DNA of 64,000 bases from an uncultured cyanobacterium. GTDB lineage: Bacteria > Cyanobacteriota > Cyanobacteriia > PCC-9006 > JAAUQQ01. Made by a program: the position numbers and the translations under genes. Positions 1-64,000 of the stretch are shown here, in pieces (within the stretch, counting starts at the first letter, position 1; the number at the start of each line of letters is the position of its first letter). The notes below the pieces were generated by a model, which was given only the letters and a program-made list of their open reading frames with translations, was not told the DNA's origin and ran no database searches. The stretch lies in NCBI GenBank assembly GCA_963718615.1, contig OY970368.1, positions 4,832,001-4,896,000 of the forward strand, read 5' to 3'.

Positions 1-2
1 TC

Positions 3-935
3 CTGGGGAGTGATCCCTGGGGGCTAGCCCTGGCGCAGATCTTGGCCCGATTGGGCTGCTCAGTCACAGTGGTGACCCAGCGATCGCATCTGCTGCCCCA
101 TTTTGACCCAGAGTTGTCTACGCTACTGGTGGGGTTACTCACTGCTGCGGGCGTGACGCTTCGATTAGGAGTTTGCTCCGTGCAATTAATGGCAGTACAA
201 CCAGCGGAGCTCCAGGTGGATGGGCAAATCCTAGGGGCTGAGCGGTTGCTGGTGGCAACGGGCTGGCGATCGCACTGGGACGGACTCAATGGAGCAGAGA
301 TGGGGCTGGCGGAGCTAGGTCTGGTCAAGGCAGAAACCTTGGTTCCTCACCACCTATCGGTCGATGCCCATCTGCGGACGGCTCACCGACAAATCTACGC
401 CTGTGGAACGGCCTTAGGGGGAACGGGGTTGGATGGCATCGCCTACCACGAAGCCCAAGTCGCCACCCGCAATGCCCTCTGGGGAAACTGGTGGCAGCCT
501 CAGTATGTCACACAACCCGAAGTCCTCTGGACGGTCCCAGGCGCGGTGCGGCTAGGGCTCACAGAGCCCCAGGCAAAAGCGTTGTATCCCCATCAAGTTC
601 GGATCCTGCGAACCTATCCCAAGGACAATTTGCAGGCACATCTGATGGACGCTACCACGGGCCTCTGCAAGCTTGTTCTGAGCACGTCGGGTCAGCTGTT
701 GGGGGCACATCTGATGGGAGCACAGGTTTTGGAATGGAGTGGGGCGATCGCCCTAGCCCTGCAAAAAAACGGTTCCATCCAGGATCTGGCACGCTTGCCT
801 ATGCTCCATCCCAGTTTCAGTACCCTGATCCGAGAAGCCGCCGCCCAATACCGCTGGCAGCGCTTGGCAGAGCGTCCCCGCCGGGAGGATCTACTGGAAC
901 GGTTTTTTAACTGGCGACGGACCGGAGGAATTTAA
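3..935 (+). CDS. FAD-dependent pyridine nucleotide-disulfide oxidoreductase (mercuric reductase/LpdA-like), 5' end outside window
   Basis: Frame open from base 3; LLVATG, VDAHLRT..IYACG, GLTEPQAK, GQLLGAH dimerisation-domain motifs, HPS near C-terminus. Confidence 0.8.
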   Translation: MGSDPWGLALAQILARLGCSVTVVTQRSHLLPHFDPELSTLLVGLLTAAGVTLRLGVCSVQLMAVQPAELQVDGQILGAERLLVATGWRSHWDGLNGAEMGLAELGLVKAETLVPHHLSVDAHLRTAHRQIYACGTALGGTGLDGIAYHEAQVATRNALWGNWWQPQYVTQPEVLWTVPGAVRLGLTEPQAKALYPHQVRILRTYPKDNLQAHLMDATTGLCKLVLSTSGQLLGAHLMGAQVLEWSGAIALALQKNGSIQDLARLPMLHPSFSTLIREAAAQYRWQRLAERPRREDLLERFFNWRRTGGI

Positions 936-998
936 CCCTCCATCCTTTATCCTTAAGACTTCATCCTTACCCGCCTTAGCGCTGTTAACTTTTTTGCC

Positions 999-1721
999 AT
1001 GGACCGCTGCCGCGTCGAAGTCATCTCTCAAACCCCGAACCCGCAGCAAACGATCTACGCTGCCATGCACCAGGACTATAGCGAGAATTTTGTCGTGGAT
1101 GAGCGGGAGACCTGGCCCGATGAAGCCCAAGCGGGGGAGGTGGTGGTCAAGCATCTGTTGGCGGGAGAGCGGGGTCACTATGGCCCGCTGGAGCATCCGC
1201 AAATTGTCTTAAATTGCGGTTATTTTCCCCACAGCGTCATGCAGCAGGCTCGTACTCACCGTGTCGGAATCAGTTTTGATGTTCAATCTTCAAGGTATAC
1301 CGGGAAAAGGGTTGTAGAATCCGCTACCGGAGAGCGAGAGATCGAGGACATTTTTTATCTGCGGCCCGTGGGGGATTATCGCGATCGCCAGGGCAAGCGC
1401 TACCACTACTCCGCCGAGCAACGGCAACGGGATCTCGACTGGTGCATCGAAGCCGCTAAGCGCTATGCTGCTGACCTGGAAGCGGGCTGGTCTGAGGAAC
1501 ATGCGCGGGGCAAATTGCCATTTGATTATCGCCAGCATTTTGTCATGAGTTTGAATGTGCGATCGTTTATGCATTTCCTCGATCTGCGTAGCAAGAAAGA
1601 TGCTCAGTTGGAAATACAACGACTGTGCGATTTGATGTGGCCCCATTTTCAGGCTTGGGTTCCGGCGATCGCCCAATGGTACGCAGACACTCGCCTCCAC
1701 AAAGCCCGCCTTTCGCCCTAG
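999..1721 (+). CDS. thyX: FAD-dependent thymidylate synthase
   Basis: GHYGPLEH, RTHRVGISFDVQSSRY ThyX signature, HFLDLR..KDAQLEI. Confidence 0.95.
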   Translation: MDRCRVEVISQTPNPQQTIYAAMHQDYSENFVVDERETWPDEAQAGEVVVKHLLAGERGHYGPLEHPQIVLNCGYFPHSVMQQARTHRVGISFDVQSSRYTGKRVVESATGEREIEDIFYLRPVGDYRDRQGKRYHYSAEQRQRDLDWCIEAAKRYAADLEAGWSEEHARGKLPFDYRQHFVMSLNVRSFMHFLDLRSKKDAQLEIQRLCDLMWPHFQAWVPAIAQWYADTRLHKARLSP

Positions 1722-1746
1722 GAAACGTTCGACGATTGCGCTGGAA

Positions 1747-1900
1747 ATGCCGCCGCGTTTGGGAGTGGAGGTGGTGAGCCCTGGGGCGATCGCGCGGACG
1801 CGGGACTATGAGCGCAAGCGGGCGCAGTATGAGGCGATCGGCATCCCCGCATATTGGATTATTGATCCGGAGCAGCAGGCGGCGTTTTTTCTGAGCTGCG
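1747..1900 (+). pseudogene. Uma2-family (DUF820) endonuclease C-terminal fragment
   Basis: PRLGVEVVSPG..RDYERKRAQYEAIGIPAYWIIDP; N-terminal half absent; end coordinate approximate. Confidence 0.75.
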
Positions 1901-2305
1901 GGCTGGGGCTGATGGATCTTCATCGACCTGATGAAGAGGCGGGGCGGTTTGCCGGAACAAGCCTTATTTCTTCAGGTTTATTTTCCCAGGCCTACTGCAG
2001 GTGGGACAGCTGTTCGCGGAACCTAGACTTACCTGAACAATGGCAAACTGGACACAATCTTTTATTGTAAAGGGACTCGCTTAACAACACAAACCCTAAC
2101 AATAGCAGCCCGAAAAACGTACCACTTAAACTCAGCGACTAAAGCCAGAAATGGACTGAACAAAAAACTAGATACCGCTAGCGGAGTCTAACGGGTTGCT
2201 ATAACGGGCACAAGCACAAGTTTAAAATGCCCAACCACCTGGGTGATTTGAACGTCCCCATGCGTATGGCAAAGTTGGGTAAAAGAGTAATGCTTTCAGC
2301 ACAAA

Positions 2306-2344
2306 AGGATATAATAAACGTCCTAAGGACGTTTATTATATCCT
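2306..2344. repeat. Perfect inverted repeat, 19-bp arms, 1-bp centre
   Basis: AGGATATAATAAACGTCCT-A-AGGACGTTTATTATATCCT. Confidence 0.95.
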
Positions 2345-2395
2345 CAATCATCAAGGCAGTCAACTACCATACGGGCGTCTGACAACCCTCCCCTC

Positions 2396-2457
2396 TTGAC
2401 AAAGTATTTGATTATTGCTAGGATGAATGTCCTAAGGACATTCATCCTAGCAATAAT
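2396..2457 (+). promoter_or_regulatory. Sigma70-type promoter overlapped by a perfect 23-bp-arm inverted repeat (putative antitoxin operator)
   Basis: TTGACA (2396-2401), 17-bp spacer, TAGGAT (2419-2424); ATTATTGCTAGGATGAATGTCCT-A-AGGACATTCATCCTAGCAATAAT at 2411-2457. Confidence 0.75.
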
Positions 2458-2491
2458 ATTTATAGTTGTGCCTTTTTGACTGTCAGCTATT

Positions 2492-3379
2492 ATGCAAGCC
2501 GTAAAAGCAATCACATTATCACTAGGCAATTTAGATCAGCCCGTCATCTCTAAGTATCGGTTTGGATTAACCGTAAACAAAATATACCGAAGCAAGGTTT
2601 ATGGTGGTGAAACTGTAAATCTCCACAAGGACTTTGCAGAAAAAGCAGACATTTCTAAATACTTGAATTTACTACTAGATGAAGGAATTTTGTTTCCTCA
2701 TAAGAATCTCTCTAGTATTTTTACTCTTCTTGGTCGATCTGATGGCGATCCTGAGGATATAGCCTGTACAGTTGACCCTTTTTGCTATATTTCTCATTTA
2801 AGCGCTATGTCATATCATGGTTTAACAGATCGAATACCAGGAAAACTATTTATATCTTCCCCTCCAGATTATACTTGGCGTTCTTTTGCAAAAGAGAAAA
2901 TGCAGAAAGATCTTGGCGATGATTTTGAAAGTTATTGTGAGCATGGACTGCCAAAACTTGTTCGAATAAACATGAATAAGATTAATAGGACAGATATTCA
3001 TTGTCTGAGTTCTAAACATTTGGGAGCATATAAGAATGTTAAGGGAAGACCTCTTAGAGTTTCGACAATAGGAAGAACATTTCTTGACATGTTAAGAAAG
3101 CCTGAGCTATGTGGAGGTATCAACCATGTATTGCATGTATTTGACGAGTATGGAGAGAAATATCTCAGATTGATTACTGACGACATTGATAAAAACGGAA
3201 AACCTATCGATAAGGTTAGGGCTGGATATATTCTGAATGAGCGTTTAGGTATTACTAATGAGGTTATTGAAGGTTGGTCTTCAATTGCACAAAGGGGCGG
3301 CTCGAGAAAGCTTGATCCAAGTTCAGAATACATTCCCGAATGGTCAGACAAATGGAAAATTTCTTTGAACGTTTTTTAG
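2492..3379 (+). CDS. Type IV toxin-antitoxin AbiEi-like antitoxin/transcriptional regulator
   Basis: YISHLSAMSYHGLTDRIP and VSTIGRTFLDML..PELCGG motifs; directly upstream of AbiEii-like gene; AT-rich. Confidence 0.8.
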   Translation: MQAVKAITLSLGNLDQPVISKYRFGLTVNKIYRSKVYGGETVNLHKDFAEKADISKYLNLLLDEGILFPHKNLSSIFTLLGRSDGDPEDIACTVDPFCYISHLSAMSYHGLTDRIPGKLFISSPPDYTWRSFAKEKMQKDLGDDFESYCEHGLPKLVRINMNKINRTDIHCLSSKHLGAYKNVKGRPLRVSTIGRTFLDMLRKPELCGGINHVLHVFDEYGEKYLRLITDDIDKNGKPIDKVRAGYILNERLGITNEVIEGWSSIAQRGGSRKLDPSSEYIPEWSDKWKISLNVF

Positions 3380-3388
3380 GGATAGTAA

Positions 3389-4258
3389 TTGATGAGTAAA
3401 ATTGATGAATGTGATATCAATGACTGGGTTAAATGTGCACCAACTGAAGACAACAGAAAGTTTCGTGAGGCTGTACATACTATCTTGTTGGCAATTGCTT
3501 CAGATGTAACATTGAAGACAAGCATGATTTTGAAAGGTGGTATTCTTTTGGCTATCCGATATAACAGTCATCGCTATACAAAAGATATAGATTTCTCTAC
3601 TGATAAAAAGCTTGGTGGTGAGATTACTAAAGATAGTATCCGTGCATTATTGGATAGTAGCCTAGCACTGATGGTTGAAAAATTTGATTATGATTTAGAT
3701 TGTCGTGTGCAAAGTATTGAGTTACAGCCAAGAGATCCTAACTCTACATATCCATCGATGAAAATCAAAGTAGGATATGCATATAAAGGTACGTCTCAAC
3801 ACAAGCGATTATTATCTCTGCGATCATCAGATATCGTATCAATTGATTATAGTTTGAATGAAGAAACTCCTAATGTTGAAGATTTCAAACTGGATCTTAA
3901 AGAAGAAATTTTGATTTATTCATTAACAGACTTGATTGCCGAAAAGTATCGCTCATTACTACAGCAGGTTTCAAGAAATAGAAAGCGTAGACAAGATGTT
4001 TATGACTTATATTTGCTTATAGAGAATTTAAAGGATATTGATGACATTGAAAAATCCAAAGTTTTAGATTCCTTGATTAGTAAGTCGGAAGCTAGAAAAA
4101 TTTTTCCAGATATAAATTCATTTGACGACCCAGAACTAAAATCTAGAGCTCAAGAAGACTACCCAACACTTAGAGATGAAATAGAGGGTGAGCTTCCAGA
4201 CTTCAATGAACTATTTCACAAAGTTGCTGATTTCTATAAGTTATTGCCATGGTTATAG
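3389..4258 (+). CDS. AbiEii/AbiGii-family nucleotidyltransferase toxin
   Basis: LKGG..L....RYTKDIDFS, IAEKYRSLL, RRQDVYDL motifs. Confidence 0.88.
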   Translation: MMSKIDECDINDWVKCAPTEDNRKFREAVHTILLAIASDVTLKTSMILKGGILLAIRYNSHRYTKDIDFSTDKKLGGEITKDSIRALLDSSLALMVEKFDYDLDCRVQSIELQPRDPNSTYPSMKIKVGYAYKGTSQHKRLLSLRSSDIVSIDYSLNEETPNVEDFKLDLKEEILIYSLTDLIAEKYRSLLQQVSRNRKRRQDVYDLYLLIENLKDIDDIEKSKVLDSLISKSEARKIFPDINSFDDPELKSRAQEDYPTLRDEIEGELPDFNELFHKVADFYKLLPWL

Positions 4259-4369
4259 CCATATTAGATAATTGAAGGGTAATTATTTGTTGATATTACT
4301 CATAATTTGAGTCAATAGATTCTGGCTTGGAAATGAAGTTAGATAAGTATAATCTCCTGAACAGGAGAC

Positions 4370-4452
4370 ACCTAACGACCAAGTTGAGCGGCAATTGGAA
4401 AATTGTAACCGAAGTAAAAAGATTTCGTATGCCGCTCCAACGACTTTATGGG
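4370..4452. other. Degenerate attC-like site
   Basis: ACCTAAC (RYYYAAC), then AAGTTGAGCGGC pairing with GCCGCTCCAACGACTT with unpaired extra bases; the terminal GTTRRRY is degenerate. Confidence 0.5.
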
Positions 4453-4538
4453 GAGATGAGAACCTAAAAAGACAAGGAGACGACCATGCATCGCGCGACA
4501 GCAAGCATGTCTATAACATATGTTAGACAGTCAGTATC

Positions 4539-5024
4539 TCAGCCACAGCGCGCCGCCTCGATCATGGCGATGTCAATCTTTCGCATCGTCATCATCGCAT
4601 TGAACGCGCGCTTGGCGACAGCAGGGTCGGGATCGGCGATCGCTTCTGTCAGTGCCAGCGGCGTGATCTGCCACGACAATCCCCACTTGTCTTTGCACCA
4701 GCCGCAGGCACTCTCTTGTCCGCCATTGCCGACGATCGCGTTCCAATAGTGATCCGTTTCGGACTGGTCAGCGGTTGCGACCTGAAACGAGAATGCTTCG
4801 TTGTGCTTGAACGCAGTTCCTCCGTTGAGACCGAGGCACGGAATACCCATTACGGTGAACAAGACGGTCAACACATCTCCTTCCTTCCCGGACGGAAAGT
4901 CCCCCGGCGCGCGTTGCACAGCATCAACGGAAGAATCTGGAAAGGTAGCGGCGTAAAACCGTGCCGCGTCCTCGGCGCTCCCGTCATACCAAAGGCAAAC
5001 CCTGTTCTTTTCTGTCTTTGTCAA
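4539..5024 (-). CDS. VOC-family protein (PhnB/3-demethylubiquinone methyltransferase-like)
   Basis: CLWYD..AEDAARFY, LNGG..F..NEAFSF, CGWCKDKWGLSWQI. Confidence 0.9.
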   Translation of the reverse strand: MTKTEKNRVCLWYDGSAEDAARFYAATFPDSSVDAVQRAPGDFPSGKEGDVLTVLFTVMGIPCLGLNGGTAFKHNEAFSFQVATADQSETDHYWNAIVGNGGQESACGWCKDKWGLSWQITPLALTEAIADPDPAVAKRAFNAMMTMRKIDIAMIEAARCG

Positions 5025-5137
5025 GTTGCTTCTCCATTGAGCTTAGAATTAATGATTCCAGAGACTTGGGTGCGTCGTGCTGGTTAACATCTGCTCTAAC
5101 CCAGCACGAAATGATTTTCTTAAATTCGCCTTTCAAG

Positions 5138-5518
5138 CTATTTCATTGAGTACAAGCCAAACATGTTGCCTTCAGAATCTATAGCCAGAGCAATAAAGCC
5201 ATATTCGCCAATAGACCTTTTAGGCTTTTGGATTTGTCCTCCCGCTGCTTCAACTTTAGATGCTTCGATGGCACAATCTTCACATGAGAAATAAATCAAA
5301 GTACTACTTCCACCAGCTTTAACGCCCTCCATTTTGACAAGAGCACCGCTAGCACCATACTTCTCCATATCCGACGGAAATGACAACATTTCGATGCTGG
5401 TATCATTGGGGTCACCCAATACATCCAAATTCACACTCAGCACGGATTCATAAAACTGCTTGGCCCTAGCTAAATCATCTACATAGATTTCAAACCAAGC
5501 TACAGGATTATTTGCCAT
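5138..5518 (-). CDS. VOC/glyoxalase family protein
   Basis: NPVAWFEIYVDDLARAKQFY ... DSEGNMFGLYS; ATG with GAGGAG RBS. Confidence 0.88.
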   Translation of the reverse strand: MANNPVAWFEIYVDDLARAKQFYESVLSVNLDVLGDPNDTSIEMLSFPSDMEKYGASGALVKMEGVKAGGSSTLIYFSCEDCAIEASKVEAAGGQIQKPKRSIGEYGFIALAIDSEGNMFGLYSMK

Positions 5519-5543
5519 GAGATTTCTCCTCAATAATTATTCG

Positions 5544-5855
5544 TTAGCTGCTTCTTGCTTCAACATGCTTTTGAAGTTATTTAGAATTCCAAGCCAACCT
5601 TGCCTTTGCTGTTCCGCAGAATTCTCATCCTCTGCCTCACAGGCTTCAATTCCCCTTATAGTTAAACCCGATTGAGCCGTCTTTAGCTTTCATCCAATAG
5701 TTGAATTTACCGCCCACTTCTAGATTAATTTCTGCCGATGGGCAACACCAATCTTCAATAGCAAAATTCCAACTGGTAATATCATCTGGTGTTATCCATG
5801 CATCCCAGACTTCACTTAAAGGCGCTGCTACTTCTGTTTCAATTGTAATTTTCAT
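5544..5855 (-). pseudogene. SRPBCC/AHSA1-like protein with internal deletion/frameshift
   Basis: MKITIETEVAAP..VWDAW..PDDITSWN stops at 5646; the C-terminus EAEDENSAEQQRQGWLGILNNFKKHVE lies in another frame. Confidence 0.8.
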
Positions 5856-5950
5856 GTATGACCTTACTTCTGAGTTTGAGGCAGCTAACTTTTGCGAGGC
5901 TAGCAGCACGGTTGACTGAGTATATAGAATACTGCGTTCGCTCAACTCTC

Positions 5951-6304
5951 TTATTCATCTACAACCATTTGAAAACTACCGAAGATCAGGCGGCTTCCGT
6001 CGAAAGGCATTGGATTACTCTCGTCATTTATGCGAGAGTCCTTCATGACTTTTTCCATGCCAGAGTCTCTCGCCTCTCGTGAGGGCCATGATATCCAAGA
6101 AAAGACAACGGTTTCATCGCCTTTACACTGTACTGCCATCGGGAATGATGTTTTCTCTCCAGGTGGGACATCATCTCCCCAACATTCCACCAGCCGAGTT
6201 GCTCCATGCTCTTTGAATACTGCCGCAGCTTCACGGGCATGCTGGATGTAAGTTTCCTTGTTTATTGTCGGTACCGCAACTACAAAGCCTTCGATGTATT
6301 CCAT
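5951..6304 (-). CDS. DUF1428 (YbaA-like) protein
   Basis: YIEGFVVAVP, VECWGDDVP.G..TSF, VVFSWISWPS, MPFDG.RLIFG. Confidence 0.9.
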   Translation of the reverse strand: MEYIEGFVVAVPTINKETYIQHAREAAAVFKEHGATRLVECWGDDVPPGEKTSFPMAVQCKGDETVVFSWISWPSREARDSGMEKVMKDSRINDESNPMPFDGSRLIFGSFQMVVDE

Positions 6305-6715
6305 CACCGCCTCCTAAAAGATATGATTTGGCTTGACGTCTAATTTCCTTGGAGCTGACAGCACGGAGAGCCCGCCTAAGCAACGCATAGAGCGCCCAAG
6401 CAGCTATACATGCCGAGATTCAATACAGAACAATAGTACTATGAAATTAAAAATCTGCCTACCCAACCATCTGTAAAGATTTGCAAAAGAAGGGTACAAG
6501 CTTTTCAGGAGTTGGAATTTTGATCTTCCCCCGATACCTCAAACGAGCCTGAAAGTTCTGGAAGCGCCAACAACGCCTCCGTTGCCGCTAGTGTATCTGG
6601 ACCTGAAATCGCAATTTGAATATTATTCACAACCCATCTCCTCATTTAATCAATCGCCTTTCATCATAATTGTCTCTCCCCGACAATCAGACAGATCAGG
6701 CTGTCGCGCGATCGC

Positions 6716-6800
6716 GAAGATGGCGTCTTCGAGGTCTTTTTCGAGGTAGCGATCGTTTAAATCGAGAAAATCCAGGATGTAGGGATTTTTGAGCAGAATG
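6716..6800 (-). pseudogene. YhcG/DUF1016 PDDEXK nuclease fragment
   Basis: LKNPYILDFLDL...EKDLEDAI only; boundaries approximate. Confidence 0.6.
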
Positions 6801-6866
6801 TTGGGGGTGGGTTGTTGGGTTTGGCGGAGTGGGTTGAGGTCATGTAGGTTTTGGGTGACGGGAAGT

Positions 6867-7400
6867 TTAACGGTGTTGCTGGGCGAAGTGGTCTTGGAGT
6901 TCGCGGTGGATGAAGCGGTAGCGACCGCCGATGCGTTGGAGGAGGCGGCGTTCGGTACAGTAATTGAAAAATCTCTCAAGTTGCCAAGGTGCTTTTCTAG
7001 TTGCAAGTAGCACGATCCTCAACGCTAGATGCTTCATCAATGACAAACAGATTAAGTTTGCAAGAACAAATCCAAGCAGACAGATTAAAAACGTTTTGAA
7101 GGAAGCATCAACAATAACTGTTTGACAGTAAAAAAAAGGAAAAAACCAAGCTAGACATGCTGCTGCCTTCAACTTTTCTTCTCGGCCTCTGGTATATCCA
7201 ACATATGGACTAAGTTCTGACGTCCAAACGCTCAACACTGTCGCAAGGGAAAAAACAAACAAGAACAGCACTAGGAAAAACCAGAAAAATGGAAGAAGCG
7301 GTAGCCAAAAAATCACCTTTCCTGTCGTATTTAGACTCTCAAAAATATACAATTGCAGATATTCCTCACAAGAGACATAGAAAAAGCGTAATGCCAATAA
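6867..7400 (-). pseudogene. C-terminal (transmembrane plus conserved tail) part of the interrupted NACHT protein
   Basis: Hydrophobic helices then HLALRIVL....APWQLERFFNYCTERRLLQRIGGRYRFIHRELQDHFA, typical tail of cyanobacterial TM-NACHT proteins. Confidence 0.85.
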
Positions 7401-7759
7401 CAATACTCCGGACAGTTTTTGGGCTCCCGGCGAGGAAAGCTACCCATCATATAGAGTGTATTCACAACCAAGCAAATAAACAGATGGATAGCCTTAAAGA
7501 GATCCTAACCCGGATTTCTCACCAGGGCGGATAGAGAGTATCAGGCTTGCCCGAAATGAGATGAGCAGTCTGTTGACTCGAGCAATAGAGGATGCCTGAG
7601 GCATCTTTCAGGCTGTCTATGCTGTAAAGGTAGTCATTGTGCTCTAGATATGGGGCTTCAGGCAGATTTTGAGCAGGTCAAAGCAAGGGTGTGTAATCTC
7701 ACCCTTGGAGAGTCGTTGAATTAAAGTCGGAGCGAAAGGCTAGAGTTCTACTCATCGGT

Positions 7760-9253
7760 CTATCCTGGCCTAGGGAGTCGTCTGCGCAACTGTTGTGCTG
7801 CCGCTTCAAAGAGGGTTTGTATGGGCGAAGCGAAAGTGAATGCGACGAGAATGCGCCTGACAGAGATGCGAACCTGTGCGCCAAGCTTGAGCAGCTTGCG
7901 TCGAATGGTGCCCAGAGTCGCATCAGCGAGTTCAGTTTTGGCGAGTGCCTTGAGGCGCAGGGCCTGCATCAAGACATAGGCGAAGGATGAAAACCAGAGT
8001 CTGAGCTGATTGCTTTCAAAGTCATGGGTGGAGGTGCGGTCGCTGAAGAGGTCAAGCTGATGCTCCTTGATGCGATTTTCCATCTCTCCTCGCGGACAGT
8101 AATAATCGCGGTGAAGGTGAGCGGGATGGGCCTGCTGTGCTGTCAAAGAGGTGACAACGAAATGGCGACGTGGGCCATTGCCATCGTAGGTGAGCTTGCA
8201 AATGACGCGACGCTCACAGCTCCAGGATTTAAGCGTGGCATAGCTCAAGGACTGATGCCAAACCTGGGGCGGAACCAAGCGGTTGAGTTCAGCCTCTAGT
8301 TCACTTGCACTCTGCTCTAACAGAGGTTCTAAGGTGGCAGCAACCGTTTGGCGCTGGGCCTCATAAACGGCTTTGGCTCGCTGTTCTAACCCCCAAGTCA
8401 ATTGGCGCAAGCGCTCATTGCTGCTGTGGGCAAAAACAAAGTCCACCTGGGCTTCACCTTCACACCACAGCATGATGTCATCTCGGCTGTAAGCACTATC
8501 GCCGCGCACCAGAATCTTCACCTTCGGCCAATGACCTCGAATCTGAGCCACGATGCGTTGGAGTTCTTCTAACGCTCCCGCTGCGGGGTCCACATTGGCC
8601 GGTCGCAGTTTTGCACTCAACAAATGGCGACCACTGAAGATGAGCAACGGGGTGTAGCAGTCATGGCGGTAATACCCATTGAACGCTGAACCTTCCTGGG
8701 TGCCATGGGTGGGGTCATCGGTGACATCCATGTCCAGGATGATTTGTTTCGGTTCACCTTCGAGTTGTTCGATGAATAGCTCCACCAAGAGCGCCTCGAT
8801 GGCAGCCGGGTCCAGGCTCAGTTTCACGTAGCGCGAATCTGACAAGTCGCGGGGGACATGCATCGCTTGCTCCAATCGGTTGAGGGTGCTCTTGCCCGCT
8901 AACGGTGCACAGCGCGGATGCTGGCTTTCTAACTGACCCAGAACTACCCCAAATAATCGCTCATGCCGAAGGTCGTCATGGTCATTCACGTCCTCGTAGC
9001 CTTGCACCAATCCATAAAGCCGTTGCCCGAGCAGCGTTTTCAATTCATGTTGCACCCGGCTGCCATCGCGGTGATCCGTAAAGCACTCGGACAGCCGCTC
9101 ACTGATTCGATATAGCTGGTCGATTTCTCGAATTAGCAGCAGCCCTCCATCACTGCTGAGCTCACCACCGCTAAAGTTCGCTACTATCTTGCGTTGATTC
9201 AGGCGTCCAAACTCGTAGCTTGGCAAGTTACACTCTGTTTGGGTCGGGGCCAT
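7760..9253 (-). CDS. IS1380-family DDE transposase
   Basis: FSGGELSSDGGLLL, LDMDVTDDPTHG.QE, VRGDSAY, YCPRGEMENRIKE, NQLRLWFSSFAY. Confidence 0.95.
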   Translation of the reverse strand: MAPTQTECNLPSYEFGRLNQRKIVANFSGGELSSDGGLLLIREIDQLYRISERLSECFTDHRDGSRVQHELKTLLGQRLYGLVQGYEDVNDHDDLRHERLFGVVLGQLESQHPRCAPLAGKSTLNRLEQAMHVPRDLSDSRYVKLSLDPAAIEALLVELFIEQLEGEPKQIILDMDVTDDPTHGTQEGSAFNGYYRHDCYTPLLIFSGRHLLSAKLRPANVDPAAGALEELQRIVAQIRGHWPKVKILVRGDSAYSRDDIMLWCEGEAQVDFVFAHSSNERLRQLTWGLEQRAKAVYEAQRQTVAATLEPLLEQSASELEAELNRLVPPQVWHQSLSYATLKSWSCERRVICKLTYDGNGPRRHFVVTSLTAQQAHPAHLHRDYYCPRGEMENRIKEHQLDLFSDRTSTHDFESNQLRLWFSSFAYVLMQALRLKALAKTELADATLGTIRRKLLKLGAQVRISVRRILVAFTFASPIQTLFEAAAQQLRRRLPRPG

Positions 9254-9278
9254 CTTTGCAAACCGCTGAATGTCTTGT

Positions 9279-9396
9279 GGTTATTACATTCTCGCTGGTT
9301 GGTGACCCCGATCCCTCGGCACTGGTGAGATATCCGGGTTATTACATTCTCGCTGGTTGGTGACCCCGATCCCTCGGCACTGGTGAGATATCCGGG
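9279..9396. repeat. 58-bp tandem duplication of the IS1380 terminus
   Basis: Unit GGTTATTACATTCTCGCTGG...GGTGAGATATCCG starts at 9279 and again at 9337. Confidence 0.92.
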
Positions 9397-9527
9397 CTCA
9401 ACCAACATCTCCTCGAACGCTTTATTTCTCACTTCGACCTTGACCCGAGTTTGATTAAATCAACACCAGAATGGTTAAACCTATGCCAGTACGGCACTAT
9501 CACCTCTTAAAACTGTCCGGAGTGTTG

Positions 9528-11371
9528 CAATAAGCAGAATCAGTGTATTTTCGTAATCGGCTATTAATTCTAGCCCTGACAAGTCGCCGCATGGCTTTAG
9601 CCCTGTTTGTATATTTTGGATCACAATGAGATACAGTCATATGAGCTAGAGGAAGAACAAGCACAAATGGAGTCCATAGTAGCTTGGCAAAAAAGAACAC
9701 AAAGAATGTACTCAATCTAAGAATTTGATCAATTTCCTCAAGATTCGGCATCCTCAGTGCAATCTTTGAACTGAAGCTAATTTCGTGTAGAATTGGCGTA
9801 TGTTTTCTAATACACCTTGGCACTGGCTTCCTCAATAAGAAACATAGCGGATAAAGCAATAGAGACAGCAACAAGCGAGATCCATCGGCCTTAGACTCTG
9901 TTGAGGCAATAAATGAAAAAGGAATTCCAGTTAGTAGTATACCTGCACTTATTCCGCCCAGAGATATCAGCTCAAACTGCAAAGGTTCAAATTGGCTAAT
10001 CAGCAGCAGTGCAATAGTTCCTGTTGCGACAGCATTAAGGAAAAACAGAGTAGTCCAATAAAACCACTGCTCTCGTTTATCCTGTAGCCAGTACGGCTGA
10101 AGACTTTCCACTGAAAAACTAAACTCGCAATACTTTGTCTGAGATTGAGCTATCCATTGTAGAAAACGTTGAACTTGCTCGATATCAGGCTCCAACTTCA
10201 GACTTTTGAAAGCCCATTGTCTAGCTTTCAGCTCTTTTCTACCTCTATCCGCAAGGCGCATCTCATAACTTAATTGACGCTGAACATATTTCTCTAGTAA
10301 TTCAGTCTTAGCTGGAAGCTTTGTATTTAGATCATAGGCTCTCACCATTAGATTAAGAAATAGAGGTACTCGAAAAAGTTCTAAGCTGTCTTTTTCATCT
10401 TTGTTATTGTATGGGGCTGTAGTTGTTTTAACTAATCGCTTTATTGTCGCTAATAATTGATTGAGTTCGTACGAGTTTCGCTCACCAAACTTCGTCAAAT
10501 AATCATAAATTTGTATATCGCTTAGTGCTTTTAGATGGACTGCACCCCGTAGAGTTGAAAGAACTATTCCCGCCTGTCGAAACTCCTTCATCCGGCAACA
10601 AACTACCAAATGTGAATAGTGCCTCGCAAACTCATTGATTTTGTCTGTACATTTCTTCTGTCGCATCAACTCCAGTTCATCCAAACCATCCAGTAACGGC
10701 AACAACACCTGATGATCTAGCCAGGACTCATAAATCTTGTGCATTCGGCTTCCGCCAAAATTTTCGTACAGCTGTTCTAGCAACCAATCATGAATGCTTT
10801 GATTATTATCCCGCCAAGTAGAAAGCTCAAAAATGATTGGGATGACGGTTTTGGGATTGGCGATCGCCTCCCCCACCAACTGCTCTGCCAGCGTCAATAG
10901 CGTTGTCGTCTTCCCTGCCCCCGGCGTTCCCAAAATCAGCAGCTTGCCCTGGATATCCTCACGTGCATAGATTTGGATAATTGGTTGACGGGGATCGATC
11001 GTTTCCTCCTTTGCTGTTTCTGAAGTAAGGGTTTTCGTTGCCTCAAGAGCCCTAAACTGTGATCGTAACCGTCCCACCAACTCCGGCTCCTCCGACAAAT
11101 CCACCTCCGACAGCAATCCACCGTAAAGCGTATCCCGCAGCCGCTTCTTGATTTCTGGTTGCTGCTCTAGACGCAGGATACGATCGGCCCGATCCCAATC
11201 AATTCCAGGTTGTTCCGATCGCCTTCCAAATAAGGAAAAATATTGCTGGCGAATAATTTGAGCATGGGGAGAATTTTGTAGGGCGATCGCATCCCCACCC
11301 GCCTGCACCTGCTGCACCGAGCTGCCGTCAATTTGGGAATTTTGAATGTCCTGATTTTGGGAATCCGCCAT
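9528..11371 (-). pseudogene. NACHT (STAND/NLR-like) NTPase with C-terminal TM region, interrupted by insertion
   Basis: Walker A GTPGAGKTT, Walker B LPLLDGLDEL, VVCCR..EF, VPLFL; frame runs into the inserted element and stops at 9500. Confidence 0.88.
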
Positions 11372-11374
11372 GGT

Positions 11375-11839
11375 CTAGAACCCCAACAACGCCGCCGCCG
11401 GACCCAACCAGGGCGAAATCATTTCAAACACCTTAACCCCTTTTTCCCAGAGATTCTTACCCGTATCCGTCGCCTTGTCCACCCCCTCCAGCGCATCGCC
11501 CACCCGCTTGAGGTTCTTCGCCACCAAATCCTTATCCGGCTCTTCTTCTTGAACCTCCTGCTTCGCCGACTGCATATAGTTCAGCGCCTTCTGCTCCTGG
11601 GCAGCTGGCAACTGCGCTGCTTTAATCGCGCCCTCCAACTCCACCAGCAACCGCACCACCTCCGCCCCCGTCAACCCTTCCTGAGCTGCCGCCAGATTTC
11701 CCGACTGGCTGGCTGTGGCATTTTGCCCCGCCTGGACCATTTGCACCTGGGCATTGTTGATCGAGGTACCGCTGATCGCTTGGGATTGGGTCGGCTGAGC
11801 AGTCTGAACCGAATCGGGCTGGGATTTTTTCCAAAACAT
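11375..11839 (-). CDS. Small protein: N-terminal Q/N/S/G-rich motif plus helical domain; putative NACHT partner/effector
   Basis: ATG at 11839 with GAGG RBS; stop 3 nt before NACHT ATG; shares N-terminal motif with NACHT. Confidence 0.8.
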   Translation of the reverse strand: MFWKKSQPDSVQTAQPTQSQAISGTSINNAQVQMVQAGQNATASQSGNLAAAQEGLTGAEVVRLLVELEGAIKAAQLPAAQEQKALNYMQSAKQEVQEEEPDKDLVAKNLKRVGDALEGVDKATDTGKNLWEKGVKVFEMISPWLGPAAALLGF

Positions 11840-11938
11840 GGGCGATCGCCTCAATCTGCGTAAAACACTGGTCCCCATTGTACAAATCCCCATTGTACAA
11901 ACGAGTCCAGGAATGAACAGAAATTCGCAGCCCCCCTT

Positions 11939-12532
11939 CTACCGGCCCGCCCGCAATAAGACCTCCGCCGTTAATTTTAGATTCGGGAATGTTGGAGAGG
12001 CGATCGCCGCATCTCCCTGAAACGTCACAAAGACATAGCCCTCATTCGTCAAACTGCCCACCCTCACCCAAGCGAGGGATGGATCAATCTGCCACATTTC
12101 CGGGATTCCCCTGGATGCATATTCCTGAGGTTTACGCCCATAGTCCCGCTGGTAATTGTCTGAGTCTTCATTGCCGGGGGACACCACCTCAATCACCAGC
12201 CAAGGATTCGGCTCACCCAACCTCAAACAAACCTCGGCACGACCTTCGATCGCCAGGGCTGATTCCTCAGAATGAACAATCAAATCTGGATCCCGAACGG
12301 TCGCATAGACACTATCCACCTGAAGATGCTGCTTCATGCCCAATCGATAGAAAGGAAGCCCCATCTGTTGCAGAAAATGTGCATACAAAAAGCCTGCAAT
12401 CCAGTTATTGAGGGTACTTTCCGCTCCCATCGCAACTAGTACCCCATCCTCAAGCTCATAGCGGATATCCGTACCATCGTCATAGTTCAGATACTCCTCC
12501 AGAGACATTCGTTTTTGGGTGGCGACGGTCAT
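11939..12532 (-). CDS. Uma2-family endonuclease
   Basis: MSLEEYLNYDDGTD.RYELEDG, PDL, LVIEVVSPG, YASRGIPEMWQIDP. Confidence 0.92.
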   Translation of the reverse strand: MTVATQKRMSLEEYLNYDDGTDIRYELEDGVLVAMGAESTLNNWIAGFLYAHFLQQMGLPFYRLGMKQHLQVDSVYATVRDPDLIVHSEESALAIEGRAEVCLRLGEPNPWLVIEVVSPGNEDSDNYQRDYGRKPQEYASRGIPEMWQIDPSLAWVRVGSLTNEGYVFVTFQGDAAIASPTFPNLKLTAEVLLRAGR

Positions 12533-12646
12533 GGGCTGCTCCCGCTTAATTCACCAAACTAGTTCCATTGTAAGGCCAGTCTCCTAACCCCTTTTGCCCA
12601 AGGGAGCGGTAAACTGTAAGACGCGATCGCAGCAGTGGGATAATTT

Positions 12647-14845
12647 ATGGCTGTTTTTCTCCTTGAAGTCGGTACCGAAGAACTACCGGCATCCTTCGTC
12701 ACGGATGCCCTCGCCCAGTGGCGACAGCTCGTGCCCGCCAGTTTGGCCGAGGAATTTCTAGAGCCCAAATCCGTCGCCGTCTATGGAACGCCACGCCGTT
12801 TGGCCGTGGTGATTGAGGGGTTGCCCACACAGCAGCGCGATCGCGAAGAAGACATCAAAGGCCCCCCCGCCAGCGCCGCCTTCAAGGATGGCAAACCCAC
12901 CAAAGCCGCCGAAGGCTTCGCCCGCAAGCAAGGGGTTGAGCTCGCAGCGCTGGAAGTGCGCCCCACAGATAGAGGGGATTTTGTATTTGTCCAGAAAAAA
13001 ACTGCTGGACGACCCACAGCGGCAATTTTGACAGAGCTGATTCCCCGGTGGATCGGTGGGCTGGAAGGTAAACGCTTGATGCGCTGGGGCGATGGGGAAC
13101 TGCGGTTCTCGCGTCCGATTCGCTGGCTCGTGGCCCTGTTGGATGAGCAGTTGCTGGATTTGACGCTGGAGAATGGCTCAGCTCATTGCAATCAGTCGGT
13201 GAAGAGCGATCGCCAATCCCGAGGCCACCGGGTTCTCCACGACCAACCGGTCCTGCTCGACCATGCCAAAGACTACGTCGCTGCCCTCAAATCCGCCTTT
13301 GTCATGGTGGACCCCGCCGAGCGCGAAGCGGTGATTCGCCAGCAAACCCTAGCCGCCGCCAAAAAACAGGGCGGTGTGGCGGAAATGCCAGATGAGCTGA
13401 TGGCAGAGGTGGTCAATTTAGTGGAATGGCCCACGGCAGTCGTGGGTACCTTTGAAGACGAATTTCTCAACCTGCCCCCGGAGGTGATCACCACAGTGAT
13501 GATCAGCCACCAACGTTACTTTCCCCTACGCCACAAGGGTGCCCAGGACGACCGGGCCGCGACGGCGGCGACGAAGACCTTACTCCCCCATTTTGTGACG
13601 ATTTCCAATGGCGATCCGGCCAAGTCCGAGATTATTGCCGAGGGCAATGGTCGGGTCGTGCGCGCCAGGTTGGCCGATGGCGAGTACTTTTACAAAGCCG
13701 ATGCAGCCCAGTCTTTAGAAGCGTTTTTACCCAAATTGGAAACCGTGACGTTCCAGGCTTCTTTGGGATCGATGACGGCCAAGGCAGAACGGATTGAGGC
13801 GATCGCCGAACTGTTAGCAGACCAACTGGGTTTGATTGGCGACAACCGCCAGCAGATCCTCCGCGCCGCCAAACTCTGCAAAGCCGACCTCGTTAGCCAA
13901 ATGGTTTTTGAGTTTCCCGAGCTTCAGGGCATCATGGGCCAAAAGTACGCCCTTGTTAGCGGCGAATCCCCCGAAGTTGCCGCAGCAATGTATGAGCATT
14001 ATTTACCGCGCGGGGCCGGAGATGAGCTGCCCCAGAGTTTGATGGGGCAGGTGGTGGCGATCGCCGATCGCCTCGATACCCTCGTCAGTATTTTTGGTCT
14101 GGGCATGATTCCCTCCAGTTCCTCCGATCCCTTTGCCCTACGGCGGGCAGCCAATGCCATTGTTAATATTGTTTGGCATTCAGGACTGGCGCTCAACCTA
14201 GACCAGTTGCTTAGCCAAGCGGTGGATAAATTTGCTGGACGGTTCCCAGATTTGGTCGCGGATCCAGCGGGATTGCTCGGGCAACTGCGGGAATTTTTTC
14301 TGGGACGGGTGCGATCGCTCCTCCAGGAAGAACAGCAAATGGACTATGACCTGGTTAACGCCGTTCTGGGTGAAGGCGATGCGGAGTACACTGCACGGGC
14401 GTTGCAGGATCTGCTGGATGTGGGCGATCGCGCCCGGTTTCTGCAAGCCATTCGCCAGGATGGACGACTGGAGCAAATCTATGAATCGATTAACCGCTCT
14501 AGCCGTCTTGCCGCCAAGGGTGAGTTGGACTTTGCCGCGCTGGACGCCCAAGAAGTTGTAGATCCCAAGCTATTCCAACAGCCTACGGAGCAAGCTTTCT
14601 ACGAGGGTCTCGTGGCACTCTTGCCTAAAACCCAAGCCGCACAATCTTCACGGGACTATAACCAAGTCGTGGCCGCCCTCGCGGAAATTGCTCCAGCGGT
14701 GGCAGAGTTTTTTGATGGGGAGCAAAGCGTATTGGTGATGGATCCGGATCCGGCGGTTCAGGCTAATCGCTTAAATTTGCTCGGCATTTTGCGCAATCAT
14801 GGACGGGTTTTGGCGGATTTTGGGGCGATCGTGAAGGGCCAATAA
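12647..14845 (+). CDS. glyS: Glycine--tRNA ligase beta subunit
   Basis: [22 protein letters not shown]...[38 protein letters not shown]. Confidence 0.97.
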
Positions 14846-14885
14846 CACTTCAAAATGATGGAATGATGGGAATAAAAGTGGGGAT

Positions 14886-14916
14886 AAAAAAGGGGATGCA
14901 GATCAACCACATCCCC
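14886..14916 (-). terminator. Putative intrinsic terminator of the cpc operon (convergent with glyS)
   Basis: GGGGATG...CATCCCC stem with T-run on the minus strand. Confidence 0.55.
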
Positions 14917-14956
14917 AGCAATCGCTTTGCTCATTAAAGCAAGTCAGACTCTGGAT

Positions 14957-15826
14957 TTAGAGCGGAACAATACTCGCAATTTGTCCCCCTTGGCGACGCA
15001 CTCTTTGCAGATAGGGCGTCAGCTCTTCATAGGGAATCACAACGGCTTTGTTCACCCGACGAACCTTAGGATAGCGAGGTCCACTTGCCCCTGCAACTTC
15101 TACTCGATAGAAACGGCTAGAGGAAAACGCCTTGGAACCTCCAAAAGTACTGACTGGCGTATTGCCCTTCGCCGCAGGCAGGAAGGCAAAGCCACCGGCA
15201 CCACCAGAAGGCGGCAAGACCACAGAAGCCGAATTACGCGCTAAATCGTTGACCAGTCGAGGTGCATTCCCCGTTAACTGGGCGCGATCGCTATTCGCAG
15301 GACCCCGATAAAGCTGGAGCAAGCGAGGAAGTCCCACAGCTCTCTGACCAACACCCGTTGTGACCAAATCCCGGTAATAGGGAACAATATTTTCGCCAAA
15401 GCTGGTTTGATACTCAGAGGAGTCAATATAGGAGTCAATATCCGCATCAAATCCCTGGGATTGATACAGATTCAGGTGTTCGCTGATTTCTGACTGAGCA
15501 TAGGGAGCCCGTCCGAGCAAATGCTTGAAATTTAGCTCGATGGTCCGGCTCTGGAAACTGTTGTAGAAGAACTGTTGCTTGTACAGATCCGACTTCGCCA
15601 ATTGGCGCACAAATTCTTGAACGGTGATTTTGCGATCGCGCAATAAAGACTCCGCAATCACCAATCGCTCAGAGGTCAAAAGATGAGGATTCCCCAAAAC
15701 CTGCTGATACGCCGCGAGAATAACCGATTCAACTTCTGCTTGAGTTGCATTGGGACGTAGCTCCACCGGAGCAGCATTGCTAAATGCCGACGTTCCGAGG
15801 CGAGCTGCTGCTGTTGTAATAGCCAC
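14957..15826 (-). CDS. cpcC: Phycocyanin-associated rod linker polypeptide
   Basis: [41 protein letters not shown], CpcD-like C-terminus. Confidence 0.93.
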
Positions 15827-16001
15827 CTAAATTTCTCCTTCAGTACAAGGTAATGGACCAAGAGGGGGTATGTATCACAAGTTATTTTCATCACACAAGT
15901 TGTGCGTGACAAGTTGTACATGACAAGTGGTACATGACAACAGGATAACCTCCCTCCTCCCTAGCCCCTCTCCCTGAGGGAGAAGGGAGCCAGAGCCAAG
16001 G

Positions 16002-16817
16002 CTAAACGGGGGTAACGCTAACGACCTTCCGACCCGCCCGGCTTAACTGTTGGAGCTTGGGCGTCAATTGGTCATAGGACACCAGCAGGTCAACCGCACT
16101 CCGCCGCACAACGGCTGAATTGGGAGCAGCGGCTTGGAGAACCCGTAGCCGATACACACTACCCCGAGAGCCCCCTAAGGCACCGGAGAGCGCACTGGAA
16201 GAAGCAGAAGAAATGGGAGTAGACGAATTGCGAGCCACTTCCCAGGTTAAGCGAGGCTTGGTTTGACACTGGGCGCGATCGCTACTGGCATAACCACTAT
16301 AAAGATGCATCAACCGGCTAAAGCCAATCGCCCGCTGTCCGGGATGATCCACTTGAAAATCGCGATGATAGGGAACAATATTGTCCCCAAAACTGCTGTC
16401 ATACTCCGGAGAGTTGAGATAGGAATCAATTTCCGCTTCGTATCCCTGGGAAAGGAATAGATCCAAATGATAGGAAATCTCAGCTTGATCGTAGGGGGCT
16501 CGTCCCAACAGATGCTTATAATTCAGCTCAATAAAGCGCATGTGGAAGTTGGGATACAAAAACTTCTTGCGATAGAGCTCTGAGGTGGCGATCGCCCGCA
16601 CAAAATCCCGTACCGAAAGCACGCCGCGCATCAGCAGCGACTCAGGACCCACTAAACGCTCGCTATTCATCAGATGCTCATTGCCCAGCACCTGCCGATA
16701 GGCCGCCGAAATCACCGACTGCATCTCATCGGGTGTCCAGTTAGCACGCAATTCAACGGGTTCCGTTTCTCCAAAGGGTTGAATCCCTAATCGTCCTGCC
16801 TCTTGTAATCCAGCCAT
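16002..16817 (-). CDS. cpcC: Phycocyanin rod linker polypeptide (second CpcC paralogue)
   Basis: Start [11 protein letters not shown]; [31 protein letters not shown]. Confidence 0.9.
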
Positions 16818-16961
16818 GTTGGTTTCCCCCACGCAAGGAATTAGTAAACCGATTTTTTCAAAAATTTTTAACTTTAACGCTTGATCGAAAACTGCCCGGA
16901 ATGATCGCAACAACACTATCACCTGGATAGCACTGCCGATCTTTCCGGGCAAACATCAGAC

Positions 16962-17447
16962 TTAGAGAGAGTTGATGATGTAGTCGATGTAGGAGTTGGC
17001 TTCCAGTGCAGGGTCACCGCTTAAACCGTGGTTAGCCTTGATATACTTGAGGGCTTCAGCATACCAGCTGGGAACCAATTCAAAGCTGCTGTGCATTTCA
17101 GCCAGACCAGCCAACAGGAATTCATCAGCAGGGCCAGTGCCGCCAGCAATCAGACAGTACTGAATGATGCGGACGTAGTAGCCGATGTCGCGCAGGCACT
17201 TAGCCTTACCGCGAGCGCTGGAGGCATAGTTGTTGCCCTGCATCGAGGTGGTGTAGGGGAAAGCTTGATAAACTGCATTAGCAGCGCCTTCAGCTAGCTG
17301 GTCTGCCTTGGCACCTAGGGCCTTAGCAGCTTCTAGGTCAGCATTGGCCAAGCGTAGGCGACCAAAAGCAACCTGAAGTTCAACGTTACCGAGGTAACGG
17401 CCTTGGGAATCAGCAGCTGCAACCGCTTCTGTTAATTGGGTTTTCAT
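16962..17447 (-). CDS. cpcA: C-phycocyanin alpha subunit
   Basis: [37 protein letters not shown]. Confidence 0.95.
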
Positions 17448-17520
17448 TGGAATGATATCTCCCTCGTATTTTAGAAAGTTTTAAGTGGATCGAAGCCTTG
17501 AAACGTGAGCTTACAGATAA

Positions 17521-18039
17521 TTAGCTGACAGCTGCAGCTGCGCGGTCAAAGTAGCCACCCAATTCAGCCATGAGCGCGCTACAGTCGCCGGGGGTTACAC
17601 CGTTGCGATCGTTAGCAAGCGCGATCGCAGCTTCTTTCATTTTGAGCACGCTATTGGCCATGGAAGAGGTCGGAACACCCAATGCCAAATAGGTTTCACG
17701 CAGACCATTCAAGCAGCGGTCATCCAGCACGCTGGAATCGCCTAGGAACACTGCATAGGTCACGTAGCGCAGGATGATGTCCATGTCGCGCATACAGGCC
17801 GAGATCCGGCGGTTGGTATAAGCATTTCCACCAGGAGCAATGAGTTGAGGCTGCTCTTCAAATAACGCGCGAGCTGCATTGGTGACGATCGTCGATGCAG
17901 AGCCGGTAATGCGGTTTACAACATCGGTGCGCTTTGCACCATCACGAACCATGGCAGCCAGAGCGTCAATCTGAGCACCGCTCACCAATTGACCGCTATT
18001 ATCAGCCTGAGAAACAACCTTGGTAAAGGCATCTAACAT
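17521..18039 (-). CDS. cpcB: C-phycocyanin beta subunit
   Basis: [46 protein letters not shown]. Confidence 0.97.
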
Positions 18040-18497
18040 GGATCAAACTCCTTTAATTTTCTCGGTTGGATAAACTTCAATTTCAAAAACTGAGGTAATT
18101 CAGTTTAGGTTTTAAGGTTGACCGCAAAAGCAGTCTTAGAAAATCGTTACACAAATAATCTGATGAATCAGCCAACAGCCTAATACTCCATCCATTTCAA
18201 AGCAGACAGTCTGCAAGAAATACCAGACTCTTAAAAGAATCTGGTGAGATTAGGTATTGATTTGTCAACGATAGAATAGGAGCACGCCTTAGGAAACTGA
18301 GCCTCAAACCCGGTGGAGTCTAGGGTTTAGCCCCTTGAGCTGTCCTTGCTGTCATTAGAGCAAGTTTTTTGTGCAAAATTCATGCAATTTTCAGAATAAT
18401 GAGTTTCGGAAAGTGTTAAGAAACACAAACGACAGTAGAACCCTTACTGGACGGTCTTTTCAAGGTTTTTCCTGAATGAAAATCTTGCAATCAAACT

Positions 18498-19829
18498 TTA
18501 CATATCCCGAGTATCTTTTGGGGTTGATTTTCTGCTAGGCAGCATCACTTCAAAACAACTTCCCACGTCAAGCTGACTTTTAGCCCCAATTCTTCCCCCA
18601 TGTTGTTGCACGATCGCCTTGGCGATCGCCAATCCCAAACCACTGCCCCCAGCCCGTCGAGTCCGAGCTTTTTCTGCCCGCCAAAATCGATCGAAAATAA
18701 ATGGCAATTCTGCCGCTGCAATGCCAATCCCCGTATCCTCCACGCGAATCTTGACCCATGCGGGGTCCTGTACCATCGCAATCAAAACATGTCCCCCCGT
18801 GCGATTGTATTGCACGGCGTTCTGCAGCAAATTAGAAAATAAGCGACTGAGCTGAGCGCGATCGCCCATGACAATAGCCGCAAGGCCACTCAGCGTCAGC
18901 GAAACATCCTTGGCCTTGGCCGCTGGCTCTAGCAGCAGCAAAAGCTCCCGCAATAACATTCCTAGGTCCACTACCTCCGATTGCCGAGGCACCACGGTTT
19001 CACCTACGTCCATACGCGCCAAGAGCAGCAGGTCTTCCGCGAGGTAGCTCATTTGGGTCGCAGCGCTGGCGATCGCCCCCAACTTTTTGACGTCCTTAGG
19101 ATGAATCCGCTCGGGATGGTTTTGCATCACATCCACCGAAGCGCGAATGGCCGTAAGGGGACCCCGCAATTCATGGGAGGCATCGGCGGTGAACTGCTTA
19201 AGCTGACGATAGCTGGTTTCGACGGGACGTAGCGATCGCTGGGTCAGCCACAATCCCCCCAAGCCAGCCAATCCCAGGGCCGACAAACCGCCTAGACTCA
19301 ATACTCCAATGAGCTGCTGCTGCAACTGTTGAATATCTTCCAGGGACTGGCTAGCCCGCACATAGCCTTCGAGGGTTGGTTTTTGCCCAGCGACGGGATC
19401 CTTAAATACGGACACCGTGAACGTGCGCACGGGCGCATCATCGGCATTTTCCGTCGGCTGAACAAGGCTCGTAGTATGTGCCCCCATCTCAACAACGACA
19501 GGAAGCTTGAGGGGTCCTGAGGCCACCAATCGCCGTCCTTGAGCATTAAACCACTCCAGGGTTTGGTGGTCCCGATTGAAGATATCCCGCCAGGGTACTT
19601 CGTCCATTTGGGTGAGATAGCGATCGCCCAACACCTGCACCCCACTCAAAGAAGGCGTCGCCGCTTGGGCTAGGGTCATCAGTTTTTTATCCAACTGTTG
19701 GTAGAGGCTGCGACTAAAAAAGGCGTAGACCTCAAGACCCACAAGGCCAAAGATCACAGCCACGACCAAGAGCTGACAAAACAACAGTTGCCAGCGCAAA
19801 CCCTGAAATAAATTACGCATACGTCCCAT
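18498..19829 (-). CDS. Membrane sensor histidine kinase (RppB/NrsS-like)
   Basis: Two TM helices, FTADASHELRGP H-box, NLLQNAVQY, DTGIGI, GGSGLGLAI. Confidence 0.92.
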   Translation of the reverse strand: MGRMRNLFQGLRWQLLFCQLLVVAVIFGLVGLEVYAFFSRSLYQQLDKKLMTLAQAATPSLSGVQVLGDRYLTQMDEVPWRDIFNRDHQTLEWFNAQGRRLVASGPLKLPVVVEMGAHTTSLVQPTENADDAPVRTFTVSVFKDPVAGQKPTLEGYVRASQSLEDIQQLQQQLIGVLSLGGLSALGLAGLGGLWLTQRSLRPVETSYRQLKQFTADASHELRGPLTAIRASVDVMQNHPERIHPKDVKKLGAIASAATQMSYLAEDLLLLARMDVGETVVPRQSEVVDLGMLLRELLLLLEPAAKAKDVSLTLSGLAAIVMGDRAQLSRLFSNLLQNAVQYNRTGGHVLIAMVQDPAWVKIRVEDTGIGIAAAELPFIFDRFWRAEKARTRRAGGSGLGLAIAKAIVQQHGGRIGAKSQLDVGSCFEVMLPSRKSTPKDTRDM

Positions 19830-19831
19830 CC

Positions 19832-20584
19832 CTAGGAAACTCCAGCCGGTAACGGTCGCACCGTTGTATCTCGAACCATCGCTTTGGCTGAGGGAAGCTG
19901 ACCTGAGGTCAGGGGATCTGCCTTAAGGCGATAGCCCAAGCCATAGACCGTTGTAATGGGATTGGGGGCTCCGGCGGCTTTGAGCTTTTGGCGAAGGCCC
20001 CGGATATGGGCTTTGACTGTGGCCTCTTCGGGCATGTCTTCGAAGCCCCAAAGGTGATCCAGCAACTGAGTGCGGCTAAAAACGCGACCCGGATGGCGTA
20101 GAAAAAATTCAAGCAAACTGTATTCCTTGGGACTGAGCGCAATCGGGCTGTTTCCCCAACTGACTTCGCAGGTGCTAGGGTCGAGCCGTAACACTCCCCA
20201 TTCAAGAACTGGCGGCAAGGTTGTTTCGCCCCGCCGGACCAGGGCGCGAATCCGGGCAGACAGTTCTTGTAATGCAAACGGCTTCACCAGATAGTCATCG
20301 GCCCCCGCATCCAGACCTAAAACGCGATCGGAAACCGTATCCTTTGCCGTCAACATGAGAATGGGCAATGTATATCCCGCCGTTCGCAGTCGCTGGCACA
20401 ACTCAATACCATCAATCCCCGGCAACATCACATCCAAAAGCATCAGATCGTAGGTATAGGTTTCCAGTAACGCCCACCCCGCCGCGCCATCTAACGCCAC
20501 TTCAACCACATGATTTTGATCCGCTAGATCTTCAGCCAACGCATCGGCAATCCGCTCATCGTCCTCGACTAAGAGAATCCGCAT
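19832..20584 (-). CDS. OmpR-family response regulator
   Basis: RILLVEDD, LLDVMLP, GADDYLVKPF, winged helix TVYGLGYR. Confidence 0.95.
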   Translation of the reverse strand: MRILLVEDDERIADALAEDLADQNHVVEVALDGAAGWALLETYTYDLMLLDVMLPGIDGIELCQRLRTAGYTLPILMLTAKDTVSDRVLGLDAGADDYLVKPFALQELSARIRALVRRGETTLPPVLEWGVLRLDPSTCEVSWGNSPIALSPKEYSLLEFFLRHPGRVFSRTQLLDHLWGFEDMPEEATVKAHIRGLRQKLKAAGAPNPITTVYGLGYRLKADPLTSGQLPSAKAMVRDTTVRPLPAGVS

Positions 20585-20704
20585 TGCTCTGCCTCCTGAA
20601 TTCGTCCCTAGGGGGCAATCTGGACGATCGCCCCCTAGGCTTAGTAAATCTCTTTCTTTGACGAAAATTTTAGGTCAGAGTTCCGCGATCGCCCCAAACA
20701 CCCA

Positions 20705-21577
20705 TCAGGCAGACCTCGGAGTGGTCAACACAGGTGCTTGGCTCGGGGGCTGAAGCGGAGCAATCGGTTGAGCAGTGACAGTCCGAAGGACGGGAGACTG
20801 TTCCATCTCGTAGGCAAACGGAATGGTCGTACCACTAATGGATTTAGAGGCCCTAGAGGCCAGGAAAATGCACAGATCTGGGACCAAAACCGCTGAGAGC
20901 AGCGGCAGCGGCTGCGCCGGGGCAGGCTGGGGTAGCCATCCCGTCAGCGTCAGCCATTCTGGGCTGCGAAGACGCAGTTCCGACTGCTGGGTCTGGGGCT
21001 GAGTCTGGGTCTGTTTTTGGATCGAACAGATATTATTTACCCGAACCCCGTATTGGGCCTGCTCCTGGGAAACTTGTTGGACCAAGCTGTGGCACCAAGC
21101 TCGCAACGCCACCGCGCCCGAAGCATGGCAAGGTCTCTCTTCTAAGGAGCGCTCAATCCCTAGCAGCACGATACTGCCTCGACTCGCCTGGAGCTGGGGC
21201 ATGCCATATTTCAATAACAGAAGCGTTGCCTTCATGCTGTCAAAGGTGTTGCTGGCTTCTTCCAGGGGATAGGTTTGAAGCGTAGGCGCGGAGTAGGCTT
21301 CCATCCCCGCCAAAATGGCATCCAAACGACCCGATCGCTCGATAATGCCATCGAGACAGGCGATCGCATCCGTCGGTTTTTGCAGCGGCCCGGTGTAGGC
21401 CCAGGCTTTTGCCCCTTGACGACGCAGCAGCCCCACCACCGTTCGACTCCAGCTTTCGGAGTGAGAGTGAATGGCGATCGAGGCTCCTTCGGCGGCCAGT
21501 TTGAGGGCAACTTTGGTTTGGACCGGAATTTCAGCGCCGGTCAGCAAGACTACTTTGCCTTCTAGTTTGCGAATCAT
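20705..21577 (-). CDS. SDR-family oxidoreductase-like protein (degenerate motifs)
   Basis: LEGKVVLLTGA, GRLDAI, GVRVNNI, FLAS..S..ISG. Confidence 0.7.
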   Translation of the reverse strand: MIRKLEGKVVLLTGAEIPVQTKVALKLAAEGASIAIHSHSESWSRTVVGLLRRQGAKAWAYTGPLQKPTDAIACLDGIIERSGRLDAILAGMEAYSAPTLQTYPLEEASNTFDSMKATLLLLKYGMPQLQASRGSIVLLGIERSLEERPCHASGAVALRAWCHSLVQQVSQEQAQYGVRVNNICSIQKQTQTQPQTQQSELRLRSPEWLTLTGWLPQPAPAQPLPLLSAVLVPDLCIFLASRASKSISGTTIPFAYEMEQSPVLRTVTAQPIAPLQPPSQAPVLTTPRSA

Positions 21578-21743
21578 AGCTTCAGTCCTCTTAATGACTG
21601 GTGTTAGCGCAACTTTATTAGCGTTGAGGCCGTGTGAGTGAGTGATTTGGCCCGCGTTAAGCTAACGTCTTCTCCCGGTATGGTAGACCGCAAATGTAAA
21701 GATGTTGATAAGAAAAGATTGGCATTGTTAGGATTTCCCTAAC

Positions 21744-21784
21744 AAAAACCCCAGACGTTCGACCGAATCGCGAACGGCTGGGGA
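21744..21784 (-). terminator. Putative terminator after bicA
   Basis: CCCCAG.CGTTCG / CGAACG.CTGGGG stem plus T-run on the minus strand. Confidence 0.65.
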
Positions 21785-21819
21785 TAAATCAAGTGCTGGA
21801 AGCCCAGATGAGAAATGGA

Positions 21820-23556
21820 TTAACCCGTAACGGGTCCAAAATCGGTTGGGGTTGTAGGAGTTCCTGTTGTGATGGTTGCATCCACAAGATTATCCGCCTC
21901 TAATTCGGGCGTCTGACCGAGGAAATAGAGCGATCGCGATAGCGCTTCCTCCCGACTGTAGGTAATATTTTCCGCCGGAATTTGCCCCCAAATCTTCAGC
22001 TTCTTCAATCGCTGCAACACCTTACCCCCTGCACCCACAATCAAAACCTGGCGTTTGGCATCGAGAGCCTCTTGGATGGCATTTTCCAATGCCAAGGAGG
22101 CGGTAACCCCCAAATGGGAGACATCTTGCAGATCAAGAATCAACACTTTATTTTGATCAATTACCGCATGCTCACGGGAAATGGTTTTGGCCACGCCAAA
22201 AATCATCGGACCACTGAGCTGAAGCAACAGCACCTGCCCCTGGGCTTGGTTGAGCAAGGACTTTTCTTGGGGCGTCAGGCGAATTTCGTCGTCCGCCACG
22301 GTAATGGCTTTCACCTCCTTCGAACGAATTTCAGTCAAGCGCTCAATTGTCAAAATATTGGCCACGAACACCCCAACACCGACTGCCGCGATCAAGTCAA
22401 CGAACACAGTCAGAGCAATCACACCATAGAGAATAAACGCAGCTTTCCAAGACAGGCGATGGGCACGCTTCAAAAATCCCCAATCGACGATATCTAGACC
22501 CACCTTAAAGGCAATCCCCGAAAGCACTGCCAGAGGAATGGGCTCCGTAAGATTAGCAGCCCCTAAAATGACAACAAGCAAAATGCCCGCCCGAGCCAGA
22601 CCCGAGAGCGCCGTTTGGGCACCCGCTTGAATATTGACCACCGTGCCCATCGTGGCACCGGCACCGGGCAACCCCCCCAGCAAACCCGACATCAGGTTGC
22701 CAATACCTTGACCCACCAGCTCTTTATCAGAATTATGTTGTGTACGGGTGAGGCTGTCCGCAACCACAGAGGTCAGCAGCGCATCAATACAGCCCAGCAT
22801 CGCCAAAACCAACGCATCTACCACAATCAACTGTAGGTCCGCCGCTGTAAAAAAGGGCAAGTTCAGCGAGGGCAGGGCATTGGGGATTTCGGCAATGCGA
22901 CGAATATCCACGCCAGGGAACAGGAACAAGGACAACACCGTTCCCACAATCAAGGCCAGCAACTGAGGCGGCACGATGCGCTTGAAGCGCGAGGGGGTGA
23001 AGAATAAAATGGCAATGCTGATGCCCCCCAGCACTAGCTCCGGCACCTGAATATTCAAGAGAAATTCCGGCAGCTGACCGAGGGTCCCGAGCACGCCCCC
23101 CTTCGGGTTGGCATAGCCCAACAGCGGTGCGAGTTGCAGCACCATCAGAATAATCCCGATTCCCGACATAAAGCCCGAAATGACGGTATAGGGCATCTGG
23201 GTGATATATCGCCCTAGCTTCAAAAACCCAAATAAAATTTGGAACACTCCCGCTAACATCACCACGGTGAAGGCCATGGCCATCCCATTGTCCGCATCTC
23301 GGGCAAGGAGATCCGCCACAATGGTCGTAAAGACCACAGTCATCGGCCCTGTGGGCTCCGAAATCAGCGTCGGCGTACCGCCAAATAGGGCGGCAAAAAA
23401 ACCAATGATAATCGCACCATACAAACCAGCAACTGCTCCAGCGCCGGAGGTGATGCCGAAGGTGAGTGCCATGGGTAGCGCAATCACAGCGGCGGTAACA
23501 CCGCCGAAGAGATCACCCTTGACGTTGCGCAGATGAATCGTATTCGTAATTGACAT
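21820..23556 (-). CDS. bicA: SulP-family sodium-dependent bicarbonate transporter
   Basis: ITNTIHLRNVKGDLFGGVTAA, ISEPTGPMTV, GAGATMGTVVNIQ, STAS domain LSGPMIFGVAK. Confidence 0.93.
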   Translation of the reverse strand: MSITNTIHLRNVKGDLFGGVTAAVIALPMALTFGITSGAGAVAGLYGAIIIGFFAALFGGTPTLISEPTGPMTVVFTTIVADLLARDADNGMAMAFTVVMLAGVFQILFGFLKLGRYITQMPYTVISGFMSGIGIILMVLQLAPLLGYANPKGGVLGTLGQLPEFLLNIQVPELVLGGISIAILFFTPSRFKRIVPPQLLALIVGTVLSLFLFPGVDIRRIAEIPNALPSLNLPFFTAADLQLIVVDALVLAMLGCIDALLTSVVADSLTRTQHNSDKELVGQGIGNLMSGLLGGLPGAGATMGTVVNIQAGAQTALSGLARAGILLVVILGAANLTEPIPLAVLSGIAFKVGLDIVDWGFLKRAHRLSWKAAFILYGVIALTVFVDLIAAVGVGVFVANILTIERLTEIRSKEVKAITVADDEIRLTPQEKSLLNQAQGQVLLLQLSGPMIFGVAKTISREHAVIDQNKVLILDLQDVSHLGVTASLALENAIQEALDAKRQVLIVGAGGKVLQRLKKLKIWGQIPAENITYSREEALSRSLYFLGQTPELEADNLVDATITTGTPTTPTDFGPVTG

Positions 23557-23640
23557 AATGCAAGGACAGTGAGGTACACCGTAACTCTGGCGGCAAGACG
23601 AGATGTCTTAGCCCTGAAATCTATGCAAGATTAAAAAATG

Positions 23641-23656
23641 ATTGAAATTAGTCTAT
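23641..23656 (-). promoter_or_regulatory. Possible NdhR/CcmR (LysR) operator upstream of bicA
   Basis: Minus strand ATAG-N8-CAAT, one mismatch to ATAG-N8-CTAT. Confidence 0.4.
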
Positions 23657-23788
23657 CTGTAAACCGACGAGCTGTAACCGATCGCGACGGTTTGAATAAT
23701 TGTAATTCCCTATCATTAAAGATGGAATTTAGTTATTAAACGATCAAACGACTTCTGTCCTGCAAGCTGGCTGGCTGAAAACTCAGGG

Positions 23789-24325
23789 CTAAAGCTCTGT
23801 CATCGTGCCTAAATACTTGGTCACAGGAAAATCCTGGGCGGCATCATCCCAAAATTCATCGGTTTTGAGGTAGGCGGGGTAAACCGTGAGCGATCGCGCC
23901 ACATCTCGCTCCACCCAAGCCGCTTCGACAATCGTCAGGGCATCGGTAGCATCAGCGGGCAAATGGTCGAGGCTGATCTGACCGCTGACTGCATCCACGG
24001 GCATGTAAAACGCCACGTGCTGAATTTGATGAATCTCATCACGAAACTCGTGAATATAAGCTACACGGGATAGCTCCACCGTCAGACCCGATTCTTCCTT
24101 GGCCTCTCGACGAGCACAGTCAAAAATGGAATGATCCTCGGGTTCTAAACCACCGCCGGGGGGTAGCCAAATTATTTTTCCAGGGCGAGATTTAGAGCGA
24201 TGCTTAACGAGCAAAATTTCCTGGGGAGACTCGAAAGCCCGTACAATCAAGGCCGCAGCCCGAACACGATGACGCATATTTTCTAAGACTTCTCTAAGGC
24301 TTCTCTGAGACTTTCCCCTTGGCAT
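23789..24325 (-). CDS. NUDIX hydrolase
   Basis: Nudix box PGGGLE......DCARREAKEESGL; start may be the ATG at 24277. Confidence 0.88.
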   Translation of the reverse strand: MPRGKSQRSLREVLENMRHRVRAAALIVRAFESPQEILLVKHRSKSRPGKIIWLPPGGGLEPEDHSIFDCARREAKEESGLTVELSRVAYIHEFRDEIHQIQHVAFYMPVDAVSGQISLDHLPADATDALTIVEAAWVERDVARSLTVYPAYLKTDEFWDDAAQDFPVTKYLGTMTEL

Positions 24326-24438
24326 CTCTAATTATAGGGTTGGAGAGCGATGGCAAGGGTGCTTTGGCCCTCGGCAGGCAAGCAAGCTATGATGAGAACA
24401 ACGTTTTTTCAGTTCTTTGCAGCTCTGCATCAATTCCC

Positions 24439-25314
24439 ATGGTTTCTTTGCCCGTCTCGTTCCAAGAGGAAGAAAATCGTCCCACCCCCTATCCCCAAGG
24501 CTCCGAAGAAAACCGTGCCCTAGACTGGCCTACTGAGGCAAAAATTACCGTCCGGGCCAAGCTGGTGGGGGAGCGGCTGATTCTCAAGACCCTAGAAACG
24601 ACGGATCCTTTGGCAACTAATCCACTGATTGTTAAGGCCGGTGATGCGGGCTGTGCAGTCCTTTTGCGCTACGGAGTCGTGGTGCTCTTCAACCTGACGT
24701 CGATGGAAGAGGCCAGTTTTCTAGAAACGCTTAGGCCCTTTATCAAAGAACCGAAGTCTGACAAGGCGTACGAGCAACTGACGATCGGTTTTGATTCCCA
24801 GGTGAAAGAACGACTCGATCGCGATATTCTCTGGCTGCGGGACAGCACGGTGGAGCGCTTGCAGGTACTAGCGGAAGCTTTGGCCAAAAGCGTGGTTTTG
24901 GAATATTACGAAAATCAGGTGGCGGGGGTGTTCGATCGCATCCAATCCTTCGCCGATGCCATCCAAGACCAACCGGGCGTGCGCCGTCCCAAAAACCAGG
25001 AGCTACTGCGCCAAATTGGCGGCACGCTGCTGATCCAGCACAAAATGGTGGGAATGGTCCAGGTGGGAGAAAAACCAGATCCCATTTGGGATCGTCCGGA
25101 GCTCGATCGCCTTTATTTACGGCTTGAAGATGAATACGAGCTGCGGGAGCGACTGCTGGCCCTAGAACGCAAGCTGTCGTTGGTCTCGAAAACCGCAGAA
25201 ACGGCCTTAGAGTTGCTCCAGCACGATAGTAGCCACCGGGTGGAGTGGTACATCGTGATTTTGATTGTGGTGGAGATTTTGCTGTCAGTGTATGAGCTTT
25301 GGATTAAGGGGTAA
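24439..25314 (+). CDS. RMD1 (DUF155) family protein
   Basis: RYGVVVLFN, ALAKSVVLEYYE, LEDEYELRER, VEWYIVILIVVEI. Confidence 0.9.
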   Translation: MVSLPVSFQEEENRPTPYPQGSEENRALDWPTEAKITVRAKLVGERLILKTLETTDPLATNPLIVKAGDAGCAVLLRYGVVVLFNLTSMEEASFLETLRPFIKEPKSDKAYEQLTIGFDSQVKERLDRDILWLRDSTVERLQVLAEALAKSVVLEYYENQVAGVFDRIQSFADAIQDQPGVRRPKNQELLRQIGGTLLIQHKMVGMVQVGEKPDPIWDRPELDRLYLRLEDEYELRERLLALERKLSLVSKTAETALELLQHDSSHRVEWYIVILIVVEILLSVYELWIKG

Positions 25315-25322
25315 TCTCCCCC

Positions 25323-25354
25323 TTGACTCTCTAGTCGACAGGAGAGTCTACCAT
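25323..25354 (+). promoter_or_regulatory. MerR-family (ZntR-like) promoter/operator
   Basis: TTGACT, 20-bp spacer, TACCAT; dyad GACTCTC...GAGAGTC spanning the spacer. Confidence 0.8.
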
Positions 25355-25384
25355 GACGGGGTAGATTCTTTTGGCTAAACTTCT

Positions 25385-26434
25385 ATGACAATGCTAGGCT
25401 CTCGCAGTCTTTTACCCAATATCGTTTTTCCTTTTATCGCCTATCTATTATTGTTTGTCGGTATGGGCCTGATCGCAGGCTCTGTTGTCCATATGGGCGA
25501 GATCTCGCAAATCTCGCGCTACATCGCGATCGGATCCGTGGGCATGGTGATGTTCGTCGTGGGATCTTACTGGCAAGAGATTCATATTAACCCCAAACAG
25601 TTGCCCAGACAAGAGTTGTTGCGCTACGTGCTGTGGTCTCTGCTCCTAGCCGTGGGCATTGGCATGATCAGCGGGGGCACCCAGCATTTCCTTGATTTTC
25701 CAATATACGCCAGTTTTCTGCTACCAGGCGGGTTGTTTCTAGCCATCGCCGCCTATGTATTGCGCAGCCATCTAAAGCTGTCTTTTAAGGCTTGGAATCT
25801 CTTGTTAGTCGGGACCTTGGCGATCGCCCTGCCGCTCTTCCTCGGCCTCAGTCACTACGCCCACACTCTCCCTAGCGGAACGGGCCATGGTCACGGAGCC
25901 CATGGGCAAACTGAATCCATGCAGAGTGCCTTGCCTGCATCTAGCGAACATTCTTCTAGTGCACACAGCGCTATGGTAGCTATTGCCAGCGATCGCGATT
26001 TCCTGCTAGAGATGATCCCCCACCATCAAGAAGCTGTCGATACCTCTGCCTATTTACTCACTCGAACCTCTGACCCAGCGCTCAAAACCTTTGTGCAAAG
26101 CGTTATTCAGGTCCAATCCCAAGAGGTGGAACAGATGAAACAGTGGTATCAGCAATGGATAGGCCAACCCTATGCCCCTGTTGGAACCTACAGGCCCATG
26201 ATGTCTAACTTGCCCAAAGCCGAAGGTCCTGCCTTAGAAAACGCTTATTTACAAGGAATGATTGTCCATCACCAAGGGGCGATCGCCATGGCCCAACAGA
26301 TCCAACCCTTATCTCAACGACCCGAACTGCTGCAATTTGCCCAGGGAATTATTCAAACTCAAAGTCAGGAAGTCAGCCAATTGGAACATTGGCTGGGCGA
26401 TCGCCAAATAGGGCAAGGAATACATCAGCATTGA
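25385..26434 (+). CDS. DUF305 (CopM-like) metal-binding protein with N-terminal multi-TM domain
   Basis: About 5 TM helices, His-rich linker GHGHGAHG, two MIxHHQxA ferritin-like motifs. Confidence 0.85.
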   Translation: MTMLGSRSLLPNIVFPFIAYLLLFVGMGLIAGSVVHMGEISQISRYIAIGSVGMVMFVVGSYWQEIHINPKQLPRQELLRYVLWSLLLAVGIGMISGGTQHFLDFPIYASFLLPGGLFLAIAAYVLRSHLKLSFKAWNLLLVGTLAIALPLFLGLSHYAHTLPSGTGHGHGAHGQTESMQSALPASSEHSSSAHSAMVAIASDRDFLLEMIPHHQEAVDTSAYLLTRTSDPALKTFVQSVIQVQSQEVEQMKQWYQQWIGQPYAPVGTYRPMMSNLPKAEGPALENAYLQGMIVHHQGAIAMAQQIQPLSQRPELLQFAQGIIQTQSQEVSQLEHWLGDRQIGQGIHQH

Positions 26435-26485
26435 GAGGGTGCAGCAGACAAAGCTGGTACAAGGAAACACCAATCAACGGAAGGA

Positions 26486-26932
26486 TTACAACTCACTCGC
26501 AACACGACCCTGATCATCTGAGTTCAAGCGTTGCAGGGCCTGTAGTCGTTGCTGAGCCAACACAAAAGTAGGATCTAGTTTCAAGACTTGCTCATAGGCT
26601 GCACCTGCTTCCGATAGTTGTTTCAGCATGGTTAGTGCATGGCCGAGGTTTAGGTAGGCGGTCTTAAATTGGGGATCGAGCTTGAGGGCCTGTTGATAGG
26701 CGGCGATCGCCTCTGCCCATTTTCCCTGATTTCCCAGGGCAATGCCAAGGTTGTAGTGAGCCACGGGATTGCGCGGGTCGGTTTGTAGAATCGATCGCCA
26801 CAACGACTCGGCCTCCTGATATAACACCGCTTCTTGGATGGGCTCAGCGGCAAGGTCCTGGGCACAAACCACCAGAGGAGTAGTAGACCAGACTAGCAAT
26901 GCAAGAGAAATTACGAGGGGAAGTCCTTTCAT
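26486..26932 (-). CDS. Secreted tetratricopeptide repeat protein
   Basis: Signal peptide; AHYNLGIALGNQGKWAEAIAAYQQALKLDP TPR repeats. Confidence 0.88.
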   Translation of the reverse strand: MKGLPLVISLALLVWSTTPLVVCAQDLAAEPIQEAVLYQEAESLWRSILQTDPRNPVAHYNLGIALGNQGKWAEAIAAYQQALKLDPQFKTAYLNLGHALTMLKQLSEAGAAYEQVLKLDPTFVLAQQRLQALQRLNSDDQGRVASEL

Positions 26933-27294
26933 GATTCAGACGCAGAAATCAGTGGAAGCCAAAAAGGAGTGATGCAGGTTCTAACGCTTCTTTCGTCTGA
27001 ACTGGGCAAACCTATGCAGCCTGTTTTCAGATCGCGAGTGCCTGATAACGATAGGGGGCGAAAATTCATGATTCCTTCAATTTTGCCAAGCCCCTAAGAA
27101 TGGGAATATTGGCTCTTATTCAGCCCATACCGAGAGGCAAGCGCTAACGCTTTTCGCTCCCGGAGGTAGCTTCCTATAGACTGCACAGAAGTAGACGCAA
27201 GATAACTTTGCGCTCGGATGAAAAGCCGGTCTCGTAAGGGATACAGGAATCTACAGGCGATCGGAATTGTATTTCGGCAGACTTTATCAAAACT

Positions 27295-30200
27295 TCACTC
27301 ATTCGCCAGCCTACCCCTAGAAGCGCAAGGTACCGAGAATGCCAAGGGACGCGATTTTTTCTCGGCTATCAACTGAATCTGGCCGCTAGGCGTCACAATC
27401 CAAGTTTGCGCTTCTATCAGCGGTTTGTGCGGGGATAGGTCTTGAGCCTGCACCGTGGGCGATTGAGTCAATCCGGCTCCCGGTTGAGAGACTTGCGGTA
27501 AGGGTATCCAAGGATTGATCAGCATCGGTGACCCAAAGGCTTCGTCTGGGCTCAACGGAATGCCACCCCGTCCGGTAATCACAAAGGAACTGCGGGAGGC
27601 TTCACTGTTCGGAGCACAACTGCGATCAATCCGATCACTGGGATCAACGAGGCTGTTGGGTAGCATAAATAGGCCCCGGCTAGGGTCGAGATCGGGGGTG
27701 TTGAGGACGATCGTTCCGCTGGTTCCGGTCTCAGAACTGGCGCTAATATCATTGGTCCGGTTAGCACGGAGCTGGTCCCGGTTTTGACCGTCTTTTTGCT
27801 CAAAGTTAAAAATAGTCTGGGCCGTGATGTTGATCCGCCCTCCATCACCACCAATGGCGTTGGCAATGATATCGCTGTTTTCGCCAGGCAAGCCAATCAG
27901 AAAAGCGGTATTGATATCGATATTACCTCCGTTTCCACTGCCTCCGGCATCCGTTTCAACATTACCACCACGACGGAGAACAAGAATATCGCTTGTCAGA
28001 TTGATATCGCCCCCATTACTAGACAGAGTCTGAGCGCTCAAACTTCCCTCAGTATCGAGAACAATGCGCGGTGAATTCACAACTATATTGCCTGCGTCCC
28101 CTTGAGCAGTCGCATTGACAGCAATCTGAGCCCGATCTTTTACCCTAAGTTGGTCTGTTGTTCTCACCGTAATCTCTCCAGCAGCGCCTGAGCTTGTCGC
28201 TCGCGCAAAGATCCCACTGAGGGGTCCATCGACGTCAACTCGATTTTCTCCTGCATTGAGAACACGTTGTTCAAACTGTTCATCCATCCCAGATAAATCA
28301 ATTGATTGAGATTCAAGCCTCACTTTTCCAGCATTCCCCATTCCCCGAGAGCTTGTCAAAATTTGTCCACCATTGGTAAGGCTTAGCTTTTCCGTTTGAA
28401 CATCGATGTTTCCTGCATTTGAGCGACTCACGGTCGTTGAGCTCAAGGCTCCAGCATCAGAAATATTCAAAATTTTTGATTTTAGCTGAATATTACCTCC
28501 AGGACCTGAGGAACTTCGTTCACTTCCAGAGAATAGTCCGCTAGAAACACCCCGCAAAGCACTATTAAATGCAATTCGTTCATTAGGTTTCTCACTCACG
28601 CCCGAAATATTGACAACCTCTGCTTCGATCTTAATATTGCCAGCTCTTGCTTCACCAGATACGAGGGCAATCTCTTCTGATGAGAGACCTTGACTGAGCA
28701 AACCGGCTACATAGTGTCGTTCAAACAGCCTGACATCACTTTCTGGATCAGGAGACTCCGGTCCAACGGGAATTTTATAAATCGCCACTTCATCAATGTC
28801 GCCTTTAAAGGGCTGTGGATACAGAGGATGCTCCCAAGCGCCAATCACTGCAACGGGAGGTTCTCCCTCAAAGGGGCCTTTTGTACCCACTGCAGCTTCA
28901 ACACCATCAATTTCTAAACGGGTTGTATTGCGATAGATAAAGGGTGGTCGACTATAAATAACCTTGGCAACGACATGGTGCCATTGACCATCAAAGGGCA
29001 ATACACCCACCGGTGTATCTAAATCATCTCCCCACAGACCAAGCCGCACGGAGCCATTACTATTCAAACGCAGGTGCAGACTATTCCTGGTTGTACTTTC
29101 ATCATGGGCTCCAAAAAAGACTTGCTCCTTTGGAGGATTGTCTAAATCTGGCTTAATCCATGTCTCAATAATAAATGAAGTATTCCTTAAATCAAGGCTA
29201 TCGTCAATCTGAATGGTGCCATTTGCTTTGCCATCCGTAATCCCAAATTTAGCCGCCGTTCCATCCACTCCAGGAATCAACTGATTAACGATACCAACAT
29301 AGGTTCCATCTACACCATTCCCTGAGCTATCTAGCGCAATAGTGCTATTGATATCATCGAGTTTCCAGTAGGCAATAGGATTATCAGCCTCAACAATCTG
29401 CGCATAAGAAAGACCTTCTAATTCATTGGCCAAAGGTTCTAATGCAATCCCTTCTGTTGTTGCCTCAACTCTTCCCCCTGATGCCAATGTCAATTGAGGC
29501 GTTTTTATCTGGATATCACCACCATTACCAGAGCCATTATTCACACTGCTAAAGATCAGGCTATCTTCGATAACTGAAAGCAAGTTTGCTGCATTAATGG
29601 TAATGTTACCAGCATTTCCAGACTCGCTAGTGTTCGTACGAACTTGACTGTTCTCTCTGAGATTAATCGTTTCAGCATTGAGCAGAATTTCACCGCCATT
29701 AGCAGAAGATTGTGTAGAGGATGATATTTGCCCCTGAATCATTTCAATTTGACGAGCTCGCACTTCTAGCTTCTTAGGACTACCCAAAGACCCCGCACCT
29801 GCATTATTCAAAATCCAAGCACTTCTTTCGGCTCGGAGGGTGTCTTCTACATCGAGAAATATCTCTCCGCCACCGGCTAAGCCAATGGATCCAGCTTGAA
29901 TGCGGCCACCATTATCCAAAAAAATATTTTTTGCCCTTACTCGAATATCTCCTGAGTTTGCCCCAGGCGCATTGACATTTTCACGCGCATCCGTAAAAAG
30001 TCCACCCCGATCAATGGAAAGATTTTCCCTTAAATAAACAAAAATTCCATCATTACTGCCCTTCGTATTAATTCGAGAGGTAACAAAAGAATTCCTAATT
30101 GTTAGAGCATTTGCATTAAACGTGATTGAGCCAGGTCGTCCCCCCTGGTTACTTCCTGTATTAGCGACTCGAGAAATATTGTCCATCAACATATCCCCAG

Positions 30201-32094
30201 TCAACTGGAAGGTAATATCTCCAGCATCCCCATTCCCGCCTGTATCTGCAAAAATAACAGACGAATTCTGGAGTCTAACGGCATCGCCAACAATCAGAAT
30301 ATCTCCCGCTCTCCCCGTTCCATAAAGCCGTGTTAGCAATTCAGACTTATCCGAAAGGAAGATATCCTTTACTAACAAAGTTAAATCTCCTGCATTTCCC
30401 GTTGCATTAGAATCTGTATTAATCGTTGAATTGTCTCGCATTTCTAAAGAATTTGCGACGAATACTATATCACCTGCTTTTCCCGCTCCATTCTTCAACC
30501 TTGTCGATAAAATTTTGGCACCATTGAATAGATAAATTTCATTTGCTTTAAACCGAATTTCTCCCGAATCTCCTTGGGTATCAGACTGAGTATTTATTCG
30601 TGTCTTATCTAAGATAATACTTGTTCCAAACAACGAAACCATGCCTGCATTGCCAACACCATTAGCAGAAGTATTCACCTCCTTAGCAAGGGCAATATCA
30701 CCACGAGAATCAATAACAACCTGGCCCGCATTGCCAGTAAAGTTGCCAGTGTCCTGATCGGTGTAAATTTCTGAAACACTGATATCTCCTGGCACCAAGG
30801 TGGAGTTTACTTCATATTGATTGGATAGAAAAACTAAGCCATCTGGCGATTTTACTTGTACACGGTTTAGCGTGATACCAGCATCTGTCGGTATCGATGA
30901 AAAGCTTACAGGAGCAGGAGAAAAGCCCAACTCTGTGAGAGAAACAGGCTGGGTTGCCATCGTACCCGATCGGATATCTAACACCGGATGGTTGATACCG
31001 TCAATAGCGACTGGAGTCACTCCATCTGAGAGGGTCACTGTTTCCTGGAGAGCATTGCCTAAAGCATCAGCTCCTGTAATCGTAATATCCCCCGCTGTCA
31101 CCGAGCCTCCCGCCAAGACATGTAGCGAAACCCCTTCATAATTGCCAAAGACCACATCTCCCGCAGCCCTGACGAACGGGTCATTTGGGCTCAATAAATC
31201 TCCTGGTTTCCCTAGTAAGTTCTCAACCTGAAAGGTACCACCGCTAAAGAAATGGGCATCTCCGATGACAGGGTTGGACGATCGCAACACCATCTCCCCA
31301 CCTGAAAACAATCTGCTTGCCGGATCATTGAGTGCAAAAATATCAACCGAATCATTTCCTTGGATCAGCAGCTTGCGGTTGGCGATCGCCACCAACGCCG
31401 AACCCACCCCATCCCGAATCTGCACAGAGTTTCCCAACAAGGTCAGGTCTCGTCCAGCCGATAGCCGACCTTGCAAATCCAGAGAATCTGACACCAATGT
31501 CAGATCCTGCCCCGACAGCAACTGCCCCCGAATCTCTATCACTGAGTTCTGCCGCCCCATCTGTAATCCTGGCTTTATATTCACATTGAGCAAGGGCGGA
31601 CTATCTAGCGCAACGGCACTGAACTCCAGATCCGGCCCAAACGCTAAGGACTCCGCCGTACTGGCCAAAAACGACCCCGCCACATCCAGCCGCGCCCCCG
31701 GCCCAAACACAATCCCATTCGGATTCAGCAAAAACAAATCTGCCGACCCCAACACCCCCAACGTCCCATCAATCCGCGAAACCGAATTTCCTGTAACCCG
31801 GCTAAAAATCTGCTCAATGCCAACAGGATTTGCAAAATAAACCGCCTGCCCCCCCTCCACCCCAAAGGCCTCAAAACTATGAAAGAGGTTTGGCCCCCGG
31901 ACCAGCCCTCCCTCAATCACAGTGATATCGATATTTCCGGTAGGACTCTTTTCCAATCGAGACGCGCCTGTCCCCAAAGTCCCATCCGGCACAATCTGTG
32001 CAGGGCTCATCTCTGCACCTAAACCCAAAATTAAACCGATAGCAATGCTTTTACAGAGTCCTTGCCCGATCAATCGCTGTGCATGATGACCCAT
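27295..32094 (-). CDS. Filamentous haemagglutinin-family (TPS domain) exoprotein with LamG-like insert
   Basis: QIVPDGTL, NLFHSF..F, NPNGIVFG TPS motifs; GNAG/GDI beta-helix repeats; SDIIANA..GDGGRINI and TGRGGIP..P C-terminus. Confidence 0.92.
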   Translation of the reverse strand: MGHHAQRLIGQGLCKSIAIGLILGLGAEMSPAQIVPDGTLGTGASRLEKSPTGNIDITVIEGGLVRGPNLFHSFEAFGVEGGQAVYFANPVGIEQIFSRVTGNSVSRIDGTLGVLGSADLFLLNPNGIVFGPGARLDVAGSFLASTAESLAFGPDLEFSAVALDSPPLLNVNIKPGLQMGRQNSVIEIRGQLLSGQDLTLVSDSLDLQGRLSAGRDLTLLGNSVQIRDGVGSALVAIANRKLLIQGNDSVDIFALNDPASRLFSGGEMVLRSSNPVIGDAHFFSGGTFQVENLLGKPGDLLSPNDPFVRAAGDVVFGNYEGVSLHVLAGGSVTAGDITITGADALGNALQETVTLSDGVTPVAIDGINHPVLDIRSGTMATQPVSLTELGFSPAPVSFSSIPTDAGITLNRVQVKSPDGLVFLSNQYEVNSTLVPGDISVSEIYTDQDTGNFTGNAGQVVIDSRGDIALAKEVNTSANGVGNAGMVSLFGTSIILDKTRINTQSDTQGDSGEIRFKANEIYLFNGAKILSTRLKNGAGKAGDIVFVANSLEMRDNSTINTDSNATGNAGDLTLLVKDIFLSDKSELLTRLYGTGRAGDILIVGDAVRLQNSSVIFADTGGNGDAGDITFQLTGDMLMDNISRVANTGSNQGGRPGSITFNANALTIRNSFVTSRINTKGSNDGIFVYLRENLSIDRGGLFTDARENVNAPGANSGDIRVRAKNIFLDNGGRIQAGSIGLAGGGEIFLDVEDTLRAERSAWILNNAGAGSLGSPKKLEVRARQIEMIQGQISSSTQSSANGGEILLNAETINLRENSQVRTNTSESGNAGNITINAANLLSVIEDSLIFSSVNNGSGNGGDIQIKTPQLTLASGGRVEATTEGIALEPLANELEGLSYAQIVEADNPIAYWKLDDINSTIALDSSGNGVDGTYVGIVNQLIPGVDGTAAKFGITDGKANGTIQIDDSLDLRNTSFIIETWIKPDLDNPPKEQVFFGAHDESTTRNSLHLRLNSNGSVRLGLWGDDLDTPVGVLPFDGQWHHVVAKVIYSRPPFIYRNTTRLEIDGVEAAVGTKGPFEGEPPVAVIGAWEHPLYPQPFKGDIDEVAIYKIPVGPESPDPESDVRLFERHYVAGLLSQGLSSEEIALVSGEARAGNIKIEAEVVNISGVSEKPNERIAFNSALRGVSSGLFSGSERSSSGPGGNIQLKSKILNISDAGALSSTTVSRSNAGNIDVQTEKLSLTNGGQILTSSRGMGNAGKVRLESQSIDLSGMDEQFEQRVLNAGENRVDVDGPLSGIFARATSSGAAGEITVRTTDQLRVKDRAQIAVNATAQGDAGNIVVNSPRIVLDTEGSLSAQTLSSNGGDINLTSDILVLRRGGNVETDAGGSGNGGNIDINTAFLIGLPGENSDIIANAIGGDGGRINITAQTIFNFEQKDGQNRDQLRANRTNDISASSETGTSGTIVLNTPDLDPSRGLFMLPNSLVDPSDRIDRSCAPNSEASRSSFVITGRGGIPLSPDEAFGSPMLINPWIPLPQVSQPGAGLTQSPTVQAQDLSPHKPLIEAQTWIVTPSGQIQLIAEKKSRPLAFSVPCASRGRLANE

Positions 32095-32247
32095 AAATAG
32101 TGCTCCAAAATCCCTATCCGGATTCTAGAACGACTTCCCTTCTCGCAATTCGTTGCTACACAAGTTGAATGAATTCCCTCTGTTATTCGAAAGCCTCGTT
32201 AGACGTGCCAGTTTTAGAGCCGTGGAATTTTATTCAAAATCAAAACA

Positions 32248-32284
32248 CTAGAAAGCCGGACCCAAACTGGATCCGGCCCTCTAG
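32248..32284 (-). terminator. Hairpin downstream of rbcS
   Basis: CTAGA..GCCGGA.CC / GG.TCCGGC..TCTAG stem. Confidence 0.55.
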
Positions 32285-32329
32285 CCTTAGGGAGAATCAA
32301 ACGTTAAGAGGTTTGATCAGAAATAGACC

Positions 32330-32665
32330 TTAGTAACCACGAGTACCGGGCTTATGAACAATAAAGCTCATAACCTGGCACTGCTTGATGTTGTCGAAAC
32401 CCACTACGCGGATATAAGCGCTGGGGTACTCGGTGCGGCACTCGCGCACTTCGTTCAGCACTTGTTGAGTCGAAGAACAATCGAAGAAAGGCAGCTTCCA
32501 CATCGTCCAGTAGTGCTCTTCCGGACCGGTGGTTTCGCTAAATTCCAAGCCAGGGATAAAGCCTTGCTCGACCATGTAGTCAATCTGACGATTGATTTGT
32601 TGATCAGAGAGGGGAGGCAGGTAGGAAAAAGTTTCGTAGCGACGCTCTTGTGGCAGAGTTTTCAT
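32330..32665 (-). CDS. rbcS: RuBisCO small subunit
   Basis: [34 protein letters not shown]. Confidence 0.98.
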
Positions 32666-32783
32666 GGTGAAAAATCCTTATGTTACGGGTCAAACAATTG
32701 AAGAAGGAGGCAACAGGTAATAGATGATGGGTTATGGGCCTAAAACGATACCCATTTCCCAGACGCCTATTACCCAGATCAGC

Positions 32784-34196
32784 TTAGATCTTATCCATCG
32801 CTTCGAATTCGAACTTGATTTCCTTCCACAGTTCGCAAGCCACAGCCAGCTCAGGGCTCCACTTGCAAGCTTCGCGGATGATGTCACCACCTTCACGCAT
32901 GAGGTCGCGACCTTCGTTACGGCCTTGGAGACAAGCTTCAAGGGCAACGCGGTTAGCAGTTGCACCAGGAGCATTCCCCCAAGGGTGACCCGCAGTACCA
33001 CCACCGAACTGGAGGCAGGAATCGTCGCCGAAGATTTCCACCAACGCAGGCATGTGCCAAACGTGAATACCACCAGAAGCAACCGGCATCGTACCGGGCA
33101 TGGACGCGTAGTCCTGGGTGAAGAAAATACCGCGTGAGCGATCTTCTTCCACATGGTCTTCGCGCATCAGGTCAACAAAGCCCATGGTGATGCCTTTTTC
33201 ACCTTCGAGCTTACCCACAACGGTACCGGAGTGGAGGTGGTCACCGCCGGAGAGGCGCAGGCACTTAGCCAATACACGGAAGTGAATACCATGGTTGCGC
33301 TGACGGTCAACTACAGCGTGCATCGCGCGGTGAATGTGCAACAGCAAGCCGTTGTCACGACACCACTTGGACAGGGTGGTGTTGGCGGTGAAACCAGCGG
33401 TGAAGAAGTCATGCATGATGATCGGGGTGCCAATCTCCTTGGCAAACTCAGCCCGCTTCATCATCTCTTCGCAGGTGCCTGCGGTGACGTTGAGGTAGTG
33501 ACCCTTAACTTCGCCGGTTTCTGCTTGGGCTTTTTCGATAGCTTCTTGGACGAAGAGGAAGCGATCGCGCCAGCGCATAAAGGGCTGAGAGTTGATGTTC
33601 TCGTCATCTTTGGTGAAGTCAAGACCACCACGCAGGGCTTCGTAAACCGCACGACCGTAGTTCTTGGCGGAGAGGCCCAATTTCGGCTTGATGGTACAAC
33701 CCAACAGAGGACGACCGTACTTGTTGAGCTTGTCACGCTCAACGGTGATGCCGTGGGGCGGTCCGGGGAAGGTCTTGATCAGTGCGATGGGGAAACGAAT
33801 GTCTTCCAACCGCAGAGCCCGCAGGGCCTTAAAACCAAACACGTTACCCACCAAAGAGGTGAGGACGTTGGTGATCGAACCTTCTTCAAATAGATCCAAA
33901 GGATAGGCAATGAAGCAGAAGTACTGGTTGTCTTCACCAGGCACGGGCTCCACTGCATAACAACGACCCTTGTAGCGGTCCAGGTCGGTCAGCAGATCGG
34001 TCCAGACCGTGGTCCAAGTACCGGTGGAAGACTCAGCAGCTACAGCAGCAGCAGCTTCTTCAGCAGGAACGCCGGGCTGCGGGGTCATGCGGAAGCATGC
34101 CAACAGATCGGTATCCTTGGGGGTGTATTCGGGTGTGTAGTAAGTCAGCCGGTAGTCCTGTACCCCAGCGTTATAGCCCTTCGTTTGTACGGCCAT
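32784..34196 (-). CDS. rbcL: RuBisCO large subunit (form IB)
   Basis: [41 protein letters not shown]. Confidence 0.99.
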
Positions 34197-34794
34197 CGTT
34201 ATGGTTTCTCCCTAAATTCACAAATTCAGACCTCTGCAACCACTGGAGCTTAAACACAAAGACTCCCTTAGACCTAACTGCTTTAGACCTAACCGCTTTA
34301 GAGCTAATCAAAGGACTAATCAGTGGGCAGAATTCAGATGAAACGAACAGCAGTGCTGTCGTTATCGAACCTCTTTGCTAGATCAATCTATCATGCGGTG
34401 GGTCATCTATAGCTACGATTTTCTTGGCTCTACCGATAGGTTTTGCTTAACTATTCGAGCATCGAGAATTTGGGCAAGAAAGAGTGGCTACTTGCGACGT
34501 TGTTTCGGTCTGTAACGCGCTGTGACGCGGACCATGAAACGTCACTCCTTAGATTAAGAATGCACAAAATGACCCGGCGGGAATCCTTTGACCTCCGGGT
34601 TCTGACAGAATTGTGAGTAGCGCAAAAGGGGACATTGGACTGAATTTAGCGATCGCCAAATTCAAGTCTATGTTCAAAGCGATGATGCAGATTCTGCGAT
34701 CGCCAAATCCCTAAATTCAAGCCATCGCAATTGACTCAAAAAAATGACTCAAAAAAACCTCAGTTGTGCATCTCTCCCTGCGCCGAATTTCGCA

Positions 34795-35760
34795 TCAGGA
34801 TTCCTCATCAGAATCGTCAGCCGCTTCCAATCGCAAGGGTTGGGGTTTCAACGCAGAGTCTTCAGCTTCGGATAACTCCAACGGCATCGCTTGAACCTGA
34901 CGTTCGACCCGCCGCCGATTGGGCAATTCCACCGGTACCCGCTCCAGCTCCGGCAAAGCCAAAGGCTGTCGCTGTTCTTCGATGGTTTTCGCGGATTCTG
35001 CCACAGTTTCGGGCAATTCTAAAACCTGCTGGGTTTCTTCCTCTGCTTGGGGCTGAATGAGATGCTTCGGTTTGGGCATCACCTTCATCAGATCATCCAA
35101 CGGACGAGGAATCACCATAATGGCATGCAGATCACCGATGCGTTCAGCCTCTTGCATCCCCGCTTCCACTGCCATCGTGATATCGGCGATCGGCCCCTGC
35201 AAAACCGCTGTACACAAACCGCTGCCCGTGGTTTCGTAGGTAATCAGCTCCACATTGGCACATTTCATCGCCGCATCCGCAGCCCCGACCATGGCCGGAA
35301 ACCCTTTGGTTTCAATCAGGCCGATCGCCCCCCGCGTATCAAAATCTCCGGCTCGCTCCAGATAGCCTGCAAACTGATCGCTAATGGGCAAAACCACTTC
35401 CAAATTAGGCAGCGGTCTGGGCAACATCATGCTCGATACATATTGATCGAACTGCTTAGCCGTTTGAATTCCGGTTTCCACCGCCAACTTGACATCCGCA
35501 TAGCCACCGCGTACTACCGCCGTGCAATAACCACTCCCGGTTTTTTCATACCCCACTAGCGTTACGCCGGAAGACTTCAACATCATGTCCGCTGTTCCGA
35601 CTACCGCAGGAAAACTGCGGGTGCAAACTAGACCCAGGGCTGTTTGCTTGCGAGGGACCCGTGCCAGGGGTGCCTTGAGAGAGAGTTCTCCTTTCCGACT
35701 CGCAGGATTGGGGGTTGAACTCGCCGATGACAGGGCGATTTGACGTGGTTGCTCAGACAC
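34795..35760 (-). CDS. ccmO: Carboxysome shell protein CcmO (tandem BMC)
   Basis: ALGLVCTRSFPAVVGTADMMLKS and second BMC domain IGLIETKGFPAMVGAAD. Confidence 0.93.
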   Translation of the reverse strand: MSEQPRQIALSSASSTPNPASRKGELSLKAPLARVPRKQTALGLVCTRSFPAVVGTADMMLKSSGVTLVGYEKTGSGYCTAVVRGGYADVKLAVETGIQTAKQFDQYVSSMMLPRPLPNLEVVLPISDQFAGYLERAGDFDTRGAIGLIETKGFPAMVGAADAAMKCANVELITYETTGSGLCTAVLQGPIADITMAVEAGMQEAERIGDLHAIMVIPRPLDDLMKVMPKPKHLIQPQAEEETQQVLELPETVAESAKTIEEQRQPLALPELERVPVELPNRRRVERQVQAMPLELSEAEDSALKPQPLRLEAADDSDEES

Positions 35761-35853
35761 GAGGGGTCCTCCAGTGGAGTGACGCAGGATTGGGCAGAGA
35801 AGAATCGTCTAGTAGGTGAGTTCGCGTCATCTCGATCCCCACAGACAACCCAG

Positions 35854-36549
35854 TTAATTTGGCCCAAACAGAATGCGCATACGCTCAAACTGCTCTTTAC
35901 CGTAAATTTTTGGGGGTGGCTTGGGTCGGGGGGGCGGTTCGCTCGGATTCGTTGGCTCTTCTTCTATTGTAGAAGGTTCAGGAGGGACCACCGACGGGGA
36001 TTGGGGGGCGGAGGTTGAAGGGACTGATCCGGGTCGGGTAGGGTTGGATTCTGCGGGGACGGCTTCATCCCAGGGCGAGGGGTCGAGATCTGGGCGATCG
36101 CCCCCATCTCTCTCCGATACCGGCCTAGCTTCACCGTTTTGCCCAGCTTTTTGTCCACCATCTTGCCCAACGTTTCGTTGACCCCCCTCAGCAACCGTTC
36201 GTCCCGTTTCCCCCAGCAGCGAACCTGGCGGCAGAATTTGCCCCGGTGCCACAGAAGCATTGTGCAGCGTAGTCGAAGACCCCACACAGGCTTGGGTGCC
36301 GATGCGGCAGTTGCCCACTACCAGCACCCCCGCCCCGAGGGATGCCCCTGCCTCAATGACAATCTGCCCTTGATGAGCATGCAACACAGACCCCAAACCC
36401 AAACAGACTCCGGCCCCAATCACAATGCTGCTCATGGGATCGGCCTTGAGGACCACACCGGGTGCAATGACAGCATCCGGGGCGATCGCGACTTCACCAC
36501 TGGTGTAGTAACTGGGGCTAAACGGTGACTGCAACGGTGGAAGGTGCAT
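35854..36549 (-). CDS. ccmN: Carboxysome assembly protein CcmN
   Basis: Hexapeptide repeats, Pro-rich linker, encapsulation peptide IYGKEQFERMRILF. Confidence 0.93.
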   Translation of the reverse strand: MHLPPLQSPFSPSYYTSGEVAIAPDAVIAPGVVLKADPMSSIVIGAGVCLGLGSVLHAHQGQIVIEAGASLGAGVLVVGNCRIGTQACVGSSTTLHNASVAPGQILPPGSLLGETGRTVAEGGQRNVGQDGGQKAGQNGEARPVSERDGGDRPDLDPSPWDEAVPAESNPTRPGSVPSTSAPQSPSVVPPEPSTIEEEPTNPSEPPPRPKPPPKIYGKEQFERMRILFGPN

Positions 36550-36557
36550 GAATGCAT

Positions 36558-38213
36558 CTAAGGCCGATGGATGATGGCTTCACTAACTCGTCGGCGAGCC
36601 TTGGGGTCTACCCCAATCAAGCGAACATACTCCCGCTGATGATCATTCAAGTAGCCTTCGAGCTGAGCAATCACCTGAGATTCGCTAGAGGCATGGATAG
36701 AGGGCAAACTCTTCCAAGAGCCTGTCTTAAAGCGACGTTGGCTAGCATACTCCGCACCGATCACACAGCCTTGGTTCAGCAAACTTCGGACCTGAGAGGC
36801 CACATCGCCTCCCAGCTTACCCGAGGAGCCAAACCCAGCACCTGCCGCAAAGCCAGCTTTGCCATTGCCGTTGCTGTAGTGACCATTGGTATTGGGGACT
36901 GCATAGCTCGCCGAGGGCGAAACTTCTGTCACCGGCCCATCCGGGCGCTGGACCAAAATCTCAGCCACCCGTCGTCGGGCCACCTTATCCACCGCAATCA
37001 CCCGGACATATTCACCCGTGTTGGCATCCATGACCCGCTGAACTTCGGCGATCGCCTGCTGCGGATTGCTCGCCTGAATGCCAGCCCCCGTCAACCAGGA
37101 ACTCGTCTTAAAGCGCCGAGCATTTGCATGCTCCGTCGTCAAGCGAAAGCCTTGGCTCGCAAAATCTCGCACCTGGTCCATCCAGCCGCCCCCACCGCCA
37201 TTGCCATTCACATTGGCGTAGTTGCTCTTGCGACCGGAGGCCGACGGAGCCGACGGCGATAGGACCACAGGCTTTCCATCCGGACGTTGGATCAGCTTCT
37301 CCAGAACCCGACGACGGGCTTGGGTATCAATCCCCAACAGCCGCACATACTCACCCTCATGTTCCTGCATACAAGCTTCCAGTTCCGCCAAAACCTGGGT
37401 TTCAGAGCGAGACTGGATGGGCTGGCAACTCTGCCAGGAACTGGTTCGGAAACGACGCGAGTTGGCATGTTCCGTACCAATTTGAAAGCCCTGGCTCAGT
37501 AAACTACGAACCTGGGCGACGATTTCGGGGCTCAGTTGCCCATGACCATTTCTCATCTCTCCATTCCCATTCAATGACGCTTCTTGATCGTTCTGGCTGC
37601 GCAGGGGCAACATACAGCTTTGGTCCGCTGCACCGTGATAACCCGCTCGCAGTGCTTCGTTGATACTCACCACATGGCGAGCAAAAGCCTGATCCTCAGG
37701 CCGAACATCCGGTAGGCGATCGGCCTGCTGTTGATTGGTAATCACCGCTCCCGACGGCACATATTTGCCGGGTGGAATCTCAACGTCCTGAATCAGAGCA
37801 TGCATCATGACAATGCAACCCGCCCCAACCCGAGCATTGAACACCGTAGAGCGAAATCCAACAAAACAGTCTTGCCCCACATAGGCCGGTCCATGGACCA
37901 ATGCCTTATGGGTGACCGACGACCGAGGTCCAATCCAAACCGAATAGTCCCGTTGGTCATCCCCCAGCACCCGCCCCTGCGCTAAACCATGGATCACCAC
38001 GCCGTCTTGAATATTGACTGCTTCGCCAATATAAAACGGACTGCCCTCATCGGCCCGGATCGAAGTTCCCGGCGCAATCAGGACATGGGGGCCAATCGTC
38101 ACATCGCCAATAATGTTAGAGAACGAGTGAACATAGGCAGACTCATGGATTTTGGGCTCCGCCAACGTCTTGGACCAAGGCGTGGGTGGAGCAGCAAAGG
38201 TTTGAACCACCAC
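36558..38213 (-). CDS. ccmM: Carboxysome protein CcmM (gamma-CA domain plus three RbcS-like domains)
   Basis: GTG start with GGAGG RBS; [23 protein letters not shown]; three RRF(R/K)TxSW...EYVR repeats. Confidence 0.95.
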
Positions 38214-38342
38214 AGAAGGGTTCCTCCGCGACAATGTCTGCACAGTGGAATAAAACAGTGGAATAAAAGCGGGTGAGAGAAAACTAGGCAAGTCAACGCT
38301 TGCAATGCTTGATGAGGTGTTAGAGTCCCTCAACGATCGCCA

Positions 38343-38642
38343 CTAGTAATCGTCTTTTTTGCTGTAAACCGAGCGATTGTTGACATTAACCGTGTCGATA
38401 ATCGCAATCACAGCCGCATCAACGGGTTTCGTGCCACAGTCGCGAACATGGCGAGCCTGACTCCCCCGACTCACCAGAACCCATTCATCGATACCGGCAC
38501 CAACGGTATCTGCTGCAACTTCGTACTCCGGCAGGGGGTTGCCTGCTTCGTCCATGAATTGCAGCATCAGGAATTTAACCCCTTGAAGGCTAGGTTCCTT
38601 GTAGGTGCTAACAACCGTGCCACGAACTTTTGCGATTCGCAT
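38343..38642 (-). CDS. ccmL: Carboxysome vertex protein CcmL
   Basis: MRIAKVRGTVVST.K, YEVAAD.VGAG..EWVLVSRGS. Confidence 0.96.
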   Translation of the reverse strand: MRIAKVRGTVVSTYKEPSLQGVKFLMLQFMDEAGNPLPEYEVAADTVGAGIDEWVLVSRGSQARHVRDCGTKPVDAAVIAIIDTVNVNNRSVYSKKDDY

Positions 38643-38778
38643 GAAACCTAAAGATAAATCTCTGAAACGTTTTGGGAAAACCCCAGTCAATTGGTTTGAA
38701 CCCAAAACATTGGACTGAGGATAGAGAAACCTAAGCACGCTATGACCTAACAGTCCCTATCCTCAAGGGGTTTCAGAC

Positions 38779-39087
38779 TTACATGCGGAACTGCTCAACC
38801 GCTTCGGTGTAGCGAATGGGCAGAACATACTCCAGGTTCTCGTGGGGACGAGCAATGATGTGGTGAGACAGAACTTCACCACCGGCAACCCGCTTGGCGG
38901 AGTCGAGGCCTGCGGAGACAGAGGCCTGAACCTCAGACACATCACCGCGCACGATGACGGTGACACGGCCACTCCCAATCTTTTCGTAGCCAACCAGGGT
39001 CACGCGGGCAGCTTTAACCATGGCGTCAGCAGCTTCCACAACAGCAGGGAAACCGAGGGTTTCAATCATTCCTACGGCAATCGGCAT
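38779..39087 (-). CDS. ccmK: Carboxysome shell protein CcmK2
   Basis: [29 protein letters not shown] ... [23 protein letters not shown]. Confidence 0.98.
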
Positions 39088-39912
39088 AGTTCCAGTCCTT
39101 AGTGCAGCTTGCTTAATTTCTAAAAAGATTGAGTGTGAAGTCCGAATCGTCCTGACACCTAACAGCGGTTAAGCGGTCAAAGAAATATTTCTGATTCCTG
39201 CAATCTTTATAAAATTCAGCATAAATTGGCGGGGGTCTATTGCCAACATTGATCTTGATGGTGATTTTCGATTGAAACAATCAGTAAAACTAATCACTCA
39301 CCCCAAGATGATTTGTCGTGCCAATCAATGAGGCGATCGCGAGCGTTTTGTCAAGTCCAATACCGATTATTCTTAATTGACTCAGAATCCCTCAGGGGGA
39401 TGATCGCTCTAGAGAAGCCAAAGCTCAGGTTTGATCAAGGACTCAGGCTCTTGAGGTCATGCAATTCTAGGGCCATTTGTCGTGCCAACGTCCTGCGACC
39501 TCAGTCAGTGGCATAGGTTGGCCCTATACGGAGAGACCCCCAGCGCGGATATAGCTCAAACTTATTGCTGAGGGGTTTCTCCCCCTAAATCCAGGATGAG
39601 TTGTCTGGTCTGAGCACCCACAGGCTACTGTCAGAAATGCCATTCATGCCTTAACTGGCAAGGATTACAACGATCTAGCTCTGCTCTCACCAGTCCAATA
39701 GGCAAGCATCCGAAAAAGTTATTAAAAATTATCATTGAGGAGAGCAGGCGATCGCAGTCTTTAACTTTTCATTACTATTGCTGACCATAAAGCCAGTTCT
39801 GACCATACAGATTTAGGCATAGAGATTTCCGGATTTCCGATACATCAGAGCGAGATTTCCGGAATGCGATCGCCTCCGCCTGTTGATTACCCTAGAAAGC
39901 AGGAGCAATGTT

Positions 39913-40164
39913 ATGGCACAGCGTTTGAAACGGTGGGAGTCCCCACGCGAGTCGGGACGCAATGAAAAAGGCCGAGGGGGATCTGCTCGGCAACGGCAAC
40001 TCAAGAAACAGCACAAACTTTTGGTGAAGCGATTGCGTCAGCAGTCCCAAGCCCAAGAGAAGCAGGCGAAGGATGGCGATCGCCCCCCCGGCCCATCGAG
40101 CAATCCAATCCAAGACAAATCAGGAACAGAAAAGGGAAAGGTCATGAACCTTTCCCTTTTTTAA
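39913..40164 (+). CDS. Small basic hypothetical protein
   Basis: AGGAG RBS then MAQRLKRWESPRESGRNEKGRGGSARQRQ; hairpin AAAAGGGAAAGGT/ACCTTTCCCTTTT at the 3' end. Confidence 0.6.
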   Translation: MAQRLKRWESPRESGRNEKGRGGSARQRQLKKQHKLLVKRLRQQSQAQEKQAKDGDRPPGPSSNPIQDKSGTEKGKVMNLSLF

Positions 40165-40225
40165 TTGGCCTACAAGGGATTAATTGGCTTCAAACCATCA
40201 TTGCCCCTAAATCATTGCCCCTAAA

Positions 40226-40657
40226 TTAATCACCACCCACGTTGAGATTGGTTCCATAAATTTCAGCATTGGTCAGGATAATGTTAGGAAACACTGCCCC
40301 TTCAACCTGAGCATGATAAAGTTTCGCACTCGTTAAATTGACATTGGCCAAGCGGGTATCCATCAAACTGGCGTTGGTCAAAAACGCACCCGTTAAATTC
40401 GCACCCGTTAAATCGGCTCCGGTAAAATCTGCACCTTCCAGCATCGATTCACTCAGGTCGGCCCCACGCAAATTCGCCTCTCGTAAATCAGCACCCAGGG
40501 CATGGATCCCGCGTAAATTTGCCCCTGACAAATCACAACCCGCACAGAGACCCGTGTTAATCAACTGCTCAACATGGGCAGGGTTTTCAGCCTTTGCGGG
40601 TGCCATCCAAAGGAAGGGCATTAACACCAATAGGGTGGTTAGAAGTCTAGTTTTCAT
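40226..40657 (-). CDS. Pentapeptide repeat protein with signal peptide
   Basis: AKAENP..VEQL..T..C.GCDLSGANL, A(D/N)LxG repeats. Confidence 0.92.
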   Translation of the reverse strand: MKTRLLTTLLVLMPFLWMAPAKAENPAHVEQLINTGLCAGCDLSGANLRGIHALGADLREANLRGADLSESMLEGADFTGADLTGANLTGAFLTNASLMDTRLANVNLTSAKLYHAQVEGAVFPNIILTNAEIYGTNLNVGGD

Positions 40658-41062
40658 AACGCTGCTCTACTCCCATATGACGGTACAGCGCTTTTCCTGT
40701 ACCTCTACTATCTCACTCACACTTAGCGATATAGATTTCGCAAGATCTTTCTTAATGTTCTAAAAAGTTTACGAAGATCTACCGAGGCAGTCCTATCCCC
40801 TGTCCCTAGGGCTAGCATTCCCGAGATGACGTTTTGGATTACTAGGCGATCGCTCCCCTAAGAAAGAAAAAAGCATCCTCCCCAAGCCATATTTTTTGTG
40901 ATGAATATTTGTTTTTCTTGATGTTTTTGTCAGACTGGAAGAACAAAGCCTTTAAAGACAGATCTAAAAACCGGATTTAAAAAACCGGATCTAAAAAACT
41001 AGATCTAGCCTGGATCTAAAAACTCAATCCATCATTCGCGCTATCGTTCACGCAAAGTCCCC

Positions 41063-41446
41063 ATGGCCCCTACCCCAGACCACCTCGCCGCATTGGATGA
41101 CCAACTCTCCCAGCGCTTCATCGAACTAGATCCCGCTGGATATTTCATCATTTATCTCGATCGTGCCGCCGGCATGATCTGCGCCGATCACTATACCAAT
41201 GCCATCAACAACCAAGGACTCGCGATCGACCCCGAAACCGGTGAGGTTTTAGCCTGCAAGGGAGCCGTCAAGCGGTTACCAACCACCACCTATCGAGGCC
41301 GGACAGCCAAGGAAATCGGCATGAAGATTACGGAAGAGGCCCAACCCATTCCCTTAACCAAGCTAGACCATGCCCTGTATCTGGGTCGAGAATTTGTCCG
41401 AGCGGAGCTGGCCCTCTTAAGCGGCGCAGACTATGTCCAGGACTAA
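41063..41446 (+). CDS. DUF4346 family protein
   Basis: LSQRFIELDPAGYFIIY, LDHALYLGREF.RAE, YVQD. Confidence 0.85.
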   Translation: MAPTPDHLAALDDQLSQRFIELDPAGYFIIYLDRAAGMICADHYTNAINNQGLAIDPETGEVLACKGAVKRLPTTTYRGRTAKEIGMKITEEAQPIPLTKLDHALYLGREFVRAELALLSGADYVQD

Positions 41447-41604
41447 ATTGCTATCCAGGACTCCATTCAAAACTAACGTGCAGCTCAAAACTGAACCGCG
41501 TACTGCATAAACGTTCTCCTTTCCCCCGAATAAAACAGTAACAATCCATGGGCACGAGGCTCTAAGGGACTGGGTTTGCGACTGAATCAGCGGGGGGAAA
41601 TACC

Positions 41605-41778
41605 ATGAACTGCAACTGGAAATGCCTATTCGTTAAAGTTAGCCTCTGGATCGCCAGCGAAATTATCCTCAACTGCGTCGGCCTGGACATGATTGCAGAC
41701 TACAGCGAATTTCTACAAGCCCAGCAAGACGCTGCCCTACGTCCTCCTGTGGTTCCGGTTTTAATCGCCCAAGCCTAG
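41605..41778 (+). CDS. 57-aa small membrane protein (below ORF-track cutoff)
   Basis: MNCNWKCLFVKVSLWIASEIILNCVGLDMIADYSEFLQAQQDAALRPPVVPVLIAQA; G-rich RBS; W...EI.LN..GLD..ADYSEF pattern recalled from cyanobacterial hypothetical proteins. Confidence 0.65.
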   Translation: MNCNWKCLFVKVSLWIASEIILNCVGLDMIADYSEFLQAQQDAALRPPVVPVLIAQA

Positions 41779-41819
41779 AGCGCCTCCCCCCAGCCTCACA
41801 TCCCCAGCCTTACAGGCCC

Positions 41820-42998
41820 CTAAGCCGTCGCAAATTTAATCTTGAGATAGTCATCCTCCATCTTCGCCCCCGCAGGCTGGAGTGCCGCTAGGGCCTGGGG
41901 CAAAACCAGGTTTCGCCGATGGTTGCCAATGCGAATATTGAGCTCGTCACCAGTTTTGCTCAGTTCCACCTTACTTTTGGGAATACCGGGCAGATACACC
42001 TCTAGGCTGTATTGATTGTCGAGCTGAACCACCCGCAGCGTTGTTTCTTTGTAGTAAACCTGGGCCGCGTCTTCATCGCCATAGAGGGTCTCTTTCAAAC
42101 GCTCCAGCGCTTCTAAACCACACATTTCTTCCGAATAGAGCGGCACTTCTTTCACCGGCAGAGGCCGGAAATTATCGTGGATCTCCTGGCGGTACTGCTG
42201 CTGATTTTCTTTCCAGCGCTGGAAGAAGGGGTCGGTGACGCTGTCGGGGATAATCCGGTTCGCCACAACCATATCGGTACCGACGTTGTAGAGGCTGAGA
42301 TAGGCATGGGCGCGCAGGGATTCTTTGATCACCATCTTCTCGGGATTGGTCACCAGACGGACTGAAGTTTTTGTGGGATCAGTGAGGACTTTTTCTAGGG
42401 CTTCAATTTGCTCATAGAACTCGTAGGGGGCATCCATCACTTCTTTATTTGGCAAAGAAAAACCCGCCACAGGCCGAAATAAAGGTTCAACCAAGGGTCG
42501 CAACGCCGCCGACACCGCCTGAAGCGGTTTGTAAAATCGCCGCATGTACCAGCCTGCAACTTCGGGTAAACTGAGCAACCGCAGCGCCGTTCCGGTGGGG
42601 GCCGAATCGATGATCAAAACATCGTATTCCCCCTCGTCGTAGTGACGCTTCATGCGCACTAGGCTAAAAATCTCGTCCATCCCCGGCAAGATCGCCAATT
42701 CTTCTGCCTCAACCCCCTCTAGGCCCCGCGCCTGCAGCACCTGGGTGATATAGCGTTTAACCGCACCCCAATTGTCTTCAAGTTCTCGCAGCGCATCTAG
42801 CTCTGCCCCCCAGAGATTGGGCTTGACTAGACGGGGTTCATGGCTCATTTCGAGGTCGAAGCTATCCGCCAGAGAATGGGCGGGATCCGTGCTCAGGACC
42901 AGCGTTCGATAGCCCAACTCAGCGCAGCGCAACCCCGTTGCTGCCGCAACAGAGGTTTTGCCGACACCGCCTTTTCCCGTCATCAAGATTACGCGCAT
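41820..42998 (-). CDS. ArsA/GET3/TRC40-family ATPase with C-terminal HSP20-like domain
   Basis: [22 protein letters not shown]. Confidence 0.95.
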
Positions 42999-43321
42999 GG
43001 AAGCCCCAGTCGGTTCTGTTAAGATTCTTTACTTCAACCCTTCCTATTTTAAGGGTTAGAGCCTTGATCTGCCTGTCCCTCCGCAGAACCCCGGAGGCCG
43101 ATTCGAGCCCTTTCTTTCGCTCCCAGATATTCGGCGGAGCGTTTTGACCCACATTTTCAGGTGCTCCCGCAAAAACAAGCCATTTCAGGGAATTCAGGGC
43201 CACCGGCACAACGCTATGATGCCGAATAGAAAGACGTGAAATCATCAGGAATGGCATCTCCCAAACCTGTCATGCCCAGGTCATTCCCAGCAAGCATTCC
43301 CAGTAAGGGGGCTCCACAACC

Positions 43322-46198
43322 ATGCATCGTTTGCCTTGGCCCTGGCAACGAATTCGCAGACAAGCTAGCGCGTTTGTGCCTGGGACGCTGGCATCATTTT
43401 TTGTGCTGTTGTTGTTTTCGGTTCATGGCTGGGATGCGGCTGAACATGGGGTCTATCGACTGCTGTTTCATTTGCGGGGTGCCCGGAGCTGGGACGATCG
43501 CCTGGTTCTGATTGCCATTGATGAAGCCAGTGTGCGGACCTTGGGTCGTTATCCTTGGCGTCGCGATCGCTACACCGACCTGCTCAAAACCCTCCAACCC
43601 GCCCAACCCGCCGCCCTGGGCTTAGATGCCCTGCTGTCAGAATCGACACCGGAAGATCCAAACCTCGCCCAAGCCATCGACAACCATGGCAATCTAGTCC
43701 TTGCCTCTGCCTTTGATGCCGATCTGCACAAGCTACAGCCAGTGCCCCAGCTGCAAGAGGCGGCAGCCCTCGTGGCCCACATCAACCAAGATAGCGATGA
43801 AGATGGTATCAGCCGCCGTAATTTTCTCTATGCAGGTGAAATTCCTTCCCTAGGGCTAGGGATGCTTCAGGTTTACGAGGAGCAGTTAGCCAGTACGGTG
43901 GGTCAATCGCTGTCAGAGCCACTCCAGTTGCCGCTGCCGACCCCCCAAGCCCAAGCAGAAAATCAACCGCTTTGGATTAACTGGCCGGGTCCCGCCCAAG
44001 GCTTAACCGCCTATTCGTTTCAGGAGGTTTTGGCCAACAAGATTCCGTTAGAGAAATTTCGTAACAAAATTGTTTTTGTGGGTGTGACCCTAGGGGGGTG
44101 GCCGACGTTGCGCACGCCCTTTGATCAAGATCCGCCGACCTCTCAGATTTATCTCCATGCTGCCGTTGCGGATAATCTGCTGCAAAAGAATGCGCTGTAT
44201 CCGTTACCAAGACCGGCCACGATGCTAGTTTTATTGGCGTTGGGACCCAGTCTGAGCCTATTACTCCATCGGCTGAAGCTCCGAAGACAGTGGGTGGTGG
44301 TGGCGATCGCCAATCTCTCCTGGGGCAGTCTAGCTTGGATTCTCTTCACTCAAAATCTCTGGATACCCGTTGCGTCCCCCCTTGCCGTGCTGCTGATTAC
44401 GGGCAGTATTTCCATTCTCAAAACCCAGCTCCAAACCACCGCGCAGCTCCAGGCCCGCAGCGAACTGCTCGCCACCATGAGTCACGAAATCCGCACGCCG
44501 ATGAATGCGGTGATTGGCATGACGGGTCTGTTGCTCGATACCCCACTCAACAGCGAACAGCATGGGTTTACAGAGGTGATCCGCAGCAGCGGCGAATCGC
44601 TTTTGGCGTTGATTAATGACATTCTCGATTTCTCTAAAATGGAATCTGGGCAACTCTTGCTAGAGACGAGTCCGTTTGAACTCCGTCGCTGCTTAGAAGA
44701 CTCGCTGGATTTGGTCGCGACCCAGGCCACGGTCAGAGGGCTGGAACTCGCCTACTGGATGGATGAAAAAACCCCTGAAGTGATTGCAGGGGATATTACG
44801 CGGCTGCGACAAATTTTGCTCAATTTGCTCAGCAATGCCGTCAAGTTTACAGAAACCGGGGAGGTCACCGTCACCGTCCGCGCCCAACCCGTGGAGCTGA
44901 ATCCTAGCGCATCGACCCAGGGGTGCGCACCTCGGCTGTGGCAACGCTGGAATCCGGAGATCGTTCAAGCAAGAGGGGTCTTTCAACGGCAACAGCAATG
45001 GGCAGCGCGCTATCCCGAATTGATGGAATTGGGGCCATTGTATCGGCTGGAGTTTGCCGTGGCGGATACGGGTATTGGGATTCCGGCCAATCGACTCGAT
45101 CGCCTGTTTCGACCCTTTAGCCAGGTGGATGCTTCGACGACTCGGCGCTACGGTGGCACGGGGCTGGGATTGGTGATTAGCGATCGCCTCAGTCGTCTCC
45201 TGGGGGGCAACATGGGCGTGGTCACCCGCGATGGCGAAGGACGCTGGGGCCAAACGGGCAGTCCGTTGGTGCTCCATTCCCCGGAGGAGCGATCGCAACC
45301 CGGTGCCACGTTCTATTTCACGATTTTGGCTCCATCCATTTCCACCGTTTCCACCATCAGGGTCGACCAAGACCTACTCAGCGGTAAACGGCTGCTGATC
45401 GTGGACGACAACCTCACCAACCGACAGATTCTGACCCTCCAGGCCAAGAGCTGGAAGATGCAACCGGATGCCGTGGCCTCGGGAGAGGAAGCCCTGCACC
45501 ACCTGCGCCAAGGATTGGCCTACGACATTGCCATTCTTGACCAGCAAATGCCGGAAATGGATGGGGTCGAGCTGATTCAGCGGATTCGTCAACAGCGCGA
45601 ACTGCGTCAATTGCCCCTGATTTTGCTAACCTCTCTGGGCAATCATGACCTGGGTGTTCCCGGTCTGGAACAAGAGCTCTCGGCCCTCCTCACCAAACCC
45701 GTGAAACAAGCGCAGCTCTATGAGGTGGTTTACCGCTGTCTCCGCGCCGGGGGAAGCCCAACAGAAGCTTCGGCAGCCGCCCTGCAATCCCAACCAAATC
45801 GGGGCGATCGCGACCTCGCGACCCAACGCCCCTTGCGGGTGCTGTTAGCCGAAGACAATCGGGTCAATCAGCAGGTTGCACTCAAGCTGCTCAGCCGCCT
45901 GGGCTACCGAGCCGATCTGGCCGCCAATGGCGCAGAAGCCCTCGCAGCCCTACGTCGCCAATCCTATGATTTGATTTTGATGGATGTGCAAATGCCGGAG
46001 ATGGATGGCCTCGAAGCGACGCGACAGATCCGGCGGGAATTTCGTCAGCAGCCCTACATTATTGCGCTGACGGCGAGTGCTTTAGAGCGCGATCGCACCG
46101 CCTGCTACGAAGCCGGAATGGACAGCTATCTCAGCAAGCCCTTCCGCCTCAACGATCTAGTCGAAGCTATTCGCCAAATCCCTCCGATCGAAACCTAA
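43322..46198 (+). CDS. CHASE2-domain hybrid sensor histidine kinase with two receiver domains
   Basis: LIAIDE.S...LGRYPW.R, three TM helices, [17 protein letters not shown], two REC domains. Confidence 0.93.
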
Positions 46199-46584
46199 AC
46201 CGGCAGATGTTGACGCAACACGTTTAGGCGAGAAATATCCCAAACGTCAATGTGGGAGATAACTTGACCTGCCGGATTGAGCCGCATCTCGGTCCGTCCC
46301 GGAATGGAAATTCGCGGTCGCCAGGGTAAAGGCGTAGTCCAGTGCAACGTCCAGCGGGTTTGAATCAGAGAGTCCGACTGAGCGATCTCATGCAAATCGA
46401 GCTGAGGTTCCTTGAACCAGGTTTCGATAAATCCCACCATTTGGCGATAGCGATCGAGGCCGCGAAACGTAGTCATCGGATCCTTGAAATAAACGTCTTC
46501 GGCGTAAATCTCGTAGGTTGGATTTTTGGGAAATCGGGCGTAGTCCGCCTTGAGGATGTCGAGGATTGGGCTCATGGCAGTCAT
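46195..46584 (-). CDS. DUF2358 (SnoaL-like) protein
   Basis: [11 protein letters not shown]...[18 protein letters not shown]. Confidence 0.88.
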
Positions 46585-46609
46585 CGTTTAGGTCTGCTCC
46601 GGTTTAGGT

Positions 46610-47632
46610 CTACTCCGATTGATGGCCCACCACTTCTCGCACCCGATAAATCGGTCGGTTTTGGGATTCGTGATAAGTGCGAATTTGCAGTTCAGCCAAC
46701 AGACCAAAGCAGAGCAATTGAACTCCGCCAATGATCAGGATGGCAACGAGTATAAGGAGGGGGCGATCGCCAATGGCCGCTCCGGTCCACAATTTCAGAA
46801 ACGTTAAATAAATCCCCAGCACCACCCCGATCACAATCGACAGCAAACCAAAGAAGCCAAACCCATGCATTGGCTTGGTTAAAAACCGCTTCATGAAGTA
46901 AATCGTCAGTAGATCCATCACCACCCGCAGCGTCCGACCCAGGCCATATTTACTTTGGCCAAACCGACGGGCATGGTGACGCACCGGCATCTCGGTGATC
47001 CGGGCACCTTCCATAAAAGCTAAGGCCGGTAGGAAGCGGTGCAGTTCCCCATACAGATTCATATCCGCCACCAGTTCCGACCGATAGGCCTTGAGCGAAC
47101 AGCCATAGTCATGGATCTTGACCCCCGTGACGCGGCCAATCAGCCAGTTGGCAATTTTGGAGGGCAATAGGCGCGTGAGGGCGTCGTCCTGGCGATGTTT
47201 GCGCCAGCCGCTCACCAGGTCATAGCCTTCGTTGAGTTTGGCCAAGAGCATGGGAATATCCGCTGGGTCGTTTTGCAAGTCTCCATCGAGCGTAATGATC
47301 GCTTCGCCCACAGCATAGTGAAACCCCGCCGCCATGGCTGCCGTTTGGCCATAGTTTTTACGGAGGAGCACAGCCCGCAGATCCTGGCGCTCCGCCGCAA
47401 ACCGCTTCAGCAATTCCACGGAGCCATCGAGGGAGCCATCATCCACCAAAATAATTTCGTAGCTCAGGCCCGTCCCCTTTAGGGTCTGGGCGATCGTGTC
47501 AATCAAGTGAGGTAGACTATCGACTTCGTTATAAATCGGTACCACCACTGAAACATCCAAGCGGCCATCGGCGGCCCGGTTCAAGGTCGGCGAATAGGAC
47601 CGGGTCTGAAGCGACAGAAGCGATGCGTCCAT
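46610..47632 (-). CDS. Glycosyltransferase family 2 (ArnC/DPM1-like)
   Basis: SVVVPIYNE, VDDGS.DGS, NYGQTAA, LDGDLQNDP, two C-terminal TM helices. Confidence 0.93.
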   Translation of the reverse strand: MDASLLSLQTRSYSPTLNRAADGRLDVSVVVPIYNEVDSLPHLIDTIAQTLKGTGLSYEIILVDDGSLDGSVELLKRFAAERQDLRAVLLRKNYGQTAAMAAGFHYAVGEAIITLDGDLQNDPADIPMLLAKLNEGYDLVSGWRKHRQDDALTRLLPSKIANWLIGRVTGVKIHDYGCSLKAYRSELVADMNLYGELHRFLPALAFMEGARITEMPVRHHARRFGQSKYGLGRTLRVVMDLLTIYFMKRFLTKPMHGFGFFGLLSIVIGVVLGIYLTFLKLWTGAAIGDRPLLILVAILIIGGVQLLCFGLLAELQIRTYHESQNRPIYRVREVVGHQSE

Positions 47633-47725
47633 GGAGAACCCTATACGGCTAAACGTAGTAAAAGTTTACAGGTTGAGGGACAGGGGGAACCATTGGGGCT
47701 CCTTCTTAGCCCCTAACCCTTACCC

Positions 47726-48565
47726 CTAGCCCTTAGCCCTGTAACTTTCCATGACCCGGCCTGCCCCGCGAAACAGGGCGTAGTAAGCTCGGCTCACGGG
47801 ATGGGCCGCTTCATCCCCTCGCAATTCGTCAATGCCAATACCGTTTCGTCCCATATCCTTGCCGGAACTGTGAATATACTGGCCTTCACCGAGGTAGAGG
47901 CCCACATGGGTGGCCTTGGCGGGGGGACCGAAGAACACCAGATCACCGGGCTGCAAGGGCGTGTAGTCGAGGCGATCGCCCCCCCATTCCATGGGACTTT
48001 GCACGGTCTCTTCCACGGTCTTTTTCACGGCGATCGCCCTCACAAACGCCTCCTGCTGATAGGCATCTCGCGGCAACCAAATCCCCTGGGACTGAAACGC
48101 CGCCTGCATCAAACCGGAGCAGTCATAGTGGGGCGCAACGGTCCCTCCCCATAAATATTCATTGGCAACCCCTTGGGCAGCCCAAGCAAATTGCACAATG
48201 GCCGGAAGTCGAGCTTCAATGTCAGCCCGAGCTACAGCAATCGGCTGATAGGGCCGATCCGCTAGCCTCAACGCCTCCAGATCCGCCACCGCTAACCAAG
48301 CAGGATAGCCATCCTCTCGCAAGGTTACGGCCAGTGCCTGGGGCATTCCTGAGGTTTCTGAGGCTTCTGAGGGATCTGAGAGATTTAAGGGCTCTAAGAG
48401 GCATTCCACCTCGGTCAAGCCGGTTAGGCACAGTTGGCGATCGCACCCCGCCTGAGTCGCTAGGCGATCGCACCGGGGCGAGTCATAGAGATTCAGATTT
48501 CGCGTCACACAAAACTCCGATGCAGGATTAGCTTGTAGCGCTTGCAGAACATCAGCAATCGTCAT
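47726..48565 (-). CDS. NlpC/P60 (C40) peptidase
   Basis: YLWGG....YDCSGLMQ, LPRDAYQQ, PGDLVFF, THVGLY. Confidence 0.9.
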   Translation of the reverse strand: MTIADVLQALQANPASEFCVTRNLNLYDSPRCDRLATQAGCDRQLCLTGLTEVECLLEPLNLSDPSEASETSGMPQALAVTLREDGYPAWLAVADLEALRLADRPYQPIAVARADIEARLPAIVQFAWAAQGVANEYLWGGTVAPHYDCSGLMQAAFQSQGIWLPRDAYQQEAFVRAIAVKKTVEETVQSPMEWGGDRLDYTPLQPGDLVFFGPPAKATHVGLYLGEGQYIHSSGKDMGRNGIGIDELRGDEAAHPVSRAYYALFRGAGRVMESYRAKG

Positions 48566-48929
48566 GACAGGGCTCAAAATAGCTTGTTCAACAGGGATAG
48601 TAATGCCAACATCATCTATTTGTAGAGATTGACAAATCAAGCAGTGTAAAAAGGCTATGCAATAAGGTTGTGCAATATTGTGTTTATTAAAAAACCTCTG
48701 CTTGCAATAAAACGCAATGTTTACAAACCTTGAATTTTCTCTGTTTAAGACGGCTTTTTAATGGGAAAACTTCAATCAGGAAATCCGTAAATTTCCTTTA
48801 GCCTCCCCCCAGCAAAGGCGATAGATTGGGAGCACTGGAACGTGGGTCAGCCCAATCTTACTTAACCCTGAACCTTATCGACTGGACTGGGTGCGCCCTT
48901 CGGATGTACAACCTCGCTGCATCAGGATT

Positions 48930-49691
48930 ATGCAAAACACAATTAAGCTATCTGCTCAATCTTATTCATTCCCAACTCATCCTGAAGGGGTACTCTATGC
49001 GGCTTACCGGGCTTTCCGTAATCGGCTCAATCTAGCAGCAGCCGATCGCGTTTTTTTCAACGTTGATCAATATTGTCAGGCCCTCAATCACAAAGCGGAA
49101 GGGAGCATCGTTCTTCATCTGCGTAAGGATCTGTATTTAACGGTTCGGAACAATATATGGGATGCGGAAAGTCTGCACGAGGTCTTTGTTGCCCCTCGTT
49201 TTCTCAAAAATCTTCGTCTCCGCAAACAGCCAACCATTGTTGAACTCGGTGGATATATCGGTGGTTTTTCCATCTATGCGGTGAAATCGCTGAAGGCCAA
49301 AAAAGTCGTTGTCTACGAATCCAATCTAGAGAATTTTGAAGTCTTAACCCAAAACGTGGTTAACAATTCCCTTGACCATCGGGTTGTGACAATCCACCAA
49401 TCTGCCCATAGCCTCAGTCAGATTTTGAATCAACAGGAAATTGATCGCATTGACTTGCTGAAAATTGATGGTTCGCGCGAACCGCTGGACTGGCTCATTC
49501 AAACCCCCGCTGAATCTCTCCACTGCATTCAGAATCTGATGGTGACGCTTCCCCAGGATAACGTCACAAAAACCACCGAACTGCTCAGCCACCTGCGAAC
49601 AGCCGGTTATCGCGTGCGGACCGATGCCGCGATCGCCTATGCCACCCTACCAGAAATCTCCGCAGTGCTCCGCCTATACCCGAAGGGTTAG
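48930..49691 (+). CDS. FkbM-like methyltransferase, C-terminus extended by IS left end
   Basis: IVELGGYIGGFS, VYE....NF..L..N, IDLLKID. Confidence 0.7.
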   Translation: MQNTIKLSAQSYSFPTHPEGVLYAAYRAFRNRLNLAAADRVFFNVDQYCQALNHKAEGSIVLHLRKDLYLTVRNNIWDAESLHEVFVAPRFLKNLRLRKQPTIVELGGYIGGFSIYAVKSLKAKKVVVYESNLENFEVLTQNVVNNSLDHRVVTIHQSAHSLSQILNQQEIDRIDLLKIDGSREPLDWLIQTPAESLHCIQNLMVTLPQDNVTKTTELLSHLRTAGYRVRTDAAIAYATLPEISAVLRLYPKG

Positions 49692-49810
49692 GGGGTGGTG
49701 AAGCGGAGCGCGACCGCAGGAAGCAACTAACAGAAATCTCCGCAGTGCTCCGCCTATACCCGAAGGGTTAGGGGGTGGTGAAGCGGAGCGCGACCGCAGG
49801 AAGCAACTAA
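49651..49810. repeat. 80-bp perfect tandem duplication of the IS200/IS605 left end
   Basis: CAGAAATCTCCGCAG...GAAGCAACTAA at 49651-49730 and 49731-49810. Confidence 0.95.
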
Positions 49811-50220
49811 TCAATCTCGGCCTGCTGTTGAATATATTGCCTGAGAACAGATATAGAGGCTCCGCCACAAGAAATAATGCAGTAGGAACGACTCCAAAAA
49901 ATCGGCTTATCTCGGTAGATCTGATTAAGGTGTTCACCAAACTCTTTCCTGAGTAACCGACTAGAGACAGTTTTTAAGTTGTTCACCAACTTCGACGGCT
50001 GAACCTTGGGATTGATCGAGATAAGAAGATGAACATGGTCAGCCTCCCCATTAAACTCAAGCAGGTTGCCATCCCACTTAACGAGCGTCTGCGCGAATAT
50101 CTCTCGCATCCTTTCCAGCATGGGTTTCGTGATGCACTTTCGTCGGTACTTAGTGCAAGCGACTAAGTGGAATTGAAGATTATAGGAGCAGTGGTGGAGG
50201 GTGTTTAACGGTTGCGACAT
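49807..50220 (-). CDS. tnpA: IS200-type HUH (Y1) transposase
   Basis: HLVACTKYRR, EADHVHLLI, FWSRSY, YIQQQ. Confidence 0.95.
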   Translation of the reverse strand: MSQPLNTLHHCSYNLQFHLVACTKYRRKCITKPMLERMREIFAQTLVKWDGNLLEFNGEADHVHLLISINPKVQPSKLVNNLKTVSSRLLRKEFGEHLNQIYRDKPIFWSRSYCIISCGGASISVLRQYIQQQAEID

Positions 50221-50247
50221 TGTGGGCGACTAAGCTAGAATAAGACC

Positions 50248-51435
50248 ATGCTAACACTGACCTATGAGTACAAACTGAAGCCAACCGCTCAGCAGATTGA
50301 GGAGCTAGAAAATAGCTTGGATGTTTGCCGAAAAGTCTGGAATTATGCCCTGAAAGAGCGCAAGGACTGGATTGCTTCAAGAAAGTGTCCTATCAATGCT
50401 TGCTCAATTCGGGGTGAGTACATCATGGCGGCGGATGCTCCCTATCCCGGTTTTGCTCACCAGTGCAAATCCCTGACCCAAGCCAAGAAGACTAATCCTG
50501 ACCTCAAGTCTGTCAATGCTCAATCCCTTCAGCAAGTGCTGAAGACTTTAGAAAAAGCATTCAAGGATAAGGCAGAACGGGGGTTTGGGTTTCCTCGGTT
50601 TAAGAAGTCGGGGCAAATGAAGTCGTTTCTGTTTCCTCAATTGGGTAAGACTCCACTGGGAGACGGGTGGGTAAATCTTCCCAGTATTGGGAAAACTGCT
50701 ATCCGGCAGTCTCGGCCCTATCCCGAAGGCTTCCAGGTGAAGCAGGCCAGGATAGTGAAGCGGGCGTCAGGGTTTTATGTGGTGCTCTGTTTTCAAGCGG
50801 AGTTGTCCATTCCCGATGTGCCATTGGTAGGTCAGTGTGTGGGTGTCGATGTAGGGTTGGAATATTTCCTGTCAGCCTCGGATGGCTTGCAAGTTCATTG
50901 TCCTCGGTTTTTCGTTGACCTGCAAAGCGAGCTGAAATTGCTGCAACGCAGACTCAAGAAAAAGGTGCTGGGGTCGAAGAACTGGAAAAAGCTTCAGCTT
51001 AAGATCGCAAAACTGCATGAACGAATCAGCAACACTCGCAAGGATTTCCACTTCAAGATTGCTCATCTGCTCTGTGACCGGAGCGATGTGATTGTGGTGG
51101 AGAATCTGAATCTAGTGGGCTTGTCCCGTGGCATTTTAGGCAAACACATGCTCGATGCTGGCTTGGGACAGTTCCTGAATCAGATTTTGCCCTGGGTGTG
51201 TTTTAAGCGAGGGAAGGGGTATCTAAAAGTGGATGCCCGTGGAACCTCTCAGCAATGCCCTGATTGTGGTCATGCTGTCAAAAAGACGCTTTCAGACCGT
51301 TGGCATAATTGTCCCCATTGCGGGTCATCGATGCCTCGGGACATTGCGAGTGCAATTGTAATCAAACAAAGAGCCGTGGGGCGCACGGTTCAAGAAAAGG
51401 CTTGTGGAGACGGTCTAGCGGGGGTGGCGGCATGA
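50248..51435 (+). CDS. tnpB: RNA-guided endonuclease TnpB
   Basis: YEYKLKPT, GFPRFK, VGVDVG, VVENL, TSQQCPDC..CPHC, RD. Confidence 0.95.
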   Translation: MLTLTYEYKLKPTAQQIEELENSLDVCRKVWNYALKERKDWIASRKCPINACSIRGEYIMAADAPYPGFAHQCKSLTQAKKTNPDLKSVNAQSLQQVLKTLEKAFKDKAERGFGFPRFKKSGQMKSFLFPQLGKTPLGDGWVNLPSIGKTAIRQSRPYPEGFQVKQARIVKRASGFYVVLCFQAELSIPDVPLVGQCVGVDVGLEYFLSASDGLQVHCPRFFVDLQSELKLLQRRLKKKVLGSKNWKKLQLKIAKLHERISNTRKDFHFKIAHLLCDRSDVIVVENLNLVGLSRGILGKHMLDAGLGQFLNQILPWVCFKRGKGYLKVDARGTSQQCPDCGHAVKKTLSDRWHNCPHCGSSMPRDIASAIVIKQRAVGRTVQEKACGDGLAGVAA

Positions 51436-51541
51436 AGGTGCTGTTATCTAGCCAAGAGTCTGTGAAACAGGAATCTCCATCCATATCGCCTAGCGATTGG
51501 GTGGATGAGCGTCAACTTAACCGTCTTGCAACAATACAACC

Positions 51542-51898
51542 TTAGTCTTGTAATGTCGCAGGGGGCGGATTGCGCCGGGTTTGACGTTGCTTAAACAGAC
51601 TGCACACCACATCCACAGCGTCATCCTGCCAATAGGGAATAAAGGTGGCATCGTTGGGTAAACGGAGGCGATCGCGACAGTCATACTTTTCAATAGGACG
51701 CACCACGCCATCAACGCTGACCTTCGCTCGGTACTCCCAAAACCGCTTGGCACTGCGTTTCATCCGCAGAATACAAATTTTATGACTGTTAACCACTCGG
51801 CATAGGGGTAACGCCTCCACCGGCAAAACAGCCACACTCCACCAGGCCCAGATCGTTATCCAGACCACAATTCCAACTTTCTGGAGCTTTTTACTCAC
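51542..51898 (-). CDS. Hypothetical secreted Cys-containing protein
   Basis: Signal-like N-terminus; CR.....ICI...KRSAK.FWEYRA...YDCR pattern. Confidence 0.7.
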   Translation of the reverse strand: MSKKLQKVGIVVWITIWAWWSVAVLPVEALPLCRVVNSHKICILRMKRSAKRFWEYRAKVSVDGVVRPIEKYDCRDRLRLPNDATFIPYWQDDAVDVVCSLFKQRQTRRNPPPATLQD

Positions 51899-51978
51899 TG
51901 CGTTGCCATTTCAAGGGAGACTCCACGATAGCGATTTTGCGCCTGGGAAATCAAGCCTGGGAAATCAAGCCAGAGAAC

Positions 51979-64000: not shown

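What the first reader, a model, noticed from the sequence alone, without database searches (positions are those of the whole stretch)
11276..11839. Candidate amyloid-signalling pair: small helical protein and adjacent NACHT share an N-terminal VQxVQAG motif
Residues 18-45 of the small protein (QSQAISGTSINNAQVQMVQAGQNATASQ) align without gaps to residues 5-32 of the NACHT (QNQDIQNSQIDGSSVQQVQAGGDAIALQ): 13/28 identical, with further N/D and S/T swaps. The genes are 3 nt apart and show no other similarity. A short polar motif shared by an NLR and its neighbour is the hallmark of fungal HET-s/NWD2 and bacterial BASS/RHIM-like amyloid signalling. In those systems the effector usually carries the motif at its C-terminus; here it is N-terminal, ahead of a helical domain ending in a hydrophobic tail (ISPWLGPAAALLGF), and the NLR has TM helices rather than TPR/WD40 repeats. 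This may be an undescribed architecture of a prion-like cell-death/defence system. The NACHT copy here is inactivated.
Basis: partly seen in the sequence, partly recalled or inferred. Interest (0 to 1): 0.88.

Follow-up and report, generated by a model that had tools for sequence, protein, structure and literature searches.

The report
NACHT sensor and motif-sharing helical effector
A small helical protein and the neighbouring NACHT-type sensor of a filamentous cyanobacterium carry the same short glutamine-rich tag, a conserved arrangement that resembles the prion-like "amyloid signalling" of fungal and bacterial cell-death systems but with the tag at the opposite end of the effector; in this genome the sensor gene has been split by an insertion sequence.

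Summary
The 154-aa protein (11375-11839, minus strand) and the NACHT protein that starts 3 nt downstream share a gapless, roughly 30-residue Q/N/S/G-rich motif (13/30 identical, BLASTP E 1e-4). A motif profile built only from other genomes hits exactly these two places in the 6.1-Mb genome.

The pairing is conserved: 18 of 21 related genome loci have the motif on both genes. Across the wider family of the helical domain (396 clusters) the motif changes type, and the downstream sensor (NACHT, nSTAND1+WD40, iSTAND, FGE-sulfatase, GUN4) carries the matching type (31 pairs, 0 of 20000 permutations).

Paralogous NACHT-TM proteins instead sit behind small proteins that look like Bell domains and carry the motif C-terminally. 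AlphaFold2 gives a disordered motif followed by a confident four-helix bundle. The module also occurs fused behind TIR and CHAT domains.

Best reading: a BASS-like, motif-templated sensor-to-effector death or defence module with an effector domain and an inverted topology that I did not find described. Amyloid formation and toxicity are untested. The NACHT gene here is split by a 2.1-kb insertion holding an IS present in eight identical copies.

The parts
11375..11839 (-). Gene of the 154-aa small protein (P0001): N-terminal motif, four-helix bundle and moderately hydrophobic C-terminal helix. The stop codon is 11375-11377.
   Evidence: ORF and translation. There are 25 homologs of 145-156 aa at 40-87% identity that share the start MF.KK. 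AlphaFold2 model.
11696..11788 (-). Shared Q/N/S/G-rich motif on the small protein (residues 18-48).
   Evidence: BLASTP against the NACHT. Gapless alignment A2. Leave-out profile hit at E 7.9e-9. pLDDT below 50 in the monomer model.
11378..11677 (-). Helical domain (residues 55-154): helices 58-74, 79-96, 103-117 and 125-152. The last helix ends in the conserved P-W-L-G tail.
   Evidence: AlphaFold2 pLDDT about 90, pTM 0.60. W131, P143 and W144 are invariant. A profile of the family finds 396 clusters.
11372..11374 (-). 3-nt spacer between the stop of the small gene and the ATG of the NACHT gene; the two are probably one transcript.
   Evidence: ORF coordinates and sequence. Co-transcription is inferred and was not measured.
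9537..11371 (-). 5' part of the NACHT-TM sensor gene (about 611 authentic codons). The open frame runs on into the inserted DNA to a stop at 9500-9502.
   Evidence: Translation P0002. Aligns to residues 1-606 of the 776-aa homolog P0034.
11267..11359 (-). Shared motif at the N-terminus of the NACHT protein (residues 5-35).
   Evidence: Leave-out profile hit at E 1.1e-7. The same motif profile matches 92 of 118 listed NACHT homologs at E<=0.01.
10502..10939 (-). NACHT NTPase domain (residues 145-290), with Walker A GTPGAGKT at residue 148.
   Evidence: Pfam PF05729, E 2.3e-6, 28.0 bits against a cut-off of 26.7. Walker A. G151, K154, T155 and D228-E232 are invariant in 44 homologs.
7392..9536 (.). 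Inserted DNA that splits the NACHT gene. It is bounded by 28-nt imperfect inverted repeats (7392-7419 and 9509-9536). The boundaries are good to a few nucleotides, and the two gene halves are 2 nt out of frame across it.
   Evidence: Inverted repeat I1, sequences, homolog alignment on both sides.
7506..9399 (-). Insertion sequence nested in the insert. It has a DDE transposase ORF at 7760-9253, terminal inverted repeats at 7506-7531 and 9316-9341 / 9374-9396, and a 58-nt tandem duplication at 9279-9394.
   Evidence: Pfam DDE_Tnp_1_4, E 6.9e-138. Seven other 100% identical copies in the genome cover about window 7506-9341. Repeats.
6867..7391 (-). 3' part of the NACHT-TM gene: TM-like segments and the conserved C-terminal segment that ends the family. 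The stop codon is 6867-6869.
   Evidence: Stop-to-stop ORF 6867-7439. Aligns to P0034 residues 636-775 at E 8e-26. 3-4 hydrophobic segments.

Best explanation
This is a two-gene STAND/NLR-type conflict (cell-death or anti-phage) module.

The downstream gene encodes the sensor and switch. It has an N-terminal motif of about 30 residues, a NACHT NTPase and a multi-pass membrane region.

The upstream gene encodes the effector. It starts with the same motif, intrinsically disordered in the monomer, followed by a four-helix bundle whose last helix ends in a conserved, moderately hydrophobic P-W-L-G tail.

Proposed mechanism, inferred by analogy with HET-S/NWD2 and Bell/BASS systems:
1. A trigger makes the NACHT oligomerise.
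2. The clustered N-terminal motifs adopt a beta-rich, prion-like (amyloid or beta-solenoid) fold.
3. That fold templates the same fold in the motif of the small protein.
4. The helical bundles are thereby brought together and rearranged.
5. The C-terminal helix is released and acts on the membrane, killing or arresting the cell.

The topology is the mirror image of Bell/HeLo effectors, which have the membrane helix at the N-terminus and the motif at the C-terminus.

Shown here: the shared motif, its conservation and co-variation, the gene order, the fold prediction, the domain partners and the disruption of the sensor. Inferred: binding through the motif, the amyloid nature of the assembly, the membrane activity and the defence role. 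In this genome the sensor is split by an insertion, so the module is most likely inactive and the effector gene is orphaned.
For: 1. The motif is shared and specific. BLASTP E 1e-4. A leave-out profile hits only these two sites in 6.1 Mb.

2. The pair is conserved. In 18 of 21 genome-contig loci the gene just downstream of the small gene begins with, or in L014/L017/L018 carries after two TM helices, the motif. In the 401 genomes searched (400 sampled plus the window's own), the three other genomes with strong motif hits each have two adjacent hits and the same gene order.

3. The effector domain is constant and the tag is variable. A profile of the small protein finds 396 clusters. Only 22 of 129 full-size representatives match this motif type at E<=0.01, yet nearly all have some Q/N/S/G-rich stretch before the bundle. 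In 13 of 20 diverse loci the downstream gene starts with the matching variant. Over 31 pairs the partner score is 64.8 against 42.9 for non-partners, and 0 of 20000 permutations reach that.

4. The partners are sensor or switch proteins of conflict systems: NACHT, nSTAND1 (+WD40), iSTAND, FGE-sulfatase and GUN4.

5. Paralogous NACHT-TM proteins are preceded by small proteins that fit the published description of Bell domains and whose C-terminal motif matches the NACHT N-terminus (L043, L050, L056, L060, L062). In the same receptor family, this N-terminal position therefore looks like a BASS slot.

6. The composition is BASS-like: Q 25%, S 13%, G 12%, N 8%, K 0.2%, P 0.1%. The description in Dyrka 2020 section 9 is similar.

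7. AlphaFold2 gives a motif with pLDDT below 50 and a bundle with pLDDT about 90.

8. The module is fused behind TIR (4 proteins) and CHAT (2 by Pfam) domains. Two of two full-length CHAT-fused metagenome loci have a downstream STAND NTPase with the matching motif.

9. The helical module matches the PADLOC candidate-defence model PDC-M14B at E 1.3e-8.
Against: There is no experimental or structural evidence for amyloid, binding or toxicity.

Within this motif subfamily, pair-specific co-variation is weak: 11.5 against 10.7 identities of 31, permutation p 0.027. The strong signal comes from a few motif-type switches among related sequences, not from many independent events.

Seven of 20 diverse loci showed no motif-bearing gene downstream (L073, L078, L080, L081, L082, L083, L093).

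The C-terminal tail does not reach a transmembrane hydropathy threshold.

The bundle shows no detectable kinship to the Bell-like proteins, either in native order or circularly permuted (hhalign probability 0.1-0.2%). That comparison rested on an alignment of only six Bell-like sequences.

The fold searches give only generic four-helix bundles.

In TIR and CHAT fusions an enzymatic effector is already present, so the bundle could be a localising or regulatory part rather than the killing part.

The window's own copy lacks an intact sensor.
Confidence: 0.55

Rival explanations
1. Same two-gene sensor-effector module, but the shared motif is a finite homotypic adaptor. It would form a short beta-sheet or beta-solenoid hetero-oligomer with fixed stoichiometry, like a miniature Death-fold or EAD coupling, rather than an open-ended, self-templating amyloid or prion.
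For: Hydrophobic residues recur every five positions (columns 5, 10, 15). The QGDNN-type variant is a short tandem repeat, and its partner gives a sub-threshold match to a beta-roll family (LbR_Ice_bind, E 3.4e-5, 24.3 bits against a cut-off of 30). Both fit a small solenoid. Coupling of a sensor and an effector by a shared small domain in adjacent genes is the EAD principle of Kaur 2020 (passages).
Against: The composition, length and position are those described for BASS motifs that did form fibrils and prions (Dyrka 2020 abstract and section 9). Paralogous receptors sit behind small proteins that fit the Bell/BASS pattern. There is no Pfam EAD match at E<=1.
Confidence: 0.25
2. The small protein is not the effector but a regulator (inhibitor, chaperone or decoy) that caps the N-terminal motif of the NACHT. 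The killing part would be the receptor's own multi-pass, glycine-zipper-rich membrane region.
For: The NACHT-TM family has 5-9 hydrophobic segments, many of the G-x-x-x-G type, where NLRs usually carry repeats. The tail of the small protein is not a clear TM helix.
Against: The same helical module pairs with sensors that have no such membrane region: nSTAND1+WD40, iSTAND, FGE-sulfatase and a NACHT without it. It is also fused to TIR and CHAT death or defence domains. The same NACHT-TM family sits behind separate Bell-like proteins, so it appears to behave as a receptor with an external effector.
Confidence: 0.1
3. The similarity is a chance match of two low-complexity Q-rich N-termini and the small ORF has no functional link to the NACHT.
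For: The motif is 25% glutamine and only 13 residues are identical.
Against: A leave-out profile finds only these two sites in the genome. 18 of 21 related loci keep both motifs. The motif types co-vary. The small protein is a conserved, confidently folded family.
Confidence: 0.01

Closest known systems
Bell-domain / BASS - NLR gene pairs of filamentous bacteria (Dyrka et al. 2020, bioRxiv 10.1101/2020.01.06.895854; abstract and sections 6, 7, 9 read)
   Same: Adjacent collinear genes a few nucleotides apart. A short Q/N/G-rich, K/P-poor motif is shared by a small helical protein and the N-terminus of a NACHT/NB-ARC protein. The hosts are cyanobacteria with a multicellular habit. The same NACHT-TM receptor family also sits behind small proteins that fit this pattern.
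   Different: The motif lies N-terminal, not C-terminal, to the helical domain. The hydrophobic helix is C-terminal, not N-terminal. There is no detectable sequence relation to the Bell-like proteins. That screen looked only at the C-termini of Bell proteins (section 7), so it could not have found this family. Whether the motif falls in BASS1-10 could not be tested.
HET-S / NWD2 of Podospora (fungal amyloid signalling; as summarised in the introduction of Dyrka 2020)
   Same: The logic is the same. The NLR N-terminal motif templates the same motif on a helical, membrane-targeting executioner encoded next door. The motif is disordered before activation.
   Different: HET-S has the HeLo domain N-terminal and a two-repeat prion domain C-terminal. 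Here there is one motif copy, placed N-terminally, and a bundle of different sequence. No experimental evidence exists here.
Bab/Agp (BASS11) abortive-infection system of E. coli (Ibarlosa et al. 2024, bioRxiv 10.1101/2024.11.07.622273; abstract and section 4 read)
   Same: A small helical effector and a large sensor share an amyloid motif in adjacent genes. That motif is also associated with TIR, CHAT, NACHT and NB-ARC. It is the precedent that such pairs defend against phage.
   Different: [quoted passage not shown] The host is an enterobacterium.
EAD (effector-associated domain) coupling in NTPase conflict systems (Kaur et al. 2020, PMC7159879; passages read)
   Same: One copy of a small module sits on the STAND NTPase and one on the effector, in adjacent genes. 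Copies in adjacent genes are more alike. TIR and caspase/CHAT effectors are involved. The systems are enriched in multicellular bacteria.
   Different: Most EADs are folded, mostly alpha-helical domains with Pfam models. The shared element here is a disordered stretch of about 30 residues that is likely to form beta structure, with no Pfam match. The helical bundle is not shared with the sensor.
EACC1 - caspase two-gene membrane system (Kaur 2020 section 33; Evans et al. 2025 bioRxiv 10.1101/2025.11.14.688446; passages read)
   Same: A small upstream protein acts as a latent membrane-damaging effector of a larger downstream sensor protein.
   Different: [quoted passage not shown] It is activated by proteolysis and is mostly actinobacterial. 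Here the effector is a four-helix bundle, the sensor has no protease, and activation is proposed to go through a shared motif.
PADLOC candidate system PDC-M14, component B (PADLOC-DB 2.0.0 model PDLC04449)
   Same: Residues 29-143 of the small protein match positions 151-264 of the 267-position model at E 1.3e-8. The CHAT- and TIR-fused relatives match too.
   Different: This is only a candidate defence family without a description. No paper holding 'PDC-M14' was found. The first 150 positions of the model are not matched. P0002 and the intact ortholog P0028 matched no PDC-M14 model.

Membership tests
BASS/Bell-type amyloid signalling pair (Dyrka 2020) | Effector and NLR encoded by adjacent, collinear genes with a very short gap | tested here: met
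   The gap in the window is 3 nt. Gaps in L037-L039 are 22, 404 and 7 nt. In the diverse loci with a matching partner most gaps are 4-15 nt and three are 99-161 nt (L079, L089, L094). The paper reports 91% collinear and 57% within 10 bp.
BASS/Bell-type amyloid signalling pair (Dyrka 2020) | A motif of about 25 residues shared by the effector and the N-terminus of the NACHT/NB-ARC protein | tested here: met
   Present in 18 of 21 related loci.
BASS/Bell-type amyloid signalling pair (Dyrka 2020) | Motif at the C-terminus of the effector | tested here: not met
   The motif occupies residues 18-48 of 154, ahead of the helical domain. In fusions it lies between the TIR or CHAT domain and the bundle.
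BASS/Bell-type amyloid signalling pair (Dyrka 2020) | Effector is a Bell domain (N-terminal hydrophobic helix, acidic residue at position 2-3, five-helix bundle) | tested here: inconclusive
   hhalign of A1 against six Bell-like neighbours of paralogous receptors gives probability 0.15%, and 0.13% with the last helix moved to the front. The model has four helices and the hydrophobic helix is last. The architectural features (hydrophobic helix first, five helices) are not met. The kinship test rested on only six Bell-like sequences, and no Bell HMM was available.
BASS/Bell-type amyloid signalling pair (Dyrka 2020) | Composition enriched in Q, N, G, V, I and depleted in K, P, L | tested here: met
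   Q 25.2%, N 8.1%, G 12.0%, K 0.2%, P 0.1%, L 5.2%. V and I are 5.2% each, so they are not enriched.
BASS/Bell-type amyloid signalling pair (Dyrka 2020) | Match to one of the BASS1-11 motif profiles | not testable with these tools
   The consensus logos are figures and the motif tables are supplements, which were closed. No consensus appears in the text of PMC8086366.
BASS/Bell-type amyloid signalling pair (Dyrka 2020) | Motif forms fibrils or prions, and the NLR-side motif seeds the effector-side motif | not testable with these tools
   This needs ThT, EM, ssNMR or reporter assays.
NACHT (STAND) NTPase | Pfam PF05729 above the gathering score, with Walker A and Walker B | tested here: met
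   28.0 bits against 26.7. GTPGAGKT at residue 148. D228-G-L-D-E232 is invariant in 44 homologs.
NLR architecture in the strict sense (NACHT/NB-ARC + TPR/WD/LRR repeats) | C-terminal superstructure-forming repeats | tested here: not met
   There is no repeat family in Pfam. Instead there are 5-9 hydrophobic segments and a conserved C-terminal segment. Partners of other members of the effector family do have WD40 (L098).
EAD-coupled system (Kaur 2020) | Shared element is one of the EAD domains (Pfam models exist) | tested here: not met
   No Pfam match at E<=1 other than a spurious FUSC hit below its cut-off. The shared element is disordered in the model.
EACC1 | Single conserved TM helix with alpha+beta extensions, upstream of a caspase-fused protein | tested here: not met
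   The model is a four-helix bundle and no window reaches the TM threshold. The downstream protein has no peptidase.
Insertion sequence with DDE transposase (Pfam DDE_Tnp_1_4) | Transposase ORF, terminal inverted repeats and multiple identical copies in the genome | tested here: met
   E 6.9e-138. Inverted repeats at 7506-7531 and 9316-9341. Eight copies at 100% identity. A target-site duplication was not identified.

The most novel reading that the evidence does not exclude
A previously undescribed, widespread family (at least 396 clusters at 50% identity) of cyanobacterial cell-death effectors works as a mirror image of HeLo/Bell.

A prion-like motif at the N-terminal side is templated by the N-terminal motif of a STAND sensor (NACHT, nSTAND1 or iSTAND) or of another sensor. 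This fires a four-helix bundle whose C-terminal helix attacks the membrane.

Because the same motif-plus-bundle cassette is also bolted behind TIR and CHAT domains, one amyloid nucleation event would fire two effectors at once.

This would show that amyloid signalling does not depend on the C-terminal placement assumed by all published screens, which would therefore have missed a large share of bacterial amyloid-signalling systems.
Probability: 0.4. Interest if true: 0.8.

Novelty: new variant of a known kind. Interest (0 to 1): 0.68.

Why it matters
Published searches for bacterial and fungal amyloid signalling motifs look at the N-termini of NLRs and the C-termini of effectors (Dyrka 2020 section 7; the 2025 method paper PMC12261475; a 2026 review, PMC13506858).

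If this family signals the same way, three things follow. The rule 'motif at the effector's C-terminus' is not a mechanistic requirement. A new effector domain joins HeLo, Bell and Bab. The catalogue of amyloid-controlled immune modules in multicellular bacteria is incomplete.

The family offers a clean test bed. The proteins are small, the motif has several natural types with matched partners, there are natural fusions to TIR and CHAT, and there are sensors of four or more architectures.

It also bears on how a helical executioner is kept silent. In HET-S the N-terminal helix is released by folding of the C-terminal prion domain. Here the geometry is reversed.

For this particular genome the practical meaning is small. 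The sensor is knocked out by a recently active IS, which is itself a snapshot of how such costly death modules decay.

Tried and rejected
Kinship of the helical domain with Bell-like proteins. hhalign of A1 against A3 gave probability 0.15%. Run on the helical part alone and on a circularly permuted version, it gave 0.13% each. A3 has only six sequences, so this is a weak test.

Fold searches. Foldseek against the PDB found nothing at E<=0.001. VIA-align over 48,161 chains gave a top Z of 11.7 (YicC, rmsd 2.9, 104 aligned), followed by many unrelated and designed four-helix bundles. That is under the tool's mark of about 13 for helical bundles. No HeLo, MLKL or Bab chain is among the 50 rows shown, which excludes nothing.

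Complex prediction. Complex prediction with residues 1-60 of both proteins, two copies each and with alignments, returned 'no answer' with a score of 0.06. It is reported here only and is not used as evidence.

Family libraries. Pfam and NCBIfam give nothing for the small protein. The protein atlas returned only unnamed cyanobacterial clusters with a best score of 0.91, plus a DUF4404 lead at 0.87 that I did not follow.

Expression. The look-up of sequencing runs listed no RNA holder and only small-share metagenome DNA rows.

Second-copy hit L002. It had E 0.37 in the own genome and is an unrelated ORF.

Weak hits to A1 in small genomes. Six matches at E about 1e-6 in genomes of 1.7-2.1 Mb of other families, inside 460-570-aa ORFs, were not examined. 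I treat them as probably spurious helical matches.

EACC1 and EAD were considered and rejected as identities.

Mapping to BASS1-11 was not possible (supplements closed). Those supplements, Table S2 of Dyrka 2020 in particular, could show that the NACHT-side motif is already listed under a BASS family.

Literature. Five searches were run. None turned up a description of an effector with the motif N-terminal to its domain, and no paper holds 'PDC-M14'. This is not proof that none exists, because subscription journals are not searched.

Target-site duplication. I looked for one at the outer insert boundaries and found none that was convincing.


Full report
WHAT IS THERE

On the minus strand a 154-aa ORF (11375-11839, P0001) is followed after 3 nt by a 623-aa ORF (9500-11371, P0002). 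P0002 is a NACHT NTPase: Pfam PF05729 scores 28.0 bits against a cut-off of 26.7 for residues 145-290, and Walker A lies at residue 148. P0001 matches no Pfam or NCBIfam family. BLASTP of the two proteins returns a single, gapless HSP: residues 17-46 against 4-33, 13/30 identical, E 1e-4 with composition correction.

IS IT MORE THAN CHANCE?

I built a 31-column profile of the motif from 14 gene pairs of other genomes, leaving the window out (A5), and searched the six-frame translation of the window's complete 6.1-Mb genome. It finds two places: the small protein (E 7.9e-9) and the NACHT N-terminus (E 1.1e-7). The next hit has E 0.24.

The conservation is position-specific and the same on both sides: Q at columns 1, 3, 16, 19 and 28, I/L/V at 5, 10 and 15, A-G at 20-21, and D/N at 23. 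The composition is Q 25%, S 13%, G 12% and N 8%, with K 0.2% and P 0.1%.

THE PAIR IS CONSERVED

P0001 has 25 homologs of 145-156 aa at 40-87% identity. They share the motif, a helical part and a P-W-L-G tail.

A scan of one genome per species found 21 loci, all in cyanobacteria whose record titles name Leptolyngbya, Nodosilinea, Drouetiella, Crinalium, Alkalinema, Leptothermofonsia and others. In 18 of them (L003-L020) the next gene on the same strand carries the motif. Of the other three, L022 is cut by the contig end, and L021 and L023 are partial or degenerate matches where no such ORF was seen.

There are variations among the 18:
- In L014, L017 and L018 the NACHT protein has two TM helices before the motif.
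- In L019 the partner is motif + TM + GUN4, not a NACHT.
- L010 has in-frame stops in both genes, L013 has a frameshifted NACHT, and L012 has a truncated one.

In the 401 genomes of the phylum searched (400 sampled plus the window's own), the motif profile hit five besides the window's. The three strong ones each had two adjacent hits and the same gene order.

Conversely, 92 of the 118 best NACHT homologs match the motif profile at E<=0.01, and 77 match at E<=1e-5.

Within this subfamily, partners are only slightly more alike than non-partners: 11.5 against 10.7 identities of 31, over 17 pairs, permutation p 0.027.

THE BROADER FAMILY SHOWS THE LOGIC

A profile of the small protein, searched against 1.84 billion representatives, finds 396 clusters at E<=1e-3 and 232 at E<=1e-10. 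Of the best 150, 21 are fragments under 125 aa, 84 are stand-alone proteins of 125-200 aa, and 45 are longer with the module at their C-terminus.

Of ten long proteins scanned, two carry CHAT and eight carry pentapeptide repeats. Four further ones carry TIR_2.

The helical part is conserved but the stretch before it is not. Only 22 of 129 full-size representatives match this window's motif type at E<=0.01. Nearly all have some Q/N/S/G-rich segment there.

In 20 diverse loci from the phylum sample, 13 have a downstream gene whose N-terminus carries the matching variant. The variants include an I-G-Q-A-G-R-D-L type, a V-Q-G-D-N-N repeat type and others. Seven loci do not: L073, L078, L080, L081, L082, L083 and L093.

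Two of two full-length CHAT-fused loci from metagenomes also have a downstream STAND NTPase with the matching motif.

Smith-Waterman scores of the effector-side segment against the partner N-terminus for 31 pairs average 64.8 for true partners against 42.9 for all other combinations. None of 20000 permutations reaches that value. The matrix is blocked by motif type, so the signal rests on a handful of type switches among related sequences, not on 31 independent events.

The partners are NACHT, nSTAND1 (with WD40 in L098), iSTAND, FGE-sulfatase and GUN4 proteins. By the passages of Kaur 2020/2021 and Dore 2024 that I read, STAND NTPases (NACHT, nSTAND1, iSTAND) are the switches of bacterial conflict systems, and their C-terminal lectin-type domains are the proposed sensors. 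That the FGE-sulfatase match corresponds to such a lectin-type sensor domain is my own recollection, not something I read there.

THE RECEPTOR FAMILY SITS BEHIND BELL-LIKE BASS-TYPE PARTNERS ELSEWHERE

The NACHT-TM family is present in 42 of 401 sampled genomes. Only the members with this motif have the small protein studied here.

Paralogs with other N-termini are preceded by proteins of about 125-140 aa. These have a hydrophobic N-terminal helix with an acidic residue at position 2-3, and a C-terminal motif that matches the NACHT N-terminus (L043, L050, L056, L060, L062). That is the description of Bell/BASS pairs in Dyrka 2020, sections 6 and 7. No Bell HMM was available to confirm membership, and Pfam has none.

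STRUCTURE

AlphaFold2 with the 26-sequence alignment gives residues 1-53 at pLDDT below 50. It gives a four-helix bundle (58-74, 79-96, 103-117, 125-152) at pLDDT about 90, with pTM 0.60. Fold searches return only generic helical bundles. hhalign sees no relation to the Bell-like proteins, native or permuted. The last 18 residues have mean hydropathy 1.3, and no 19-residue window reaches 1.6, so the tail is not a classical TM anchor.

THE SENSOR IS BROKEN HERE

P0002 aligns to residues 1-606 of the 776-aa homolog P0034. The rest of the gene is the ORF at 6867-7439, which aligns to residues 636-775.

Between the two parts lie about 2145 bp (7392-9536), bounded by 28-nt imperfect inverted repeats. 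Inside is an IS with a DDE_Tnp_1_4 transposase. This IS has seven more 100%-identical copies in the genome.

The 5' part is otherwise intact, so the disruption is recent. The two halves are 2 nt out of frame across the insert. I found no clear target-site duplication.

HOW IT MOST LIKELY WORKS

This is inferred. The NACHT oligomerises on a trigger. Its clustered N-terminal motifs fold into a beta-rich assembly that recruits and templates the motif of the small protein. The bundles are thereby concentrated and rearranged, and the C-terminal helix acts on the membrane. Where TIR or CHAT precedes the motif, these domains would be clustered and activated too.

The rival readings are a finite, non-amyloid adaptor (0.25), the small protein acting as a regulator of a self-killing NACHT-TM (0.10), and chance (0.01).

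COMPARISON WITH WHAT IS KNOWN

The logic is that of HET-S/NWD2, Bell/BASS and Bab/Agp. The differences are the placement of the motif (N-terminal to the effector domain), the placement of the hydrophobic helix (C-terminal) and the effector domain itself.

Dyrka 2020 screened only the C-termini of Bell proteins. A 2025 methods paper and an August 2026 review still state that effector motifs are C-terminal. EACC1 and the EADs are different entities.

PADLOC-DB holds a candidate model, PDC-M14B, that matches the helical module at E 1.3e-8. No paper containing that name was found.

I could not check the BASS motif tables because supplements were closed. The NACHT-side motif may therefore already be listed under a BASS number.

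VERDICT

It is a new variant of a known kind of system. The amyloid mechanism and the killing function are plausible but untested. Interest is 0.68.

Noticed in passing
window 7392-9536: The IS (core about 7506-9341, eight 100%-identical copies in the genome) sits inside a further 251 bp (7392-7505 and 9400-9536). These are bounded by 28-nt imperfect inverted repeats and are not part of the other IS copies. This may be a small MITE-like element that the IS hit, or that carried it. A 58-nt perfect tandem duplication lies at 9279-9394, and one other IS copy seems to share it (its match runs to query position 2005).
   Followed up: partly
window 6867-7391 and 9537-11371; P0028-P0032: The NACHT-TM family has an unusual architecture. 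After the NTPase and a helical part come 5-9 hydrophobic segments, many of them G-x-x-x-G-rich repeats (two near-identical repeat units in L003). A strongly conserved cytosolic-looking C-terminal segment then ends the protein. The family is present in 42 of 401 sampled cyanobacterial genomes. What it senses is unknown.
   Followed up: partly
L043, L050, L056, L058, L060, L062: [quoted passage not shown] In L053 the gene upstream of the receptor looks like a CHAT protein by its sequence; this was not tested with Pfam.
   Followed up: partly
L074-L078, L091-L095: One subfamily has the helical module at the end of proteins of about 700 aa with pentapeptide repeats and many TM segments. It is preceded by a V-Q-G-D-N-N-type tandem repeat. 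The downstream partners start with the same repeat and carry FGE-sulfatase or iSTAND domains. The repeat gives a sub-threshold match to a beta-roll ice-binding family.
   Followed up: partly
L014, L017, L018: In three Nodosilinea/Leptolyngbya loci the NACHT protein has two TM helices before the shared motif. There the motif is not at the extreme N-terminus and its side of the membrane is unclear.
   Followed up: no
L010, L012, L013, L023: There are signs of decay in relatives. L010 has in-frame stops in both genes, L012 has a truncated NACHT remnant, L013 has a frameshifted NACHT, and L023 has only a 48-residue remnant of the small gene at a locus syntenic with L013. Together with the IS hit in the window, this suggests that these modules are often lost.
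   Followed up: no
P0160: This 268-aa representative joins the first roughly 100 residues of the small protein directly to a middle and C-terminal stretch of a NACHT-TM protein. It is apparently a deletion fusion of the two adjacent genes.
   Followed up: no
window 11939-12532 (-): A Uma2-family putative restriction endonuclease gene (Pfam E 6.5e-24) lies directly upstream of the small gene. One NACHT homolog (P0138) is annotated with Uma2 plus NACHT domains.
   Followed up: no
P0001 residues 1-5; alignment A1: The stand-alone small proteins begin with a nearly invariant M-F-x-K-K (F2, K4, K5), ahead of the motif. It is absent from the fused forms and I have no explanation for it.
   Followed up: no
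window 12647-18039: The neighbouring genes are housekeeping genes: the glycyl-tRNA synthetase beta subunit (12647-14845, +), a phycobilisome linker with a CpcD domain (14957-15826), and ORFs that look like a second linker and phycobiliprotein subunits by their sequence (16002-18039, not tested). The pair is therefore not in an obvious defence island.
   Followed up: partly
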